In this document: positions 1-64,000 of the stretch, piece by piece
Layout: each line of letters begins with the position of its first letter
Position numbering within the stretch: the first letter of the stretch is position 1
The notes under the pieces: generated by a model
Seen by the model: only the letters and a program-made list of their open reading frames with translations
Told to the model about the DNA's origin: nothing
Database searches by the model: none
Virus record (IMG/VR): IMGVR_UViG_3300045988_118736
DNA length: 64,000 bases
Origin: a virus
Direction: 5' to 3' (one strand)
Program-made: the position numbers and the translations under genes

Positions 1-55
1 AAAATGTTTATGTGATGGGAGAGATATGAGAAAAATGTTTATGTGATGGGAGAGA
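1..55. repeat. perfect 24-bp direct repeat x2 (AAAATGTTTATGTGATGGGAGAGA at 1-24 and 32-55)
   Basis: read directly; period 31 bp; followed by G-rich GAGAGGGGG. Confidence 0.9.
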
Positions 56-85
56 GGGGGTACCTATCACGAACCTCCCGCCCCC

Positions 86-138
86 GAAACGCGTTTTCTC
101 CCCACACCCCCTTCGCTGGAAAACCGGAAACGCGTTTT
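86..138. repeat. two copies of palindrome-containing motif GAAACGCGTTTT (86-98 and 127-138; AAACGCGTTT dyad)
   Basis: read directly; C-rich spacer between copies. Confidence 0.85.
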
Positions 139-542
139 TACCTCAAACCTACAAACTCGCTGATTATCAATCACTTATTTAAATTATTAATAATCAATGT
201 GTTATTATAACATATTGATTATAAGTAACTTAAGCAAACATATATCCCACATATTAATGTACGCGTGTAATACCGCTCCTGTATGTTTTTATAACTTGCT
301 GATAATCAGATAATATAATCGAAATTAATACAAATTAACAAAAAAAAGATAGCATATATATATGTAATACCGAAAAAGGTTGTATATTTGCACCGTATTC
401 AAGCGAGAATATTGGCGTTACATAATGAAGCTATATATATACTCCCGTTGGGTGTATTGTATGGCGATACCTTTTGCCTCTTTGCGTTGTAGAGAGGTGA
501 TATATTGAGGTGATATTGTTTAACAAATAAATACATATTGAT

Positions 543-1082
543 ATGATTACAAAGAAAAATGTTAACAAGCTACAGAACGCTGTTATTAAAGAGAATGCCT
601 CTAACCTGGTGGGTGCTGTAAAGTTGTATAATGCTTTATTTGCAAATGGTGCTGACCTGAAAGCAATTTGTAAGACGTTGGAAATACCAGCCGAATATGC
701 TGTAAAGGTTGCAGCACTCGCAAAGGACAAAAAACGGCTGGTTGCCGTGTGTAGCCAAATGTTGCCTAAAGTGGGTGATACCTTTGTTAAATTTTCTCTA
801 TACTCTAAAGTATATAAGGATAACAAGGTAGACAAGGAAAAAGGAATCGAGGCAAAAACGGCTGATTGGTGCGCGGAAAATGTGATTTATGGCGGGGAGT
901 ATAAATCTTTCGGTTTTTCAACCGCTGAAACGTTGGAGACTAAAAAAAGCGCAAAGTGGCTTGTTAAAGAAACGGATGAGTATAAAGCTACTTATGTAGC
1001 CGTTAAGATTAAATCTTATTCAATCCGTACCATTGCAAAGTGCGTGAGTGAGTATTTAACACATGAAAGCAACCAGCAGTAA
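543..1082 (+). CDS. hypothetical protein (179 aa)
   Basis: first ORF after leader; ATG start; no motif recognised. Confidence 0.5.
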   Translation: MITKKNVNKLQNAVIKENASNLVGAVKLYNALFANGADLKAICKTLEIPAEYAVKVAALAKDKKRLVAVCSQMLPKVGDTFVKFSLYSKVYKDNKVDKEKGIEAKTADWCAENVIYGGEYKSFGFSTAETLETKKSAKWLVKETDEYKATYVAVKIKSYSIRTIAKCVSEYLTHESNQQ

Positions 1083-1593
1083 AAAAAAAGGTTAGGCGCG
1101 TACCGTTAAACGCGCTTGTACGCCGTTGTCAGTGGGTGCACGTCCCGCGTATGCTTTAGACTGAAGCTGACAAAACAGAGAGTTATTTTACATATTGGAG
1201 ATAGATATACCGGTATCGAAGCCGTTGGCAATTAAAAATACGGTATTGCTGCATGAACTGCACTAAATAAGTGTGGTTTATGTTAGGTATGTTAGTACAG
1301 TTTGGAAAACATACCGTTGTACGCGGTTTATCTCCAGACCGAAACGTGTCTTACTTGCCTACACGTAAAATAGGACAAGGCTGTAGATTAAATTACAGGG
1401 TATAAACATGTAGCCTACCATGTAGGAGCGTGATATATCAAAGCGCAAGGACACAATCGCCTTTATTTGTGGCTAAGTTGTGTAGCAGACGGAAAATATA
1501 ATAACAACATAGTACGGGCCTGTACACAAGAACTACGTACTAATTACGGGCTGTTGGTTGTAGCATAAAATTCGTATAGAATAGGAATGCGTG

Positions 1594-1610
1594 TTCGGTT
1601 CGATTCCGGA
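1594..1610 (+). promoter_or_regulatory. T-arm-like hairpin TTCGG-TTCGATT-CCGGA, 34 nt upstream of ATG 1642
   Basis: 5-bp stem with tRNA T-loop sequence; one of three copies with compensatory stem changes. Confidence 0.6.
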
Positions 1611-1641
1611 GCAACCTCTAAATTATAAACAATATAATAAC

Positions 1642-1812
1642 ATGGGAAAGAAAGCAATGATCAACGCTTTAACTGAAGCGTTCAATAAATCTAAAAACAG
1701 TTGCGTAAAAATAACATTGCGTAACTATATCGAGACGGTTGAAGCACTAAGCGAAAGTGAGTACAAAGAGGCGGAAGGTTTCTATATTGAAGCACTTAAC
1801 CGCTGGGGTTAA
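1642..1812 (+). CDS. hypothetical small protein (56 aa; track ORF 1591 trimmed to ATG 1642)
   Basis: upstream extension overlaps the T-arm hairpin, so the internal ATG is the likely start. Confidence 0.4.
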   Translation: MGKKAMINALTEAFNKSKNSCVKITLRNYIETVEALSESEYKEAEGFYIEALNRWG

Positions 1813-1834
1813 TCATAATTAAAGCATAAAGAAA

Positions 1835-2041
1835 ATGGAAAGGAAATTTAAATCTCACATGGTAGACGTTCGCGGTCTGTCCAGGAAAGAAGCTAAAGAA
1901 AAGCGGAAAAGAGCGTATCGTGAATTTATGTTGTATCGTGATCTCAAAGAAGCGTATCATGCCGATACAGGAAAGGACAAATGCAAGCGTAAAGTTCATA
2001 CATCACGAACATACGTCAAGGAAAACATAAACAGCATTTAA
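1835..2041 (+). CDS. small basic protein (68 aa), possible nucleic-acid binding
   Basis: K/R-rich; followed by clear terminator. Confidence 0.5.
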   Translation: MERKFKSHMVDVRGLSRKEAKEKRKRAYREFMLYRDLKEAYHADTGKDKCKRKVHTSRTYVKENINSI

Positions 2042-2048
2042 ATAGGAG

Positions 2049-2084
2049 TAGGGTTGTTCCGAACGTCGGAGCAGCCCTATTTTC
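2049..2084 (+). terminator. rho-independent terminator after 1835..2041
   Basis: 8-bp stem TAGGGTTG/CAGCCCTA enclosing inner TCCGA-ACG-TCGGA hairpin, then TATTTT. Confidence 0.7.
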
Positions 2085-2145
2085 GTATCCTACTCTTTCT
2101 ATTTACGGGTAGGTATTCTGAGAGTGAACGGCGGATGTGTGCCAT

Positions 2146-2238
2146 ATTGGTCTAAAACGAAACTAAAATAGGATAGTTTGGATATAATGCCGGTATTTTG
2201 TCTATATATTGTCGTTAAAATTGGTCTAAAACGAAACT
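2146..2238. repeat. 19-mer ATTGGTCTAAAACGAAACT repeated at 2146-2164 and 2220-2238
   Basis: exact direct repeat, period 74 bp, in non-coding DNA. Confidence 0.85.
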
Positions 2239-2393
2239 TTAGGCGGTTTTCTGACCCAAAATAGGGCGTCGGATGCCGCCTTTTTCGTCTCTATGGATTG
2301 AAAGTTGGGCTTATTGTATTTTTCTTAAAAATAATGTATTCCTGATTATCAATTAGTTAGGTTTTATAATACCCGTATTTTCGGACATACTTA

Positions 2394-2579
2394 TTGTATT
2401 TTTTTTGTTTTATGTGGTGGTTTTTATTAGTTGCTGACTTGTATTTTTTATCGGTTGGTATCCGTTCTATGTTGGAGTATGGAGCAGATCAGTATAATGT
2501 TGTAATGGTCTTTTGCTTTTCGTTTTTGGCTTTGATTATAGGCTTAAATATCTATATTGATAGGAGGAGCAGACGGTAG
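2394..2579 (+). CDS. small hydrophobic protein (61 aa), doubtful
   Basis: ORF in T-rich non-coding-looking region; two hydrophobic segments. Confidence 0.2.
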   Translation: MYFFCFMWWFLLVADLYFLSVGIRSMLEYGADQYNVVMVFCFSFLALIIGLNIYIDRRSRR

Positions 2580-2732
2580 GGCGTGGGCTGAAGACTCTCT
2601 ATTCTCTCTATGGAATGATATTATCTCTAAACACCCCACACTTCATGCCAGAGTATAAGCTTGTAGCGCTCTCCGTATGCCTGTAGTGAGGCCGAGAGCG
2701 CAGTTTCTATGCAGAAAGTCGGAGGATCAGCC

Positions 2733-2758
2733 GGGGTTGGGGAGAGGGAGAGGGAGGG
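2733..2758 (+). other. G-rich purine tract GGGGTTGGGGAGAGGGAGAGGGAGGG (potential G-quadruplex)
   Basis: five or more G-runs of at least 3 with 1-3 nt loops, immediately upstream of tandem array. Confidence 0.5.
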
Positions 2759-2765
2759 CACTCTC

Positions 2766-2967
2766 TTCCAACAAAATTAAGACTTACAGCGTTTTTAAAA
2801 CAGCATTTTGTAGTTTCTTCCAACAAAATTAAGACTTACAGCGTTTTAAAACAGCATTTTGTAGTTTCTTCCAACAAAATTAAGACTTACAGCGTTTTAA
2901 AACAGCATTATATAGGATTTTCCAACAAAATTAAGACTTACAGCGTTTTTAAAACAGTATTCTGTAG
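2766..2967. repeat. tandem array of four 51-60 bp units with 40-bp conserved core TTCCAACAAAATTAAGACTTACAGCGTTTT(T)AAAACAGCAT (iteron-like)
   Basis: units start 2766, 2818, 2869, 2929; core contains palindrome GTTTTAAAAC (perfect in units 2 and 3); variable 11-20 bp spacers. Confidence 0.9.
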
Positions 2968-3040
2968 GTAAGAGTTAAGGACTGTATTATGTGAGTATTT
3001 TTTTTCAATCGGAATGTATAACAATTAAAACATAAACAAC

Positions 3041-3205
3041 ATGAACGTATATGACTTTGCGCCTGACTTAGATTTGAGTAAGGAGGTAGAAGGTTCTATT
3101 TTTGGGGTGAAAGGAATAGAAGGTAGTGATGGTATAGTATATGCTAAGGTAGTTAGCTGTGAAGAAGTTAAGGATTACAGTTGTGATAGGTGTATTTTTT
3201 TATGA
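3041..3205 (+). CDS. small Cys-motif protein (54 aa), paralog of 5128..5376 and 24185..24382
   Basis: not in ORF track (<60 aa); shares FAPDLDLSKEVEGSIF and CDRCIF motifs with paralogs. Confidence 0.45.
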   Translation: MNVYDFAPDLDLSKEVEGSIFGVKGIEGSDGIVYAKVVSCEEVKDYSCDRCIFL

Positions 3206-3393
3206 TTGTTATAAGGATAAATGTTTGTTATCGCGTAGTGTTAGTTGTGTAGATGGAGACTGGCTTTGTAGGTACGAACAGGCTGCCATAGAGGGGGAGT
3301 AGGCGGCGCCTTGGGCTAAGGCCTGCGGTTGTAGGTGGAACGTAGGTCGGAGCAGAGCCGGGACAGTTTATTGTGGAACGTAAAAAGAAAAAA

Positions 3394-3658
3394 GATGGAA
3401 AGAACAATACATTATATTTGGATAAATTGGATATCTTATACAGGTTCGAAAAGTAGTAGACTAATAAGCAACAGGTTTATGCCGGTATCAGATGCCAAAG
3501 AGATGATATTAAGAACGAGTGCTAAAGAATTGCTTAAACACAGACCGAGTTGGTTAAAGGACTGTGTTCGTATTAGTGTAAGCGCACAGGATATTACGAC
3601 CGGAGAGATCCTGTATAGAAGAACTATAAACATAAAGAAGAAGGAGGAAATAATATGA
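3394..3658 (+). CDS. hypothetical protein (88 aa; track 3335 trimmed to ATG 3394)
   Basis: upstream part is GC-rich hairpin DNA; ATG 3394 follows an A-rich stretch. Confidence 0.4.
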
Positions 3659-3735
3659 AAAAGGCATTTAAGATATTTTCTATTATGTTTGTCATAGAAA
3701 TAGTGCTGATAGCTATTTTAGATGATATGGCGTAA
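3655..3735 (+). CDS. tiny hydrophobic peptide (26 aa), speculative
   Basis: ATGA overlap with preceding stop; single TM-like segment; below track cutoff. Confidence 0.2.
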   Translation: MKKAFKIFSIMFVIEIVLIAILDDMA

Positions 3736-3778
3736 GTGAGAAAAATTTCTTCATTAATTTTCTTATGCTTTAGACAGA

Positions 3779-3814
3779 ATGCTCCCGTCTGAGAAGATCG
3801 GAGCATTTGCTTTA
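3779..3814 (+). terminator. intrinsic terminator, GNRA-capped (ATGCTCC / loop with TCT-GAGA-AGA / GGAGCAT then TTGCTTTA)
   Basis: 7-bp stem plus T-rich tail after 3655..3735. Confidence 0.65.
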
Positions 3815-3834
3815 TGGGATTCATGGTGCGGTAG

Positions 3835-3851
3835 GCTGGTTCGATTCCGGC
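3835..3851 (+). promoter_or_regulatory. T-arm-like hairpin GCTGG-TTCGATT-CCGGC, 34 nt upstream of ATG 3883
   Basis: same motif as 1594 and 5083; stem differs but stays complementary. Confidence 0.6.
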
Positions 3852-3882
3852 GATCTCACACAACATTAAAATAGGGAAGAAC

Positions 3883-4287
3883 ATGTTAAAAGAAGAATTT
3901 GAAGAACTGATTAAAAGGGAGGTAAACGAAAATCAGTATAAAAACATAGAAACGGCATACGAGGCTTTGCCGGAGTATATGGATAAGATGTATTTAGCAA
4001 GTGCTATTTCAAATGATATTGGGAAAGCTATTAATGTCTTATCGTTTTTAGGATCGTATATAAGCGAGTTAATGGGTTCGATAATAATCGAAAGGCAAAA
4101 GGTGGAATCATGTGCCTATGATTTAATAAATAAATCGCATGAGGAGGATGACTTGAAAGCAAGAGAGATTGCCGTGCGATTAATAGGAGAGGGGGAAACA
4201 GTGGCATACACAGTAAAAGAAGGGCTGCCATTGTGGGAACAAGATAAAAAGTTTATAATAGAATTAATGAAGGAGGAAAGAAAATGA
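3883..4287 (+). CDS. hypothetical protein (134 aa)
   Basis: ATG 34 nt after T-arm hairpin; overlaps next gene start (ATGA). Confidence 0.55.
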   Translation: MLKEEFEELIKREVNENQYKNIETAYEALPEYMDKMYLASAISNDIGKAINVLSFLGSYISELMGSIIIERQKVESCAYDLINKSHEEDDLKAREIAVRLIGEGETVAYTVKEGLPLWEQDKKFIIELMKEERK

Positions 4288-4625
4288 AAGACGGTATTGT
4301 ATTGCATCCAGAGCATGGGTTGAATCCATCCATAGAACTATGCATAGTATGTGGCGAAGAGATGGGGATTGCTTTATTAGGGAATAACATCAAAGGGCAG
4401 GCGCCGCATCATATATGCACGGGAGAAATATGTGACAATTGCAAAAAGATAATAGATGACGGAGGTTGTTTTATTATCGAAGTCGAGGATGGATCAGATC
4501 AAAAGAATCCGTATCGTACAGGGAGATATTGCGCGATAAAGAAAGAAGCAGCAAAGAAAATACTTGGACAGGAACATAGTGTTGTGTACATGGAAAAGTC
4601 TGCATACAGTCAAATAATACCATAA
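4284..4625 (+). CDS. zinc-ribbon protein (113 aa)
   Basis: CIVCGEE...CTGEICDNC paired CxxC motifs. Confidence 0.55.
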   Translation: MKDGIVLHPEHGLNPSIELCIVCGEEMGIALLGNNIKGQAPHHICTGEICDNCKKIIDDGGCFIIEVEDGSDQKNPYRTGRYCAIKKEAAKKILGQEHSVVYMEKSAYSQIIP

Positions 4626-4639
4626 AAATAAAGAAAGAT

Positions 4640-4954
4640 ATGTTTACAAAAGAAGAGCGATTATTCATTTGGAAAAAGGTATATGAGATGATTGATTGGC
4701 AAGAGGATGGGGAATACATATGTGTTGCGTTAAGAAATGTAGTGTTTATGTATTTCAAAAAACATAAAAATATTTATGAGTTTCGTTCAGACGAAATGGT
4801 GAGAATATATTTCCCGGAATTGGAGGAAAAGAAAAGTATGGCTACAGAACCAGAAGAAGAATGGAGGATATATGGATGGTTTGGCAGTATTAGTCCAGAA
4901 ACGAAGGAGGTGAGGCTAAATATCGTAAAAGACATTATAAAAGAATTAGAATAG
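4640..4954 (+). CDS. hypothetical protein (104 aa)
   Basis: ORF followed by terminator 5001-5038. Confidence 0.5.
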   Translation: MFTKEERLFIWKKVYEMIDWQEDGEYICVALRNVVFMYFKKHKNIYEFRSDEMVRIYFPELEEKKSMATEPEEEWRIYGWFGSISPETKEVRLNIVKDIIKELE

Positions 4955-5000
4955 TATTTTTGTTAATCTATTTTATTCATCAAATTAAGTTTTGGGTTTT

Positions 5001-5038
5001 GGCATGTCGGTTCGTGAGAATAGGCATGCCTATTTCTG
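5001..5038 (+). terminator. intrinsic terminator GGCATG...(TTC-GTGA-GAA)ATAGG...CATGCC then TATTTCTG
   Basis: 6-bp GC stem, GNRA tetraloop on 3-bp upper stem, T-rich tail; follows 4640..4954. Confidence 0.65.
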
Positions 5039-5082
5039 TATCATAGAGGGATGGCGCGGCGTGCCGGTATGTATGTGTCGGT

Positions 5083-5099
5083 TCTGGTTCGATTCCAGG
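5083..5099 (+). promoter_or_regulatory. T-arm-like hairpin TCTGG-TTCGATT-CCAGG, 31 nt upstream of ATG 5128
   Basis: third copy of GGTTCGATTCC motif. Confidence 0.6.
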
Positions 5100-5127
5100 A
5101 ATCTCACAAACAATAAATCATAATCAT

Positions 5128-5376
5128 ATGGAAGTAATAACATTCAGTCCGGACATGGATTTATCTTCTAAAGAAGCAGGAGATGTATTTAGATTAAAAT
5201 TGTATGGCATAGAGTATGATGTCAAAGTAGTTGGTGATGACGAAGATCCTCTTATGTTCTGCAAAGATTGTATATTTTTTAACAACTCCGAACGGTGTTC
5301 ACTCTCAGAATCGCAAGACTGGTGCTTAAAAAAGCAAGTTGTTTACTGTAAAATAAGACATGATGGGGGAATTTAA
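5128..5376 (+). CDS. small Cys-motif protein (82 aa), paralog family CKDCIFF
   Basis: FSPDMDLSSKEAGDVF and CKDCIFF match 3041 ORF. Confidence 0.5.
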   Translation: MEVITFSPDMDLSSKEAGDVFRLKLYGIEYDVKVVGDDEDPLMFCKDCIFFNNSERCSLSESQDWCLKKQVVYCKIRHDGGI

Positions 5377-5557
5377 TGCGAAAGACGCCAATTTCTTATG
5401 GCGTCAAATTGGTAGGATTGATGGGGTGATAGAAACTCTGAACCGTACCGAAGGAGAGATGCCGGAAATTATAGCCGGAGTGCTAAAAAGAATAAGAGAC
5501 GATATAGATAAGTTTGTAGATAATAAAACAAAAGATTATGAGAATATACAAGAATGA
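5360..5557 (+). CDS. hypothetical protein (65 aa)
   Basis: short overlapping ORF in operon. Confidence 0.35.
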   Translation: MMGEFNAKDANFLWRQIGRIDGVIETLNRTEGEMPEIIAGVLKRIRDDIDKFVDNKTKDYENIQE

Positions 5558-5768
5558 TATTATAAAGGCGTCAGCGATAAGCACCGGCGCAGACAGAGGT
5601 GTGTTACTGTGTTCAATAACAGATTCGGGATTCACGTCTATAGCGGGCGTAATATCGGCTGTTAAGGATAAGTTACCAGGCAAAGATCATAAGAAGATGA
5701 TTTTTGAAATACGGAATGATGGAAGAAACGAATATGGCAGATATAATAATTGTGGAGGAAAAATATGA
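5538..5768 (+). CDS. hypothetical protein (76 aa)
   Basis: short ORF; ATGA overlap with next gene. Confidence 0.35.
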   Translation: MRIYKNDIIKASAISTGADRGVLLCSITDSGFTSIAGVISAVKDKLPGKDHKKMIFEIRNDGRNEYGRYNNCGGKI

Positions 5769-5977
5769 AATACAGAGGTCTGTTGCTCCCTATGATATTA
5801 GCTGCAATGTGCGGAGATGATGCCTTTGTGCTAAATACTAAAAGGGGAAAAGGAATGCAATCTACATATAGAAGAGAAAAGATTGTCAGAACAGAAAAAG
5901 AATTTGATATTAATGGCACTAAAGTAATGGCATACTCAAGAAAGGATGCCATTAAAAGATTAAAACATAAGAAGTAG
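5765..5977 (+). CDS. small secreted or lipoprotein-like protein (70 aa)
   Basis: GGAGG RBS before ATG 5765; N-terminus MKYRGLLLPMILAAMCG looks like a signal peptide. Confidence 0.45.
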   Translation: MKYRGLLLPMILAAMCGDDAFVLNTKRGKGMQSTYRREKIVRTEKEFDINGTKVMAYSRKDAIKRLKHKK

Positions 5978-6143
5978 AAAACGGATTTTTATGTTAATGT
6001 TAGTTTTTTCATTTTTATTGAAAGGAGCGCCGGCCTGTGAAGGTATGCGCTCTTTGTATTTGTATAATGCTTGACATACTCCCATCGCTAAAGCAAACGG
6101 GATTCTTGGATACAAACGTACGGAACCCCCCGGTTTTACAATC

Positions 6144-6187
6144 GTTGGAATCACCCGCACTTTCCAACTCGGAAATGCCCTTCCGAG
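6144..6187 (+). other. twin hairpins sharing arms (GTTGGAA/TTCCAAC and CTCGGAA/TTCCGAG) in 300-bp intergenic region
   Basis: two 7-bp stems read directly; candidate structured RNA. Confidence 0.4.
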
Positions 6188-6278
6188 GTCGCAAGACAGG
6201 GCAAATATAATGTTTAATTATCATCTGACACATAAATGGGATCAGTATTACCATTAAATAACATAAAACAATAATAAT

Positions 6279-6533
6279 ATGACAGATAATAACATAGACG
6301 TGAATATCGTACCTGTAAAGAATGGCGCGAAACGTGTTGTGGTATCATATTACCATTATTCACGCAAGGACAAAAATCACATGAGTTCCCAAACGGATTA
6401 CGTGTGGGAAACAAAGAATGAAGAAATGTTTAAATACTTTGAGGCCAGGAGGACAAAAGTATTTTATAGTCAGATTCGTGCCATGTGTAGATTCTATGGC
6501 AAGAAAAATGTACGTAAATACAAAAAGCTATGA
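6279..6533 (+). CDS. hypothetical protein (84 aa)
   Basis: ORF; overlaps next start. Confidence 0.5.
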   Translation: MTDNNIDVNIVPVKNGAKRVVVSYYHYSRKDKNHMSSQTDYVWETKNEEMFKYFEARRTKVFYSQIRAMCRFYGKKNVRKYKKL

Positions 6534-7339
6534 TATTAAAAACAACAACCAACGAATTTTGTTTCATTAACGTAAGTTTTTATGAAACAATAGCAGACCC
6601 GCGTCATTTCTTTTCACAGGAATATGATGAGATGCCGGAATATGAAGAAGAATCGGATTTTGATTTTGATTCTTATTGCAATAAGTTTGTTCCTTTTGTA
6701 CAGGAATGGGCGAATGAGGTGGGTGAACGCCTTTATGAATATGGTGTGAATAACATAAAGGTAATATCGGTAGGACATCCAAAAGAGTACAATTATGATA
6801 CTGATTGGATGGATGTAAGGATAGAGTTTTGTGATGAATGGAGGCAAAAGATGTTATCTAACATTGGTAAGATTGTTAATGATGATAAATGCAAGAAGTA
6901 TGCGGAGGCTAATTATCGGTCGGTACCAGGATACATCTTTTTAAGGCCTGAAGATTTAAAGGAATTTGAAAAGAAAATAATAGAAAGAAAGTCGGATTCT
7001 GGATATGATGTAACAATATTATTAAACATGTATCTAACTTTGGCTTTTGTAAAAGAATTTGGATTTAAAGCCGGAGAAGCATGGAGTGAAATAACAGAAT
7101 ATGCTTACGGATGTTTGTCGTATTCTGATTTTGCAACAACAGAGATGCTTATACCAGAAGGTTCGGAGCATTTATTCAAAGACATTTACACGGCAAAGGC
7201 CGACGAATTATATCATCATGTCCTGGATAAATTCGGATGGGCGTGGCGTGATCCGAAATATAAGTCAGAAACAGAATTATGCGCAATGTTAAAATGGGCA
7301 AAAGAAAAAGGCTTGACCATTGAAGAGTTAAGTATTTAA
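6530..7339 (+). CDS. hypothetical protein (269 aa)
   Basis: long ORF; acidic N-region; no motif recognised. Confidence 0.55.
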   Translation: MILKTTTNEFCFINVSFYETIADPRHFFSQEYDEMPEYEEESDFDFDSYCNKFVPFVQEWANEVGERLYEYGVNNIKVISVGHPKEYNYDTDWMDVRIEFCDEWRQKMLSNIGKIVNDDKCKKYAEANYRSVPGYIFLRPEDLKEFEKKIIERKSDSGYDVTILLNMYLTLAFVKEFGFKAGEAWSEITEYAYGCLSYSDFATTEMLIPEGSEHLFKDIYTAKADELYHHVLDKFGWAWRDPKYKSETELCAMLKWAKEKGLTIEELSI

Positions 7340-7352
7340 TTGTTAAACATAA

Positions 7353-7384
7353 GGCAGTAGTGGTGCGTGAGTATAGGTGCTGCC
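7353..7384 (+). terminator. hairpin GGCAG...(TGC-GTGA-GTA)TAGG...CTGCC after 6530..7339 (weak T-tail)
   Basis: same GNRA-capped architecture; AT-rich tail only. Confidence 0.4.
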
Positions 7385-7402
7385 GTTAAAATATTTTATA
7401 AG

Positions 7403-7651
7403 ATGAAAAAAGAAGAGATTCAAACTATTTTATACACAATCAAAGAAGGAGACAGTATTAAGATCAAAGTACAAGACAAAAGTGAAGAGATAAGACTGCG
7501 GGATCATGTAAGAAGAGTACAGAAATACGGATACAGGTTTTGTTTGTCTCATTTACATGATGGAATTTTCTATCTGGAGAAGTTGAAAGAAGGGGACAAG
7601 GATAAATACTATAGAGTAATAAACAGAGGAAATGGAAAGACCGGAGTATAA
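7403..7651 (+). CDS. hypothetical protein (83 aa; trimmed from 7367)
   Basis: track start lies inside terminator hairpin; ATG 7403 in frame. Confidence 0.45.
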   Translation: MKKEEIQTILYTIKEGDSIKIKVQDKSEEIRLRDHVRRVQKYGYRFCLSHLHDGIFYLEKLKEGDKDKYYRVINRGNGKTGV

Positions 7652-7925
7652 TAAGCTACGCAAAATGGCTAAGACTACTCCAGGTCTGATAGTGGACGAG
7701 GTGCAAAACATGATGCGTGTATCGCTATACGATAATGGGGAACTTAAGAAGGTGGTAGTAGTAATGAAATGCGATTCTTTTTTACAGTCAAAAAGTAACA
7801 TAGAAAAGATAATGTTATTATCATCTTCTATAGAAGACAGAAAAAACAAAGAAAAAAATAAAACAAAATCAGAAAATGAACAGAATAACAAAAATAAGAG
7901 AAGAAATAGGAGGAAAACAGGTTGA
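7632..7925 (+). CDS. hypothetical protein (97 aa) with K/N/E-rich low-complexity tail
   Basis: ORF; basic C-terminus. Confidence 0.45.
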   Translation: MERPEYNKLRKMAKTTPGLIVDEVQNMMRVSLYDNGELKKVVVVMKCDSFLQSKSNIEKIMLLSSSIEDRKNKEKNKTKSENEQNNKNKRRNRRKTG

Positions 7926-8259
7926 TTTGACCTTTTACGGGCGCTTTTGCAGCCTTATCGAAGGTGATAGAAAGATAATACTAAGGGCGATAAAAAACGG
8001 TCGTAAAAAAGGCGTAATCGGAGCCATTCAGCCTGGGAGACATGATAGAATTTGGGCCACATGGTCTATTGCTTTTGATGATCTGAAGGTAGGGGATACG
8101 GTAGAGTTCAGTACATCTGGAAAATACAATCCCGGATTTCATGCTACGGAAAAGTATGTAGGGTGTGTAGAATGGATAAAAGGGTCGGAATGTGCGATAA
8201 AAACCGGTAAGGGAATAGCAGTAGTATTAATTAAACACATAGAAAGGGTGGTAAAATGA
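7876..8259 (+). CDS. hypothetical protein (127 aa)
   Basis: ORF in operon. Confidence 0.5.
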   Translation: MNRITKIREEIGGKQVDLTFYGRFCSLIEGDRKIILRAIKNGRKKGVIGAIQPGRHDRIWATWSIAFDDLKVGDTVEFSTSGKYNPGFHATEKYVGCVEWIKGSECAIKTGKGIAVVLIKHIERVVK

Positions 8260-8540
8260 TGGGGTTGAGAGAATTTGTAGAACTTTTTGACAAGAATGAA
8301 GTAAAGAATTTGTTTAATGCATTGTCTTTATGTATAGAATACGTAAGGATAGATTTGCATGTATTTAATATAGGTGCCTATGTTACGTGCCTGTACAGTA
8401 ATGATCTTGAATCGCTTTCACAGACAGAAGGTTGTAATGTGAATATGATAATAGAGGTACCACACTTATTCGAAGCATTCATGGAATACGCTTCACCGGA
8501 AATGAAGTTGTATTACGAAAAACTAACAGAGACAGTATAA
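8256..8540 (+). CDS. hypothetical protein (94 aa)
   Basis: ATGA overlap. Confidence 0.5.
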   Translation: MMGLREFVELFDKNEVKNLFNALSLCIEYVRIDLHVFNIGAYVTCLYSNDLESLSQTEGCNVNMIIEVPHLFEAFMEYASPEMKLYYEKLTETV

Positions 8541-8541
8541 T

Positions 8542-9015
8542 ATGAAAGAGGAAGTAGAACGGATAAAGAAGTTGGTTGGCATAGATCATAATAGATGGGA
8601 GCAGCCTTGTACATGTGATAAATGCAAGAACATGTGTGAGGTTCCTTGTATTGGTACGCCAAAAGACATAGAGGCTATCATAGATGCAGGATATGCTGAC
8701 AGGCTAAAAGAGACAATGTGGATGGTGGGGTTTCTTGCAGTGAAAGAAAAACCAATAGCGATGATCCAGCCAACAGAGAAAGACGGGTGGTGCGCATTCC
8801 GCCGGCCGGACGGTCTATGCGAGCTGCATGACCGTGGACTAAAGCCGACTGAAGGAGTTCTGGCTTCTTGTAAGGTGGTTGAAGAAGACAATGTCCCAAC
8901 ATATGAAACATCTGTACTTAGAGCAGTAGCTCATGAGTGGGTTAAGGTGGAGAACTTCGCAACTATAATGAGAGTCGTTTTTAAATACTTGCATGAAAAT
9001 GAACGTGGAAAATAA
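8542..9015 (+). CDS. Cys-rich protein (157 aa)
   Basis: CTCDKCKNMCEVPC plus additional Cys; probable metal-binding. Confidence 0.5.
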   Translation: MKEEVERIKKLVGIDHNRWEQPCTCDKCKNMCEVPCIGTPKDIEAIIDAGYADRLKETMWMVGFLAVKEKPIAMIQPTEKDGWCAFRRPDGLCELHDRGLKPTEGVLASCKVVEEDNVPTYETSVLRAVAHEWVKVENFATIMRVVFKYLHENERGK

Positions 9016-9403
9016 ATTAGACAAAGTGGTTAAGATCCTAAAAGAAAAAGGATTTGTAGTATATAGAAAGGGCGGGAAGGAGCCAGGTGTGTTTTACGCC
9101 AAAGAAGGTGACAGTCGAATAGGATTCGTTTATCCTAACAACGGATATATATACGACAGGATAAAAATATGGTCTTTTTCAAGAATGTACAAACCACATA
9201 AGAAAACCGGATCTTCGTGCTTAATGTGTGTCAGCGACGAATTTACGATAGAAAATGCGATTAAGAACATAGAGGATAGACTGTGGGTGAATTACATAAA
9301 AGACGGTAACAGAAAACGACCAGAAGAATATAAAAATATAAGAGAATTTGTTGGTAGCTTCACTAAATTCTACAGCTCTGTAGAATTAGTTGAAGTAAAA
9401 TAG
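8993..9403 (+). CDS. hypothetical protein (136 aa)
   Basis: ORF followed by strong terminator. Confidence 0.5.
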   Translation: MKMNVENKLDKVVKILKEKGFVVYRKGGKEPGVFYAKEGDSRIGFVYPNNGYIYDRIKIWSFSRMYKPHKKTGSSCLMCVSDEFTIENAIKNIEDRLWVNYIKDGNRKRPEEYKNIREFVGSFTKFYSSVELVEVK

Positions 9404-9424
9404 TTTTCCATGTAAGTTAGTTAC

Positions 9425-9461
9425 CGGCACTGGTCTGCGAAGATAGGTGCCGTTTTTTTTA
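9425..9461 (+). terminator. rho-independent terminator CGGCAC...(TCT-GCGA-AGA)TAGG...GTGCCG then T8
   Basis: 6-bp stem plus T8 run after 8993..9403. Confidence 0.8.
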
Positions 9462-9481
9462 TTCAAGAAAAGAGGACAAAT

Positions 9482-9733
9482 ATGGAGAAAAGAGACAAGA
9501 AGATGCCTTACGAGGTAGTCATACAGGAAAGAAAAAGAGTGGATTTGTACGGTAACGTAGTGTATTATATCCATTGGTTTGATAAATATGGGTACAATAT
9601 CACAAACGAATGGAAATTCTGGAGCAAGGGTCCGAAAAAGAAATACGATAGAGTTAATCGTTATCTAACGGATAGTTGGTTGAAGGAATACTGTGGGAAT
9701 AACGATTTAAAGATAAGGAGAATAAAGGAATGA
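9482..9733 (+). CDS. hypothetical protein (83 aa)
   Basis: ORF after terminator. Confidence 0.5.
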   Translation: MEKRDKKMPYEVVIQERKRVDLYGNVVYYIHWFDKYGYNITNEWKFWSKGPKKKYDRVNRYLTDSWLKEYCGNNDLKIRRIKE

Positions 9734-10245
9734 AAAAGATAAAAGTAGACAAAGTGATATTATATTACATGGATCGGGTAGACCCTGACGGGAACCTATA
9801 CTGGTTCTATGTATATAAAGACATGGCATCTGAAATAGAATACTTTTGCACGGAAGAGACAGGTAATATGACTATACCAATCGGAGAAGGAGAGTATGTC
9901 AAGATCGTACCAAAAAAAATAGAGAAAATACCGGTAAGGGGATATAGGAAGCTTACTGGAATATGGAATCGTGAAACATGTAACGGGAAGGGATGGTACA
10001 GGCTTTTTAATTATTTCAAATACAAGCCGACCCTATGTTATTTTAAAAAAGCGGGACATGATGAAAATGGGAACACAAGATACGAAATATCATTATTTAA
10101 TAACATTATAAATGTGACAAGGTATTTCAATCTGTGGAGAATGAAGCCAGGAAAGTATGTTATGGTAACAAACGAGTGTGGTGCCTTGGATGTTATAAAA
10201 GAAAAATTCGATAACATAAATATAGTGGAATATGGATCTGAATGA
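9730..10245 (+). CDS. hypothetical protein (171 aa)
   Basis: ATGA overlap. Confidence 0.5.
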   Translation: MKKIKVDKVILYYMDRVDPDGNLYWFYVYKDMASEIEYFCTEETGNMTIPIGEGEYVKIVPKKIEKIPVRGYRKLTGIWNRETCNGKGWYRLFNYFKYKPTLCYFKKAGHDENGNTRYEISLFNNIINVTRYFNLWRMKPGKYVMVTNECGALDVIKEKFDNINIVEYGSE

Positions 10246-10600
10246 ATTGTACAAAGAAATAGAAAAAGCAGAGGTTGATCTGAATGCAAAAAGATTAAAG
10301 TACATCAAAGAGGCATTAGTGGAGAACGGTGGAAGTATAAAGCTAAAATTCAAAGAATTTAAAGAGTTTAAAGAAACTAATGATGCGTTTGACTTCGATG
10401 ATCAGTTTCCGGTGATAATAGAAATTGCTGGGATTCCTATGTATTTAACGGAAGTGTATGTCAAAAAAAACGATTTTCGTATAGTTCTGCTGGATTATGA
10501 TGATATGACTTTAGGTGATTATGATAATACAGGGGAAAATGAACAGGTTGCTTATTTTATTAACTATTGTTTAAATCAAGACAAAGATGGGAAAGAGTAG
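10232..10600 (+). CDS. hypothetical acidic protein (122 aa)
   Basis: ORF. Confidence 0.5.
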   Translation: MDLNELYKEIEKAEVDLNAKRLKYIKEALVENGGSIKLKFKEFKEFKETNDAFDFDDQFPVIIEIAGIPMYLTEVYVKKNDFRIVLLDYDDMTLGDYDNTGENEQVAYFINYCLNQDKDGKE

Positions 10601-10775
10601 AAAAGATTATGAGAAGTTTCTTAACTCCATATCTCCAGATAGAGACGATGAAACATGGATCATTGGAGGAAAGAACAGGTATTGCGGTAGAGAGAATTAC
10701 GGCACTATGATCAAAAGGTATGATCCTATTGGTTTTAACGTAGGGTACAGGGAGTGGGCAGAACAGCCAGGGTAA
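10587..10775 (+). CDS. hypothetical protein (62 aa)
   Basis: ORF; followed by GC-rich hairpin 10804-10823. Confidence 0.4.
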   Translation: MGKSRKDYEKFLNSISPDRDDETWIIGGKNRYCGRENYGTMIKRYDPIGFNVGYREWAEQPG

Positions 10776-11123
10776 GGTGGAGCCTGCCCTGCCATGAGGT
10801 CGGCCTGGCTGTCTGTGGCCAGGGTCGTATATTAGTCAGATAGTGAACAATGAAAACGATACAAATATTATGAATTTAGGCAATCATATACCTAAAATAA
10901 TAGCTTATGACATTTAAAGAATTTATGAAAGAAGTAGGCTATGACCCAATGACTACCTTTTGGGAAGATTTCAGCATAGCCGACAAGTATGGTATAGGTC
11001 CAGTACCGAGAGCAGCCCGAGCGTCGCGTGGTACGTGGACTTCTCCATTGGTAGCGCGTACTACAGTGACAAGTACAACAGTAGCAGGGTTCGGGCGGTA
11101 ATTGATTTTTAAAAAGGATTACA

Positions 11124-11930
11124 ATGATAACATCAGTAAAAATAAAAGACAATACGAAAACTCCATTTGAATATGCTTCTGACATAGAAGCATTTGAAAA
11201 TGGCAGAGAATTTATTTTCAAGCCAGGAGTGAATGTGATTGTAGGTAAAAACGGTAGTGGAAAATCAACTTTGCTTAACATCATATCAATGTATGCGTTA
11301 TGTGAGAAATCCATGTGCTCTGAAATACCGATCGAGGCACTGGATTTTCCACCTATATTTGATGATGATGATGATGATGACAAGGTTCTTGATGGGATTG
11401 ACATATCATCCGATTATGCAGGGAAAGTATTCCGTTTATTGCCATCGGCGGAGATGAATCGAGATAGTGTATTAAAAAACATCAGCAACTTAGATTTGTA
11501 TGTGAATAATATTCGAAGATCTTATGGAGAGAAAGTGGTGTTATCATTGGAATCACTTTTCAATTTAATGTTCGGTCAAAAGGATTATACATTTCCAATA
11601 CAAGATCTTGTAGAATACAAGAAAAAATCAAATGCGTTTTGGATTAAAAGAATTGATAACCTGTTGAAGTATTATGAAAGAAACCGCATAACATTAACAG
11701 AAAGCAGTTTTGAATACACGGTTCTCATGGATGAGCCAGATAGGAATCTTGACATTGACAACATAATGCAAATTTATAATGTATTGTCATTCCATAAACC
11801 ACAAACACAAATTATAGCCATAGTACACAATCCGGCATTGATTTACAAGTTAAGCAAATTAGATTGTGTGAATTTCATAGAGATGACAGAAGGGTATCTT
11901 AATAAAACTTGTACATTTGTGTCCAATTGA
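11124..11930 (+). CDS. minimal ABC-type ATPase (AAA_21/AAA_15-like), 268 aa
   Basis: Walker A GKNGSGKST, signature-like SYGEK, Walker B VLMDEPD, H-loop IVHNPAL in canonical order. Confidence 0.7.
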   Translation: MITSVKIKDNTKTPFEYASDIEAFENGREFIFKPGVNVIVGKNGSGKSTLLNIISMYALCEKSMCSEIPIEALDFPPIFDDDDDDDKVLDGIDISSDYAGKVFRLLPSAEMNRDSVLKNISNLDLYVNNIRRSYGEKVVLSLESLFNLMFGQKDYTFPIQDLVEYKKKSNAFWIKRIDNLLKYYERNRITLTESSFEYTVLMDEPDRNLDIDNIMQIYNVLSFHKPQTQIIAIVHNPALIYKLSKLDCVNFIEMTEGYLNKTCTFVSN

Positions 11931-12240
11931 TCAAGGCATTTATATGTCATTTTAACACATTTTTTATAAATCAATTAATTATTCATTTTTAAGTTACAGT
12001 CATGAAAACATTAAAAGAAAAAGACAAACAATCTTTTTTTAGCAAGAAAAGAAGAAGTTTATTCCTTAATAATGGAAATGGGATCATTATTGGCAGATTA
12101 TGATCATCAATGGTCTAATGAACTAAGAAGAAAATTTGAAAGAGCTACTTCTTTTCTTTCCTCTATGAATTAGAATATTTTCTATCATCGGGGAACTTGT
12201 TGGTAGGATTATAGAATACAAAGTAAAACAACTTATTGCA

Positions 12241-12624
12241 ATGGCTTATTTCATATTAATGGGAAGAAGAATCCCCAAACAAGCTATAACAGGCTTCAAA
12301 TTTCAAAATGAAACAGATAACATTCGTCCTTTTCTGTCAATCAGGATAAGGGGAAAGGACGAAATTATACCTTTCAAAGATAAAAAGGAGATACAGTCCG
12401 TAAAAGCGCATCTGTGTTCTATCTTCTCCGGATTTGTAAAAATAGGCGACTGGTATCTCAAGATGTCGGAAGTTAAGGAATATAAGCCGGTGACCGCCGA
12501 AGACATGAACCCCTACATCTTGTTTAAGACATCTAAGTTCGGAAACATAAAAGTTCGTTTCCCGAAAGATGAAGATATGGATGCAGAATTATTGGTGTTA
12601 GATCAACTTTTTGATGTAGAATGA
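12241..12624 (+). CDS. hypothetical protein (127 aa)
   Basis: ORF after 310-bp gap. Confidence 0.45.
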   Translation: MAYFILMGRRIPKQAITGFKFQNETDNIRPFLSIRIRGKDEIIPFKDKKEIQSVKAHLCSIFSGFVKIGDWYLKMSEVKEYKPVTAEDMNPYILFKTSKFGNIKVRFPKDEDMDAELLVLDQLFDVE

Positions 12625-12648
12625 ATTATTGATCATATTTTAGAAATC

Positions 12649-12900
12649 ATGACCTGGAAAGAATTAAAAGACAAAATATCCCTTATGACAGAAGAAGAGC
12701 AACGACAAGAAGTTGCAGTATGGGGAGAAAATATGAATCTAATGAAAGATTGTTCCTTGGAGAAAACAGACGAGGATTTGTACTATAATACTGAATGGGA
12801 TTATACTTGTGAAGAGAGTGAATTGGAACCGGAAGACAAGAATGACCCTGATGTACATAAGGTATATGAAGCAGGAATGCATTATATTTATTCAAATTGA
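12649..12900 (+). CDS. small acidic protein (83 aa)
   Basis: D/E-rich. Confidence 0.45.
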   Translation: MTWKELKDKISLMTEEEQRQEVAVWGENMNLMKDCSLEKTDEDLYYNTEWDYTCEESELEPEDKNDPDVHKVYEAGMHYIYSN

Positions 12901-12918
12901 TTTAAAAAAGATCTGATT

Positions 12919-13665
12919 ATGGCAGCATTAACAACACTAAATATAACGGAAAAGAACGCTAATAACAGTTTGTCTGTAACTGTTAAAGTGAATGTCACCA
13001 AAGAAGGAGTGTTTACCACTACCTTGTCAAAAGAAGGTGTGGATAAGATTCATTCTTATGGGATCAAATTACCTACAAACAGATTAGGCAACGAAGGATA
13101 TTTCAATAGTATAGCACTTTCTGATTTGGAAAGTCAAATCAGGGAAGTTCTGAAGAGATGTTTGAGTTATAAAATAGTAGAAGAAGTGCCTGTTATTAAG
13201 TATCAACTGGAAACGAATTGCCTGTTTTCATATGACAAAAACGGAAATATTGTCCCTAACCCCTCTAAGGAATGGACAGGAGGCGATGAAAATGGAGAAT
13301 GGAGGGATGGAACTTCCCGTTTAGATGCCTTAAACGCCCAACCTTTCGGTTTTAGTGTTTATGCAAAACCATTTCTAAAAAGAGTAATTGAATATGGAAA
13401 TGGAGAGACAAAAGTAGAATACAGCAGGTTAAATACAGAAAAAGGAACCTATGCGCACTGGCTGAATTGTGTAACGAGCATATCATACAATAGACATAAA
13501 CAGGTAATGGAAGTGGAGTGTAACGAATGTACCTCGAAATTATTCGTTGATATGATCAAGTCCATTTGTAATATAAGCGAACAAGTTAAGAGTTTTATCA
13601 ATCCAGAACAAATAAAAGCAATTGCGGAGTCAAATGAACCGATTTTGCTTTTATCTAACAACTAA
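12919..13665 (+). CDS. hypothetical protein (248 aa)
   Basis: ORF. Confidence 0.5.
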   Translation: MAALTTLNITEKNANNSLSVTVKVNVTKEGVFTTTLSKEGVDKIHSYGIKLPTNRLGNEGYFNSIALSDLESQIREVLKRCLSYKIVEEVPVIKYQLETNCLFSYDKNGNIVPNPSKEWTGGDENGEWRDGTSRLDALNAQPFGFSVYAKPFLKRVIEYGNGETKVEYSRLNTEKGTYAHWLNCVTSISYNRHKQVMEVECNECTSKLFVDMIKSICNISEQVKSFINPEQIKAIAESNEPILLLSNN

Positions 13666-13824
13666 AAAATCATGAGGTATGTATGTGTTTTTATCTGCTT
13701 TCTGTTATGACTTATTTTTACGTTGTTATTATCATTCACTGTCATAGGATTGGTTATAAGCGTGAGTGATGAATGGCAGGAAATGGGTGACAAAATAATA
13801 GATAAACTTTAAAAATAATTGAGC

Positions 13825-14103
13825 ATGAGTAAATATACAGCAAAACAAATTGCCGAGTCCGATGATCTGTTTGATAAGCAAATACATAAAGTCAGAAAGT
13901 TTTATTTGAGTCGTAATCCTGATAAAATGATGATGCTCGAAGAAAGAAAAGCTGTTATCAAAGAACGAAATAAAGGTCTTTCCCTAGAATATGATAAGGA
14001 ATATTATTGCGGAACCTGCGGAGCTAAAGACGGTGCGGAGCATCCTAAAACCGGATATTGCTTTCACTGTGATACGGATAACTGGATTCCAAAAAATGAC
14101 TAA
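13825..14103 (+). CDS. zinc-ribbon protein (92 aa; ATG 13825, track start 13819 is TTG)
   Basis: CGTCG...CFHCD paired CxxC. Confidence 0.45.
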   Translation: MSKYTAKQIAESDDLFDKQIHKVRKFYLSRNPDKMMMLEERKAVIKERNKGLSLEYDKEYYCGTCGAKDGAEHPKTGYCFHCDTDNWIPKND

Positions 14104-14122
14104 CAGCTAAAATAATCGAATT

Positions 14123-14374
14123 ATGACAGCCGAGAAGTTTAAATCTATTTGTGAATATAAAGGAATAACTTGGAATGATCTTGTCCGTATTAGGATTATC
14201 AGGCCAAAGAAATTTTTAGGATTCTTTAGGCAATTAACGGGTATAACAATCGAAGGTGCATTCAATAGATGTTCTGCTTGTGTTGAAATAATGGCTAATG
14301 ATGACAACGGTGTTTCAATGATGCACTATATTGATTACGAAGATATTATAGGAGTTGAATTAATTAAAAATTAA
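14123..14374 (+). CDS. hypothetical protein (83 aa)
   Basis: ORF. Confidence 0.45.
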   Translation: MTAEKFKSICEYKGITWNDLVRIRIIRPKKFLGFFRQLTGITIEGAFNRCSACVEIMANDDNGVSMMHYIDYEDIIGVELIKN

Positions 14375-14560
14375 AAATAATTGAGTGAACAGTTTGCAAA
14401 AATCAGTACGAATGCGTTGTTAGGATTATCAACATCCGCCACATAAGAACCATATAATCCCGTAAATATCGTGATGCGTTGGTAGTACGTGTACAGATAA
14501 CAAACAGGCGTTGGGATAAAGCATTTGGCAAACATTCACTCTAAATAAGAAATAGTAGAT

Positions 14561-15016
14561 ATGAATACAAAATTTGAAAACATGGCTTTGCTGAATATAG
14601 AAGACTACAATGAGCTTAAAGCTAAAGCCGAAGCAACAGATGAGCAGATAAAGAAACAAGCCGAAGAAATGGCTAAGCCTGAAGTTGTCACATTGAAAGT
14701 GTGCTTTGATACATACGGATTATTATACAGGCCAAATACTTGTGTTGATGTTGAAATACCATTCTATGATGATGAAAAAATCAGAGATATGCTTAACAAA
14801 GCAAGTGCTGATATAATGAAATGGTGTGACAAAAATATGATAAAATACAACAAAGAACTCAAAGAATCCAGGTCTACAAAAAAACATTGCGAAGGACTAA
14901 GAAAGCATATCGCAAATCTCGAAAGACGCCTTTTAAGGCATACATTGGCAAATGTTATTTTATCTATTATATCAGTTGCGGCTATAATTGCTCTTTTCAC
15001 ATTAATTCAAAACTAA
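14561..15016 (+). CDS. coiled-coil protein with C-terminal membrane anchor (151 aa)
   Basis: C-terminal hydrophobic ANVILSIISVAAIIALFTLI. Confidence 0.5.
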   Translation: MNTKFENMALLNIEDYNELKAKAEATDEQIKKQAEEMAKPEVVTLKVCFDTYGLLYRPNTCVDVEIPFYDDEKIRDMLNKASADIMKWCDKNMIKYNKELKESRSTKKHCEGLRKHIANLERRLLRHTLANVILSIISVAAIIALFTLIQN

Positions 15017-15022
15017 ATAGAC

Positions 15023-15283
15023 ATGGAACAAGAATATGCTATTCCTCTTTTTAAAGCTGGTGCAGAGTGGCGCATTAACAGCGTGTGGCATTCTATAACA
15101 GTAATTCCAGATTGCCACCGTTTTATTGTGTTTCTCCCTAAGAAATCAACAATAGGATCAAAGAATCCAATTATGGGTATATTGGAAGAGAACAAAACTT
15201 TTATATCCAGCCGTCCAGGATGTATTTTATACAGATTAGATGAAATGGAATCATGGGCTTATTTAGATGATCTATTACCTTAG
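15023..15283 (+). CDS. hypothetical protein (86 aa)
   Basis: ORF. Confidence 0.45.
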   Translation: MEQEYAIPLFKAGAEWRINSVWHSITVIPDCHRFIVFLPKKSTIGSKNPIMGILEENKTFISSRPGCILYRLDEMESWAYLDDLLP

Positions 15284-15316
15284 GTAATTATATACTCAAT
15301 TTTAAAAGTTAGAATT

Positions 15317-15565
15317 ATGAAAAAAGATTTAACAGACAAAGAAAAAGAGGAAAGAATGAATTACCTTACCATTCATAAATGTAAAAACGAGGATGAACGT
15401 AAAGAGTTAAAAGAATTATGTGATTGGTATTTTAAGGATACTCCTACATTAACTATGTCTTTTTCTTTAACAGAAGAAGATTTTCGGGTAACAATGGAAA
15501 GGGACGTGGAGTTGTCGGAGGTAGCCAGAGCGGTAAAGAATCAACACCATAAGAAGAAAATTTGA
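15317..15565 (+). CDS. hypothetical protein (82 aa)
   Basis: ORF. Confidence 0.45.
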   Translation: MKKDLTDKEKEERMNYLTIHKCKNEDERKELKELCDWYFKDTPTLTMSFSLTEEDFRVTMERDVELSEVARAVKNQHHKKKI

Positions 15566-15571
15566 AAGGTT

Positions 15572-15775
15572 ATGACCGACAGAGAACTTCTTGAAGAAAA
15601 CAATAAGATGTTAAAGGAAATTCTAAGTTTTGTGAGAAAAGTTGATTCTGCTGAATACAGGGATCATCAAGACTTTATGGAATTTCTTAGAAATGTGGCA
15701 GCCGATATATGGGTGGAATATACGGAGCCTGAACAAAGAGGTAGATTGTTTAATTTAATAAATAAAAAGAAATGA
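15572..15775 (+). CDS. hypothetical protein (67 aa)
   Basis: ORF; ATGA overlap. Confidence 0.4.
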   Translation: MTDRELLEENNKMLKEILSFVRKVDSAEYRDHQDFMEFLRNVAADIWVEYTEPEQRGRLFNLINKKK

Positions 15776-16440
15776 AAACAGTTTTTGATTTAAGCAGAGA
15801 TGAGATTGTGTCATTGACAGACGAAGAGATAAGTCTGTATATAGACAAAGAGCTTGTTGGTAAGGGTATTCCAATTGAAGCTAAAAATTGGAATATAAAG
15901 AACGAAAAAGAAGTCGTGTACCCGGATTGCGGGGTTCCGATATTTGTCATTAAAGACATAGGTGTAGGATTTAGAAAGATAGAGGACGCTACAGAGGTGG
16001 CGAATTTACTGGTCAGGTCCAGGGCTTTTAAGGTGGATTCAAAGTATTTAAACCGATCTTATGAGAGGTTAAACGTCATAAACGAGGGCGTCGTGCCGGC
16101 AGTAGAGGGTTGCGTAGGATACACCAATGAAGAATTTGAAAGAGTTGACAAAGAAAACAATGATCCTGAATCAGCAAAAATAGGATCATTTAATAAGACG
16201 GTAGAGGAAGCCAACAATATAAGAAGCCGAGTGTTGAAATACGTGAACAAGATAAAACGGGAGCGTGCGTACAACATCGACCTTTGCATGACTTTCGAGA
16301 GATATGTTGAGATAGCAGATAAAGATGCGGAGCGGGCTATGGCTTTCTTGAAAGAAGCCTGCCCGTTTAATGAAGAAACAGAAGTCTTTATCAGGAAAAG
16401 ATACAATATGTCTATCGCTGTTGACCCGGAAGAAAATTAA
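15772..16440 (+). CDS. hypothetical protein (222 aa)
   Basis: ORF. Confidence 0.55.
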   Translation: MKTVFDLSRDEIVSLTDEEISLYIDKELVGKGIPIEAKNWNIKNEKEVVYPDCGVPIFVIKDIGVGFRKIEDATEVANLLVRSRAFKVDSKYLNRSYERLNVINEGVVPAVEGCVGYTNEEFERVDKENNDPESAKIGSFNKTVEEANNIRSRVLKYVNKIKRERAYNIDLCMTFERYVEIADKDAERAMAFLKEACPFNEETEVFIRKRYNMSIAVDPEEN

Positions 16441-16507
16441 TTCACATTAAATTATTTTGTTTCTTATTAAGCAACAAAAGACATATCTTTGTCCGAAAAA
16501 AAACAGA

Positions 16508-16762
16508 ATGGAAGAAAAAGAGATAAAAGAAGCTATGATTGAAGCCCTAACGCACTTAGAGGGGTGTAAGTATTTCGTAGCCACGATAGTAAATGAAGAG
16601 GAAAGAAGATTTGATATGAGCCTAAGAATGTCACAGCATCAATTGGCGTTAATTATAAAAGGCATCTTATCTAATAATGAGATGATGATGATGGATGTTT
16701 TGCAGTGGTGTTCTGAAAGATTTAAAAATAGTATAGAGAAAGGAAAGAAATCAACTAATTAA
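16508..16762 (+). CDS. hypothetical protein (84 aa; trimmed to ATG 16508)
   Basis: internal ATG in frame with 16457. Confidence 0.45.
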   Translation: MEEKEIKEAMIEALTHLEGCKYFVATIVNEEERRFDMSLRMSQHQLALIIKGILSNNEMMMMDVLQWCSERFKNSIEKGKKSTN

Positions 16763-16773
16763 ATATTAATACA

Positions 16774-17244
16774 ATGAATCGCTGGTTTGAAATTACGGTA
16801 AAAGCCGAGATTGATAATATCGAGAACGGCAAAAAAAAGAAAGTAACTGAAAAGTATTTGGTAGATGCCTTGTCTTATACAGAGGCAGAATCAAGATCTT
16901 TAGAGATTTTCAAGGATTTATTTAACGAGTTCGATATTGTTAAAATAAATCCTATTAAAGTGTCGGAAATCTTCTTCAACGGAGAAGCTGAGTACTGGTA
17001 TAAGTGTAAGGTAAATTACATTACACTGGATGAAAAGAAAGGTAAAGAAAAGAAAACTCCATGCTATATGTATGTCCAGGCCGGCAATCCTAAGGATGCC
17101 GAAGCTGTGTTGACTAAAGGCATGCAGGGTACGTTGGGCGACTGGAATTGCGAAGCTATTGCTGAAACGAAGATCATTGACGTATTCAAATACGATCTTC
17201 AGAAGGGAGCTGAAAAATTAGGCGAGAAGAAGAGTGAAGAGTAA
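16774..17244 (+). CDS. hypothetical protein (156 aa)
   Basis: ORF. Confidence 0.55.
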   Translation: MNRWFEITVKAEIDNIENGKKKKVTEKYLVDALSYTEAESRSLEIFKDLFNEFDIVKINPIKVSEIFFNGEAEYWYKCKVNYITLDEKKGKEKKTPCYMYVQAGNPKDAEAVLTKGMQGTLGDWNCEAIAETKIIDVFKYDLQKGAEKLGEKKSEE

Positions 17245-17473
17245 GGCTGATGTGGTTTCCAACATAGCGCTTGTTGTGGCGATAATATCATTGCTTTCAG
17301 CAGGCGCTTTCCTTCTGATAGTGATTAAGACAGACGAGGTATCTAAATTATTAATGAACGTACCTTATCTACTGGTTTCAGCGGGATTGTTCTTTTCAAT
17401 AATATCATTATTATTCGAATGGAAAGCAAGGAAAAGAAGCTATACGTCTGCGAACGATGTGGACGAAAAGTGA
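17234..17473 (+). CDS. small membrane protein (79 aa, two TM)
   Basis: two hydrophobic helices. Confidence 0.45.
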   Translation: MKSKADVVSNIALVVAIISLLSAGAFLLIVIKTDEVSKLLMNVPYLLVSAGLFFSIISLLFEWKARKRSYTSANDVDEK

Positions 17474-17943
17474 TGATAAGAAGTCATGGCTTATGCCAGG
17501 CTTGCAGGAGCAAAGAGTTGACTCCGAAGAAAAAAAACAGAATTACATCCATTAAAAACAGCAGCAAGAAGAAAAAGTTAGAGAACCCGGATTTATCCGG
17601 GTTTTTTCGTCTTATGTTGGAGGAGTTGAGTACTATTCGAATGTCTATGACTGGTAAAGCTATTCATTTTCCTACAGTATGTAACGTCTGTCACATACTT
17701 CCGAAAAGGTTATATAAGTCGGTTGCCACTTGCAGGGATAATATAGTTTTCCTTCATGAATCAGAGCATACGGTATTCGACATGTATCTTGACCGGATGG
17801 AATTTGATAAACTTGAAACAGAATTTCCTTTTGTGTGGAAGTATGCGGTAAAGAAGGTGCTGGATATGGAAAGCAGGGGAATGATTAAAGAAAGAGGTAG
17901 ATTAATTATTGAAATAATTGACAGATATGAGAAAACTTTATAA
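17419..17943 (+). CDS. zinc-ribbon protein with HNH-like nuclease motif (174 aa)
   Basis: CERCG...CQAC ribbon; CNVCHILPK...NIVFLHESEH resembles HNH core. Confidence 0.4.
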   Translation: MESKEKKLYVCERCGRKVMIRSHGLCQACRSKELTPKKKNRITSIKNSSKKKKLENPDLSGFFRLMLEELSTIRMSMTGKAIHFPTVCNVCHILPKRLYKSVATCRDNIVFLHESEHTVFDMYLDRMEFDKLETEFPFVWKYAVKKVLDMESRGMIKERGRLIIEIIDRYEKTL

Positions 17944-18103
17944 AATAAGAATAGAAGCTGACGATGAAACTATCTTTTATGCTCACATACAGAGAGAAAG
18001 TTATGGTAAGGATATAGCTATCGCAGTGAAAGATAGAGATAAAGATGAAGTGGAAACAGTGTTACATTGTATTAAAGAAGAATTGATTAGAGGAAGATCA
18101 TGA
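17918..18103 (+). CDS. hypothetical protein (61 aa)
   Basis: short ORF. Confidence 0.35.
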   Translation: MTDMRKLYKIRIEADDETIFYAHIQRESYGKDIAIAVKDRDKDEVETVLHCIKEELIRGRS

Positions 18104-19416
18104 AAGAGAAAATAAAAATATTGACAGATTTAGGATTTGTCCCTATGGTGGAAGGAGAAGGAAATACGTTGTTTAGAATGAACGATGTTGTGATGTCGGT
18201 GTCAGATCCTAACCAAACACCAGAGCAGTTGAAGAAGGAGGTTATGTCTTTAATAAAGAACAGAGACATAGCAGAAAGAGGCGGACAGGTTCCAGTAGTT
18301 GAAGAGCCGGCGCCTGAGCCAGAGCAGGCCCAGAAGGAGGAACCGGAAGCTCAGGCGGAGGAAGCCGCTCCTAACCCTGGAGAAGAAGATTCGAATCCGT
18401 TTACAGAAAATCAGGAAACGTTAGAGCCGTTTTATATCTGTGATGAGTTAAAGAAGATCGAGACTCCCAAATTCGTAAGATTGACATTAGACGGTAATCG
18501 TTTTTATGTAAGAAAGATGGACGATGGGACAGCCAAGATATACGCCTCGGTAACAACCATGATCAGAGACGGATTCGTAGATGACAAGACGGCTCTTCAA
18601 GAATGGAGACAGGAGATGAGGATGATTGGTCGCAATCCGGAAGAAGTATCAGAATATGATGCAGATAAAGGAACGATCATGCACTACCTATACGGATTGT
18701 ACTTGACAGGTAGAGATATGGTCTTAAATCGAAGTTTTATAGTTAAGACAGTGCAAGAAGGCAAGCTTAAAATATCAAAAAAGAATCTTGACAAATTCTT
18801 TGGTAGCATAGATGATCTTGACGATATGATTGTCAGAGTTATGAAGTTTGCTAAGTTTTGTTCGGAGTATAAGGTTAAGCCGATGATGATTGAAAGAATA
18901 TTGTCATTAGAGGACTATTTGGTAGCTACGCCGATAGATGCGATGGTTGAAATGACATTCAAATACAAAGAAGAAGGTTATTTTGGAGCCGTGTATCAAA
19001 GGGCCACAGGGCAGTTCAAAAAAGGTGATCCGAAGAAGGAAGTGAGAGAAGTGGAGAAAGAAGAGATTGTTATCTTAGATTTTAAATCAGGTGACATACG
19101 AAATGAACACGCTTTTCAATTGGAGGCTGAAAGAAGAATGGTTAAAAACTGGTACGGAATTGATGCACGTATTATGAATTTTTCTCCAAAAAGCACGAAC
19201 AGTAAAGGTTATACGCTAAAAGAATGGTCTGATAAAAATGCTGCTATGGAGAAAGCGGACTGCGTGTTCCAACAAGGTATGTTGAATCACCTTAGAAAAG
19301 ATAAGAAGTTCAAAGTGAGAAAAGGAGTGCTGAATATCAATAAGCCGTACAATGAAGAGGATCATACGGTCGTGTATGATATTGCAGAGGAAATGTCTAA
19401 AAGATTCATAATATGA
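18100..19416 (+). CDS. putative PD-(D/E)XK exonuclease (YqaJ/lambda-Exo-like), 438 aa
   Basis: acidic linker then ATPID...EMTFK...ILDFKSG motifs; assignment tentative. Confidence 0.4.
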   Translation: MKEKIKILTDLGFVPMVEGEGNTLFRMNDVVMSVSDPNQTPEQLKKEVMSLIKNRDIAERGGQVPVVEEPAPEPEQAQKEEPEAQAEEAAPNPGEEDSNPFTENQETLEPFYICDELKKIETPKFVRLTLDGNRFYVRKMDDGTAKIYASVTTMIRDGFVDDKTALQEWRQEMRMIGRNPEEVSEYDADKGTIMHYLYGLYLTGRDMVLNRSFIVKTVQEGKLKISKKNLDKFFGSIDDLDDMIVRVMKFAKFCSEYKVKPMMIERILSLEDYLVATPIDAMVEMTFKYKEEGYFGAVYQRATGQFKKGDPKKEVREVEKEEIVILDFKSGDIRNEHAFQLEAERRMVKNWYGIDARIMNFSPKSTNSKGYTLKEWSDKNAAMEKADCVFQQGMLNHLRKDKKFKVRKGVLNINKPYNEEDHTVVYDIAEEMSKRFII

Positions 19417-19646
19417 ACGATATTGTTATTCCTGAAGGAGATTATATAGAAATCGTAAAACCGATATGCATCAATCCTTTTGGTTATTATTTTATTAACA
19501 TCAAAAGGGGTTCGAGATTAAGATTATCGAAAGATTTGAAAATAGGAGATAAATATGCAATATGTGTACTTGCATCTCATAAGAAATATGGCAAGACCAT
19601 CGAAATAATAATGCCTATATTGGTCAGAAATACAAGAAGAGTATGA
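19413..19646 (+). CDS. hypothetical protein (77 aa)
   Basis: ATGA overlap. Confidence 0.45.
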   Translation: MNDIVIPEGDYIEIVKPICINPFGYYFINIKRGSRLRLSKDLKIGDKYAICVLASHKKYGKTIEIIMPILVRNTRRV

Positions 19647-19993
19647 AAAGAAAAATTAGAAGAACAGGAGAGATAATAGACGTAATCACTTTCAGTAGCT
19701 CAACTACAAGAAGCGACCATGACAGAATACAGTTCTATGGTGATAATGGGAATGTGATAAGTGAGAGTTTAAATTTTTATCTCGATACCCTTCCTGTAAA
19801 TGACGAAAACAAAGATGTAGACTGGGAGCAACGTAGATTCGATCTTATCAAGGCTTATTCTATTGAGTTTGTTAAAGCACAAAATAGAAAAGGTGAAATA
19901 GATTGCGGAGTATATGTACCAGATGTGGTGTCATGGTCTATAACTATAGCAGATAGAATCATAGAGGCGATGAGAGGAGTTAAAAATGCTTGA
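19643..19993 (+). CDS. hypothetical protein (116 aa)
   Basis: ATGA overlap. Confidence 0.5.
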   Translation: MKRKIRRTGEIIDVITFSSSTTRSDHDRIQFYGDNGNVISESLNFYLDTLPVNDENKDVDWEQRRFDLIKAYSIEFVKAQNRKGEIDCGVYVPDVVSWSITIADRIIEAMRGVKNA

Positions 19994-20999
19994 TTTTAGA
20001 AAATACGAAAACGTACCTCGGTTTCAACTTGACCGCAGGCCGGGCAGGAGCCGACTGAAGCTAACCTGCCCGGCTTGCGGAAAAAGCCGGTGCCTCACTC
20101 CTTATATTGATGTGGCAACAGGTCAGGTTGTTGGAAACGAGTTCGGAAGATGTGATCATGAACGGACTTGCGGTTATGACAAACGGCCTACCGGCAAGGA
20201 TGTGGGCGACAAAGATCTTTGGATTTCTGGGAATAAGTGTATAAGAGCTTATCGCCCTCCTGTAAATCCTGATGTTGTAAATTACATACCTTTTAGCGAG
20301 TTTGAGAGGACTGTGGTTCCAGATGATAGAAATACTGTGTTTAGGTTTTTATCGTCTCTATGGGGAAAAGAAAGGGTATCTGACGTGTTTAGAAGATATC
20401 ATGTCGGAACAATGGACTTATGGGGATGGAAAGGGTGTTGTATATTCTGGCAGATAGATAAGGATTTTGTATGTAGAACTGGCAAAATCATGGACTTTTA
20501 TATAAAGACCGACAGCCAGGGTAATGAGATTGATGTAAAAAGAGTGAAGGAAAAAGAAGGTGACAATGAACGACCTCATGTTATGTTTTATCACTCGTTG
20601 CATGCAAGAGACTTCTTGTTTAGACAATGCCTGTTCGGAGAGCATCTTCTAAGCCAGTATCCGGATAAGGTGGTTAATCTGGTGGAATCAGAAAAGACGG
20701 CTATTATATGCGCTGTGAATAAACCAGATGAATTATTTGTGGCCACCGGAGGGTTGCAGAATCTAAGGCCGGAAGTGATAGATGTTTTAAAAGATAGAAA
20801 GACTGTAGCTTTTCCGGACAAAGGACAAGCATTTGAGACATGGAGTAAAAAGATAGATGGGATGATGATGAAGTCAAGGATAAAAGTATCAGACTATCTT
20901 CAAAATGTTGAAAATGTAGGAGACGGAGATGATGTGGCAGATTTGATAATTAATAACAAGGTAAAAGAGAAATATCATGAGCCTGGATGTTTATATTAA
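19986..20999 (+). CDS. DNA primase-like protein (N-terminal Zn finger, C-terminal TOPRIM-like), 337 aa
   Basis: CPACG...CDHERTC; VESEKTAI...ATGG...FPDKG acidic motifs. Confidence 0.5.
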   Translation: MLDFRKYENVPRFQLDRRPGRSRLKLTCPACGKSRCLTPYIDVATGQVVGNEFGRCDHERTCGYDKRPTGKDVGDKDLWISGNKCIRAYRPPVNPDVVNYIPFSEFERTVVPDDRNTVFRFLSSLWGKERVSDVFRRYHVGTMDLWGWKGCCIFWQIDKDFVCRTGKIMDFYIKTDSQGNEIDVKRVKEKEGDNERPHVMFYHSLHARDFLFRQCLFGEHLLSQYPDKVVNLVESEKTAIICAVNKPDELFVATGGLQNLRPEVIDVLKDRKTVAFPDKGQAFETWSKKIDGMMMKSRIKVSDYLQNVENVGDGDDVADLIINNKVKEKYHEPGCLY

Positions 21000-21327
21000 G
21001 AACAAGAAGAAAGAAGATCGTGAATGGGTTGCAAACATCACCCACAACATGAACAAGATGGCACAAAGAATATTCGTATCGGAAAATAAAGAAACGCTGT
21101 ACGATTATGTTTGGAGACCAGAAGAATTGTATAAAGAAATATATACCAATGAGATGAAGAATGTACTTACAAAAGGTATATGTATTATGATCTCTAAGAG
21201 AAAAAGTCTTTTGAGATACGAGCCGGAAAACGGATGGGGGTCTTATGATTCATTTCTTAAGTTTCTTATCGAATATAAAGAGGCGTGTGAAGATAATCCA
21301 GGTTATATAATTGAAGCAAGCAGATAA
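20977..21327 (+). CDS. hypothetical protein (116 aa)
   Basis: ORF. Confidence 0.5.
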   Translation: MSLDVYIKNKKKEDREWVANITHNMNKMAQRIFVSENKETLYDYVWRPEELYKEIYTNEMKNVLTKGICIMISKRKSLLRYEPENGWGSYDSFLKFLIEYKEACEDNPGYIIEASR

Positions 21328-21586
21328 TATGGAAAATTACAAAAACACTTTAAACGAGGTAGTGGTGATCGAATCGTCACCAGAAACGTATTTTGTTTAC
21401 GCTATTCGTAATGCTATTCGTATCTCTAAATGCGCGTATCCGACAGCCAAGAAAGTAATTTTCAAAAGAGAGGACGTAGAGGTAGAGATCTCAGAAATGG
21501 AAACTGAAAGCAGTTTGTATGAAAAGTTTAAAGAAAAACAAAAGAATAGGGTATGGAACTTAATGAGCGCCAACAACGGGTTTTAA
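21311..21586 (+). CDS. hypothetical protein (91 aa)
   Basis: ORF. Confidence 0.45.
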   Translation: MKQADNMENYKNTLNEVVVIESSPETYFVYAIRNAIRISKCAYPTAKKVIFKREDVEVEISEMETESSLYEKFKEKQKNRVWNLMSANNGF

Positions 21587-22119
21587 GAGGCGAAATTTGT
21601 CCTTATTGCGGAAGAGAAACTGAGCTGGTAAATGCCGATAAAATATATAGCAGAAAAGGCTTAGGGATGGTTATGATGTGCAAACCATGCAACGCTTATG
21701 TCGGTGTTCATGAATCAGGGCCGAATAAGGGAAAAGCTAAAGGCCGGCTTGCGGGGCCATCACTGAGATCTCTTAAGATAAGAGTCCATGCCGAACTTGA
21801 CAGACTATGGTCTACGCCGGAGGAACGGAAAAGGATGTATAAAGATTTATCTGAATTTCTCTCTATACCGGAAGAATACACACATATAGGTATGTTCGGC
21901 GAGAAGACGATGGGAAAAATCTTTCAGTTCTGTCATGTAAACAAAGAACGATCAGGTTCGAGAATAGAATGGCATAAACCTGGAGATAAGTGCCCTAATA
22001 AAAACAATCAAATAGTGTCAGGCAGTAGCGCATGTAGAGGATGTCCTGAGTATCTTCATGATGAGAAAGACGGATATGTCTGGTGTGATCCTGATATGAG
22101 CTACGGCAGGTTGAAATAG
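21553..22119 (+). CDS. zinc-ribbon protein (188 aa)
   Basis: CPYCG...CKPC and CRGCPEY Cys pairs. Confidence 0.5.
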   Translation: MELNERQQRVLRGEICPYCGRETELVNADKIYSRKGLGMVMMCKPCNAYVGVHESGPNKGKAKGRLAGPSLRSLKIRVHAELDRLWSTPEERKRMYKDLSEFLSIPEEYTHIGMFGEKTMGKIFQFCHVNKERSGSRIEWHKPGDKCPNKNNQIVSGSSACRGCPEYLHDEKDGYVWCDPDMSYGRLK

Positions 22120-22145
22120 GGCGCGAATTGCCTATCTTTGTGCTA
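22105..22145 (+). promoter_or_regulatory. candidate Bacteroidota-type promoter (-7 box TATCTTTG at 22133-22140)
   Basis: matches TAnnTTTG consensus about 30 nt upstream of ATG 22171; -33 TTTG not clear. Confidence 0.25.
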
Positions 22146-22170
22146 TTATTAATCAAAAAAATATAAGCAT

Positions 22171-22449
22171 ATGGGCAGATCAACAGAGTACTACAGGACT
22201 CATCCCGAAGCCAGGAAGAAAAAGGCTAAAAAGGACAAGGAGATAAATGCCAGACCGGAACAGAAAGCCAAACGCCGAGAGCTTGGTCGTAAAAACTACG
22301 AAACGGACAAGAAGAAGGGTAAGGGCTGGAGAAAAGGAAAGGATTGTTCTCATACCAAGAACGGTCTTAGGTATAAATCAGTAAAAGCTAATAGGGGATC
22401 CAAATCGGATACGAAAGGTGACAAAAATGCAAGAGGATCTGAAAAATAA
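22171..22449 (+). CDS. highly basic protein (92 aa)
   Basis: K/R about 40 percent; candidate promoter upstream. Confidence 0.45.
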   Translation: MGRSTEYYRTHPEARKKKAKKDKEINARPEQKAKRRELGRKNYETDKKKGKGWRKGKDCSHTKNGLRYKSVKANRGSKSDTKGDKNARGSEK

Positions 22450-23551
22450 AATAGATATAAGAAGGATATTCAAAACCTCTAAACAGGTTATGGAAGAGGC
22501 GTATGAGAATATCTTGAAATACAGGCGGGGAGAGCTTATCCCCGCTAAAACCGGATACGATTATATTGATGAGGCTTTGCTTGGAGGTATTTTTCCTCAG
22601 CACGCTATTGCCATAGGAGCCCGGCCATCTGTAGGTAAATCGTATGTGGCCCAAAAGATATTGGAAAATGTGATGAATCCGATGATCAACCCGCAAGCAG
22701 AAGATTATTTTCTTGTTAATTGCGAGTTCGAAATGAATCCTCAAGATCTTCTTCTTCGCAGAATGAGCCAGGATATGAAAAAGCGAGCTCCTGAAATATT
22801 AAGAAGGCAAGATTCTAATACAGTAGAAGAGATGAGGATGTTTGAAATCCTTCAAGGTGAAATCAGGAATAATATAATATACATCGATGCTCCGTGTACG
22901 GTAAAAGAGTTTGAGGCGGCTGTGTATCATATAGCTACCAAGCACAAAGACAAACGTCTTATAATATTTAAAGTCGATCATATTGCTTTGATAAAAAGAA
23001 TGGGGTTAGATCCTAAGTCGGCTATAGATGATTTGGTGGCGGTTATGAACGAGGCTAAATTAGTATATAAAAACATATTTTTCCTCATCATATCCCAATT
23101 CAACAGAGAGATAGAAGGAAGGATAAAAAGCCCACAAGAACAGCCTCCGCGTCTTTCTGATTTTTACCAGTCTGATACGCTGGGTCAGTTATGTACGTTA
23201 ATGATAGGTTTGCACAATCCTCGTAGGTACGGGCTGGATAAGTATATGATATTTGGGAAAGATTGGTATCAGACTCTTGATAGGTTTAAAACTGAAAACA
23301 AAACATCATTCAGGACAGCCGGACTGGTGTTTCATCATATACTGAAGGTAAGGCAAGTTAGTATGGAAGAGCTTACTAATACAATCCACCCAGAGATACT
23401 GCCGGGACATGGATGGATGTACGGGGAGGGAGGGACGAAGTTCGTGAACCCCAACCAGCCGCCGACGCCGCCCAAGCTCTATACTGTGGAAGATGTTACG
23501 GACAATCAGGAACAAGAACAAGAGACAAGAGAAGAACAGTCATTGTATTAA
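22418..23551 (+). CDS. DnaB-like replicative helicase (RecA-fold C-terminal domain only), 377 aa
   Basis: Walker A GARPSVGKS, Walker B IIFKVDHIALI, ISQFNREIEGR and LSDFYQSD motifs typical of DnaB C-domain. Confidence 0.8.
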   Translation: MTKMQEDLKNKIDIRRIFKTSKQVMEEAYENILKYRRGELIPAKTGYDYIDEALLGGIFPQHAIAIGARPSVGKSYVAQKILENVMNPMINPQAEDYFLVNCEFEMNPQDLLLRRMSQDMKKRAPEILRRQDSNTVEEMRMFEILQGEIRNNIIYIDAPCTVKEFEAAVYHIATKHKDKRLIIFKVDHIALIKRMGLDPKSAIDDLVAVMNEAKLVYKNIFFLIISQFNREIEGRIKSPQEQPPRLSDFYQSDTLGQLCTLMIGLHNPRRYGLDKYMIFGKDWYQTLDRFKTENKTSFRTAGLVFHHILKVRQVSMEELTNTIHPEILPGHGWMYGEGGTKFVNPNQPPTPPKLYTVEDVTDNQEQEQETREEQSLY

Positions 23552-23566
23552 AAAAAAATAAGAACC

Positions 23567-24169
23567 ATGAGACTAACAGTAGAAGAAAACGAATACCTGA
23601 TAAGTAAGTTCCTTTTGGTTCTTACTGAGTTTGCAGGAGATGAAAGAGAGATGTTTTTAATCAACTCCATACATGATAAGGCGGTGGCGGATATGAATTA
23701 TCGTCTTCCGTCTTTAATAAGCAGAGAACGTAAAAGACGAGTCATTGAGCTCCTTAAAGAAGGAACCAGAATAATCAAGGACTTTTCCGGCTATGCAGGT
23801 GATATGGGTATGATTAACGAATACGATCGCCTAAAGAAAGAAATAGGAACCGTCCAAGACCAGCTTGGTGACGTAGAAGGTCAACTTCGGGCAGCAGGAG
23901 AAGTTATTAAAAAAGAACTTGATATGATTGCTGACCGAATCAAAGAAGATCTTCTTGACCGAGAGCTGGCCAAAAGTAATGCCGAGGCCGAAAGAAAAGC
24001 CAAAGTAGATCCGAGATACGAAGTAGCTTTAGGTGATTACAAGGAGATGCTGGAAGTGATTTTTACAACCAGAAACAAGTATTCTACGGTAGATTCTGTA
24101 CATGACGATCTTCGACAGTCGGTATCTACCGGTAGAAATTCGATTATTAAAGAAGGGTACAACAGTTAA
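23567..24169 (+). CDS. hypothetical coiled-coil protein (200 aa)
   Basis: ORF. Confidence 0.5.
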   Translation: MRLTVEENEYLISKFLLVLTEFAGDEREMFLINSIHDKAVADMNYRLPSLISRERKRRVIELLKEGTRIIKDFSGYAGDMGMINEYDRLKKEIGTVQDQLGDVEGQLRAAGEVIKKELDMIADRIKEDLLDRELAKSNAEAERKAKVDPRYEVALGDYKEMLEVIFTTRNKYSTVDSVHDDLRQSVSTGRNSIIKEGYNS

Positions 24170-24184
24170 AAACAAGGAGGAAAT

Positions 24185-24382
24185 ATGGAAAAGAAGGAAT
24201 TTAAAGTAGGAGAAGTATTTACTGCCGGACTTGTAAGATTAAAATGTGTGGAAGGTGATACATGCGATAGGTGTATATTCGAAGATTACGATTCTTGTTC
24301 ATGTACAGACATAATTATTGGTCCATGTGGACATGTTGATAGACAAGATAACAAGAATGTTATTTTTATTAAAGCTGATTAG
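24185..24382 (+). CDS. small Cys-motif protein (65 aa), paralog family CDRCIF
   Basis: TCDRCIFEDYDSCSC matches 3041 and 5128 ORFs. Confidence 0.5.
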   Translation: MEKKEFKVGEVFTAGLVRLKCVEGDTCDRCIFEDYDSCSCTDIIIGPCGHVDRQDNKNVIFIKAD

Positions 24383-24384
24383 GC

Positions 24385-25098
24385 ATGTACATCAATTTCA
24401 GACAACTTGCAGCATCAGACATGACTCCTAATGATCTTGCTAATCTTCTTGCCATAAGACAGAAGGATTCGGTTATGATCGAAGCCATGCCGGAAGAAGA
24501 TGCTGGGAGGTATATAGAGCTTGGCCTGGTTGAGAAATTAAAATCAGGCGTGATGAGATTGACCAACAAGGGAACGTCTTTTGTGAATTATATAGAGACA
24601 CCGGAAATGACAGACGAGGTTCTGGAAACGTTGAAGATTATGATAGGGATGTACGAATCATATTCAAAAGACATAGGTGTCAGCAGAAAAGAAGCGGAAT
24701 CCAGATTGTGTTGGTTTATGAGTAACACCTCATTCAAGAAAGAGGTCATACTTCAGGTAACGGAATCTTATATAGCAGAGTCAGGAGATTATACAATGAG
24801 CTTATGTAACTTCATATGGAAACCGCCTTCTCAGGCCTTTTCGGTCCATATGAACCTTAAAAATTCAAAGCTCTTTGACTTAATAGCTGAAAAATTTAAG
24901 ATCGCTACCGAGCCTTATTTGGAGTCTAAGAAGAATAAGGAAATGGATTGGTTGTTTGCCGTATCTAAATTGCCTACGCCGCCGGCTAAAGGCAATCCGG
25001 ATTATTTGTTTACCGGAAGTTCTGAAACAGACAAAGAGCGATTGAAAAACATAAAAACGTATTTATTTAACAAAATTAGAAAGCAATGGAAAAAGTAA
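24385..25098 (+). CDS. hypothetical protein (237 aa)
   Basis: ORF directly upstream of ACP-like gene. Confidence 0.55.
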   Translation: MYINFRQLAASDMTPNDLANLLAIRQKDSVMIEAMPEEDAGRYIELGLVEKLKSGVMRLTNKGTSFVNYIETPEMTDEVLETLKIMIGMYESYSKDIGVSRKEAESRLCWFMSNTSFKKEVILQVTESYIAESGDYTMSLCNFIWKPPSQAFSVHMNLKNSKLFDLIAEKFKIATEPYLESKKNKEMDWLFAVSKLPTPPAKGNPDYLFTGSSETDKERLKNIKTYLFNKIRKQWKK

Positions 25099-25337
25099 GA
25101 ATCAGAAAGATAATAGAGGATATAATTATTACTCAGTTTCTTAATTCGGAAATAGATATAGTTCATGAAGAAGATGTGACGTTTAAAGAACTTGGATTAG
25201 ATTCTGTTGATCAAATTGAACTGGAAGTGATGGTGGAACAAAAATTCAATATTGTTATTATTGATTATGATATGGAGACCATCAAAGATATGACTGATCT
25301 TGTTTACAAAATAATAACAGAAGGGTATGGGAAGTGA
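25086..25337 (+). CDS. acyl carrier protein-like (83 aa)
   Basis: LGLDSVDQIELEVMVEQKFNI matches ACP helix-II DS(L/V)D..EL motif; acidic. Confidence 0.65.
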   Translation: MEKVRIRKIIEDIIITQFLNSEIDIVHEEDVTFKELGLDSVDQIELEVMVEQKFNIVIIDYDMETIKDMTDLVYKIITEGYGK

Positions 25338-25821
25338 CATAATTTTATGCATGGCTTTAATAGCGTCATTTGCTTTTGTTATACAGTTTTTGTTGTCGAT
25401 ATTAGGATCTGATCTGGATACGGATATTGACATTGACAGTGCTTCTGATTTAAGCATGTCTTTGTCGGACATCATATCATTCAAGGGCATAACACATTTT
25501 ATTCTTGGATATAGCTGGACTACCTACTTTTCGGGTTCCCATTTAGTAGGGATCGTAATAGGGTCGTTTTTCTTTATCGTTTTGTTTTATGTATATAAGT
25601 TACTTCTTAAGTTAAAGCAAGAAATGGTGTACGAATGTCCGGAAGATTTAAATGGCAGAGAGGTGGAGATAGTGTTTAGATCAGGGAAGAATCATTATAT
25701 GGTAAATATTTCGAAAAATGGAAGACAGGAGCAAATGAGAGTAAGATGCTTGTCTGGAAAAACTTACAAAAACGGTGACAAGGTGAATATAAAATACGAA
25801 GAAGGAGAACTAAGTATCTAA
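25327..25821 (+). CDS. NfeD-like membrane protein (164 aa)
   Basis: N-terminal TM helices plus C-terminal beta-rich segment; directly precedes flotillin as in yuaF-floT. Confidence 0.55.
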   Translation: MGSDIILCMALIASFAFVIQFLLSILGSDLDTDIDIDSASDLSMSLSDIISFKGITHFILGYSWTTYFSGSHLVGIVIGSFFFIVLFYVYKLLLKLKQEMVYECPEDLNGREVEIVFRSGKNHYMVNISKNGRQEQMRVRCLSGKTYKNGDKVNIKYEEGELSI

Positions 25822-25853
25822 TTTTTTTTATCAACAATTAAATTTTAAAAGTT

Positions 25854-27554
25854 ATGACAACAATCATGTACGTGTCAGCTATCTTAGCTGTAGTGATTAT
25901 TTTAACAATCATCGGAGTCTTATCAAGGTATCGTAGATGTAAGCCTAATCAGGTCTTGGTTGTTTACGGTAAGACAGGTGGGGAAAAGAAGTCGGCGAAA
26001 TTATATCATGGTGGAGCGGCATTTGTCTTGCCTATTATTCAAAGCTATGATGTTTTGTCAATGGAGCCTATGCAAATAGATTGCAAGCTTACCGGTGCTT
26101 TGTCATCTCAGAATATTAGAGTAGATGTACCTACAACCATTACAGTAGCTATCAGTACAAATCCCGAAATCATGCAAAATGCGGCAGAAAGACTTTTGGG
26201 AATGGATACCGAATCTACTGAAAATCTTATTACGGACATCGTTTACGGTCAGATGCGTTTGATTATTGCCGAAATGACGATCGAAAAACTTAATTCTGAC
26301 AGGGATGAGTTTTTAGATAAGGCAAGAAAGAACATTGATAACGAGCTTAATAAGTTAGGTCTTTACCTCCTGAACATCAACATCAGTGACATTAGAGACG
26401 AAGCCGGTTATATTATGAACCTTGGTAAGGAAGCTGAAAGTAGGGCTCTGAACGAAGCACAGGCTAATATCGAAGAACAGGAGAAGCTGGGTGCTATTAA
26501 GATTGCTGTACAGCAGAAGGAGAAAGAAACGGCTGTAGCTAATACCAAAAAAGAACAAGAGATTCAAATTGCTTGTACTGAAAAAGAAAAGGAAACGATA
26601 GTAGCTGAAACGAAGAAAGAAAAAGAAATAGCTTTAGCTTTAACCGATAAAGAGAAACAGATCGGTGTAGCTCAAGCAGATAGAGACAGGGCTGCGGTTA
26701 TCGCAAAAACTTTAACCGACAAGGAATCGGCGATCGTAAGATCTAAGGCAGAACTTGAAGTAAATAAAGCCGAGGCTGAAAGGATGGAAGAAGTCGGAAA
26801 GAATAAGGCTGAAGCTGACAAGGAAGCAGCTATAGCAATACAAGACTCTGAAGCTCAGATTAAGAAGGCTGAGGCTGAGAAAAATGCGTCTATAGGATAC
26901 AACAATGCCCAGAAGGAGGTTGCTGTGTCAGTATCAGAACTACAGATCATCAAAGCTCAATCAGAGAAGAAGGCCGGAGAAGAAAAAGTTAAATCGGAAG
27001 CGGCTGTAAAAACAGCAAAAGAGCTTGCTGATAAAGAAGTGGAAGAAGCTAAAGCTAAGAAGGTTCAGGCTGCGCTTAAGGCTGAAAAGATTGTGCCGGC
27101 TGAAACCCAGAAGGAAGAGGCTATCTTGCAAGCTGATGCCGAGGCCGAGAAGATCAAACGCCGGGCTGAGGCTGAGGCCGCAGCACATTTGGCAAAAGCC
27201 GAGGCAGAGGCAAAAGCTATTCAGATGAAGCTGGAGGCAGAAGCCGAAGGTAAGAAAAAGTCGTTAATGGCAGAAGCCGACGGATTTAAGGCTATGGTGG
27301 AAGCAGCAGAATCCAATCCTCAGATCGCCATCCAGTACAAGATGGTTAATCAGTGGAAAGAAATTGCTGGAGAACAGGTTAAGGCATTTGAGCACATTAA
27401 CCTCGGAAATATCACGGTATTTGACGGCGGTCAGAACAGTACCGGTAATTTCCTTAACAATGTTGTCAAGACCGTCGCTCCGGCATTGGGAGTCATTGAT
27501 CAGCTTCCGATTGCAGATACTTTAAAGAAGCTAAAAGGAGATGACAAAAAATAA
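25854..27554 (+). CDS. flotillin-like SPFH/band-7 protein (566 aa)
   Basis: N-terminal TM, YRRCKPNQVLVVYGKTGG...GGAAFVLPIIQ SPFH core, long EA-repeat coiled coil as in FloT. Confidence 0.85.
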   Translation: MTTIMYVSAILAVVIILTIIGVLSRYRRCKPNQVLVVYGKTGGEKKSAKLYHGGAAFVLPIIQSYDVLSMEPMQIDCKLTGALSSQNIRVDVPTTITVAISTNPEIMQNAAERLLGMDTESTENLITDIVYGQMRLIIAEMTIEKLNSDRDEFLDKARKNIDNELNKLGLYLLNINISDIRDEAGYIMNLGKEAESRALNEAQANIEEQEKLGAIKIAVQQKEKETAVANTKKEQEIQIACTEKEKETIVAETKKEKEIALALTDKEKQIGVAQADRDRAAVIAKTLTDKESAIVRSKAELEVNKAEAERMEEVGKNKAEADKEAAIAIQDSEAQIKKAEAEKNASIGYNNAQKEVAVSVSELQIIKAQSEKKAGEEKVKSEAAVKTAKELADKEVEEAKAKKVQAALKAEKIVPAETQKEEAILQADAEAEKIKRRAEAEAAAHLAKAEAEAKAIQMKLEAEAEGKKKSLMAEADGFKAMVEAAESNPQIAIQYKMVNQWKEIAGEQVKAFEHINLGNITVFDGGQNSTGNFLNNVVKTVAPALGVIDQLPIADTLKKLKGDDKK

Positions 27555-27762
27555 ATACAATGGCCCAAGGTTACACTTGGGCCTAATTGAAGAAATAAAA
27601 GCAGCATTCATAGATTTCCTGCCGGCAGGGACAGTGATTTTAAGTGCTTTACTAATTACGATATTTTTAACATGGATTTTGGACAAGATTTAGAACCAGA
27701 AGAACTGAACAAGCATTATGATCAGTGTTATGGAATTGATTTTGAAACAGAAGAAGAGGAGG

Positions 27763-28077
27763 ATGAAGAGTATGACTGACGAGGAATTTGTATTGGATAA
27801 TAAGAAAAAGGTTGTTGTAAGAAAAAGAATATCTTATTTAAACAAAGGAGATAAAGTATGGATTGTGTCTTCCGACGGGTATCTGCTGCACACGGACGTA
27901 GTTAGAGCCGAACGCGGACGGTCTTATGTGGATATAGACGGGATTCTGTATTGGAAGCGAGGATTAGATGGTAAGCATCGTAATCGTAATAACTACATGC
28001 AGTTTGCCATGACACCAGAAGACGGTAAGAAGTATGTCGTATATTACCCGGAAGGATTTAAAGACAATGACTTATGA
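27763..28077 (+). CDS. hypothetical protein (104 aa; trimmed to ATG 27763)
   Basis: GAGGAGG RBS before ATG 27763. Confidence 0.5.
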   Translation: MKSMTDEEFVLDNKKKVVVRKRISYLNKGDKVWIVSSDGYLLHTDVVRAERGRSYVDIDGILYWKRGLDGKHRNRNNYMQFAMTPEDGKKYVVYYPEGFKDNDL

Positions 28078-29093
28078 TGGTCCCGGAAACACATTTGCTA
28101 TATAAGGAGTTTAATGGTGTGAAACGTCTTGCCATATCTTATTCCCAGATAGATACGTTTCTTACTTGTCCAATGAAATGGTATAAGACTTACGTAGAGG
28201 GTAAAAGGTCTACAGAAAAACAAGAAGCTACATCTTATGGTACGGTTATCCATAAAACACTGGAATACTTCTTTAAGAACGGAAGACAGCCTTCTGGTAA
28301 AGACCTTGGAGAAGCGATAAGTTACTATTCCTATCAAGAAGACATACCTTGGCAATCACCGGAAAATATGATGATAGCCATGAAACAATCTGGAGAACTT
28401 CTTGCTTGGATTGTGGATCTGTTTAAAAAAGACGGGAATAGGTTTATGATAGCTGATAGTGATCTTAATCCCTGCGAGAAACTTATCAGACACGGCGCCA
28501 TAGTTGGAGTCGAAGAAGATTTTGTGCTGCCGTACCGTCTTCCTAAGCCTGTTGATATAAATGGGACCGTTCATACTCATGTGTACATAGTAGGATCGGT
28601 AGACCTTCATCTGGCTATAAAAAGCAAGAACGTAGTTCACCATTATGTCATAGATTGGAAATCAGGGAATAAGGTTTTTGATTCTAAGAAGTTGGAAACG
28701 AATTTACAGCATCCTATATATTCATTTTACATCTATAGAAAATATGGTGGAGTTCTGCCAGATATGAACATCTATTTCTTTACCAGAACCAGGCAGTACC
28801 AAAAGGTTAAGGTAGATGAAGAGCGTAAAACAAAATCTATAGAAATGCTAAATGACACTTTGTCTAAAATGTATGATTTTGAAGATAATAGTGTAAAATC
28901 ATTTCAAGCGTACATCCAGGGAGCAGAAGGATCCAGGTATAGCAAGCGGCGTGCCACCCTAAGCCAGCCTGTTTCGCAAAACAAGCTACCCTGCCCGTCG
29001 GCGCTGTGTTATTATTGTGACTTTGGATTACATAACAAAAACGAATGCCCTTTCTCTTCAGATTGGGATCCGTCTAAAAAGATAAAACGATGA
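28074..29093 (+). CDS. Cas4/RecB-like PD-(D/E)XK nuclease with Fe-S cysteines (339 aa)
   Basis: N-terminal LTCPMKWY Cys plus C-terminal CPSALCYYC...ECPF; VIDWKSG (D.K) motif. Confidence 0.6.
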   Translation: MMVPETHLLYKEFNGVKRLAISYSQIDTFLTCPMKWYKTYVEGKRSTEKQEATSYGTVIHKTLEYFFKNGRQPSGKDLGEAISYYSYQEDIPWQSPENMMIAMKQSGELLAWIVDLFKKDGNRFMIADSDLNPCEKLIRHGAIVGVEEDFVLPYRLPKPVDINGTVHTHVYIVGSVDLHLAIKSKNVVHHYVIDWKSGNKVFDSKKLETNLQHPIYSFYIYRKYGGVLPDMNIYFFTRTRQYQKVKVDEERKTKSIEMLNDTLSKMYDFEDNSVKSFQAYIQGAEGSRYSKRRATLSQPVSQNKLPCPSALCYYCDFGLHNKNECPFSSDWDPSKKIKR

Positions 29094-29263
29094 AATACGA
29101 GGATGTTCAAAAGTTAAGAACGAAATACCGGCAAGATCCGGAAGTTATAAACGTAGAATACATGAGAGACGTTGCTGTAAGAAGCGGGAATTTTAAGAAA
29201 GCATTTGAGCTTCAGGAAAGACTGGAGGATATATGGTTTAACTACTTAAAGGGAGTCCAATGA
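29090..29263 (+). CDS. hypothetical protein (57 aa), missed by ORF track
   Basis: ATGA overlaps at both ends, no internal stops. Confidence 0.4.
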   Translation: MKYEDVQKLRTKYRQDPEVINVEYMRDVAVRSGNFKKAFELQERLEDIWFNYLKGVQ

Positions 29264-29583
29264 AAGAAGATCTAACATGTGGAGTGATGCTCCTTTTGTA
29301 TTTAGTTTTATTATACTTGCTCATGACAACTTTCATAAAAACATGTAGAGCAGTAGATCGTTATAAGATGAAGAAGAAAACTGACAAAATAAAAGTCGGT
29401 CAAAGATACGAATACGAAGGCTACTTCATGGATCCATTTGAAAGAGGCAAGCATGTGATTAAGATATTAGGCATAAAGGAAGGGTTCGCTCTGTACGAGT
29501 ACGAAAAAAGCCCAAGTTTATTATTTTCTATGGAGCTTGAAGATATTGTTGAAAAATATATTTTAATTACTGATATAAAATAA
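29260..29583 (+). CDS. hypothetical protein with N-terminal TM (107 aa)
   Basis: hydrophobic N-terminus. Confidence 0.45.
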   Translation: MKEDLTCGVMLLLYLVLLYLLMTTFIKTCRAVDRYKMKKKTDKIKVGQRYEYEGYFMDPFERGKHVIKILGIKEGFALYEYEKSPSLLFSMELEDIVEKYILITDIK

Positions 29584-29589
29584 GGGGTT

Positions 29590-29976
29590 ATGGAAAAGAA
29601 AGTCACAATCAAAGAAGGGATGGGTATTTTTTACAAAAATGCAGGGAAAGATATATGGGTCTATATTGGACTTTTTGGAAATAAAGTGCTATCCATTTTA
29701 AAAAACAAAGGTGTTATTGCATGCGAAAACGATGCTGAATATTGCGTGTTGATGGATGGAGAAGATCATTTTATAAGTATAGCAAAAGACATGAGTCACG
29801 ACTATTGTTGTGAGTACGTTGTAGAAAGAGCAGAAGCCTACAGAGACTACCCCTCCAAAGGTGCTACATGCAGTGTATGCCTGTTTGAAGATAATGAGAA
29901 TAAAGCAAGGGAGATGTTGAAAGAGGCGATAATAGAACTTTCAAAAAATAATATAATAGATTGTGATGGGCTTTGA
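29590..29976 (+). CDS. hypothetical protein (128 aa)
   Basis: ORF. Confidence 0.5.
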   Translation: MEKKVTIKEGMGIFYKNAGKDIWVYIGLFGNKVLSILKNKGVIACENDAEYCVLMDGEDHFISIAKDMSHDYCCEYVVERAEAYRDYPSKGATCSVCLFEDNENKAREMLKEAIIELSKNNIIDCDGL

Positions 29977-31387
29977 ACTTAGACCTTACCAGAAAGAGGC
30001 AGTAGATGCCGGGCTTAAGTTTCTTACAGGAAGATCTAAGAAGCCTGGCATAATCGTAGCTCCATGCGGATGTGGAAAGAGCCTTCTGATATCCAAGATA
30101 GCACATGAAATAAATAGACCGACATTAGTATTACAGCCCTCAAAAGAGATTCTGGAGCAGAATTATGCAAAGGCCGTATCATTCGGTTCTAAACCTACTA
30201 TATATTCTGCTTCATGTGGTATAAAGGAACTGTCGGCTATGACTTATGCTACACTTAAAAGCATAAAGAAAGACGTAGCAAGGTTGAAAGATATAGGGAT
30301 AGACACCTTATTGGTGGACGAATGCCACTCGGGGTATTCCCCGGAGGAAGGTTCTGAATTTATGGAGTTTATGAACGGGTTTCCAGAGGCGAAGGTGCTG
30401 GGCTTCACCGCCACTCCCTGCCGCCTCCGAACCTACAGTTCCATGCTGGAAGGGAACTATAGCAAGCTCAATATGCTGACGAAAGACGAGCATAACTTCT
30501 TCAAGAAAATAGTTCATGTGACTCAAATACAAGAACTAACTTCTCAAGGGTTTTGGTGTCCACTTAAGTACGAACGATGGTCGTTTGATGAATCGGCTCT
30601 GATGTTAAACAGTACCGGAGCCGAATACACCAACGAATCTATTAAAGAAAGTATTGTACGAAACGGCTTAAATAACTCTATCTACAAGCGCCTTCTTCAA
30701 CTTATGAACGAACGTAAAGCCATTTTGGTCTGTATGGATTCTATCGAATCATGTAATAGAATATCAGAGTTTATGAATGCCAGGATGGGAGCCATAACTG
30801 GTGTCGTAACATCGCTAACAACCAAAAAGAAAAGAGAGCAAATCATATCCGATTTCAAAGAAGGTAAGTTGAAGGTGGTTTTTAATTATTCAACGCTTGC
30901 TACCGGATTTGACTTTCCTGAACTTGATTGTGTGATGTTTGGTCGCCCAACGTTCTCATATTCAACATATTACCAAATATTAGGCCGAGCCGTCCGCATC
31001 CATCCTGACAAGAAAGAGGCGTTAATAGTTGATTGCTGCGACAACATGAGGCGTTTCGGTCGGATAGAAGACCTGACAATCGAGCAATTCCCTTCTAAGG
31101 GCTGGTGTATGTTTGCCGGCAATCAGCTTCTATCCAATATAAGGATGGGGGATATTATTACCAAAGACGAGATCCTTCGCCGGGCAGCCTCGCTTAAATC
31201 TGTGAATGGAGATGGTAGGAGAGAAGACGATCTTGACAGTATAATAATGTGGTTTGGAAAATATGAAGGAATTAGATTCAAGGACATACCGGTGTCGTAT
31301 TTTAGGTTCTTGGCTGAGAATATGACAGTAAAACCGGGAGATAGGAAAGAAAAGATTATCGAATATTATAATAGGATAAAGGCATGA
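29963..31387 (+). CDS. SF2 DNA helicase (DEAD/DEAH, type III restriction res-like), 474 aa
   Basis: motif I APCGCGKS, II DECH, III GFTATP, VI GRAVR. Confidence 0.85.
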   Translation: MMGFELRPYQKEAVDAGLKFLTGRSKKPGIIVAPCGCGKSLLISKIAHEINRPTLVLQPSKEILEQNYAKAVSFGSKPTIYSASCGIKELSAMTYATLKSIKKDVARLKDIGIDTLLVDECHSGYSPEEGSEFMEFMNGFPEAKVLGFTATPCRLRTYSSMLEGNYSKLNMLTKDEHNFFKKIVHVTQIQELTSQGFWCPLKYERWSFDESALMLNSTGAEYTNESIKESIVRNGLNNSIYKRLLQLMNERKAILVCMDSIESCNRISEFMNARMGAITGVVTSLTTKKKREQIISDFKEGKLKVVFNYSTLATGFDFPELDCVMFGRPTFSYSTYYQILGRAVRIHPDKKEALIVDCCDNMRRFGRIEDLTIEQFPSKGWCMFAGNQLLSNIRMGDIITKDEILRRAASLKSVNGDGRREDDLDSIIMWFGKYEGIRFKDIPVSYFRFLAENMTVKPGDRKEKIIEYYNRIKA

Positions 31388-31740
31388 ACAACAAGAGAAG
31401 AAAAAGAATATTAGATGTTATTAACAATGTAAATAAGTATAAAACAGATTTTGAATACATCAAATCAAAGTTATCGGAGTTAAAGCACAACATAAATTCA
31501 GCCAAAGATGATATTGATATGATTTTAGATGAAGAGACGGAGGCGAGAGATAATATACCGGAATCGTTACAAGACTCAGAAAGATATTGGGAATCAGATC
31601 GGGCTGTAACTGATATGGAGGAGGTGGTTGATGACATGGAAGGCATTATAAATGATATAGATGATGTGATTTCAACCATAGATGGGAGCATTAAAACCAT
31701 AAATGGTTCTATTAAAGTAAATTTGGAAGGAATAATATGA
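31384..31740 (+). CDS. highly acidic protein (118 aa), possible DNA mimic
   Basis: D/E-rich throughout; ATGA overlap with helicase. Confidence 0.45.
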   Translation: MNNKRRKRILDVINNVNKYKTDFEYIKSKLSELKHNINSAKDDIDMILDEETEARDNIPESLQDSERYWESDRAVTDMEEVVDDMEGIINDIDDVISTIDGSIKTINGSIKVNLEGII

Positions 31741-31774
31741 ACACATAAAAACACTATAAGTAAAATTTAACATA

Positions 31775-31838
31775 ATGCGCTTGTATTAAAGTTGCACAAT
31801 CTATATTTTTACGTCGTGTAATTTTAATACAAGCGTAT
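31775..31838. promoter_or_regulatory. long inverted repeat (23-bp arms, 13-bp perfect core CGCTTGTATTAAA / TTTAATACAAGCG, 18-bp spacer)
   Basis: read directly between 31384..31740 and 31861..32577; operator or large hairpin. Confidence 0.6.
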
Positions 31839-31860
31839 TTTATTAAATAATTTAAAAGGT

Positions 31861-32577
31861 ATGATTTCTAAAGACAGGTTATTGTATGGAGTGGTAATCA
31901 GACAGGACATTAAAACTTCCTTTATGTCATTAACTGGATTACAAGAGGCATATACAAGAAAAAGAGTGGAGATGGGGTGGAATGATAAGAGAATAGAAAA
32001 TATTCTTTCGAACAAGGAGAGTGCAGAAAGGATATTTTATATTCTTAAAAAACAGAAATACATAAAAAGTGAAACCTTGAAAGAGTTTATGGATATAGTG
32101 GAAAACAACTCTTTGATAAAAGTAATGAAGTGGTATAATGCCTATAAGACTACAGGAAGAGGAACAAACAGGAATGTCATGTGTGATCCCTACATATGGG
32201 TATTAGTCGCTATAGAATTAAATCCTATGCTGTATGCAGAAGTTACTGGATGGTTAAATGATAAACTTATTTTGGATAGAATAGAGATAGGAGATAAATA
32301 CAATACTCTTTCAAGGTCTGTATCAAAATTTGAAGATGTTGATTACATAGAAATGGCTGATAAATTAAACTGGATTGTATTCAATAAACATAAATATGTT
32401 TTAGATAACAGAGCAACCCAAGAGCAGTTAAAAGAACTTGAAACGCTTCAATCTAATCTTGCATTTTGTATAGAAATGGGAACCATATCCTCTTTTTCCG
32501 ATTTAATGAACATGATGAGATCTATATATGTAAAGAAATGGGGAGAAGAGACTGTAACCTCTAAAAAAGTAAAATAA
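31861..32577 (+). CDS. hypothetical protein, possible KilA-N-type DNA-binding N-terminus (238 aa)
   Basis: weak resemblance only (LYGVVIRQD...); preceded by long inverted repeat. Confidence 0.3.
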   Translation: MISKDRLLYGVVIRQDIKTSFMSLTGLQEAYTRKRVEMGWNDKRIENILSNKESAERIFYILKKQKYIKSETLKEFMDIVENNSLIKVMKWYNAYKTTGRGTNRNVMCDPYIWVLVAIELNPMLYAEVTGWLNDKLILDRIEIGDKYNTLSRSVSKFEDVDYIEMADKLNWIVFNKHKYVLDNRATQEQLKELETLQSNLAFCIEMGTISSFSDLMNMMRSIYVKKWGEETVTSKKVK

Positions 32578-32578
32578 T

Positions 32579-32866
32579 ATGGGAGTAAAAGAAATAAGAG
32601 AACTACTTAGACTCTACAATCTCGAACATAGTGTCGTCCAGAACAAAAGCTCTGGGCGCTATTCTATTATTCTTCACAATAACATCATAGGAACGAACGT
32701 AGATGGAGAGAAGGTAGTTGTATTCAGGACCATTCCGGAAGGAAGCAACACGTTCTCTATGGAACGAAATAGATTCTATGAGGAATTTGTAGAGGTTTTT
32801 GATGACGATAAGGCGATTGAAGCCGTAAGACAATATTTTGAGAATAACAGGAATGATAGAGTGTAA
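32579..32866 (+). CDS. hypothetical protein (95 aa)
   Basis: ORF. Confidence 0.5.
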   Translation: MGVKEIRELLRLYNLEHSVVQNKSSGRYSIILHNNIIGTNVDGEKVVVFRTIPEGSNTFSMERNRFYEEFVEVFDDDKAIEAVRQYFENNRNDRV

Positions 32867-32918
32867 GACGAAGATGGATTATATTACTATAGAAATGAGG
32901 TAAAACAACGATAAAACA

Positions 32919-33476
32919 ATGGAAAAGATGGATGATAACACTAAAAACGTCCTTTATCCAAAAGGATCTATTTTTCGCATATTAAAAGATGATATAATCA
33001 GTGCCGAATTTAAAATAGCCAAAGGAGCTATAGCGGAGGCAGTATCAGACATAGAAGTAAATGATAAATATGCTGAGGTTTGTTGTAATGGGGAGACGTT
33101 CGTCATAGAAACGGATATTATGGATATTATTCTTACCAAAGACCCCATAGGAAACAAATCGGTGAAAAATGACATCATTGATGATAAACTACGATGGGAT
33201 TTGCTTCCGATGGAAGAGATTGAGGATATTGTAAGAGTCTATCATGCCGGAGCCAAGAAGTACGGACCTAACAATTGGCAGAATCTTGACAATGGGTTTG
33301 AACGGTATAGATCGGCGATGTTTAGACACCTAATGGAATACATGAAAGGAGAAAGAATAGACTCAGATACAGGAGCTTTTCATCTTGCACAATGTGCATG
33401 GAATTGTATAGCTATGCTGTGGTATGATAAGCACGGGAAAGGATTAATACCATTAAATAAGGAGGAAAAGAAATGA
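32919..33476 (+). CDS. dATP/dGTP pyrophosphohydrolase-like domain protein (185 aa)
   Basis: YGPNNWQN...RHL...DSDTGAFHLAQCAWNCIAMLWY resembles phage dNTP diphosphohydrolase N-domain. Confidence 0.45.
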   Translation: MEKMDDNTKNVLYPKGSIFRILKDDIISAEFKIAKGAIAEAVSDIEVNDKYAEVCCNGETFVIETDIMDIILTKDPIGNKSVKNDIIDDKLRWDLLPMEEIEDIVRVYHAGAKKYGPNNWQNLDNGFERYRSAMFRHLMEYMKGERIDSDTGAFHLAQCAWNCIAMLWYDKHGKGLIPLNKEEKK

Positions 33477-33781
33477 CAAAAGAACAAATGATTCAACTGT
33501 TAGACACAGAGCTTGATGCAATGAACAAACATAGAAGTAATATTGAAAGAATTAAAAAGGAATATTTCGATTCTGTTTATGGATTCAAGAAGGGAGATAA
33601 AGTGAACGTTCTTTACAAACGTTCGAAAGTACCTCTTGTTGGTTTCTTCAAGAGCGTTCAAATCATGAGTACTGGAACAGTTATATTTACAATCCAGGAA
33701 GTTAATAAAGAAGGAAGACCTGGAAGAGGATCTTATTTGGTGTATGAAGGCGATTTGAGTGAAATCAAAAAAGTAGAATAA
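33473..33781 (+). CDS. hypothetical protein (102 aa)
   Basis: ATGA overlap. Confidence 0.5.
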   Translation: MTKEQMIQLLDTELDAMNKHRSNIERIKKEYFDSVYGFKKGDKVNVLYKRSKVPLVGFFKSVQIMSTGTVIFTIQEVNKEGRPGRGSYLVYEGDLSEIKKVE

Positions 33782-33782
33782 C

Positions 33783-34313
33783 ATGATCAGAGCAAGATTT
33801 TATATTAGAAAAGACGACTGTGACAATGATTACCGTCCAGTCAAATGGCCCATAAAATATCCGTATTGGTGTAGTGCAGAATCCAGTAATTCATTTGTAT
33901 TGGTGGCGTATGCTGAAGATGAAGACAGCATAAAAGAACTGTGGCCGGAAGCATATGATATTAATGTCTTAGAGAAAGATACCGAAATTAGATTCACATT
34001 AAGATTTCCTAAGCCGGAATGGTATGAATTGTACGAAAGGGAATTAGAAGAATGCGATAGATTTATATGGGTTACGGATGCGTGCCTGAGAGACGGTATA
34101 ATAAGAAAAGTAAAAGCTAAAATAGAAGAGTATGGTGGTCTTTTGTTAGCTGACATTCCTGACAGGTTCACTCCTTATGAAATAGGAAGGGATGCTTTTG
34201 AGAGCAAAGAAGAAGCTTTAAAACATGCAGAGGAACGGAGAGCGCACCTGATCGAATCTATTAAGAAACAATTGAATAAACTTGAAAATCTAAAATTTGA
34301 ATGCGATGATTAA
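33783..34313 (+). CDS. hypothetical protein (176 aa)
   Basis: ORF. Confidence 0.5.
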   Translation: MIRARFYIRKDDCDNDYRPVKWPIKYPYWCSAESSNSFVLVAYAEDEDSIKELWPEAYDINVLEKDTEIRFTLRFPKPEWYELYERELEECDRFIWVTDACLRDGIIRKVKAKIEEYGGLLLADIPDRFTPYEIGRDAFESKEEALKHAEERRAHLIESIKKQLNKLENLKFECDD

Positions 34314-35019
34314 TTACGCAGCAAAAGCCAGAAAAGCTTATTTGATAAATAATTTCGATAAGATTCTTAACAGTCTTAACACGCTTCATTCAACGGTTGA
34401 GACCATGACATTGTTCGTAAACGACCAGGCTTATAATTACATTCTTAAGCTAAAGGAGGTAATTAAAACCAGTCCTATGTATAAGCACAATATCAAGCGT
34501 CTTTTAAATGACATGGACAAAGAGATAAAGAGGTACAATGCTTCTATCTACTACATAAATAAAGAGCGTAGTGAGGTTATAGCTGATATAACACAAGCGA
34601 TGGAAGATTGCCTCATGCCATACATAGACGACCTGGCCGGCGCTATAAGGGCAGCCGTGTGGTCGAAGGGCGTGTCCGAGGAGCGGACGGAGGTGGCGGT
34701 ACTGTCCCTAATCGTATCCTCCTTGGCCACGACATCAGGCAGACTTATTTCAGGTGGATATCAGATTATGAAAGAAATGGGTGGAGGCTGGGGTGGTAAT
34801 CCATTTACGTTTATGAGCATTGATAAGATAAGACACTTATCTACATCATTATCTGATGCTATTACCGGTGGAGAGATTGCTCTTGAAGAAAAAGAAGCCA
34901 ATGACATAACTAAGGCAATGGATGTTTTTATTGAGAAAATGTCTGATTCGGATATTGTTGACAAGGTGATCAGCATACTCGAAGAAGCAGAATCTAAAAA
35001 CAAGGAGGAGCGATCATGA
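34297..35019 (+). CDS. hypothetical protein (240 aa)
   Basis: ORF; internal GC-rich codon patch. Confidence 0.5.
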   Translation: MNAMINYAAKARKAYLINNFDKILNSLNTLHSTVETMTLFVNDQAYNYILKLKEVIKTSPMYKHNIKRLLNDMDKEIKRYNASIYYINKERSEVIADITQAMEDCLMPYIDDLAGAIRAAVWSKGVSEERTEVAVLSLIVSSLATTSGRLISGGYQIMKEMGGGWGGNPFTFMSIDKIRHLSTSLSDAITGGEIALEEKEANDITKAMDVFIEKMSDSDIVDKVISILEEAESKNKEERS

Positions 35020-35207
35020 ATTATTTGGATGGGTATGTAGAGGAGATTCTTTCTGAGCCGTACTATGATGATTATGGCTCTGGGATTTTTAGGTGGTGGG
35101 TGAAAGTATCTTACGTTTGTTATGGCATAGGAGCTGTCACTACCTTAATGTTTGATACGAGAGAAGAAGCTGAGGCTGTAAAACCAGGTTACAAATTTTT
35201 ATGTTGA
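35016..35207 (+). CDS. hypothetical protein (63 aa)
   Basis: ATGA overlap. Confidence 0.4.
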   Translation: MNYLDGYVEEILSEPYYDDYGSGIFRWWVKVSYVCYGIGAVTTLMFDTREEAEAVKPGYKFLC

Positions 35208-36592
35208 AAATAATAGATTCTATTCTGTAATACAAATGTAATTCGTATCTTAGATATATGATTCATAGACAATATTTATAGTATTAAAAATCATGAGATT
35301 AGCATACAAGTTCAACATAGGAAACAATGAAAATATATCATCTCTGTGCAAGATTAGCAATAACTTGTACAATCAGGCATTATATATTTTCAGAGAAACA
35401 CTTTCTAAAGAAGATAAGTGGTTATCCTATTTTAAACTTGATGATATCATGAAGAATACCAAGAACTTAGATGGAGACATTAATTACAGATTACTAAAGG
35501 CTCAATGTTCTCAACAAGTTCTTCGTATTCTTGATAAGAATATAAAAAGCTATTACAAATCGGTCCAAGATTACAAAAAACATCCTAATAAGTATAAGAA
35601 AAAACCAGGTCTTCCTAATTACAGGAAGAGAGGTTCTGAGTTTAATTTGTATTACACGAGTCAGAGTTGCAGAATAAAAGATGGGAAAATAATCCTATCA
35701 AAAAATCTTTCAATAGATATTCCTCAATATGAAAAGTATTCTGATTTGATTAAAGATTTTAAACAGATTAGAATAGAACCATTAGCGTGTGGATATAAGA
35801 TAGAAATCATTTATGAGGTAAAAGATACTGAAGTATCTAAAGGTAGGGAAGAAAAAGTTGCTTCTATTGATTTAGGAATAGACAATCTTGTAACATTAGT
35901 TAGTGAAGATTTTACCTATCTTTTTAGCGGTAATTTTGTTAAATCATATAATCAGAGATTTAATAAAACACTTGCTAAATTAAATAGCATAAAGGATTTA
36001 CAAAAGATAAAAGGAACAACAAAACGAATAAAGAAATTATATTATGATAGAGAACAGTACATAGAAGATGTCTTTCATAAAATCAGTAGAAAGATAGTTA
36101 ATTTACTTATCGATTCTAAGATAACAAAATTAGTTGTAGGCTATAACAAGGGATGGAAAACTGGAGTAAACATGGGAAAAAGAAACAACCAAAAGTTTAC
36201 CCAAATCCCTTTTGCGAGATTAGTAAGTTATTTAGAATATAAATGTGAATTATCTGGTATTGAAATAGTTATTCACGAAGAATCATATACTTCAAAATGT
36301 GATTCATTGGCATTTGAGAAGATAGGAAAACATGATAGCTATTTAGGAAGAAGGAAGAAACGAGGATTGTTTCAATCTTCAGTAGGAAAACTCATAAATG
36401 CTGATGTAAATGGGGCATTAAACATTATGAGAAAAGTAGTCGGTGATTCCTGTGAATCCATTCAAAGGATAATTGATAGAGGGTTATTGTTTAACCCGGT
36501 AAGGATTACGAATGTATTTTGTTAAGAAGGTGCATTCCGAAACTTATAAAGAAATGTAATAGATTTTTATTTAATTTAATATTTTTCATAAC
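35208..36592 (+). mobile_element. IS605-family TnpB-only (IS1341-like) element, ends approximate
   Basis: contains tnpB ORF; both flanks carry AATAGATT and AAATGTAAT motifs (35213-35243 and 36552-36566); no tnpA. Confidence 0.5.
35293..36525 (+). CDS. tnpB: TnpB (IS200/IS605 OrfB-family RNA-guided nuclease homolog), 410 aa
   Basis: RuvC-I IDLGIDNL, RuvC-II IHEESYTSK, RuvC-III NADVNGALNIMRK; Zn-finger cysteines largely replaced. Confidence 0.85.
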   Translation: MRLAYKFNIGNNENISSLCKISNNLYNQALYIFRETLSKEDKWLSYFKLDDIMKNTKNLDGDINYRLLKAQCSQQVLRILDKNIKSYYKSVQDYKKHPNKYKKKPGLPNYRKRGSEFNLYYTSQSCRIKDGKIILSKNLSIDIPQYEKYSDLIKDFKQIRIEPLACGYKIEIIYEVKDTEVSKGREEKVASIDLGIDNLVTLVSEDFTYLFSGNFVKSYNQRFNKTLAKLNSIKDLQKIKGTTKRIKKLYYDREQYIEDVFHKISRKIVNLLIDSKITKLVVGYNKGWKTGVNMGKRNNQKFTQIPFARLVSYLEYKCELSGIEIVIHEESYTSKCDSLAFEKIGKHDSYLGRRKKRGLFQSSVGKLINADVNGALNIMRKVVGDSCESIQRIIDRGLLFNPVRITNVFC

Positions 36593-37081
36593 ATGGAAAA
36601 GAATTTAAAACTCGTATGTCCAAAATGTGGCACCCCTCACCAGCCTCATTCTCCGCACACGATGGATGCAGATGGATTTGAAAGGTGTGAGATAAGAACT
36701 GTCATGGAAGACAGGGGGTGGTGCTACGAATGCTCTTTTTGGCAAAATATGTACGACAAACACAAAGACGATCCGGGATGGGTTAGGATAGACGGTGTAA
36801 GCTGGGTGCTTAAGCCTATGGTGGAAAACGTACCGAGCGGATGGAACAGCCTTGGATGTGGTGGAAGAAAAATGTATATCAATATCGAAGGGAAAGGCAT
36901 TGTTGTATCAAATAACTGCTGGTGTCAAGGTGATGTTTCGGATGCATTCAAGGATCTTATGCCTGATAATGCTACTTGGGCTACGAAGGAGGAATTTGAC
37001 AAAGCTCCTGTAGTAGGATATATTATAGAAGGTGTTGGTTTGGTTTTCACAGATAGGGGAGGTCATGAAGTTAATGCTTAG
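36593..37081 (+). CDS. Cys-rich hypothetical protein (162 aa)
   Basis: CPKCG...CEIR...CYEC; last plus-strand gene before terminators. Confidence 0.5.
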   Translation: MEKNLKLVCPKCGTPHQPHSPHTMDADGFERCEIRTVMEDRGWCYECSFWQNMYDKHKDDPGWVRIDGVSWVLKPMVENVPSGWNSLGCGGRKMYINIEGKGIVVSNNCWCQGDVSDAFKDLMPDNATWATKEEFDKAPVVGYIIEGVGLVFTDRGGHEVNA

Positions 37082-37087
37082 AAACTT

Positions 37088-37110
37088 AGGTAATTATATA
37101 CCTTTTTTTT
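37088..37110 (+). terminator. terminator AGGTA-ATTATA-TACCT then T8 for plus-strand block
   Basis: 5-bp stem plus T8 right after 36593..37081. Confidence 0.65.
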
Positions 37111-37156
37111 CATAACAAAAGAAACCGGTTCTCTATCATCTCTGACTGAGGACCGG
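37111..37156 (-). terminator. terminator for minus-strand giant gene (stem CCGGTTCTC / GAGGACCGG, T-rich on minus)
   Basis: 9-bp stem with one GU, 14-nt loop; convergent with 37088 terminator. Confidence 0.55.
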
Positions 37157-37294
37157 CAAGAAAACAATTTCAGAAAAAATTTAACCTACATAATCTTTCA
37201 AGTAAGAACAAAAAAACGTACAATCTACTCTTTGACGATGCTAATATAACATATTGGAATCATACAAAAACAATTCAAGTCCGATATTCTTCGT

Positions 37295-40200
37295 CTATTT
37301 ATAACTTACATCATCGTCCCCTTCCGAATCAGGAGTAGCGCCGATGAAGAACATCATTGACTTGTTGTTCGTCTGCTGCCACCAATTATAGGCGCGCGCT
37401 ACGTCTTCCGGCGTCTTGATATTATACCATTGTTTGATAAACGTCTGTTTGGCGAGTTGCCTAAATAACTTAGACTCTCCCTTGTATGTACCGGATGTTA
37501 CTTTATCAAGTGAATAATTCCTAAGATCGGTAAGATCCTTCAGTTTTCGCCCCATAACAAACGGGTCGTTAATGATATCTACCACATTAAGCTCCATAAT
37601 AAACGGCATCTGTGAAGCTATTTCGTTTATGGTTCTGAATCCTACGTAGGATCCGAATTGAGTAAGCCAACTTTCCTCGTTTTCATCATCATCACGCCAC
37701 CCGGCAAGAAGCATAGATACGGCTTGCATGATAAGGAACGTGCCGGCATAGACACTGAGACGTTTTAGATTGGTTTTCTCTACCTCATTCATATTGTCTT
37801 TATTTTCATTCCAGGCATCTATGATGTTTTTCATACCAGACTCGGAAGCCAGGCTAAATGTTTTGGCTATCATATTCTTTAACGTAATTGACAACCCTTC
37901 CTCTTCTTGCATTGTCTGGAAATTGAAGCCACGTCTTTTCCACAGACGTTGAGCCGCCAGCACCAACCATCCTCGGTGGGCGGTCATGAACCTCGCTATC
38001 CAGTTGCGTGATGCGGCAGTCCGGTTTTCTTCATTCAAAGATCCGTTACATATCTGAGACAAGCTACGAACTTGATTACGGGTTATAGCCATTTGGGTTT
38101 CAACTTCCTCGGCAGTAACACCCGATCCAGGTTTTACGACCACCTTTCCATCCACGACGTCTACCATACTCCATAAAGTACGATCTTTTAATGCATTCCA
38201 TTCTCTTTTTATAGTACTCTGTTCTTTATTGCGTTCTTTTTCCATCTTGAAATCCTGGAACGTGTAGAACCGACCTTTGTAATAACGAACATTGTCCATA
38301 GTAGCAATCATGACCTGCGGATCAAGAGGGTAGTTCAGGATTTCCATAAAAGCATACATAGGTGAACGCATTAAGGTCCTGGCCACTCTATTGTATCCGG
38401 CACCATACATACGATTTCGGATATTGAATATCCCCATTCTCTCACCTATGACATATAATTTGCTTTTCCTATCTATGTCTCCGGTTTCTGCTATACAAGA
38501 TGGAGCAAGGCGTGAAAACTCAGCCGATGCGTATTTAAGGGAATCTTTGCTTATATACTGTCCTACGGCAGATTCCATGATGAGGTTGATATGACCTGTT
38601 AAGGCGCCGGTAGCTGCCACAAACGGAGACAGTGCCAAGTTCATGACCGACATAAATCTTTCAACAGCCATCATAATTCTTGTAAGGTCTACCGTATATC
38701 CTCCGATGTTCACCGTAAGTTTTTTGGTGTTCATCCTAATGCCATAATAATGATCGTTGAAGAAGTCTCTAAACATCTGATATGCTTGAGTCGCTTCAGC
38801 TTTCTTCCCGCCTTCAAATTGCTTATTCAGTAACATCTGCTCCAGTCCCTGAGCGAGCTCTATAGACTTCTGCTTTTCGTTGTATAACGATGACTGCATC
38901 ATAAGCATCGAATAAGAGTAGCCAAAATCGTGAGATACGTCATCTTGGTTCTCTAATTCATATATGTAGTATTTAGGTATGGACCGAACCCTATCTTCCG
39001 GATCATATACCTCACCCTGGCGTGTTTTACCATACAGGGAGTCATCTACGCGGTCAAGACATAAGTCGGATACGAAGTTCCTGACCGTACTTTTAAGGCT
39101 GATACCTAACCCTTCTATACGTTCTATATCTTGTTTGGATATCTGTGGAATAGCATACAGATTAGGGCTCTGCTCTTTATATAGATCAAGGGATTGTCTT
39201 TTTATTTCCTTGAGTTTTTGAATCATATTCCATTGCTCTACGTTTTTAGTAGCGACCTCATTACCATCAGCATCATACTTAATGCCGAAGTCGTTGAAAT
39301 ACGATTCATCACGATACAGGCTCTTCTTGGGCATACGATGACCATACCCATGATCTTTTACATAATCAGGGTTACGACCGCTATTTTCGGCCTCAGATTC
39401 AGCCACCCACGCTCTTGCAGGGTCGAAAGACAGGTATGATATATCCATACCATAATCTTGTGTGGAAGTCCCATTCTGTACGTCCTTAACCATCTGCGCC
39501 ACATCTATCTCACCTCGACCTATTTTGTCGATCATAGCCGCATATCCGGTAGGCGCCATGCGTTTATAGTACGAAAAGACTTGGCTCCTGGCAAATTCAT
39601 TAACGATATCGTTCACTTCAGCTACTCCGTTATCGTGTCCAAATATGTCAGACATCTTAGCTCTAACCGCATTCCTAAAATCTCTACGATCTAGCTTTTT
39701 ATCTATTCCCAATTTTTCTGACAAGTAGTTGGTTTCAGAGACGGTAAACATATACCTGTTATCTTGAGCCATGAATAACTTATCTCTAAGAGCCTGAATC
39801 CTTTTGGCTTTTTTGGCAGTAGTATGACGCTGTGCAAACTGCCATTCAATTTCCTTAGAGTCAGCAAGAGCATTTAAATAAGACTGATTGACTTCGTTTT
39901 CAGCTTTACTGCTTTTAGTAAGGTACTTATCAATATCTTCAAGACCCACCATCTTAGCATAATCTATTAAGATAGCGTAATCGGCTTCAATAGCTTCAGA
40001 TGCAGCCCTAAAAGCATCTCTTTCAGATGAGGTAAATGTCGCTTCGTTAATCTCTCCGATATCAGCCACATCTCGGTTGTTTCCGATTATTTCCTTGATA
40101 ATGGCCTTATTTTTTTCTATATCTTTTACAATAGAATCCACGTCAGTCGCATCTCTATCACTTGTCGTAGAACTAATGATATCATGCGCCATTTTAAGAT

Positions 40201-43200
40201 ACGAAGCCTTGTTATTTGATTCGGTACGCGCCGACTGTTCCGATTCTACGTCATTCCAAAACCGATCGTTGAATGACAGGTGACCCCCCAACATAAGCGT
40301 CTTCAGCGCAGCTTCTCCTCCAGACTCGCTCTGAATCGTTCTTAATTTTTGCAAAAACGATTCTGATACGGCATTAGTGGCATTATTTGATTCTTTTCTC
40401 CAAACTTCATTTATGGCTTGTATTTCTTTGGCCATCTTAAGTTGGTCGCCGGTTTTTTCCACTCTCCTGGTTCCTACATATATGTATTCTGAAGCTGCTT
40501 CCTTACGTTGTTTACGAAGCAGTCCTTCTTCTTCGTAATTGCTGCTTTTAAAATAGGCAACCTCATCAAAATTACCACCGCTATCAATAAAAGGCTGCCT
40601 CAATATCCGTTTTTGCCGGGATAGGGCATTAAGGTATTCTTTGGTTGTTTGAGAAACCGGATACCCTAATTCTTCTTCAGCCTTTTTGTATATGGATTCC
40701 ATTCTTGTGGCATAACTTTCGCTAAATTCCAGTTCCGAATTTTCAGCATCCCACTTTTCCATCTTTTCCGTATAGATCTTTTCCTGCTCGATGGTAAAAA
40801 TATCGGTATTAACTCTATCAGACGATGGTTTGAATTTAGCGTTTTCAGTAACCGTATTTCCATCCTTGTCAACTACTTCTCTTTTAAATACATAATTACG
40901 GTTATTGTCAACCACATCATTGATTTCTTCTTCTGATATCTCTATGTTCATGGCAGCCGCAAACGCTCGCATCTGCGCCAGCTTCTTATTACGATCGTAT
41001 TTAGCCATATCAAGAGCACTACGAAGGTAATTAGAAGTTTTGCCGTCTACTTTCTGAAGCAGTTTTTCAAATTCAGATTTGTTAAAACCATGCTTTTTCG
41101 CATATGCCAGGAAATCGGATATGGCGGGCTGGGCATTCACCATCGCATTGTAATTGTCTTTGGCAATCATAGCTCCAAGAGCGTTATTGAACGGGCTGGA
41201 AGAATGCTCTAATATACCAAACCACCTACTTATCCAAGAAACATCGTGTTGAACCTTGTCAAAAAATTCTTTTACTCTCTTTACCTTATCTGCCGGCACA
41301 TGAAGTTCGTTCATTAACTTATCAAGCAACGTACTTTCATCAAGGTCTTGTACTGATTCAATATCAGACTGAATACCATTGATGTCGGCAATGACGGTAT
41401 TGATCCTATTTGTATAATCCTGCTTTTCACGTTCATCAAATTCGGTACTTCTGTTACGGATATATCCTCGAAGATCGTTCATGATCGGAAGAACCTGATT
41501 GTTGATAATATCTACGTTCTTTCGATCATTGGTATTGAAGTGAAGCTTACCGTCTTTGGTATCACCATGAAGGATGGTGTTCACCACATTACTTAAGTAT
41601 CTAACCTGAGCTTCGGCTGTGGAGATCATGCTGTTCATGGCAGCCGCCATCTCATTCTTGTCTATTTCGGTCTCTACCTTATTTATCTTATCTTCTATGG
41701 TCTTAAGCTGAGCAAGGGTCATAGACGTAGTTACAGCCCTATCAGAGCTTATCTGACGTAAGTCTCTTAATGTTTTTCTTAGTGATCTGATCTTAGACTC
41801 AAGAAACTTGTTCTTGTTCATAGAAGAAAGGGAGTATAATGTAAAGTCATTATCCTTTAACAGAGAAGTGTCAAATCCTTTATCTATGTCAGTAATGGCA
41901 AGATCACGAATGTTTTTAATAACGTTATTCAAATCTTGTCTTTGGGTTGATAAAGCTGATTTAAGCCAGCTTACGATTCCAGAGAGAAGCTGCCGGACGC
42001 GCCCCAGGAAGGAGGTGGGCTCTACCGGCGCCTGTGCTGTGCCGGTCTGCATCTCCCTGGCGAGGATCTTTCCAAGAATTTCCCTCCTAACAGCATTATC
42101 AAGCTCGGCTCCTTCATATACTTTACCGTATGTATTATAATACTGACCTGCATACTGGTTCCACTCTTCTGTGCCTTCTACATCTTGCAGAACAGCCTCA
42201 ACAGCATTCTGATCTCTGTATGCCTCTACAAGGAAGTGGGCTGTTTCTTCTACTAAATCAGATAAAGTAGCATCTTCACCAACTGCTATTACGTTATTGG
42301 CAATATCCGCCAATGCCTTAGCAGAAGGTTCGTGCCCGTATTTGGTTTGATACTTCTCTATATAATCGGTCATACCTATGACACTAACGCCCAACGTTTT
42401 CAGTATCTCGACAATAGAATTTCGTTGATCACGTTCCTGCCTGCTATAATCTGATACGATCTTAGCTTTAGTATCAGCATAAAGATCGTTGTCTTCTAAT
42501 ATGAATGAAACTACAAGCGCATCAAAATGATCGTACTTGGCGTCCAATTCATTGTATCTTCCTGACTTAAGATCGTTCTTTATCTGCTCTTTGCTAACCC
42601 TTTCCGTTCCTCCGGTGGCGAGCCTCATAGTTACCTTACTATTATCCAACGAGCTTATGGTTATCATACCTTGGTCGTTCATGGAAACATCTGAACCAAA
42701 ATGATTACGGAGCTCGGTGTAGGATAAGGCTGAATTGAAAAGTCTAATTTGTCCTGTATGACCTTCTCCTGTAAGATAATAGCTTCTTGTTTCAGGATCG
42801 AATATCTTAGATCCGGACAAAAGACCTTTCTTTATAAGGTAGTTAATTATACCACCTTTTGTTGATAAAGAAGTAGAAGCAGAAGCGGTCATGACCGGTA
42901 TAAAAGATTTGGGATTATTAAGAACATACTTTCCAGCCTTGTAAGTAATGTCTGCCACGCCATCCACGGTAGATTCTTGAACGGTGCCTGATAAGAATCC
43001 TATTCTAATATCATTTCCGCCAGAGCGAAGAGCTTCTCCGTAATCTTCAAATAATTGATTACGATCGTTTATGAAAAACAAACGAGGCTCTCCGGTCTGA
43101 TACGTTACACCCACAGGATTAGAATCTGTCTGTGGTAACTCTTCTGGGCTAAATATCTTAAGACCGTCTTTTATAACCATATAATTAACACCCTTATCCT

Positions 43201-43708
43201 GTACCATAGATACGGGAGTGAAGTCCGAAGATATAGCATCTTGTAAATACTGCCCGGCGTCTATTCCCGGTCCTTCCGGTACGGAAATACTTGACGGGAC
43301 CATAGCATCTACCAACATAATATTATCACCCAGATCTTGGCTGTAAAATCCAAAGCCCGATTCTCGGATTTCATAAGGTGCATCTGATTTTGATACAAGA
43401 ACAGGATTACTCATCTTAGAAGCCTTATCCAGCACCCTTTCTCTATAAGCTTCCGGAATAAGATCGATGTTGGATTTCACCTTATTGTAGGCCTGTTTAT
43501 TAACAGGTACTTTCTTTCTCCAGTCGCCAAAAGCCTTTAAGAACTTATTAGAAAATACGGTTTTAAAAACAGTAGTAGCCCGTTCCCTGTTCTCCATAAG
43601 AGGAATAGATGCTATTTTATCAAATAACATAGACCTGTCCCCCGATCTGGTAGAGACAGAAACAACTTTCTTTTTATTATCTCTTTTAATAATACACGTT
43701 GATACCAT
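37295..43708 (-). CDS. giant virion-associated protein (2137 aa), function unknown
   Basis: uninterrupted 6.4-kb ORF, mostly helical; no polymerase or lysozyme motif seen. Confidence 0.8.
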   Translation of the reverse strand: MVSTCIIKRDNKKKVVSVSTRSGDRSMLFDKIASIPLMENRERATTVFKTVFSNKFLKAFGDWRKKVPVNKQAYNKVKSNIDLIPEAYRERVLDKASKMSNPVLVSKSDAPYEIRESGFGFYSQDLGDNIMLVDAMVPSSISVPEGPGIDAGQYLQDAISSDFTPVSMVQDKGVNYMVIKDGLKIFSPEELPQTDSNPVGVTYQTGEPRLFFINDRNQLFEDYGEALRSGGNDIRIGFLSGTVQESTVDGVADITYKAGKYVLNNPKSFIPVMTASASTSLSTKGGIINYLIKKGLLSGSKIFDPETRSYYLTGEGHTGQIRLFNSALSYTELRNHFGSDVSMNDQGMITISSLDNSKVTMRLATGGTERVSKEQIKNDLKSGRYNELDAKYDHFDALVVSFILEDNDLYADTKAKIVSDYSRQERDQRNSIVEILKTLGVSVIGMTDYIEKYQTKYGHEPSAKALADIANNVIAVGEDATLSDLVEETAHFLVEAYRDQNAVEAVLQDVEGTEEWNQYAGQYYNTYGKVYEGAELDNAVRREILGKILAREMQTGTAQAPVEPTSFLGRVRQLLSGIVSWLKSALSTQRQDLNNVIKNIRDLAITDIDKGFDTSLLKDNDFTLYSLSSMNKNKFLESKIRSLRKTLRDLRQISSDRAVTTSMTLAQLKTIEDKINKVETEIDKNEMAAAMNSMISTAEAQVRYLSNVVNTILHGDTKDGKLHFNTNDRKNVDIINNQVLPIMNDLRGYIRNRSTEFDEREKQDYTNRINTVIADINGIQSDIESVQDLDESTLLDKLMNELHVPADKVKRVKEFFDKVQHDVSWISRWFGILEHSSSPFNNALGAMIAKDNYNAMVNAQPAISDFLAYAKKHGFNKSEFEKLLQKVDGKTSNYLRSALDMAKYDRNKKLAQMRAFAAAMNIEISEEEINDVVDNNRNYVFKREVVDKDGNTVTENAKFKPSSDRVNTDIFTIEQEKIYTEKMEKWDAENSELEFSESYATRMESIYKKAEEELGYPVSQTTKEYLNALSRQKRILRQPFIDSGGNFDEVAYFKSSNYEEEGLLRKQRKEAASEYIYVGTRRVEKTGDQLKMAKEIQAINEVWRKESNNATNAVSESFLQKLRTIQSESGGEAALKTLMLGGHLSFNDRFWNDVESEQSARTESNNKASYLKMAHDIISSTTSDRDATDVDSIVKDIEKNKAIIKEIIGNNRDVADIGEINEATFTSSERDAFRAASEAIEADYAILIDYAKMVGLEDIDKYLTKSSKAENEVNQSYLNALADSKEIEWQFAQRHTTAKKAKRIQALRDKLFMAQDNRYMFTVSETNYLSEKLGIDKKLDRRDFRNAVRAKMSDIFGHDNGVAEVNDIVNEFARSQVFSYYKRMAPTGYAAMIDKIGRGEIDVAQMVKDVQNGTSTQDYGMDISYLSFDPARAWVAESEAENSGRNPDYVKDHGYGHRMPKKSLYRDESYFNDFGIKYDADGNEVATKNVEQWNMIQKLKEIKRQSLDLYKEQSPNLYAIPQISKQDIERIEGLGISLKSTVRNFVSDLCLDRVDDSLYGKTRQGEVYDPEDRVRSIPKYYIYELENQDDVSHDFGYSYSMLMMQSSLYNEKQKSIELAQGLEQMLLNKQFEGGKKAEATQAYQMFRDFFNDHYYGIRMNTKKLTVNIGGYTVDLTRIMMAVERFMSVMNLALSPFVAATGALTGHINLIMESAVGQYISKDSLKYASAEFSRLAPSCIAETGDIDRKSKLYVIGERMGIFNIRNRMYGAGYNRVARTLMRSPMYAFMEILNYPLDPQVMIATMDNVRYYKGRFYTFQDFKMEKERNKEQSTIKREWNALKDRTLWSMVDVVDGKVVVKPGSGVTAEEVETQMAITRNQVRSLSQICNGSLNEENRTAASRNWIARFMTAHRGWLVLAAQRLWKRRGFNFQTMQEEEGLSITLKNMIAKTFSLASESGMKNIIDAWNENKDNMNEVEKTNLKRLSVYAGTFLIMQAVSMLLAGWRDDDENEESWLTQFGSYVGFRTINEIASQMPFIMELNVVDIINDPFVMGRKLKDLTDLRNYSLDKVTSGTYKGESKLFRQLAKQTFIKQWYNIKTPEDVARAYNWWQQTNNKSMMFFIGATPDSEGDDDVSYK

Positions 43709-43810
43709 GATAAAACATTTTTGTTATGAGACAAAGGTAGTTAAAAATCAAGCATATGATAAAACAAAGCCATCTAACTTCTCAGTCTGATGGCTTAAAA
43801 ATAATATGAA

Positions 43811-43841
43811 AAAAAAATTATAATCTGACGAAAAATCGTCA
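43811..43841 (-). terminator. hairpin TGACGA-AAAA-TCGTCA followed on minus strand by T9
   Basis: directly after stop of 43850..44242. Confidence 0.55.
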
Positions 43842-43849
43842 AGTTCAGC

Positions 43850-44242
43850 TTATATGTAATGCATGTACCCATCTCGGTGTATAAACCTTCCCGATTCAAA
43901 GCGCTCAATATCTTCAGGGCAAATAGAGCCCGAATCCTCTCTCCTGGCTTCAAACCAAAGCCCCGGCTTACGAATTAGGCAAGTTATGATATAATTGAAG
44001 CAATTGTGCGTAAAATGGAAAACAGATCCTACAGGGAAATACCTATCAGCTTGAAATACGATTCTTTTTCGTTTAGTATCAAACGTGATATCTCCTACTA
44101 TCTTAGCCACGTAATAGCTTCTGCCATTTAACGTTTCATCTGTTTGTGGTATCCAATAATAACCTCTTGCCATGCCACAAATATATAAAAAAAATCGGAC
44201 AAGATATATGTCCGACTTTATATTACTTTGATTCGTTTTCAA
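43850..44242 (-). CDS. hypothetical protein (130 aa)
   Basis: ORF with downstream terminator. Confidence 0.45.
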   Translation of the reverse strand: MKTNQSNIKSDIYLVRFFLYICGMARGYYWIPQTDETLNGRSYYVAKIVGDITFDTKRKRIVFQADRYFPVGSVFHFTHNCFNYIITCLIRKPGLWFEARREDSGSICPEDIERFESGRFIHRDGYMHYI

Positions 44243-44382
44243 ACCGCTTTATAATAGAAGCAATATCATCACCACAAATAAACATCATTCGACGTTCTTC
44301 TTTTGGTTTATGAGACACTGGAATGGTTTTGTTTATCTTAATCTGATTCGCCAGACCTCTACCTAAACGAATATCAACTTTT

Positions 44383-44700
44383 TTACCTTTCATGAATTAT
44401 TTGTTTAAACAGACCAATTCCATCTATTATAATATGACCGCTTTGCATACTACCATTATTAGGATTGTAAAGAAAATTGAAACCACTTTCTTTTTCCTGT
44501 CTTTCAAAAGAACTGATATCCTTTCCTCTACGGGCTCTTTCAAAAGCTTTCTTGAACAACTTACCCCTGAAGGTCTTGATGAGGATCTTGGTAGCGTTAT
44601 TGCCGGCTCTTACCATCGCTTTCCTTGCCTGGTCCTCCGAGACAAAACTACTTTGAAAAATATACGATGTTGCTGCTTGTATGTCCTGCTTGGTAATCAT
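44383..44700 (-). CDS. hypothetical basic protein (105 aa)
   Basis: consistent with minus-strand operon; overlapping plus ORF rejected. Confidence 0.45.
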   Translation of the reverse strand: MITKQDIQAATSYIFQSSFVSEDQARKAMVRAGNNATKILIKTFRGKLFKKAFERARRGKDISSFERQEKESGFNFLYNPNNGSMQSGHIIIDGIGLFKQIIHER

Positions 44701-45047
44701 ATGATAAGCATTTCTTTCAAGATACTATTGTGTATACTATATATCATTTTCATCTCATCTCTATCATATACGTCAAAAAAGGATTCACTTAAGTCCTTTG
44801 AATCTGCGCTCAATTGAATTATGCAATTACCAGTATAAACCTTAAGCTTGCAATTATCGGAATATATATCATGCATAGTTTCAAATGTCTCAATTAAATT
44901 TTCAACAAGGGCTCTGTTAAATGAAAAAGGTTCTTTACCATTACCTTCAAATGTGATATGATCTAAATTAATGTTGTCAAATACATACTCTAACTGATTG
45001 CCGTCCATCATATTATAAGTGATTGACTTTTTGATTATAAATCCCAT
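44697..45047 (-). CDS. hypothetical protein (116 aa)
   Basis: 4-nt overlap with next gene. Confidence 0.5.
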   Translation of the reverse strand: MGFIIKKSITYNMMDGNQLEYVFDNINLDHITFEGNGKEPFSFNRALVENLIETFETMHDIYSDNCKLKVYTGNCIIQLSADSKDLSESFFDVYDRDEMKMIYSIHNSILKEMLII

Positions 45048-45067
45048 ATTATTCTGTTTTTTAGTTG

Positions 45068-45373
45068 TTAATATAAATCTTCTGAATACAATTGTTCCCT
45101 AATGGCACTCCTATCTACTACCATTTCCTGATTATTGTTCCTAACAAGTTCAGACGCCTCCTCTCTTGTTAAAAACCGGTTCTTGCTTGTCAAAAATCCT
45201 TGAACACTGCGGTTTTTATGGGCTATACCGTATGCCGCAAGTTGAGATAGTATAGAGGGGTGTCTCAATCCACAGAACACGGTGCCGGATGGTATATTGG
45301 TGGGCTGATAGGGACGTTTCTTGTCGTCCTGTACCCAGATGGCCGCGCATATCACGATTTCTTTATTACACAT
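45068..45373 (-). CDS. hypothetical protein (101 aa)
   Basis: ORF. Confidence 0.45.
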   Translation of the reverse strand: MCNKEIVICAAIWVQDDKKRPYQPTNIPSGTVFCGLRHPSILSQLAAYGIAHKNRSVQGFLTSKNRFLTREEASELVRNNNQEMVVDRSAIREQLYSEDLY

Positions 45374-45375
45374 GA

Positions 45376-45651
45376 CTATAAATTTAATATTCCGTTTTTA
45401 CCAATATGTTTCTTTTCTTCTTCAGTAGGCCATTCTTTCTTGAACTTACCGTGCCACGTTCCAGGAACTACCACCACTTCGCCTCCCTTACTATATTCAA
45501 TAGCGGCACATTCAGAACAAAGAGGCTTGCCTTCATATCCCTTTAGCGACTTATCGTAAATACGATTCTTACAAGGTCTTATAAGAGCCCAGTAATATGA
45601 TGTGGCTGTATTATCTATACAGCCACACTTTGAACAAACAAACAAACTCAT
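45376..45651 (-). CDS. zinc-ribbon protein (91 aa)
   Basis: CSKCGC...CSEC. Confidence 0.5.
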   Translation of the reverse strand: MSLFVCSKCGCIDNTATSYYWALIRPCKNRIYDKSLKGYEGKPLCSECAAIEYSKGGEVVVVPGTWHGKFKKEWPTEEEKKHIGKNGILNL

Positions 45652-46403
45652 CCCGCAATCTCCCAGTCATTAGACATAATATCATGTTCGGTTGGATTCC
45701 AATTTGATGCTACTTTTTGACCTGTATCTACCATCAATATATTTACGTCAGATTCTACAATAAACATACAGATATACTTTTTACCCCAATCGATTCTTTT
45801 TATCTTACGACCTAATTTAAGCTGTTCTAAAGCCTTTTCGAATGTCATGCCACGACGAGGCAGTTTGAGATACTTTTCAAGTCTGTCGGCAGCTTCATTT
45901 GGTGTATGGCCATCGTATTCGAAAGCGGTTTCTCTTTCAGGAACATCAAACAAATCCCAGTATTTGCTTTCATAGTGATTAGATACTTGACCAGTAGGTA
46001 GGATCGCCATCACAATAAACCAATCATCAGAACCGAAGCATTTTTCTCCGTCGCTGTGTCTCCTTGATTTGCAAACTTCAACCTGTCCGTTTCTGGCTAA
46101 TAGATTAAAGAAGGCGGCGTTATACAACATGCGGTACCGATACAATTCATTGAAAGTATGGTATCCATCAGAAACTTCTCCCATGTCTCCTGGTTTTACT
46201 TCAGGTTCAGGATGATTCGGGTAATAGTAGTCCACTGATGCTTCTAACACGGACTTTACGTGTTCCATTACCCTCGTAGCATCATCATGTTTAAAAAAAT
46301 GCTTAATTCCTTCAACGAATTTAATATCTTCGTTGATTGCTGATTCGAACTCTTCTTTTGCCATCACTCTAATTACATCTTTTTTAAAATCGTCTAATCC
46401 CAT
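45648..46403 (-). CDS. hypothetical protein with DUF2829-like C-terminal domain (251 aa)
   Basis: MTFEKALEQLKLGRKIKRIDWGKKYICMF...NDWEI resembles phage DUF2829 family (from memory). Confidence 0.45.
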   Translation of the reverse strand: MGLDDFKKDVIRVMAKEEFESAINEDIKFVEGIKHFFKHDDATRVMEHVKSVLEASVDYYYPNHPEPEVKPGDMGEVSDGYHTFNELYRYRMLYNAAFFNLLARNGQVEVCKSRRHSDGEKCFGSDDWFIVMAILPTGQVSNHYESKYWDLFDVPERETAFEYDGHTPNEAADRLEKYLKLPRRGMTFEKALEQLKLGRKIKRIDWGKKYICMFIVESDVNILMVDTGQKVASNWNPTEHDIMSNDWEIAG

Positions 46404-46458
46404 GATTTATTTTAAATTAGTTGTTATTATACTTTTACATTTAAGATTAATATTTTCA

Positions 46459-46674
46459 TTATTTTGGCAAAATATTCATATAACACGGTACATCCACCAC
46501 ATCTCTTCTACGGATGCGCTTATCAAAATAGGAAACCATATAAGTATTTTTACCTTCGTGATCAGGTCTGGGATCAAAGCATTCAAAAACGAATCTTGTT
46601 CTACCTTCAAGATGACCAAACATGAAAACAAATTCGCCACCGTATCTTTTATTAGCCAATTCTTCTACGGTCAT
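46459..46674 (-). CDS. hypothetical protein (71 aa)
   Basis: ORF. Confidence 0.4.
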   Translation of the reverse strand: MTVEELANKRYGGEFVFMFGHLEGRTRFVFECFDPRPDHEGKNTYMVSYFDKRIRRRDVVDVPCYMNILPK

Positions 46675-46898
46675 AATCTGTCCCCTCCTAATCCTGAATT
46701 GATGCTAACATACTTGACACGGACATCATTTCCACGTCCAAGCTGACCCCAGCCGGGCGATGGCGTTCCCTTAGCCGGAGCAGGGACAGCCCTAAGCCGA
46801 GACCAGTCCTGCTTTTGCCTCATGACTTCAGCCTCTTTGTAATACCGGTTACACAGTTCTTGATCTTCGTAACCAACGTAATCTTCCTTATTTTCCAT
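46671..46898 (-). CDS. hypothetical protein (75 aa)
   Basis: first gene after 470-bp intergenic region. Confidence 0.4.
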   Translation of the reverse strand: MENKEDYVGYEDQELCNRYYKEAEVMRQKQDWSRLRAVPAPAKGTPSPGWGQLGRGNDVRVKYVSINSGLGGDRL

Positions 46899-47291
46899 AA
46901 AAAATACTTTTTCAACAAAAGTACGACATTCATAAATTAATTAGATTTAAAATAAAACAATATGAATTAAAATAAAAACCCGATACGTTAAAATCGCATC
47001 GGGCCTGGTATTGGGAAAAATAGGTTCAGATCTTGGGTAAAGATTCGAGCCAATTTTTAACATCTTTATATTTAGGGTCTTTGTCTATTCTATCTTTCAG
47101 TTCATGCAATGCTGAGTCCATAACCGTATTCGGTACGCCAATCAACTCTCCTATTAAATACAATGGGGTTTTATTCGATTTAGATTCGTGTGCTATATTC
47201 ATGTCAAAAAAAAGTTATGTGAAACAAACCGGCCACGGGTATTCTATTGCCCGCCGACCGGTATAATATTTTTATTCCTTTTTTTTCCAAA

Positions 47292-47315
47292 CGGGAAAAA
47301 CGGGAATGCGGGAAT
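47292..47315. promoter_or_regulatory. three tandem CGGGAA motifs (period 9) in 470-bp intergenic region
   Basis: ACGGGAAAA ACGGGAATG CGGGAATC read directly; upstream of minus-strand gene 46671..46898. Confidence 0.4.
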
Positions 47316-47366
47316 CATATTTTTTACTATGGCTCCCGCACCACCGGAAGGACCTGGGTCTGGATC

Positions 47367-47660
47367 TCAGGTCAGATCCTTCCAGTTTATTTTTTCGCCG
47401 AGGTAATCTTGCACGGCAAGCCATCTTATAAAGGCTACTCCTTCGGGAGCATCCGGATCATCCAAATACATTAACGTAGCTTTCACCAACTCGTTCTCAC
47501 ATTTGAAGACCTTCGGAAAACCATCCGAATAGTACATTGCAAAGACATATTGGACATCGCCCCATGTCGCTTTATCCGGCTTCTTCGCTCCGCACTTTTC
47601 AAAAATATCTTTTATTTCCGGCTGCTTCCAGATCCTCTTGGATCCATCGACGTTGACCAT
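47367..47660 (-). CDS. hypothetical protein (97 aa)
   Basis: ORF. Confidence 0.45.
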   Translation of the reverse strand: MVNVDGSKRIWKQPEIKDIFEKCGAKKPDKATWGDVQYVFAMYYSDGFPKVFKCENELVKATLMYLDDPDAPEGVAFIRWLAVQDYLGEKINWKDLT

Positions 47661-47753
47661 CTTCTTTACCGCCTCATCAGCGAGAGCATTAGAAAAATGG
47701 TAGCCGTAAGTATCTACATATTTCTGATAAGCTGGATCCTCTGCGTCTGCTCC

Positions 47754-48122
47754 TCAATAAGAACGACCTCTGCCACGTCCGCGACCTCTACGCATCTGAG
47801 GTCCGTCACCGTAGTATCTGTCGTCTCCATAGTAATCGGTCGGGTAGGATTCGTAACCCATCCTCCGGTATTCCCGGTCCTCCATTTCATGACGACGTTC
47901 GCGCTCTTCGAGCCTTCTTTCCCTTTCTTCCAGCTCGTTTTCGCGCTCTTCCATTTCTTTCATCTTCTCATGCATACCGTAATGGTCGTAAATACCACCA
48001 CCATACCCCATGTACGTCCCATCAGAACGCCGGCTTCTGCCTCTGCCTCCACCTCGTCTGTCTTCTATCTCGTCATATCCAGGATATTCTCTGTGTCCTG
48101 AATTTAAATCATATACTATCAT
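47754..48122 (-). CDS. RG/RGG-repeat, Tyr-rich low-complexity protein with ERE-rich central helix (122 aa)
   Basis: GRGRGRGR at both ends, ERERRLEERERR centre, many GY/YG. Confidence 0.5.
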   Translation of the reverse strand: MIVYDLNSGHREYPGYDEIEDRRGGGRGRSRRSDGTYMGYGGGIYDHYGMHEKMKEMEERENELEERERRLEERERRHEMEDREYRRMGYESYPTDYYGDDRYYGDGPQMRRGRGRGRGRSY

Positions 48123-48129
48123 ATTATAC

Positions 48130-48624
48130 TTATTTCAAACGTTCTACAATTAACTTCTTTAAATCTTCGAATGAATCAGTAAGGTCATTCACCTTATTTT
48201 CTATACCAGCTATTTTACGATCCTGCTCTCTCGTTTGCTTGAATGCCGGATTGATATCTTCTAATATAGATTCACAAGCCTCTATCTTGGCACGATGGGC
48301 ATCTACGCTGTCTATTATTTCCTGACTGGTGCTTTTTATGGCATTCAGCTCGTTCATAATCGGATCTATGCTGGTAGATAATGTTATGCCCATAGCCTTA
48401 GCCACATTCTGGGATTCCGGGACCGTATAGGTCTTGGTTTCGCCAGTGAGCTCTACCGTCAGATCCACCACGCGGGTCTGCATCGCCTGATACTGACCTG
48501 GCTGAGGAGGAAGATACCTGGGTTCGGATACGGCTACTACCTTTCCCAATTCGTATTTAGGTACTGTATTAGTATCAAGGGTATGTACCTGAAACCCTTT
48601 CTTCAAATCTGAAAACATGATCAA
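48130..48624 (-). CDS. coiled-coil protein (164 aa)
   Basis: heptad-like C-terminal half. Confidence 0.5.
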   Translation of the reverse strand: MIMFSDLKKGFQVHTLDTNTVPKYELGKVVAVSEPRYLPPQPGQYQAMQTRVVDLTVELTGETKTYTVPESQNVAKAMGITLSTSIDPIMNELNAIKSTSQEIIDSVDAHRAKIEACESILEDINPAFKQTREQDRKIAGIENKVNDLTDSFEDLKKLIVERLK

Positions 48625-48674
48625 AATATTAGTTAGGTGAAAATAGGGTGATGATCTCCATCACCCTACTGAAA

Positions 48675-49088
48675 TCATTTACCTGCTTTAACTTCAGACG
48701 CCTGGGCTGTTGTTGTCGGAACACAACAATCCATTAATCTTAACACGCCACGAACTTTATTGAAGTACAGAAGGCGTTCTGTGCCATTTACCATAGCAGC
48801 ACCCGTGACAGCTACGTTAATAGGGTTCACGACATTCACTCCCGTAACCGGGCAACAGGTGTCGGCTCCTACTGTTGAAACTGTACTGTTTGCCGGGACC
48901 GCAATCTGTACCGGTAGAGCACTTCCGGCTGTGGGGACTACTTGCCTTATCTTAAGAAGGATAAGACCCTCACACGGAAGGGCGATCCAAGCCCGTGGGT
49001 TAATACCGAAGACTGTATTTGTCGTACTGACAATAACATTCTTCGTAACCATCTCATACAACGATCCTATTTTAGAAACACAAGCCAT
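48675..49088 (-). CDS. small V/T-rich beta protein (137 aa)
   Basis: minus ORF fits operon spacing; antisense plus ORF rejected. Confidence 0.45.
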   Translation of the reverse strand: MACVSKIGSLYEMVTKNVIVSTTNTVFGINPRAWIALPCEGLILLKIRQVVPTAGSALPVQIAVPANSTVSTVGADTCCPVTGVNVVNPINVAVTGAAMVNGTERLLYFNKVRGVLRLMDCCVPTTTAQASEVKAGK

Positions 49089-49111
49089 ATTAGCCTCCTT
49101 TCTTAATAAAA

Positions 49112-50119
49112 TCAGACAGCAGCGTTGTTATTGCAACATCCGTTGTTACATCCGCATCCGTTATTACAGCAACCTCCTCCGAATACCTGTCCCCAAGTAT
49201 AAGCCTGGTAAGGAGAACAAGAGGGGTAGGCCGGGACGGCCGTCGGGCGTAATTGACCAACGATATTCTGGGTTTGTTGCTGAGATAATGCCGAAGCTGT
49301 CAAAGCCGCTTTTTCTTCACGAAGTTGAGCAATAGTGTTCTGCATCTCCCTCATTTCCAACTGACAGAATTTGTCGTTGATCATAACGGTTTGGGCGTCA
49401 AGTTTCGCAGACAAGATATTGAATTGGCTTGTAGCTTGCTCACGATTGTTAGCCAGACCTTGGTTGAGACCATTCTGTAAGATATTGGTTTGTTCCAACG
49501 TGCGAAGCTGGTTATCAAAACCTTGCTGAGTAATCATTCCCTGAGTCTGGCAAGTGCTTTGATTGATCAACGAACTCAGATTGCAGCAGCAAGAGCTGAT
49601 TTGATTTCCTATTTCACAACCTTGTTGTTGAACTGCGTTGATAACAGCCTGAGAAGTCATACCTACCTGACCAGCTACTTTATCAATAGCACCCTGTACG
49701 TTGCAGATAGCGTTCTGGAGTTGAGTAGTAGAACAGTTCAAAGCAGAAGCAATCTGATCTATGGCGCTACGATTACCTTGAATTGCCTGCATCAAAAGTT
49801 CACGACCGTAATCGTTATTCAACTGAGCCGGCAAACCATTGGCGCAACAATCACCGCCATTTCCAAAACCGTTACCGAAGCCGCGTCCACCCCACAGCCA
49901 GAACAAAACAATTATCCAGAGCCACCAACCGTTAGCCCCACCGAAACCGTCCTGGTTGTTACGACCGTTCATCAAAGCCGCCACCAGATTCGGATCCATT
50001 TTATTACCACCTATCAAATTAGCAAACATGCCGGGAATCATTGAAAGAAGACCGTTAGTGGCTGCACCACCACCGTTAGCCCCGGCTCCATCTAAAAGGA
50101 CGATTTTATCACCACCCAT
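49112..50119 (-). CDS. Q/N/G-rich membrane protein with Cys/Asn/Gly C-terminal tail (335 aa; trimmed to MGGDKI)
   Basis: Gly-rich N-region, TM WWLWIIVLFWLW, Q/N-rich coiled region, tail GGGCCNNGCGCNNGCCNNN. Confidence 0.45.
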   Translation of the reverse strand: MGGDKIVLLDGAGANGGGAATNGLLSMIPGMFANLIGGNKMDPNLVAALMNGRNNQDGFGGANGWWLWIIVLFWLWGGRGFGNGFGNGGDCCANGLPAQLNNDYGRELLMQAIQGNRSAIDQIASALNCSTTQLQNAICNVQGAIDKVAGQVGMTSQAVINAVQQQGCEIGNQISSCCCNLSSLINQSTCQTQGMITQQGFDNQLRTLEQTNILQNGLNQGLANNREQATSQFNILSAKLDAQTVMINDKFCQLEMREMQNTIAQLREEKAALTASALSQQQTQNIVGQLRPTAVPAYPSCSPYQAYTWGQVFGGGCCNNGCGCNNGCCNNNAAV

Positions 50120-50536
50120 AATTTTATAGTATTTAATTGTTAAACATATGTGCATGAAGCACGTAACAAAGATCATGATTGCAGGGTGGAATATGGGTGT
50201 GTTTATTTCCTATAGAAGAGAAGTATTTTCAGAAAAATAAGAAGAGATGAGTAAATATCACCATAGACTCATCTCTTAATCACTTTTTATTGTAATAAAA
50301 TTCAAGCCATGTCACACAACTTGAATTTATATTTATCAATTATATCATTCAAATCGCAATCTGATAAGTTGAACCATTCTCTGTATATCCCTTTGATATC
50401 AAATCTTGCATGAAGCTCGCTCTCTATATCTTTATTCACATAAGCTATTAATGTTAAGTTATCTTCTACAATAGACAACCCAGATAGCCTTCTTTTTACA
50501 TCAGAGCTTTTACCTATTTTATAAAAACCATTATTA

Positions 50537-50956
50537 TTATTTCTTATTATATATGTAAAATATTTTATACATTTTTTTATTATACCTATCGATAGATCTA
50601 TGTATTATATCTAATACCCGATCGTCATTTTTAATATTACAACAATCAAATATATCATAAATAAAATCTTTAAATAAAGATCTATCACACTTCATATAGA
50701 TGATACACAGAATCGATTTGGGGAATAAATAATAGTCATGCCTAAATACATGACTATTATTATCTATTATTTGTTCTCCATTATTATCATATCTATATGA
50801 TATATAATCTATTCCATCCTTAAAATTAAAAGATGATATTACATCCTTAATCCAATGTTTAAAATCATACTTACATTCTAACAATTTATGAACATGTTTT
50901 GCGTCAATCATTTTTCTGTCGTTTATTAACACAAAAGGAATACAAGTATTATCCAT
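50537..50956 (-). CDS. hypothetical protein (139 aa) in AT-rich island
   Basis: only sizeable ORF in 1.5-kb AT-rich gap. Confidence 0.4.
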   Translation of the reverse strand: MDNTCIPFVLINDRKMIDAKHVHKLLECKYDFKHWIKDVISSFNFKDGIDYISYRYDNNGEQIIDNNSHVFRHDYYLFPKSILCIIYMKCDRSLFKDFIYDIFDCCNIKNDDRVLDIIHRSIDRYNKKMYKIFYIYNKK

Positions 50957-51665
50957 AATAAAAAAAATAGGCCCAAAAGAGAATGTCAGATCCCACTATG
51001 ACAAACCCTAATGAGCCAAAAATATCTTTCAACATCAAACAACCAGAGGTGGGATCTCGTTGTTCATTGTTTCTGGAACAAAGATAGGAACAGGATTTTA
51101 AATAACAAATATTTTAATACTTTTTAAAACAAACCAGGGCCCGCATCACTGCGAACCCTGATCTACACTAATCTAAACTAATACCATGAAAAACTTAAAT
51201 CTAAAAACTAAAGAACACACAAATGTATGAAAATGTATGGTTTTCACAAAGAATCTGTATCCTGTTCTTTTGTGTGATTCAAGACATGGGATATAGTTCT
51301 GATACTTAATCCGGTTTGATTTTGTATCAGATTATAAATATAGGATTTTGAAACTACAGTTCTTAATTGACCTAAATCATTCATAATGTTTTTATACATA
51401 AGATGAATGCTGTTGTTACGTTTGATGGTACTGATTCTCATTTCCTACTGTTATTAGTTACGTCCGGTTCTTACTTTTTCCTATTTCTATAATCCCTTCC
51501 TGAAACTAATATTGCAAACTTAATAAAAATAATTCATAAACAATGAAAATCTAACTTTTCTTGTATGTTATTGATATACGTGCATATATGAGAAAAGTGA
51601 GACTTTCACAAGCCTCACTTTCCAAATCGTAATTATGAAAAAACTATATTATATGTATACAAAAA

Positions 51666-53921
51666 TTACCTGCATTCCAATTTATTAAGATCATCCAATT
51701 CAGACTTGCTTACGGTCATATCTTGCGTCAAGCCAGATTTGTTTTGGTATGGAGCGTAATCGGTTTCTACCGTCTTAGCCTTCTGAGTAGAATCGTATTT
51801 CACCTCCGATTCGGTTCCTGTTAGATTTTGGTAGATAGAGCCGGAACTACTTTCGCCAACTTTAGTGAACACCATGTCTCCTATTCTGATAAAATTATCA
51901 TACAAACCTTCTACGATAACATTATCATCCTGCTTAGTTATGTTATGATCCCGAACCTCATTTAAGAGATTAGGATGTTTCGTAAAAAGATCGTGATAGA
52001 AATCAGAACCGGCATATAACATATCATAATAATCCAAATAGAACAGATCTGTAAAAGAAGGATCGGTGCTGCTCATGCTATACTCAAATAACTGCTCACG
52101 ATCATTACCTGCCAAAGATAGTTCAATTTGTTTTAACGTATCCGGATCTGAAACGGTAAGACCCAGTAAATGATCTGGTTTAAAGTCAAGATACTTGTAT
52201 GCCCCTTCGTACACTTCCGTATTATGAAGCTTATTTTCAAGATAAGATTGGTATAAATCGAATAAGAGTAAAGGATTCTCTTTGTCCTGCTTTCTGTTTA
52301 TGTATCGGCTAAACTCCCGTTCTTCATTAACATACGGGCTTCCAGGAACAACAAGATGACCGAACGCCAATCTGGTAGCATTCATCTCTTCCGTATTCTG
52401 AGAATCGGTATAAGACAGGACGTATTTTTTAATAGAATCAGCAAGGGCCTTACTATCTACGTTTTTCACGCGGAGCTTATCTAAAACACCATCCTTAAAA
52501 CAATATTCAGGATAGATACCAGGTGGGAAATAAGTTAGACTCCGCTTGGCAAGCTCGGCAGCTATATCGTACAAATCACCTAAATTATCTCTTTCTACCT
52601 TATGATATAGGTTTCCACCAAGATAAAGCAGAGAATGATTTTCAAATGCCGATACCGGATCTATGTCAGATTCCATATAAACGATATTCATATTATCCAT
52701 ATACTCTGGCAGAAACATAACACGGCGATCCTGGCTATCTCCAAGAACGTCATCGATAGCAGAAGCTAAGGTAGGAGCATAAGTATCATCGTTGCGCCTT
52801 GCTACATAAATATCAAGATCCAGCATCAAGCTATCAATTTTATTCAGCGATTCTTCTGTTCCGTCATATGCCTTAGACACGCCTACGATATCTATACCAA
52901 GACCTACACAAGCCTCTTCTACATCCCATATCATACTTCTAAGGTCTTCTTCTGTATCAGCATTAACCCTGTTTAGAAAGGCTGATATACGAGCTCGTAA
53001 TGACTCAGATCCAATAGGGCTGTAATAAGCATAATCTTGCAACTTTGATAATGACCGTCTCTTCCCTTCTACGATATTATTATCTTCTAAAGCCACAACC
53101 GGAACGATGTTCATATTCGAAAATTCGTTGAACAGCGACAAGGCAAAACTCTTATCCGACTGATATCTTTCAACTAACTCCGGATATGAATCAGATAAAG
53201 ATTCGAAAGCAGCATCAAACTCTGAAGCAACACTAATACCTCCTACTGTATTTTTTATAACCTCGTAAACTTCAGCCGGATTATATGATGCTCTCTTTCC
53301 TAATTTATTGAAGACACCATTTTTATACACAACAGGACCGTATGGTTTTTCTACGGTTGTGAAGTAAGACTCTTTCCCGAGATCGTGTTCGTTATTGGAA
53401 TAATCTAATAATAACCTCATAAAAGAGCTGACCTCATTAAGTACAGAAGGATTATCTAATATCCTACTTATCTCTGTCTCATTGTACAAGCCGGATCTCC
53501 TTAGATTTTCTTCATTTAGGATAAGATTACCATCCACATAAAAAGAGCTTCTAACTCTATTAATAAGAGATCGTATGCTATATATGGAATTGGATATCAT
53601 AACATCTCTTACATCCTTAACATCCTGAGCCGTTAAAGGATCAGCAAAATAAGTCTGACGCTTCATATACGACAGCACATCTTCTAAAAGAGGTTCGCCA
53701 TTGGAATCGGTGTTAAACATCTCCCCTGGAGCCGGGTTATTCCAATGACCGTAATACGACAAAAAACCAGGAGTGTAAGCCTTAGCCCATACCTGAAGGG
53801 CCCGCTCGCTGTTTCCTAATACTTTTAAAGCACTTTCGTAAAGAACGGAAGGCTCCCCGTTAGGAGCCTTAACCCGTTTTATTTCATTTTCCTTTTTTTC
53901 TATCTGACATTTGACACCCAT
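51666..53921 (-). CDS. large virion or tail-associated protein (751 aa), function unknown
   Basis: long ORF in structural block. Confidence 0.7.
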   Translation of the reverse strand: MGVKCQIEKKENEIKRVKAPNGEPSVLYESALKVLGNSERALQVWAKAYTPGFLSYYGHWNNPAPGEMFNTDSNGEPLLEDVLSYMKRQTYFADPLTAQDVKDVRDVMISNSIYSIRSLINRVRSSFYVDGNLILNEENLRRSGLYNETEISRILDNPSVLNEVSSFMRLLLDYSNNEHDLGKESYFTTVEKPYGPVVYKNGVFNKLGKRASYNPAEVYEVIKNTVGGISVASEFDAAFESLSDSYPELVERYQSDKSFALSLFNEFSNMNIVPVVALEDNNIVEGKRRSLSKLQDYAYYSPIGSESLRARISAFLNRVNADTEEDLRSMIWDVEEACVGLGIDIVGVSKAYDGTEESLNKIDSLMLDLDIYVARRNDDTYAPTLASAIDDVLGDSQDRRVMFLPEYMDNMNIVYMESDIDPVSAFENHSLLYLGGNLYHKVERDNLGDLYDIAAELAKRSLTYFPPGIYPEYCFKDGVLDKLRVKNVDSKALADSIKKYVLSYTDSQNTEEMNATRLAFGHLVVPGSPYVNEEREFSRYINRKQDKENPLLLFDLYQSYLENKLHNTEVYEGAYKYLDFKPDHLLGLTVSDPDTLKQIELSLAGNDREQLFEYSMSSTDPSFTDLFYLDYYDMLYAGSDFYHDLFTKHPNLLNEVRDHNITKQDDNVIVEGLYDNFIRIGDMVFTKVGESSSGSIYQNLTGTESEVKYDSTQKAKTVETDYAPYQNKSGLTQDMTVSKSELDDLNKLECR

Positions 53922-53947
53922 TGTAATTAACTTTTTTGCAAAGTTAA

Positions 53948-54487
53948 TTATAAAACCGACTTATACAATGACGGATCCCAAATTCCTTCTATATAAATCT
54001 CCGGAAAACTCAAACTGCCATCACGAAGAGTGGTGACTTCCAAGCTGGGAATGTTGAAAACAGTACTGGTATCACCAAACCCACCATTCAACTTGATAGC
54101 ATTTCCGCTGTTATTAGCCTCATAATAAAAATAACAATAATTTTCATTAATGCTTGGATCATATTCGTACCAATATGTTAGATCTTGTATATGATCTTCT
54201 ATGTTACCAATTTTGTTTCCACCTAATATAAAAATACCATTATTGCTATGATTATAAACCATAGATTCATAACCACCATAATTCCAATTACTATTAAACA
54301 TTATGTAACTAACATCAGAATCATGATCTTTTAATACAGGTCCTATATGTATATGAATTTTATTAAACTGACATACATAAGGTCTTTTTCCTCCAAGCCT
54401 TTTTATATCTTCATTGGATAACTTATTATAACATCCTCCCACAAAATTATCCGCAGCATTAAAAAATCTCCTTCTCATACTTAACAC
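53948..54487 (-). CDS. hypothetical protein (179 aa), N/Y/G-rich
   Basis: overlaps giant gene start by 7 nt. Confidence 0.5.
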   Translation of the reverse strand: MLSMRRRFFNAADNFVGGCYNKLSNEDIKRLGGKRPYVCQFNKIHIHIGPVLKDHDSDVSYIMFNSNWNYGGYESMVYNHSNNGIFILGGNKIGNIEDHIQDLTYWYEYDPSINENYCYFYYEANNSGNAIKLNGGFGDTSTVFNIPSLEVTTLRDGSLSFPEIYIEGIWDPSLYKSVL

Positions 54488-57400
54488 TCCTTATTTAACT
54501 CATTTATCGAATCCGAATTATCAGAGCCTTCTACAAGATTCTTATTCCTATCTATCTCTTCCTGGCTCATATTACTAATCATATTTTGTATTTTCCTACC
54601 AGATTGAGATAAAGAACGGATGAATGCGCTGGAACTTATCTTAACTCCAAGATCCGGTTTTGCCCTAAACGCTTCACCGGTACTGATATTATACAAATCA
54701 TACACACCTGAGTTCATATAGAATTTATATATCCAGTTTCCACCAGCTTTTTTGTACCCTAATTTGGTTAACTCGACTACACTCATACCAAATTTAATGC
54801 CATTACGACCCATTATCTTCTCCGGTATAGGTTCTACCTTAGCCGGAACAGATGTATATGCTTCATCGCCGCCGTACAGGAAATAAGGGGTTGTCACCCT
54901 TGATATGTGAGTAAGCGACTCTTCGGATATACGAGGTTCGTCTTTCGCAGCCTTAGATCCTTTCCTTAGATTGGATATTCTAATAAAAGGATCGTATGTC
55001 AAAAAGGTTAAGCCGTATTCTACTTTATAACCTGATACGCCGTTAAGGTCCCTTATAGCCTTAGTCGTATGCGAGTGATTGATGGTGTCTATACCATACC
55101 TTGATTCCATATCGGTCATAATACTATTAACCTCATCTCCCTCTACATAAACCTCTTCTCCTTCCGGGATAGAGGTTATGCCGGCAGCCCTTCTAAGTAA
55201 CCATAAAGTAACTTCAGCAATGTCAGAGAACTTATCTCCGTTCTTCCTATAGTTATCTACTCTTCCTTCTTCAGATCCAGGTAATTCGACATTTCTTTCA
55301 ACTTCGACATTTGTTCTGGATTGTCCTTTGCCTTCTCCATCTCCCTTTTTATCGCCATCTTCCTCAGTGCGTACTGCACCGCCTTCTGCACTTCCTTCTT
55401 TTCCATCATTTAAAATATTATATGATTCTGACTCTATAGACTCCACAACAGCATCATACTCTGGTATGCCGCTAAGGAAATCTGCTACGTTATTCAAAAA
55501 CTCTATTTTTTCCTCGTTTGTCATATCAAGGCTTTCCACGGGCCTCCATATGGCAGGCAAGTTGTTTGATTTTATTGCAGTAGAAACATCTTCTACAGTT
55601 TTATTATCCACCGTAGGCAAAACTTTAGAAACCAAATTATTGATGTCAGATTCCATTTTTTCTACTTCCTCTTTTGTGCCATATTCCTTTAGGGTGTCCA
55701 TGCCATTGACTCTAAGAGAATAATTCAAAGCCTTACTTGGAACAAAATTAATATATTTCAAAAAGTTTTTCAACTCTGATATAATTTGTTCGTCAGATCT
55801 TGGCCCAACATAATCAACCACCACCTGATCTGTTTGAGAACGAAGCCAAGAAACGTATTCATCTAAGGTCTTACCACCTTTCTTGGAAGGAGTGGATATC
55901 TTATCACCTACTGTTCCTTTAGGTTCTAATCCCATTTCCTCCTTAAGACTTTTAGGATTACCCCTCTCACGAAGAAACCTTAAGTCGCCTCCTACAATCT
56001 TCCTTGCTATAAAATCAAAAATATTAGCATAAGGCGGCAATCCTTCTTTTTCTATATGAGATTCTATTTCGTTTAACATAAGAGAGAAGTTTTTCCTGGA
56101 GGTACGCTTCTTGCCAGGTAAAGACTGTGCAGCTTGTGCCGCAGGAGCCGGCTGAGCTAATGGCGCCGGCTGAGTCCCCCGGACAGCCCCTTCCTCTGGC
56201 ATTTCCTCTTCATAAACATCCACGTATTCTTTAGAAGTAACGGTCTTACCCTCATCAGAGAAAGGAAGAACATCCTCTATAAGTGATTTAGGTCTTGAAG
56301 ATGATTTACCAAACTGAATCCTGATCTTAGGAGCAACAAACATCTCACCTTCGAAATCTATTCCAGATTCTACTTCAGACGTCACAATGTCTTTCACGCT
56401 CCTACTTCCATCTTCTACCCACTTAACAACATCAGGAACTGTAGATAATTCTTCTATAGCCTCACGAGCTTTTCTAAGACCTGAAATAGGATTCAAATAC
56501 GATACTTGATACGAAGCCGGATCAAGACCTAACTTGGTTAGATACGCATTAAGATCTTGTATGTCATCTTGACCCATCTGCAACAATTCAGAGTCACCGG
56601 ATTCAAACAGCATATCTATAAAAGAAATCCATTTCTGCCCTTCCTCTGATTCCACCGAACGTAGACTAACCGGGAAAAGATAATTAAGACCGTTTTTACC
56701 CTTGATAACAACTACCGGAACTCTTACATTTTTGTAATTATTTCCCTTGTCATTTAATATAGAATAAGCAAATGGGAAGCCTGTGTATTTAGATCCGTTC
56801 TTAAGCACGACTTTGCCATTTAATACATATCCTACATCAGATACTTTTTCAGCACCTTTTTCGGTAATAGGGAGATTTTCTACCTGGCCATATCCTTGAC
56901 CGTTTACCTTCATGTTAAACACCGGTCTTCCGGGAAGAGTCTGGGCAACAACATGCGTGCCGACGCTGATGGTAGCCGACCGGCCAGCATCTTTCTTCCA
57001 CTTGTTAAATGCCGTTCTTCTTATTTTACTTATACCGTCTATGCCTCCCGTATCAGCTTTTACAACAGAAACGAATCTGTTCCCACTCATGACCTTGATA
57101 ACCATATTGGACACCAGTTTATTCTCAGCAGATTCTATTCTTTTTTTATCGCCGGACTGAACAGCATCATTGTATTCGGCAAAAAGAGACTGATTATAGG
57201 TATCATTTACATCTATTTCGAGATTAACCTTATCTCCTTTTTTCAAAGAAGATAATGCTTCCTGATCTATTTTATCTACCTCATTCTCTCCGAATCCAAC
57301 ACCCGTTCTGTATGGAACCAACTCATCTGAATCAAGACGCTTATAAACCAAAGAATATGAATTACCCACATCCTGAATAGACACATCTGTGTAAAGATTA

Positions 57401-60400
57401 AGAACACGAGCCGATTCTTTGTCTATAGACCATCTCGCATGATAAGGCAGTTCAATTATAGTAGCCGTTTCACCACCTATGTTAAGAGAATACCTTTTAG
57501 TGCCATTAGCGTTCGTTTCAGAGCTTATTTGAATAGGAACCAATGATTTTATGGAAGATATAAATTTATCGGCTCTAAGACCCGCAATTTCATACCTTTC
57601 ATTGCCATCATTGGATATTCTTCTTACCATCAACGTCTCTGGATTCTGGGCGCTATCTATGTTGGCTCCCGGCGTATTGTCGGATTCATCTAACTCATTT
57701 ACAAGAGAATCTATATTGGTATCATCCTCCCCGAAATTACTTAACGTAGATTCAGAGATACGACCTTTATCAATAATCCTGTTTTGCTCGATATAAGGAA
57801 GGAGGTCAGTGATATTTCCAACTTGGCCAAGATCTTCTATGGTAAATACCGAATCGGCAAGCTTATCTTCGTCAACTTTCTCCCCTTTGTCCCGTCTGTT
57901 CATTATATCAACATACGAAGAAATAGCATCATCAAGTTCCTTCCTTTGATCTGGTTCTAAATTGGATTTAGCCATATCAATAATAGCTTTATTATCCTCA
58001 TACACAGATCGATGTTCAGTAAGTCTCTTAACTTTATCTGATAAATCTTTTATCATCTTAGCCGGACTGTCTCCAAGAAATGATATGTAATCATCAATAT
58101 CCTGCTTGTATTTATCATATATCTCCTTCTCTCTTGGAGATAAAAGATCTTGATTACCTGTATATATCTTGTCTACTATACGCTCTCTAACCTCTATAGG
58201 TGCAGACGAAAGATCTTCCATAGCCAACTCATAATCAAAATCAGACAATATATCCTCTTTCGGTTTCTGAGTTATACCATCATTTAAATGACCAAATACT
58301 TTCATTGTAAATGCCTCATCTGAATCTATTTCACCATTGTTCAGGAGTTCATTTATTTTTTCATCTAAACTGATATTGTCTCCTTCCTGGTTCTGATAAA
58401 AACGATCACTTTCTATAGGCTTGGTATCGGATGACACCATATCATTTAAGAACTTAGAGAATAAAGAAAAATCGTGTCTCATAAATTTCTTATCCTGCAT
58501 AGAGTTCATGAATGACCGTAGAACCTTATATTGGGTAATAGCTTGCTGGTATTTTACCACCATCTTTCTTAAATCCTCTGCTTCTTTCTTCCCCTTATTG
58601 TTCTCGATATAAGTGCTTAAAGAAGCAACAGAATCATAAGCTTTTAATATATCTTCAGCAGTTATCGTTTCAGATTTAAACAACTCAAGAGCTGATACTC
58701 CAGGATCAAAAGAATAAAATACTTCTTTATAACTACTAAGAAGATCTTCTGACAACCTTCTATATTCCTTATTAAGATTATCGTATTTAATAGTTTTTTG
58801 TTTTATAGCCTCTGCTTCGGTATCATTACCGTCCTCTACTCTTCTCGGAGTTGTAGCCAACCTCTCTATTTCAGCATTCAGATCATTGATCTCATTACGC
58901 AATTCCCTTAACTGATTAGCTGTATCAAAAGCTTGACTTGATAATGAATAAAACGTATTTATATCATCAAACAAATTATTGTCATTTACATAATCAGCAA
59001 TATCATTTGATGTTTCCATTGCTATATCCTCTGCATCCAAGCCTTTAAATACAGCATTAGCAACATTAGACCGGTAAAGATCGGATGATGTTTCAGCAGT
59101 AACAGCCTCAGCGAAAGAAGAAGCTTTTTTATAATTGGCTAACTTCTTATCAAAATCTTTTATAATATCTTCCTTGTATTTTTTAACAGTTTCTTCATCT
59201 ACTTTCATTTCAGAAGCCAACTCACTTTCGTCAAGGCTTTTAACCATTGACCTGAAATTGTTAGCCGTATCCTCTAACATTCCCATTCTGTCAGATAATT
59301 CAAATTTAGAATAATAATCTGATTCAGGATCATTCATTTGAGCATTAAATTCGGCTAAATTTCGCATAGAGTCTTTTACAGATTGAGAAGTAAAAGCATT
59401 ATTACTATTAAATTTCTCAACATCAGTATTAATAGTACGCTCTTTATTTCTCCTTTCATATAAACCAAAAGCACCATTTCTGGCTCCAAATAAACCACCA
59501 ATCAGGGCTCCTATGCCAATCTCTTTCAATCCTTCTTTGGTTGTAAATTGTTCAGCTATGGCCTTAGAAAAAGAATCAACTATAGAAGACGTAGCATCAA
59601 GATACGTCTTATCATATCTTGATCTAATAAAATCTTCCCCCATGCGCTGAGCAACACCTTGCATGCCTTCCTCCCATACACCTTCAGATATGGGTCTTTT
59701 AGATACATTCCAAACAGTAGCTAAGGATTTCTGGAATAAATTTGCTTTTACCGTCTGTAATCTTCCAGCATCACCCGCCACCTTCTTAGTTCCTAATCCA
59801 AACAAATAACGATCTACAAAACTCTTTGATCCCCTATATGTGTTTGATACACCCTTTAATCCAGGTATGTATTTAGAAGCAAAACCAGTGTCTACTCCAA
59901 GATATTTTCCCAGAAGAAGATAATTGGATAATCCAACTATACCCATATTAGCTAAGAATATGCTGTTTGCCGTATCGGAAATAGAACTCTTAAATTCAGC
60001 CATCTCAGACTGATTAGGATTCCGACCATACATATTTTTAAAATATTCCTTGTATTTACTTTCAGAGTCTTTCATGAAGGACTGAGCTTCCACGGCAGAC
60101 TCCCAGCCGGCGCCCACAAACGTATTTACTCCTACCTTGGCCACATTGCCTATGGCCCTGCCGTACATCGCTCCTGCTCTATACGCTCCAAAAGCGGATT
60201 TTACAGCACTTGCCGCAATCTTAGACGCTGCCATCTTTCCGGCCACTCTCATCCCTACTTTAGCGCCAACAGCTCCAAGACTTGACACACCCATCCCACC
60301 TGTAAGGTAGGCAGACAGAATAGCGCCTGTCGTAAACGATAGACCATTTCCAATAACATCATTAAAAATAAAATTTGCAGTTCCAAGACTCTGCAAAAAT

Positions 60401-61200
60401 CCCATATCACGCTCTTCTCTTGTATAATAATGAGGAAGAGAGTGGTTTATTCTTTCATCTATATCATTTATGGTCCGTGTAAAATCATTGTCAAATGCTG
60501 AAGATAACGTACCAGTCTTTATAAGATTATACGCAGCCGGGATAATACCTACTACTCCTGATACACCATATAATGCTGTTTTTGTGACAAGCTTCCCTAT
60601 GCCATTAACAGCCTTATTCCAAGTAGTTTGCCTTCTTCCGTAATAATCTTCATTATCCCTTCCTGGCATATAACTTTTAAACTTTGCAAGACCGATGTTC
60701 CCATCGGATAAAAAGTCATATGCTTCATCTAACTTAATAGTTCTTCCTTTACCAAATACACCAAAATCAGCAGCAGATGACTGTTGATTACCAGCTATAA
60801 CCTCACCATAAGACGTTTGTTTACCAGAATAAGTATTCCTTGATTTATCTTGAATAGATTTTATCATGGAATTTAACTTATTATAAGACTCCTCTTTCTT
60901 CTTTCTTGGATCATCTCCACCATTCAGAGCCGATTTTAGTCCAGAAAAAGATGTGTCTACATCAAAAGAAGTATCTATTCCGCTAATATCAGACCCTTTT
61001 TCTGAATCATCATCAGGATTTATGGCTGATACCGGGGGAGTATATGAACCTACTTTCATCCTCTCCATCTCTCTTTTTGCTCCCTCAATAAGAGAAGATT
61101 CTTCTTCATATCGCGTAGGAACTCCGGCATTATACCCTCTTAATCCAGTAGATGGTAAGAAACCTGATTTCTCTACCAATGTCTGTTCCTTATTTTCCAT
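54481..61200 (-). CDS. giant virion-associated protein (2239 aa), function unknown
   Basis: 6.7-kb ORF; glycine/alanine-rich amphipathic segment (GAKVGMRVAGKMAASKIAAS...) and long coiled regions. Confidence 0.8.
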   Translation of the reverse strand: MENKEQTLVEKSGFLPSTGLRGYNAGVPTRYEEESSLIEGAKREMERMKVGSYTPPVSAINPDDDSEKGSDISGIDTSFDVDTSFSGLKSALNGGDDPRKKKEESYNKLNSMIKSIQDKSRNTYSGKQTSYGEVIAGNQQSSAADFGVFGKGRTIKLDEAYDFLSDGNIGLAKFKSYMPGRDNEDYYGRRQTTWNKAVNGIGKLVTKTALYGVSGVVGIIPAAYNLIKTGTLSSAFDNDFTRTINDIDERINHSLPHYYTREERDMGFLQSLGTANFIFNDVIGNGLSFTTGAILSAYLTGGMGVSSLGAVGAKVGMRVAGKMAASKIAASAVKSAFGAYRAGAMYGRAIGNVAKVGVNTFVGAGWESAVEAQSFMKDSESKYKEYFKNMYGRNPNQSEMAEFKSSISDTANSIFLANMGIVGLSNYLLLGKYLGVDTGFASKYIPGLKGVSNTYRGSKSFVDRYLFGLGTKKVAGDAGRLQTVKANLFQKSLATVWNVSKRPISEGVWEEGMQGVAQRMGEDFIRSRYDKTYLDATSSIVDSFSKAIAEQFTTKEGLKEIGIGALIGGLFGARNGAFGLYERRNKERTINTDVEKFNSNNAFTSQSVKDSMRNLAEFNAQMNDPESDYYSKFELSDRMGMLEDTANNFRSMVKSLDESELASEMKVDEETVKKYKEDIIKDFDKKLANYKKASSFAEAVTAETSSDLYRSNVANAVFKGLDAEDIAMETSNDIADYVNDNNLFDDINTFYSLSSQAFDTANQLRELRNEINDLNAEIERLATTPRRVEDGNDTEAEAIKQKTIKYDNLNKEYRRLSEDLLSSYKEVFYSFDPGVSALELFKSETITAEDILKAYDSVASLSTYIENNKGKKEAEDLRKMVVKYQQAITQYKVLRSFMNSMQDKKFMRHDFSLFSKFLNDMVSSDTKPIESDRFYQNQEGDNISLDEKINELLNNGEIDSDEAFTMKVFGHLNDGITQKPKEDILSDFDYELAMEDLSSAPIEVRERIVDKIYTGNQDLLSPREKEIYDKYKQDIDDYISFLGDSPAKMIKDLSDKVKRLTEHRSVYEDNKAIIDMAKSNLEPDQRKELDDAISSYVDIMNRRDKGEKVDEDKLADSVFTIEDLGQVGNITDLLPYIEQNRIIDKGRISESTLSNFGEDDTNIDSLVNELDESDNTPGANIDSAQNPETLMVRRISNDGNERYEIAGLRADKFISSIKSLVPIQISSETNANGTKRYSLNIGGETATIIELPYHARWSIDKESARVLNLYTDVSIQDVGNSYSLVYKRLDSDELVPYRTGVGFGENEVDKIDQEALSSLKKGDKVNLEIDVNDTYNQSLFAEYNDAVQSGDKKRIESAENKLVSNMVIKVMSGNRFVSVVKADTGGIDGISKIRRTAFNKWKKDAGRSATISVGTHVVAQTLPGRPVFNMKVNGQGYGQVENLPITEKGAEKVSDVGYVLNGKVVLKNGSKYTGFPFAYSILNDKGNNYKNVRVPVVVIKGKNGLNYLFPVSLRSVESEEGQKWISFIDMLFESGDSELLQMGQDDIQDLNAYLTKLGLDPASYQVSYLNPISGLRKAREAIEELSTVPDVVKWVEDGSRSVKDIVTSEVESGIDFEGEMFVAPKIRIQFGKSSSRPKSLIEDVLPFSDEGKTVTSKEYVDVYEEEMPEEGAVRGTQPAPLAQPAPAAQAAQSLPGKKRTSRKNFSLMLNEIESHIEKEGLPPYANIFDFIARKIVGGDLRFLRERGNPKSLKEEMGLEPKGTVGDKISTPSKKGGKTLDEYVSWLRSQTDQVVVDYVGPRSDEQIISELKNFLKYINFVPSKALNYSLRVNGMDTLKEYGTKEEVEKMESDINNLVSKVLPTVDNKTVEDVSTAIKSNNLPAIWRPVESLDMTNEEKIEFLNNVADFLSGIPEYDAVVESIESESYNILNDGKEGSAEGGAVRTEEDGDKKGDGEGKGQSRTNVEVERNVELPGSEEGRVDNYRKNGDKFSDIAEVTLWLLRRAAGITSIPEGEEVYVEGDEVNSIMTDMESRYGIDTINHSHTTKAIRDLNGVSGYKVEYGLTFLTYDPFIRISNLRKGSKAAKDEPRISEESLTHISRVTTPYFLYGGDEAYTSVPAKVEPIPEKIMGRNGIKFGMSVVELTKLGYKKAGGNWIYKFYMNSGVYDLYNISTGEAFRAKPDLGVKISSSAFIRSLSQSGRKIQNMISNMSQEEIDRNKNLVEGSDNSDSINELNKEC

Positions 61201-61203
61201 ATA

Positions 61204-63990
61204 TTATTCCCTATTTACACTATTCAACAACTTCATCAACTTGCCGTTTTTATTCAAAGACGTAGGCAAATTACCTCCTTCTTTTGCTGTCACCATATCC
61301 TTAATCTCTTCTGTTATGGCTGCCACAACAAAATCAACTATTTTTTTCTGAGGCGCAACAGCAAGTTCTTTAGACACATTATCCGCAAACCATACATTAG
61401 GAGTATCAAACGAATCTATTAACTCAGGTTTACCATTCTCCATAAGATAAAGCCTTGTCTCATATCCATAACCGTAACTTGTCTTAGGATCATAACCTTC
61501 AACCTTTACACCAAGCTTTCCACTGTTATCCAATATATCTTTAGCTGCATTAAGAAGCCAAATCTTTTGTTCTGGCATATCATCTAAATTATTACCAAAT
61601 TTATTTATCATATCTGATAATACTTTCATCATTGAAGATACCGAAGCATAAGCAGGTGATATATCTGAATTTTCAAGCATCTTCGGATACCACATATTAG
61701 TATCACTTCCAAATGTGGGTCTTATAATACCACTTTCGTATCCACCTATATCGACAGAAGGAGTATTAATGCCAGGATCTATTCCACCTTTTATCAACTC
61801 CGTTTCAGACACCTCAACAATATCTATCTCTGTTCTTTCACCGGTATGATTAGCAACCAAACTATAAATCTTTTCTCCATTGTCGGCTATTCCAGATTCT
61901 GTCAAAGAAAATGATTCAATAGTTGCCGATGATGATTTAGATTTACCAACAGGATGCTCTGCCATTTTTTCAGTAAATAGATCCCTGAGAACGCCCATCT
62001 CTCTATAACCAGCCTCCTTGGAGGTTAATTTGGTTGAATACGTTACTGTGTTAGGTGAATACAGTTCGAGATATTCTTTACGTATCTCATTTATACCATC
62101 ATCTTGAACCTTAGTTATTTGATCAGCTATATTAATATCACTTACTGCATAGTTTCCAACGCCCTCCATTCCACTAATAGAATACAGTGCATTAAAAAAC
62201 ACCTTTTCTTCACCATCCGAGAAACTATTTTTTACATCATCGTATTTTTTTAAGAAATACCTGCCACTTTTGCTATCCCTCTCAAATACTTTAGATAAAT
62301 CAATGCCATCATTTTTCACCCTCTTTCTTATAGTAGCTATATCAGCAGGCGAGAATCCTTTTTCATAATATCTTACTCCAGATTCTACATCGCCGACTGT
62401 ACCTCTATTTTTTCTTAAAATATCATTAAGGGATAACGCTGTAGCATAGGCTATATATTCTTCGGGTTTACCTCCTTCCTTCTGCGCGATCGCATTTGCT
62501 ATTTCAGATACAATATTATCATAAATCTTATTCTCCTTCTTAATTCTATCATTCTCTATATCCATCTTGTCTACAGCGCTATTAAGCTGCATATAAGCAT
62601 CTGTGGCAGCTTTTCTCTCTGCCATAGGTAGCTTATCAAACATATCATTAGAAAGACCTCCATTGTCCTTTATATACTTAAGAAGTTTTTCTTCATCCAT
62701 AAGATACTTGTATCCTGATGTTTCATCCGTCATATTTCTTGATATGGCAGCTTGAATATTTTTCATGTTTTCAGCACCAAGGGCCGTAGATAGTCTACTT
62801 CCGGATGTTACAAGATCTGTATATGCCTTATTAAACTTCTTATGAGTTTCTTCTGATATGCTAATATTTTTAGTTTCGATAGGATTAGCTGAAATAGTTC
62901 CACCAGAGTTTGTGCCAACGCCCACCTGCATGGCTCGGCTTCCAGCTCTGCCGCCTGCCGCTCCTGCACCAGAGGACATAAGTTTTGCTATTCTGGCTTC
63001 ATTAAGCCTATTCTGCATCTTCAGACGTTCTTCGTCTAATCCAAATCTGGCTTCATCCTTATTCTTACCATATTCAAACTCTGCAATATCCCTATTTCTT
63101 TCATATTCAAATTCTATCTTCCATTTTTCGAAATTCAAATTAGCTAATCTTTCCCTCTGATTATATTCTTTGGTTTTCCAGTAAAGCTCGTCGGCTTTGA
63201 TTATGAAAGACGAATTATCATAAGCATATGAAGCAGCAGCATTATTAATAAAATTATTTTCAATAACCTTCATCGCTCCAAGATACGGATCGTAAGTCCT
63301 TTCATCCATTCTGCTAAATTCAGATTTCATAGAAGCTATTTCAGATTTGGCTCTCTTTATTTCATTTTCAACCATTTCTTTCTTTGCAGGATCAGAACCC
63401 AAACCGGAAAGATCGGCAGTAAGAGCATCAACATACCTCTGCTTATCACTTATCTGCTTATTCATAAAACCAAGAACAGAATCATACGAATATAAAGAGG
63501 GATTAGAGTCTACCATGTAAATAGCCTCCACCTGCATCTGCTGCCTTGCTTTATCTGATAACCCTGACAATGCAAAAGAAGCTATCTGTTCAGGAGTAAG
63601 CATATCCTTAGTTACTTCTTGTACTGCCCCGGTAGGATGACCATCCTTGTCAAGAATAGGAATCTGAACTTTAGCTCCTTTATGAAGCTTGCTTATAAAA
63701 TCTATCCTATCTTTTAATTCCTTATTATAATCAGTATAAGGAGTATATTGAAGAGGAGCAAGACGGGAACCAGCCTTTCCATCATTCACCCATTCATTAT
63801 ACGGCTTTAAAGCCGCATAAGCATTCGCAGCAGAATAAAGTTCTGGATTATTTATTTGTAAATCAGATAGCATTTTATGCATTCTCCTGCCTTCTTTTGT
63901 GCCAGCAATCGCGTTAATGACCGTATCATCCAACACCGAACTGATCTCTCCTTGTATAGCTCTCGTAACACCATCAGAAGAAAGATCCAC
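61204..63990 (-). CDS. giant virion-associated protein, N-terminally truncated by window edge (more than 928 aa)
   Basis: ORF open to the right window edge; 3-nt gap to next gene. Confidence 0.75.
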   Translation of the reverse strand: MDLSSDGVTRAIQGEISSVLDDTVINAIAGTKEGRRMHKMLSDLQINNPELYSAANAYAALKPYNEWVNDGKAGSRLAPLQYTPYTDYNKELKDRIDFISKLHKGAKVQIPILDKDGHPTGAVQEVTKDMLTPEQIASFALSGLSDKARQQMQVEAIYMVDSNPSLYSYDSVLGFMNKQISDKQRYVDALTADLSGLGSDPAKKEMVENEIKRAKSEIASMKSEFSRMDERTYDPYLGAMKVIENNFINNAAASYAYDNSSFIIKADELYWKTKEYNQRERLANLNFEKWKIEFEYERNRDIAEFEYGKNKDEARFGLDEERLKMQNRLNEARIAKLMSSGAGAAGGRAGSRAMQVGVGTNSGGTISANPIETKNISISEETHKKFNKAYTDLVTSGSRLSTALGAENMKNIQAAISRNMTDETSGYKYLMDEEKLLKYIKDNGGLSNDMFDKLPMAERKAATDAYMQLNSAVDKMDIENDRIKKENKIYDNIVSEIANAIAQKEGGKPEEYIAYATALSLNDILRKNRGTVGDVESGVRYYEKGFSPADIATIRKRVKNDGIDLSKVFERDSKSGRYFLKKYDDVKNSFSDGEEKVFFNALYSISGMEGVGNYAVSDINIADQITKVQDDGINEIRKEYLELYSPNTVTYSTKLTSKEAGYREMGVLRDLFTEKMAEHPVGKSKSSSATIESFSLTESGIADNGEKIYSLVANHTGERTEIDIVEVSETELIKGGIDPGINTPSVDIGGYESGIIRPTFGSDTNMWYPKMLENSDISPAYASVSSMMKVLSDMINKFGNNLDDMPEQKIWLLNAAKDILDNSGKLGVKVEGYDPKTSYGYGYETRLYLMENGKPELIDSFDTPNVWFADNVSKELAVAPQKKIVDFVVAAITEEIKDMVTAKEGGNLPTSLNKNGKLMKLLNSVNRE

Positions 63991-64000
63991 GCCTTTGAAT

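Follow-up and report, generated by a model that had tools for sequence, protein, structure and literature searches.

Insertion sequences of the IS607 family, among them H. pylori IS607, M. tuberculosis IS1535 and C. botulinum IS607/CboIStron, pair a serine-recombinase transposase, TnpA, whose gene overlaps the start of tnpB, with a guide region at the right end (RE) and a target motif 5′ of the left end (LE). They have no inverted repeats and duplicate nothing of the target beyond a 2-nt core, and derivatives without tnpA are common. In the experimentally studied case the core is GG at both junctions and is overlapped by the TAM, TGGG, and excision requires 40 bp of LE, 60 bp of RE and matching core dinucleotides (10.1101/2023.11.20.567912); most members, though not all, have GG ends and G-rich TAMs (2026 review, PMC13565253), for example TGGG, AGGAG or GAGGG. 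TnpB-driven homing of IS605 and IS607 elements has been established experimentally in bacteria (10.1101/2023.11.20.567912; PMC13565253).

The IS200/IS605 family, including the tnpB-only IS1341-type, is mobilized by a Y1 (HUH) TnpA and has subterminal hairpins, and it likewise pairs TnpB with a guide RNA from the right end; tnpB often stands alone, and its accepted function is homing by cleavage of the empty site. The Ealt / D-Phi-G group of TnpBs, related to pro-Fanzors and Fanzors, is defined by an “alternative E” arrangement known in Fanzors and in a clade of IS607 TnpBs, and the published search pattern for this group demanded a CxxC...CxxC motif (PMC10711439). Phages also harbor the Seg and Mob homing endonucleases of T4-like phages and the intron endonucleases, which recognize their sites through the protein. 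TldR regulators, finally, have lost the RuvC residues and use a fixed guide.

The cassette described here lies in a 64,000-nt stretch of phage DNA (the window; IMG/VR record IMGVR_UViG_3300045988_118736). It resembles IS607 elements in the absence of inverted repeats and of target duplication beyond a 2-nt core, in a predicted right-end guide region, in a target motif 5′ of LE and in the frequency of tnpA-less derivatives, the overlapping serine-recombinase gene being found in its relatives, but it differs in its junctions (T-AT and ...AAC-AT), in belonging to a lineage found in phage contigs only, in an RE without a RAGATH-18 match in Rfam and, in the window copy, in lacking both tnpA and the LE tip. 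With the Ealt / D-Phi-G TnpBs (PMC10711439) it shares the association with IS607, a RuvC-I that reads D-L-G, an asparagine (N285) at the canonical Glu position and a Glu six residues ahead of what used to be the first zinc-finger Cys, but the C4 finger itself is lost, with one Cys left. The resemblance to IS200/IS605 extends to TnpB, a predicted right-end guide RNA, a standalone tnpB and a homing function that we propose below; however, no Y1 TnpA occurs in the relatives, no subterminal hairpins were found, and full-length relatives encode a serine recombinase as their transposase. Like the genes for Seg, Mob and intron endonucleases, this one sits between conserved phage genes, is patchily distributed, borders a variable segment and encodes a predicted cutter of the element-less allele during co-infection; unlike theirs, its recognition would depend on an RNA guide plus a short motif, and transposition to new sites is, or was, open to the element as well. 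In contrast to TldR regulators, its catalytic triad is intact and its guide varies by site. An AT core, a TAT target and a virulent-type gut phage as host are uncommon features for an element of this kind.

The Cassette and Its TnpB Protein

When the cassette was compared by BLAST with about 85 loci from crAss-like contigs, the alignments stopped sharply at identical bases regardless of the flanks, which sets its ends at 35207/35215 and 36594, within a few bases of the 35208..36592 proposed in an earlier note on this DNA. GC content is 27–30% within the cassette versus 38–45% in the flanks. The features that can be placed on the window are collected in Table 1.

Table 1. Observed and predicted features of the cassette and its right flank, in window coordinates.
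Feature	Position	Strand	Basis or remark
Deletion scar, left boundary	35207..35214	+	Alignment with L013, L068, L019
Remaining left end (LE)	35215..35292	+	Conserved in >60 copies
tnpB, 410 aa, intact	35293..36525	+	Profile matches; purifying selection among 54 distinct coding sequences
RuvC residue D193	35869-71	+	In motif IDLGIDNL
RuvC residue E329	36277-79	+	In motif IHEESYTSK; alternative Glu position
RuvC residue D371	36403-05	+	In motif NADVNGALNIMRK
Predicted guide-RNA (omega/reRNA) scaffold	36439..36594	+	RNAalifold consensus of 15 diverse copies
Scaffold helices (predicted)	36439-44/36472-77; 36448-56/36461-69; 36481-86/36492-97	+	RNAalifold
Scaffold helices (predicted)	36499-503/36543-47; 36510-19/36528-37; 36551-67/36572-87	+	RNAalifold
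Non-coding right end (RE)	36526..36594	+	Sharp common end in 84 aligned copies with many flanks
Putative crossover (core) dinucleotide AT	36593..36594	+	At both filled junctions, once in empty sites
Guide-equivalent flank GGAAAAGAATTTAAAACTCG	36595..36614	+	20 nt beyond RE; early part of ORF 36593..37081

The tnpB ORF of the cassette was recognized by Pfam OrfB_IS605 (PF01385; E 2.5e-23, 83 bits) and Cas12f1-like_TNB (PF07282; E 2.5e-12, 47 bits), as well as by the NCBIfam model guided_TnpB (“RNA-guided endonuclease TnpB family”), where it scored 159.6 bits against a cut-off of 100 in a full-length match that pairs residues 13–381 with model positions 13–389. By these profile matches its product is a TnpB family protein, as the earlier note had proposed from three RuvC motifs. 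The D-E-D triad is intact, and D193, E329/E330 and D371 are the same in every aligned protein, down to H. pylori IS607 TnpB at 36% identity. A search of solved structures with the window protein as a single sequence gave one weak match only, and alignment to ISDra2 TnpB (8EXA/8H1J) needed a 6-sequence profile; in that alignment the canonical RuvC-II Glu, found in ISDra2 as GTEHL, is opposite N285 in the window motif GYNKG. Because RuvC-I reads D-L-G and a Glu stands at the alternative position, with E329 six residues N-terminal to C336, the protein falls, on its residues, in the Ealt / D-Phi-G group (PMC10711439).

The zinc finger requires a separate comment. No CxxC...CxxC (C4) finger was found in the window TnpB, where C336 and H347 alone are left, and this much agrees with the degenerate finger of the earlier note. 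The same finger is missing, however, in all six of the aligned proteins, H. pylori IS607 TnpB included, so its loss is, as far as the alignment reaches, a character common to the whole clade and not decay of this copy; it was accordingly rejected as a sign of decay or domestication. Loss of the finger has been reported for large branches of TnpB, in which it is treated as dispensable (PMC10691335), and its absence is therefore compatible with membership in the family. Membership in the RIIIr-4 clade of Altae-Tran et al., whose proteins lack the zinc finger and have His in place of the RuvC-III Asp, was considered as well and rejected, since the aspartate of NADVN is kept. Across 54 distinct tnpB coding sequences, amino-acid diversity (0.02–0.13) is well under synonymous diversity (0.1–0.34), which indicates that the gene family is under purifying selection.

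IS607 Ancestry and Distribution

The family to which the cassette belongs is best read from its more complete relatives. Two of these, L048 and L065, whose TnpBs share 90% and 81% identity with that of the window, have, upstream of tnpB and overlapping its start, an ORF of 201–206 aa that contains a Pfam Resolvase domain and scores 169–173 bits against the NCBIfam equivalog “IS607 family transposase” (cut-off 110). None of about 90 related copies adjoins a Y1 transposase gene. More remotely, the copy of IS607 (resolvase and TnpB) in an H. pylori phage matches at 36% identity across 96% of the protein. Since relatives with TnpBs 81–90% identical carry this serine-recombinase tnpA, we conclude with high confidence, by homology, that the cassette derives from an IS607-family element by loss of tnpA and is not an IS200/IS605 element, which overturns the IS605 assignment made earlier. 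The observation that no TnpA is adjacent holds more widely than first reported, as no serine recombinase, no tnpA and no second TnpB were detected anywhere within the 64-kb window.

Loss of tnpA is the rule in this lineage: in IMG/VR about 6–8 copies retain the gene and more than 70 are without it, a ratio of about 1:10. In L010–L012 the first ~130 residues of tnpA are joined in frame to TnpB at about residue 110, a fusion that is a deletion derivative. An IStron, with a group I intron at the 5′ end, was considered and rejected, as neither the window nor L010 has an Rfam intron match and LE measures only ~80–106 nt. A second phage IS607 subfamily, with a TnpA 62% identical, was found in six different flanks, its ends reading TATAGTACAG... 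on the left and ...ACAAC-AT on the right.

Copies of the cassette occur in crAss-like contigs of 90–160 kb, where they form more than 100 protein clusters at 75–99% identity, and 129 stretches of IMG/VR contain one. Every close relative was found in a phage-sized contig, and among 185,579 bacterial and archaeal species, each represented by one genome, the best matches were 33–40% identical, which gives no host-borne source. These searches support with high confidence a phage-restricted lineage that circulates among epsilon crAss-like phages. Its presence is patchy among close relatives (PMC11054128), and the paper on phage crAssE-Sib mentions TnpB genes only as occurring in some Epsilonunovirus genomes (PMC11054128). 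We found no paper on this element family.

Ends of the Cassette and Loss of the Left Tip

Copies that occupy the same site as the window copy, with element DNA 94–99% identical, are particularly informative about the left end. Three of them (L013, L068 and L019) read GTTGAAAATAA-TATGGTGCAAAATAACATTAAAAATAA-TAGATTC; the window and L014, and these only, read GTTGAAAATAA-TAGATTC, a gap of 27 nt. Most copies, too, have an LE that extends 27 nt beyond that of the window and reads T-AT-GGTGCAAAATAACATTAAAAATAA-TAGATTC.... What the window copy lacks is thus the terminal TATGGTGCAAAATAACATTAAAAATAA, including the T-AT at which crossover would take place, and the scar left behind is an 8-nt AAAATAAT microhomology that fuses the stop region of an upstream 63-aa ORF to internal LE. 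The alignment establishes, at the level of sequence, that the tip was lost by a 27-nt deletion between two copies of AAAATAAT, which is also why the left junction can be placed anywhere within the scar. Because the missing tip contains the putative crossover site, the window copy can probably no longer be excised by TnpA.

The part of LE that remains holds a palindrome, AATAGATTCTATT (35212–35224), and two TGTAAT motifs, which are candidate transposase-binding motifs. The motifs that the earlier note saw shared between the two flanks are real, lie inside the true ends and are one base longer than it had them: AAATGTAAT occurs at 35234–42 and 36552–60, and TAATAGATT at 35211–19 and 36557–65. 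On their own they go only modestly beyond chance, as 16% of shuffles share a 9-mer; a GAATAG/CTATTC-type motif recurs in the ends of the second, more distant phage subfamily. At the other side RE terminates as ...TTTTTCATAAC-AT, with minor variants among copies. A scan for inverted repeats revealed no terminal hairpins or inverted repeats marking the ends of the cassette, a result that speaks against ends of the IS605 type. A scan for sigma-70 promoters and terminators gave no usable signal, with 9 promoter-like sites found where 9.9 were expected.

Mobility and Target Motif

The family occupies some 20 or more distinct sites in related phages: the copies without tnpA account for at least 12 distinct flank combinations, and those that bear tnpA or are more divergent for about a dozen more. 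Empty versions of several sites that are filled in relatives are present in the window itself and provide three clean filled/empty pairs. At 32578–32581 the window reads AAAATAA-T-AT-GGGAGT and the filled allele in L086 reads AAAATAA-T-AT-AATGT...CATAAC-AT-GGGAGT; position 46672 (−) is empty in the window and filled in L002–L009; and at 17929, also empty, L051 has a tnpA-bearing insertion. In all three pairs the single AT of the empty site is found at both filled junctions, with no other duplication. The element ends, TATGGTG... and ...CATAACAT, are not inverted repeats and share AT alone.

We counted 12 junctions, namely 8 sites in the window and 4 right junctions of one hotspot mapped on crAssE-Sib. 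The right flank is directly preceded by AT in every one of them and by TAT in 11 (the exception, at 53919, is AAT), and the base before TAT may be A, C or T; with a T background of ~0.32 we estimate the probability of 11 in 12 at ~3e-5, so that TAT is far beyond chance. Neither a GG core nor a G-rich target was seen, and the AT core with a TAT target holds for two subfamilies. By analogy with the chemistry of IS607 (10.1101/2023.11.20.567912), AT is the putative crossover dinucleotide, and the junction pattern points to a lineage with an AT core and a T-AT target. The element's own RE reads ACAT in 83 of 84 copies, that is, CAT where the empty site has TAT, a difference that, if TAT serves as TAM as the 12 junctions suggest, would let TnpB tell non-self from self.

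Many target sites are the TAA-T-ATG junction between two genes, and the terminal AT of the element restores the downstream ATG, as it does at 36593–36595 for ORF 36593..37081. This siting fits a target preference and the survival of harmless insertions equally. The alternative named in the earlier note, a vertically inherited phage gene without element boundaries, is not borne out, given that boundaries and empty sites both exist.

Predicted Guide RNA and Its Candidate Targets

The suggestion that the 3′ end of tnpB and the ~70 nt downstream specify a guide RNA has gained in substance. The last ~200–230 nt of 15 diverse copies share a common fold in which 97% of cells are paired, compared with 35–47% when partners are slid, and the predicted scaffold derived from it overlaps the last ~87 nt of tnpB and the entire non-coding RE; two extra, weakly supported helices begin at 36391. 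Seven base pairs show compensatory change where shuffles give 2.4 and only 1 in 500 reaches 7, covariation that is modest because the copies are closely related. Four of the seven lie in the hairpin 36510–19/36528–37, which spans the stop codon, and synonymous diversity in the last 30 codons of tnpB (0.096) is the minimum for the gene. Rfam searches with the region, the whole window and L010 returned chance-level matches only, with no credible family and no match to the IS607-associated RAGATH-18. Taken together, the structure of RE is as expected for a guide-RNA scaffold, and the fold model lends modest support to the production of a guide RNA from this end.

A guide transcribed through RE would continue into the 20-nt flank listed in Table 1. 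When GGAAAAGAATTTAAAACTCG was searched in IMG/VR, with G or T allowed at position 7, 91 contigs were found. In 80 of these TAT stands directly before the 20-mer, where the lipoprotein gene discussed below ends; 32 of the 80 matches are perfect and 48 have T at position 7, a mismatch that might block cleavage. The remaining contigs have GAT before the 20-mer (9) or the element RE (2). With 80 of 91 contigs carrying a TAT-flanked match, natural genomes with a predicted cleavable allele are, to judge from their sequences, common. Targeting would also run in the opposite direction: guides of sibling elements have perfect 20-nt matches in the window at 32581, 17929, 50927, 31734(−) and 53919(−), each match adjoining TAT or AAT, and the targets sit at start codons of conserved genes.

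Replacement of a Lipoprotein Gene

The window is 92% identical to crAssE-Sib (OR575929.1), an epsilon crAss-like phage of the human gut (PMC11054128), and comparison of the two reveals what stood in this place before. Homology ends after window position 35213 (...TATGTTGAAAATAA) and restarts at about 36590, and the slot in crAssE-Sib is taken by a 249-bp gene whose 82-aa product carries a signal peptide of the lipoprotein type (MRYFVLLMALVLSSC...). Since the relative has a gene in the same slot, the cassette does not interrupt an intergenic spacer, and simple insertion was rejected; the alignments demonstrate instead that the cassette and an adjacent deletion replace a lipoprotein gene kept in relatives. 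The earlier picture of an insertion between phage genes thus survives as far as a discrete, low-GC foreign cassette is concerned, but not as a clean insertion, given the replaced gene and the 27-nt loss on the left.

Copies at this site share one common left junction and have four different right junctions. The lipoprotein gene is retained from GATCTACG onward in L068, from CGGAGATTC in L015–17 and L019, and from TAAGATCG in L018, and no part of it is left in the window, L013 and L014. Each of the four right junctions comes after TAT in the crAssE-Sib allele, and the 32578 site behaves alike, in that L037 has the same left flank and a right flank that begins after the TAT at 32780. Because every junction follows TAT, the right-flank deletions are not random. 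Homologous recombination between copies at neighboring TAT sites, either within a genome or between co-infecting genomes, would fit this pattern, and so would recombinase-mediated recombination of RE with a nearby T-AT site. In abundant phages of the human gut, this family shows, a variable gene region can be remodeled by an element that carries TnpB.

Proposed Function and Alternative Explanations

In our judgment the cassette, a non-autonomous IS607-family element, probably acts as an RNA-guided homing nuclease among co-infecting phages, a function we infer from the combination of features described above. Full-length members would move through serine-recombinase cut-and-paste at T-AT sites, and copies without tnpA would be mobilized in trans. 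TnpB with the right-end RNA would cut co-infecting sibling genomes wherever TAT and a guide match coincide, that is, in element-less alleles, and repair by recombination with the carrier genome would copy the element in, at the expense here of the 82-aa lipoprotein gene. Within a phage population the element would in effect be a homing endonuclease gene guided by RNA. The selfish-element reading of the earlier note is supported.

Several other explanations can be envisioned for a TnpB gene in this position. It may be an inert relic, a stranded copy that is carried along passively and whose TnpB has no current activity, as the absence of tnpA from the window and the deleted LE tip could suggest, together with broken copies among the relatives (a 176-aa ORF in L053, L085 and the L010 fusion). 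Against this, the ORF is full length with every catalytic residue kept, RE and its structure are conserved, and copies without tnpA, despite outnumbering the others by ~10:1, are at many precise sites; purifying selection and the conserved right end in particular disfavor the relic, which we regard as unlikely. Another possibility is that cutting sibling genomes excludes them to the benefit of the carrier, so that the element would be a weapon between phages instead of, or alongside, a homing element. Perfect 20-nt matches of the window to sibling guides at five sites and the position of targets at start codons of conserved genes would suit such a role, and interference by an intron-encoded endonuclease in phage PhiPA3 provides a precedent (PMC11620839); but plain selfish homing fits the same evidence, and relatives that are ~92% similar are close enough for gene conversion to rescue cut genomes, and we consider this explanation quite improbable.

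The earlier note had also allowed for domestication, and a TldR-like RNA-guided regulator or anti-host tool with a fixed target in host or phage would be in keeping with a copy that is probably immobile and with a tnpB whose direction of transcription is that of the operon around it. Nothing pointing to domestication was found, however: the RuvC triad is intact, unlike that of TldR-type proteins, the guide is the adjacent phage sequence and differs at each of many insertion sites, and the element is patchy among close relatives (PMC11054128) with no fixed syntenic position. No conserved, site-independent guide matching a host or phage regulatory region was seen. Active site, guide and distribution all disfavor this interpretation, to which we attach hardly any credence.

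Returning to homing, a broader proposal can be put forward tentatively, namely that the phage-restricted IS607 lineage with AT core and TAT target is a natural RNA-guided gene drive among crAss-like phages. We hold it, with all of its parts taken together, to be possible rather than probable. Every copy would then bear a guide directed at the unoccupied allele of the site where it sits, and siblings would be mutually targetable, the window at no fewer than five sites (at least those matched by sibling guides). Copies lacking tnpA as well as the left tip, such as that of the window, would persist purely as RNA-guided homing endonuclease genes, and spread would delete neighboring cargo, here the lipoprotein gene.

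Experiments have demonstrated TnpB homing in bacteria and on plasmids, and our search of the literature found no paper on it between virulent co-infecting phages, or between phages at all. The TnpB genes of crAss-like phages, as described here, are no evidence of a temperate lifestyle, an idea considered in PMC11054128. The family documents an IS607 subgroup with an AT core in place of the usual GG, and it constitutes a compact natural test, with many filled/empty allele pairs, exact guide matches, a simple putative TAT motif, and copies at successive stages of decay, some with tnpA, some without it and some without the left tip.

Unoccupied target sites and guide variation

Elements resident in sibling phages have counterpart positions in the window that are empty, and at six such sites the window matches the sequence that follows the right end of the sibling copy and is presumably read into its guide RNA (the guide-equivalent flank). 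The 20-nt match to this flank is perfect at five of the six, and most of the sites lie at stop/start gene junctions. Under the inferred target rules, the window genome would be cleavable by sibling-phage elements at these empty sites.

Unoccupied target sites in the window, with the sequence found at each
Feature	Window position	Strand	Sequence at the site
Unoccupied target site	32578-32600		TAT, then match to guide-equivalent flank of sibling-phage element at same site
Unoccupied target site	17926-17948		TAT, then match to guide-equivalent flank of sibling-phage element at same site
Unoccupied target site	50924-50946		TAT, then match to guide-equivalent flank of sibling-phage element at same site
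Unoccupied target site	31715-31737	(-)	TAT, then match to guide-equivalent flank of sibling-phage element
Unoccupied target site	53900-53922	(-)	AAT at 53919 in place of TAT, then flank match
Unoccupied target site	46653-46675	(-)	TAT, then guide-equivalent flank match with 2 mismatches (46672)

The window's own guide is subject to variation as well: position 7 (window 36601) is polymorphic for G and T among relatives, so that the third residue of the downstream 162-aa ORF is either K or N. T is present in 48 of the 80 TAT-flanked alleles, and these 48 are mismatched to the window's guide; the variant could be either neutral or an escape variant.

A mosaic neighbourhood

Comparison with the related phage crAssE-Sib (L001) reveals further differences on either side of the cassette. 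Upstream, about 1.3 kb of crAssE-Sib (L001 3602-4893), within which lies a DNA (cytosine-5)-methyltransferase gene, is absent from the window, its place being taken by 166 unrelated bases (33601-33766); in the same general region, the related contig L014 carries a TnpB-like fragment (66% nucleotide identity), which precedes its element by about 1 kb. Downstream, the place of 32 window bases (37085-37116) is taken in crAssE-Sib by a stretch of about 1.46 kb that holds three small ORFs (L001 7085-8544). The entire 33-37 kb neighbourhood is a presence/absence mosaic of cassettes amid conserved genes.

The cassette, together with its adjacent deletion, displaces an 82-aa ORF of crAssE-Sib (L001 6355-6603), which is missing between window positions 35213 and 36590. 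The product, annotated as a "cell adhesive protein", has a lipoprotein-type signal (MRYFVLLMALVLSSC) and no match in Pfam. Four right-junction variants, as well as an inverted-orientation copy in L070 and L083, occur at this site, which is a hotspot for insertion and deletion.

Other TnpB lineages and unusual element ends

The crAssE-Sib record itself encodes a TnpB 37% identical to the window protein (64271-65407), and locus L009 has a second, distant TnpB of 379 aa (5885-7024) about 650 bp downstream of its first. These phages therefore harbour several lineages of TnpB, some genomes having an additional one that is related to the first only distantly.

Odd features were also seen at the ends of individual copies. 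The left end of the tnpA-tnpB fusion copy is directly preceded by some 500 nt of G+C-rich sequence in which GACCGAAGGGAG-like motifs recur (L010 4390-4900; also in L011 and L012); this sequence matches nothing in Rfam and contains no long ORF. In L022 (~4290-4313), the terminal 12 nt of the right end (TTTTCATAACAT) occur twice in tandem ahead of the flank GGGTGTC, which may be the footprint of aberrant recombination at that end. The tnpA-bearing copy in L051 (~2345-2360, against window 17927-17950) has a non-matching core, its left junction reading T-AC instead of T-AT. The left end of this copy opens with bases (ACGAGAAATAAAATA) similar to the target flank (ATGAGAAAACTTTATAAAATA), a likeness that could reflect chance or a preference for targets resembling the element end.
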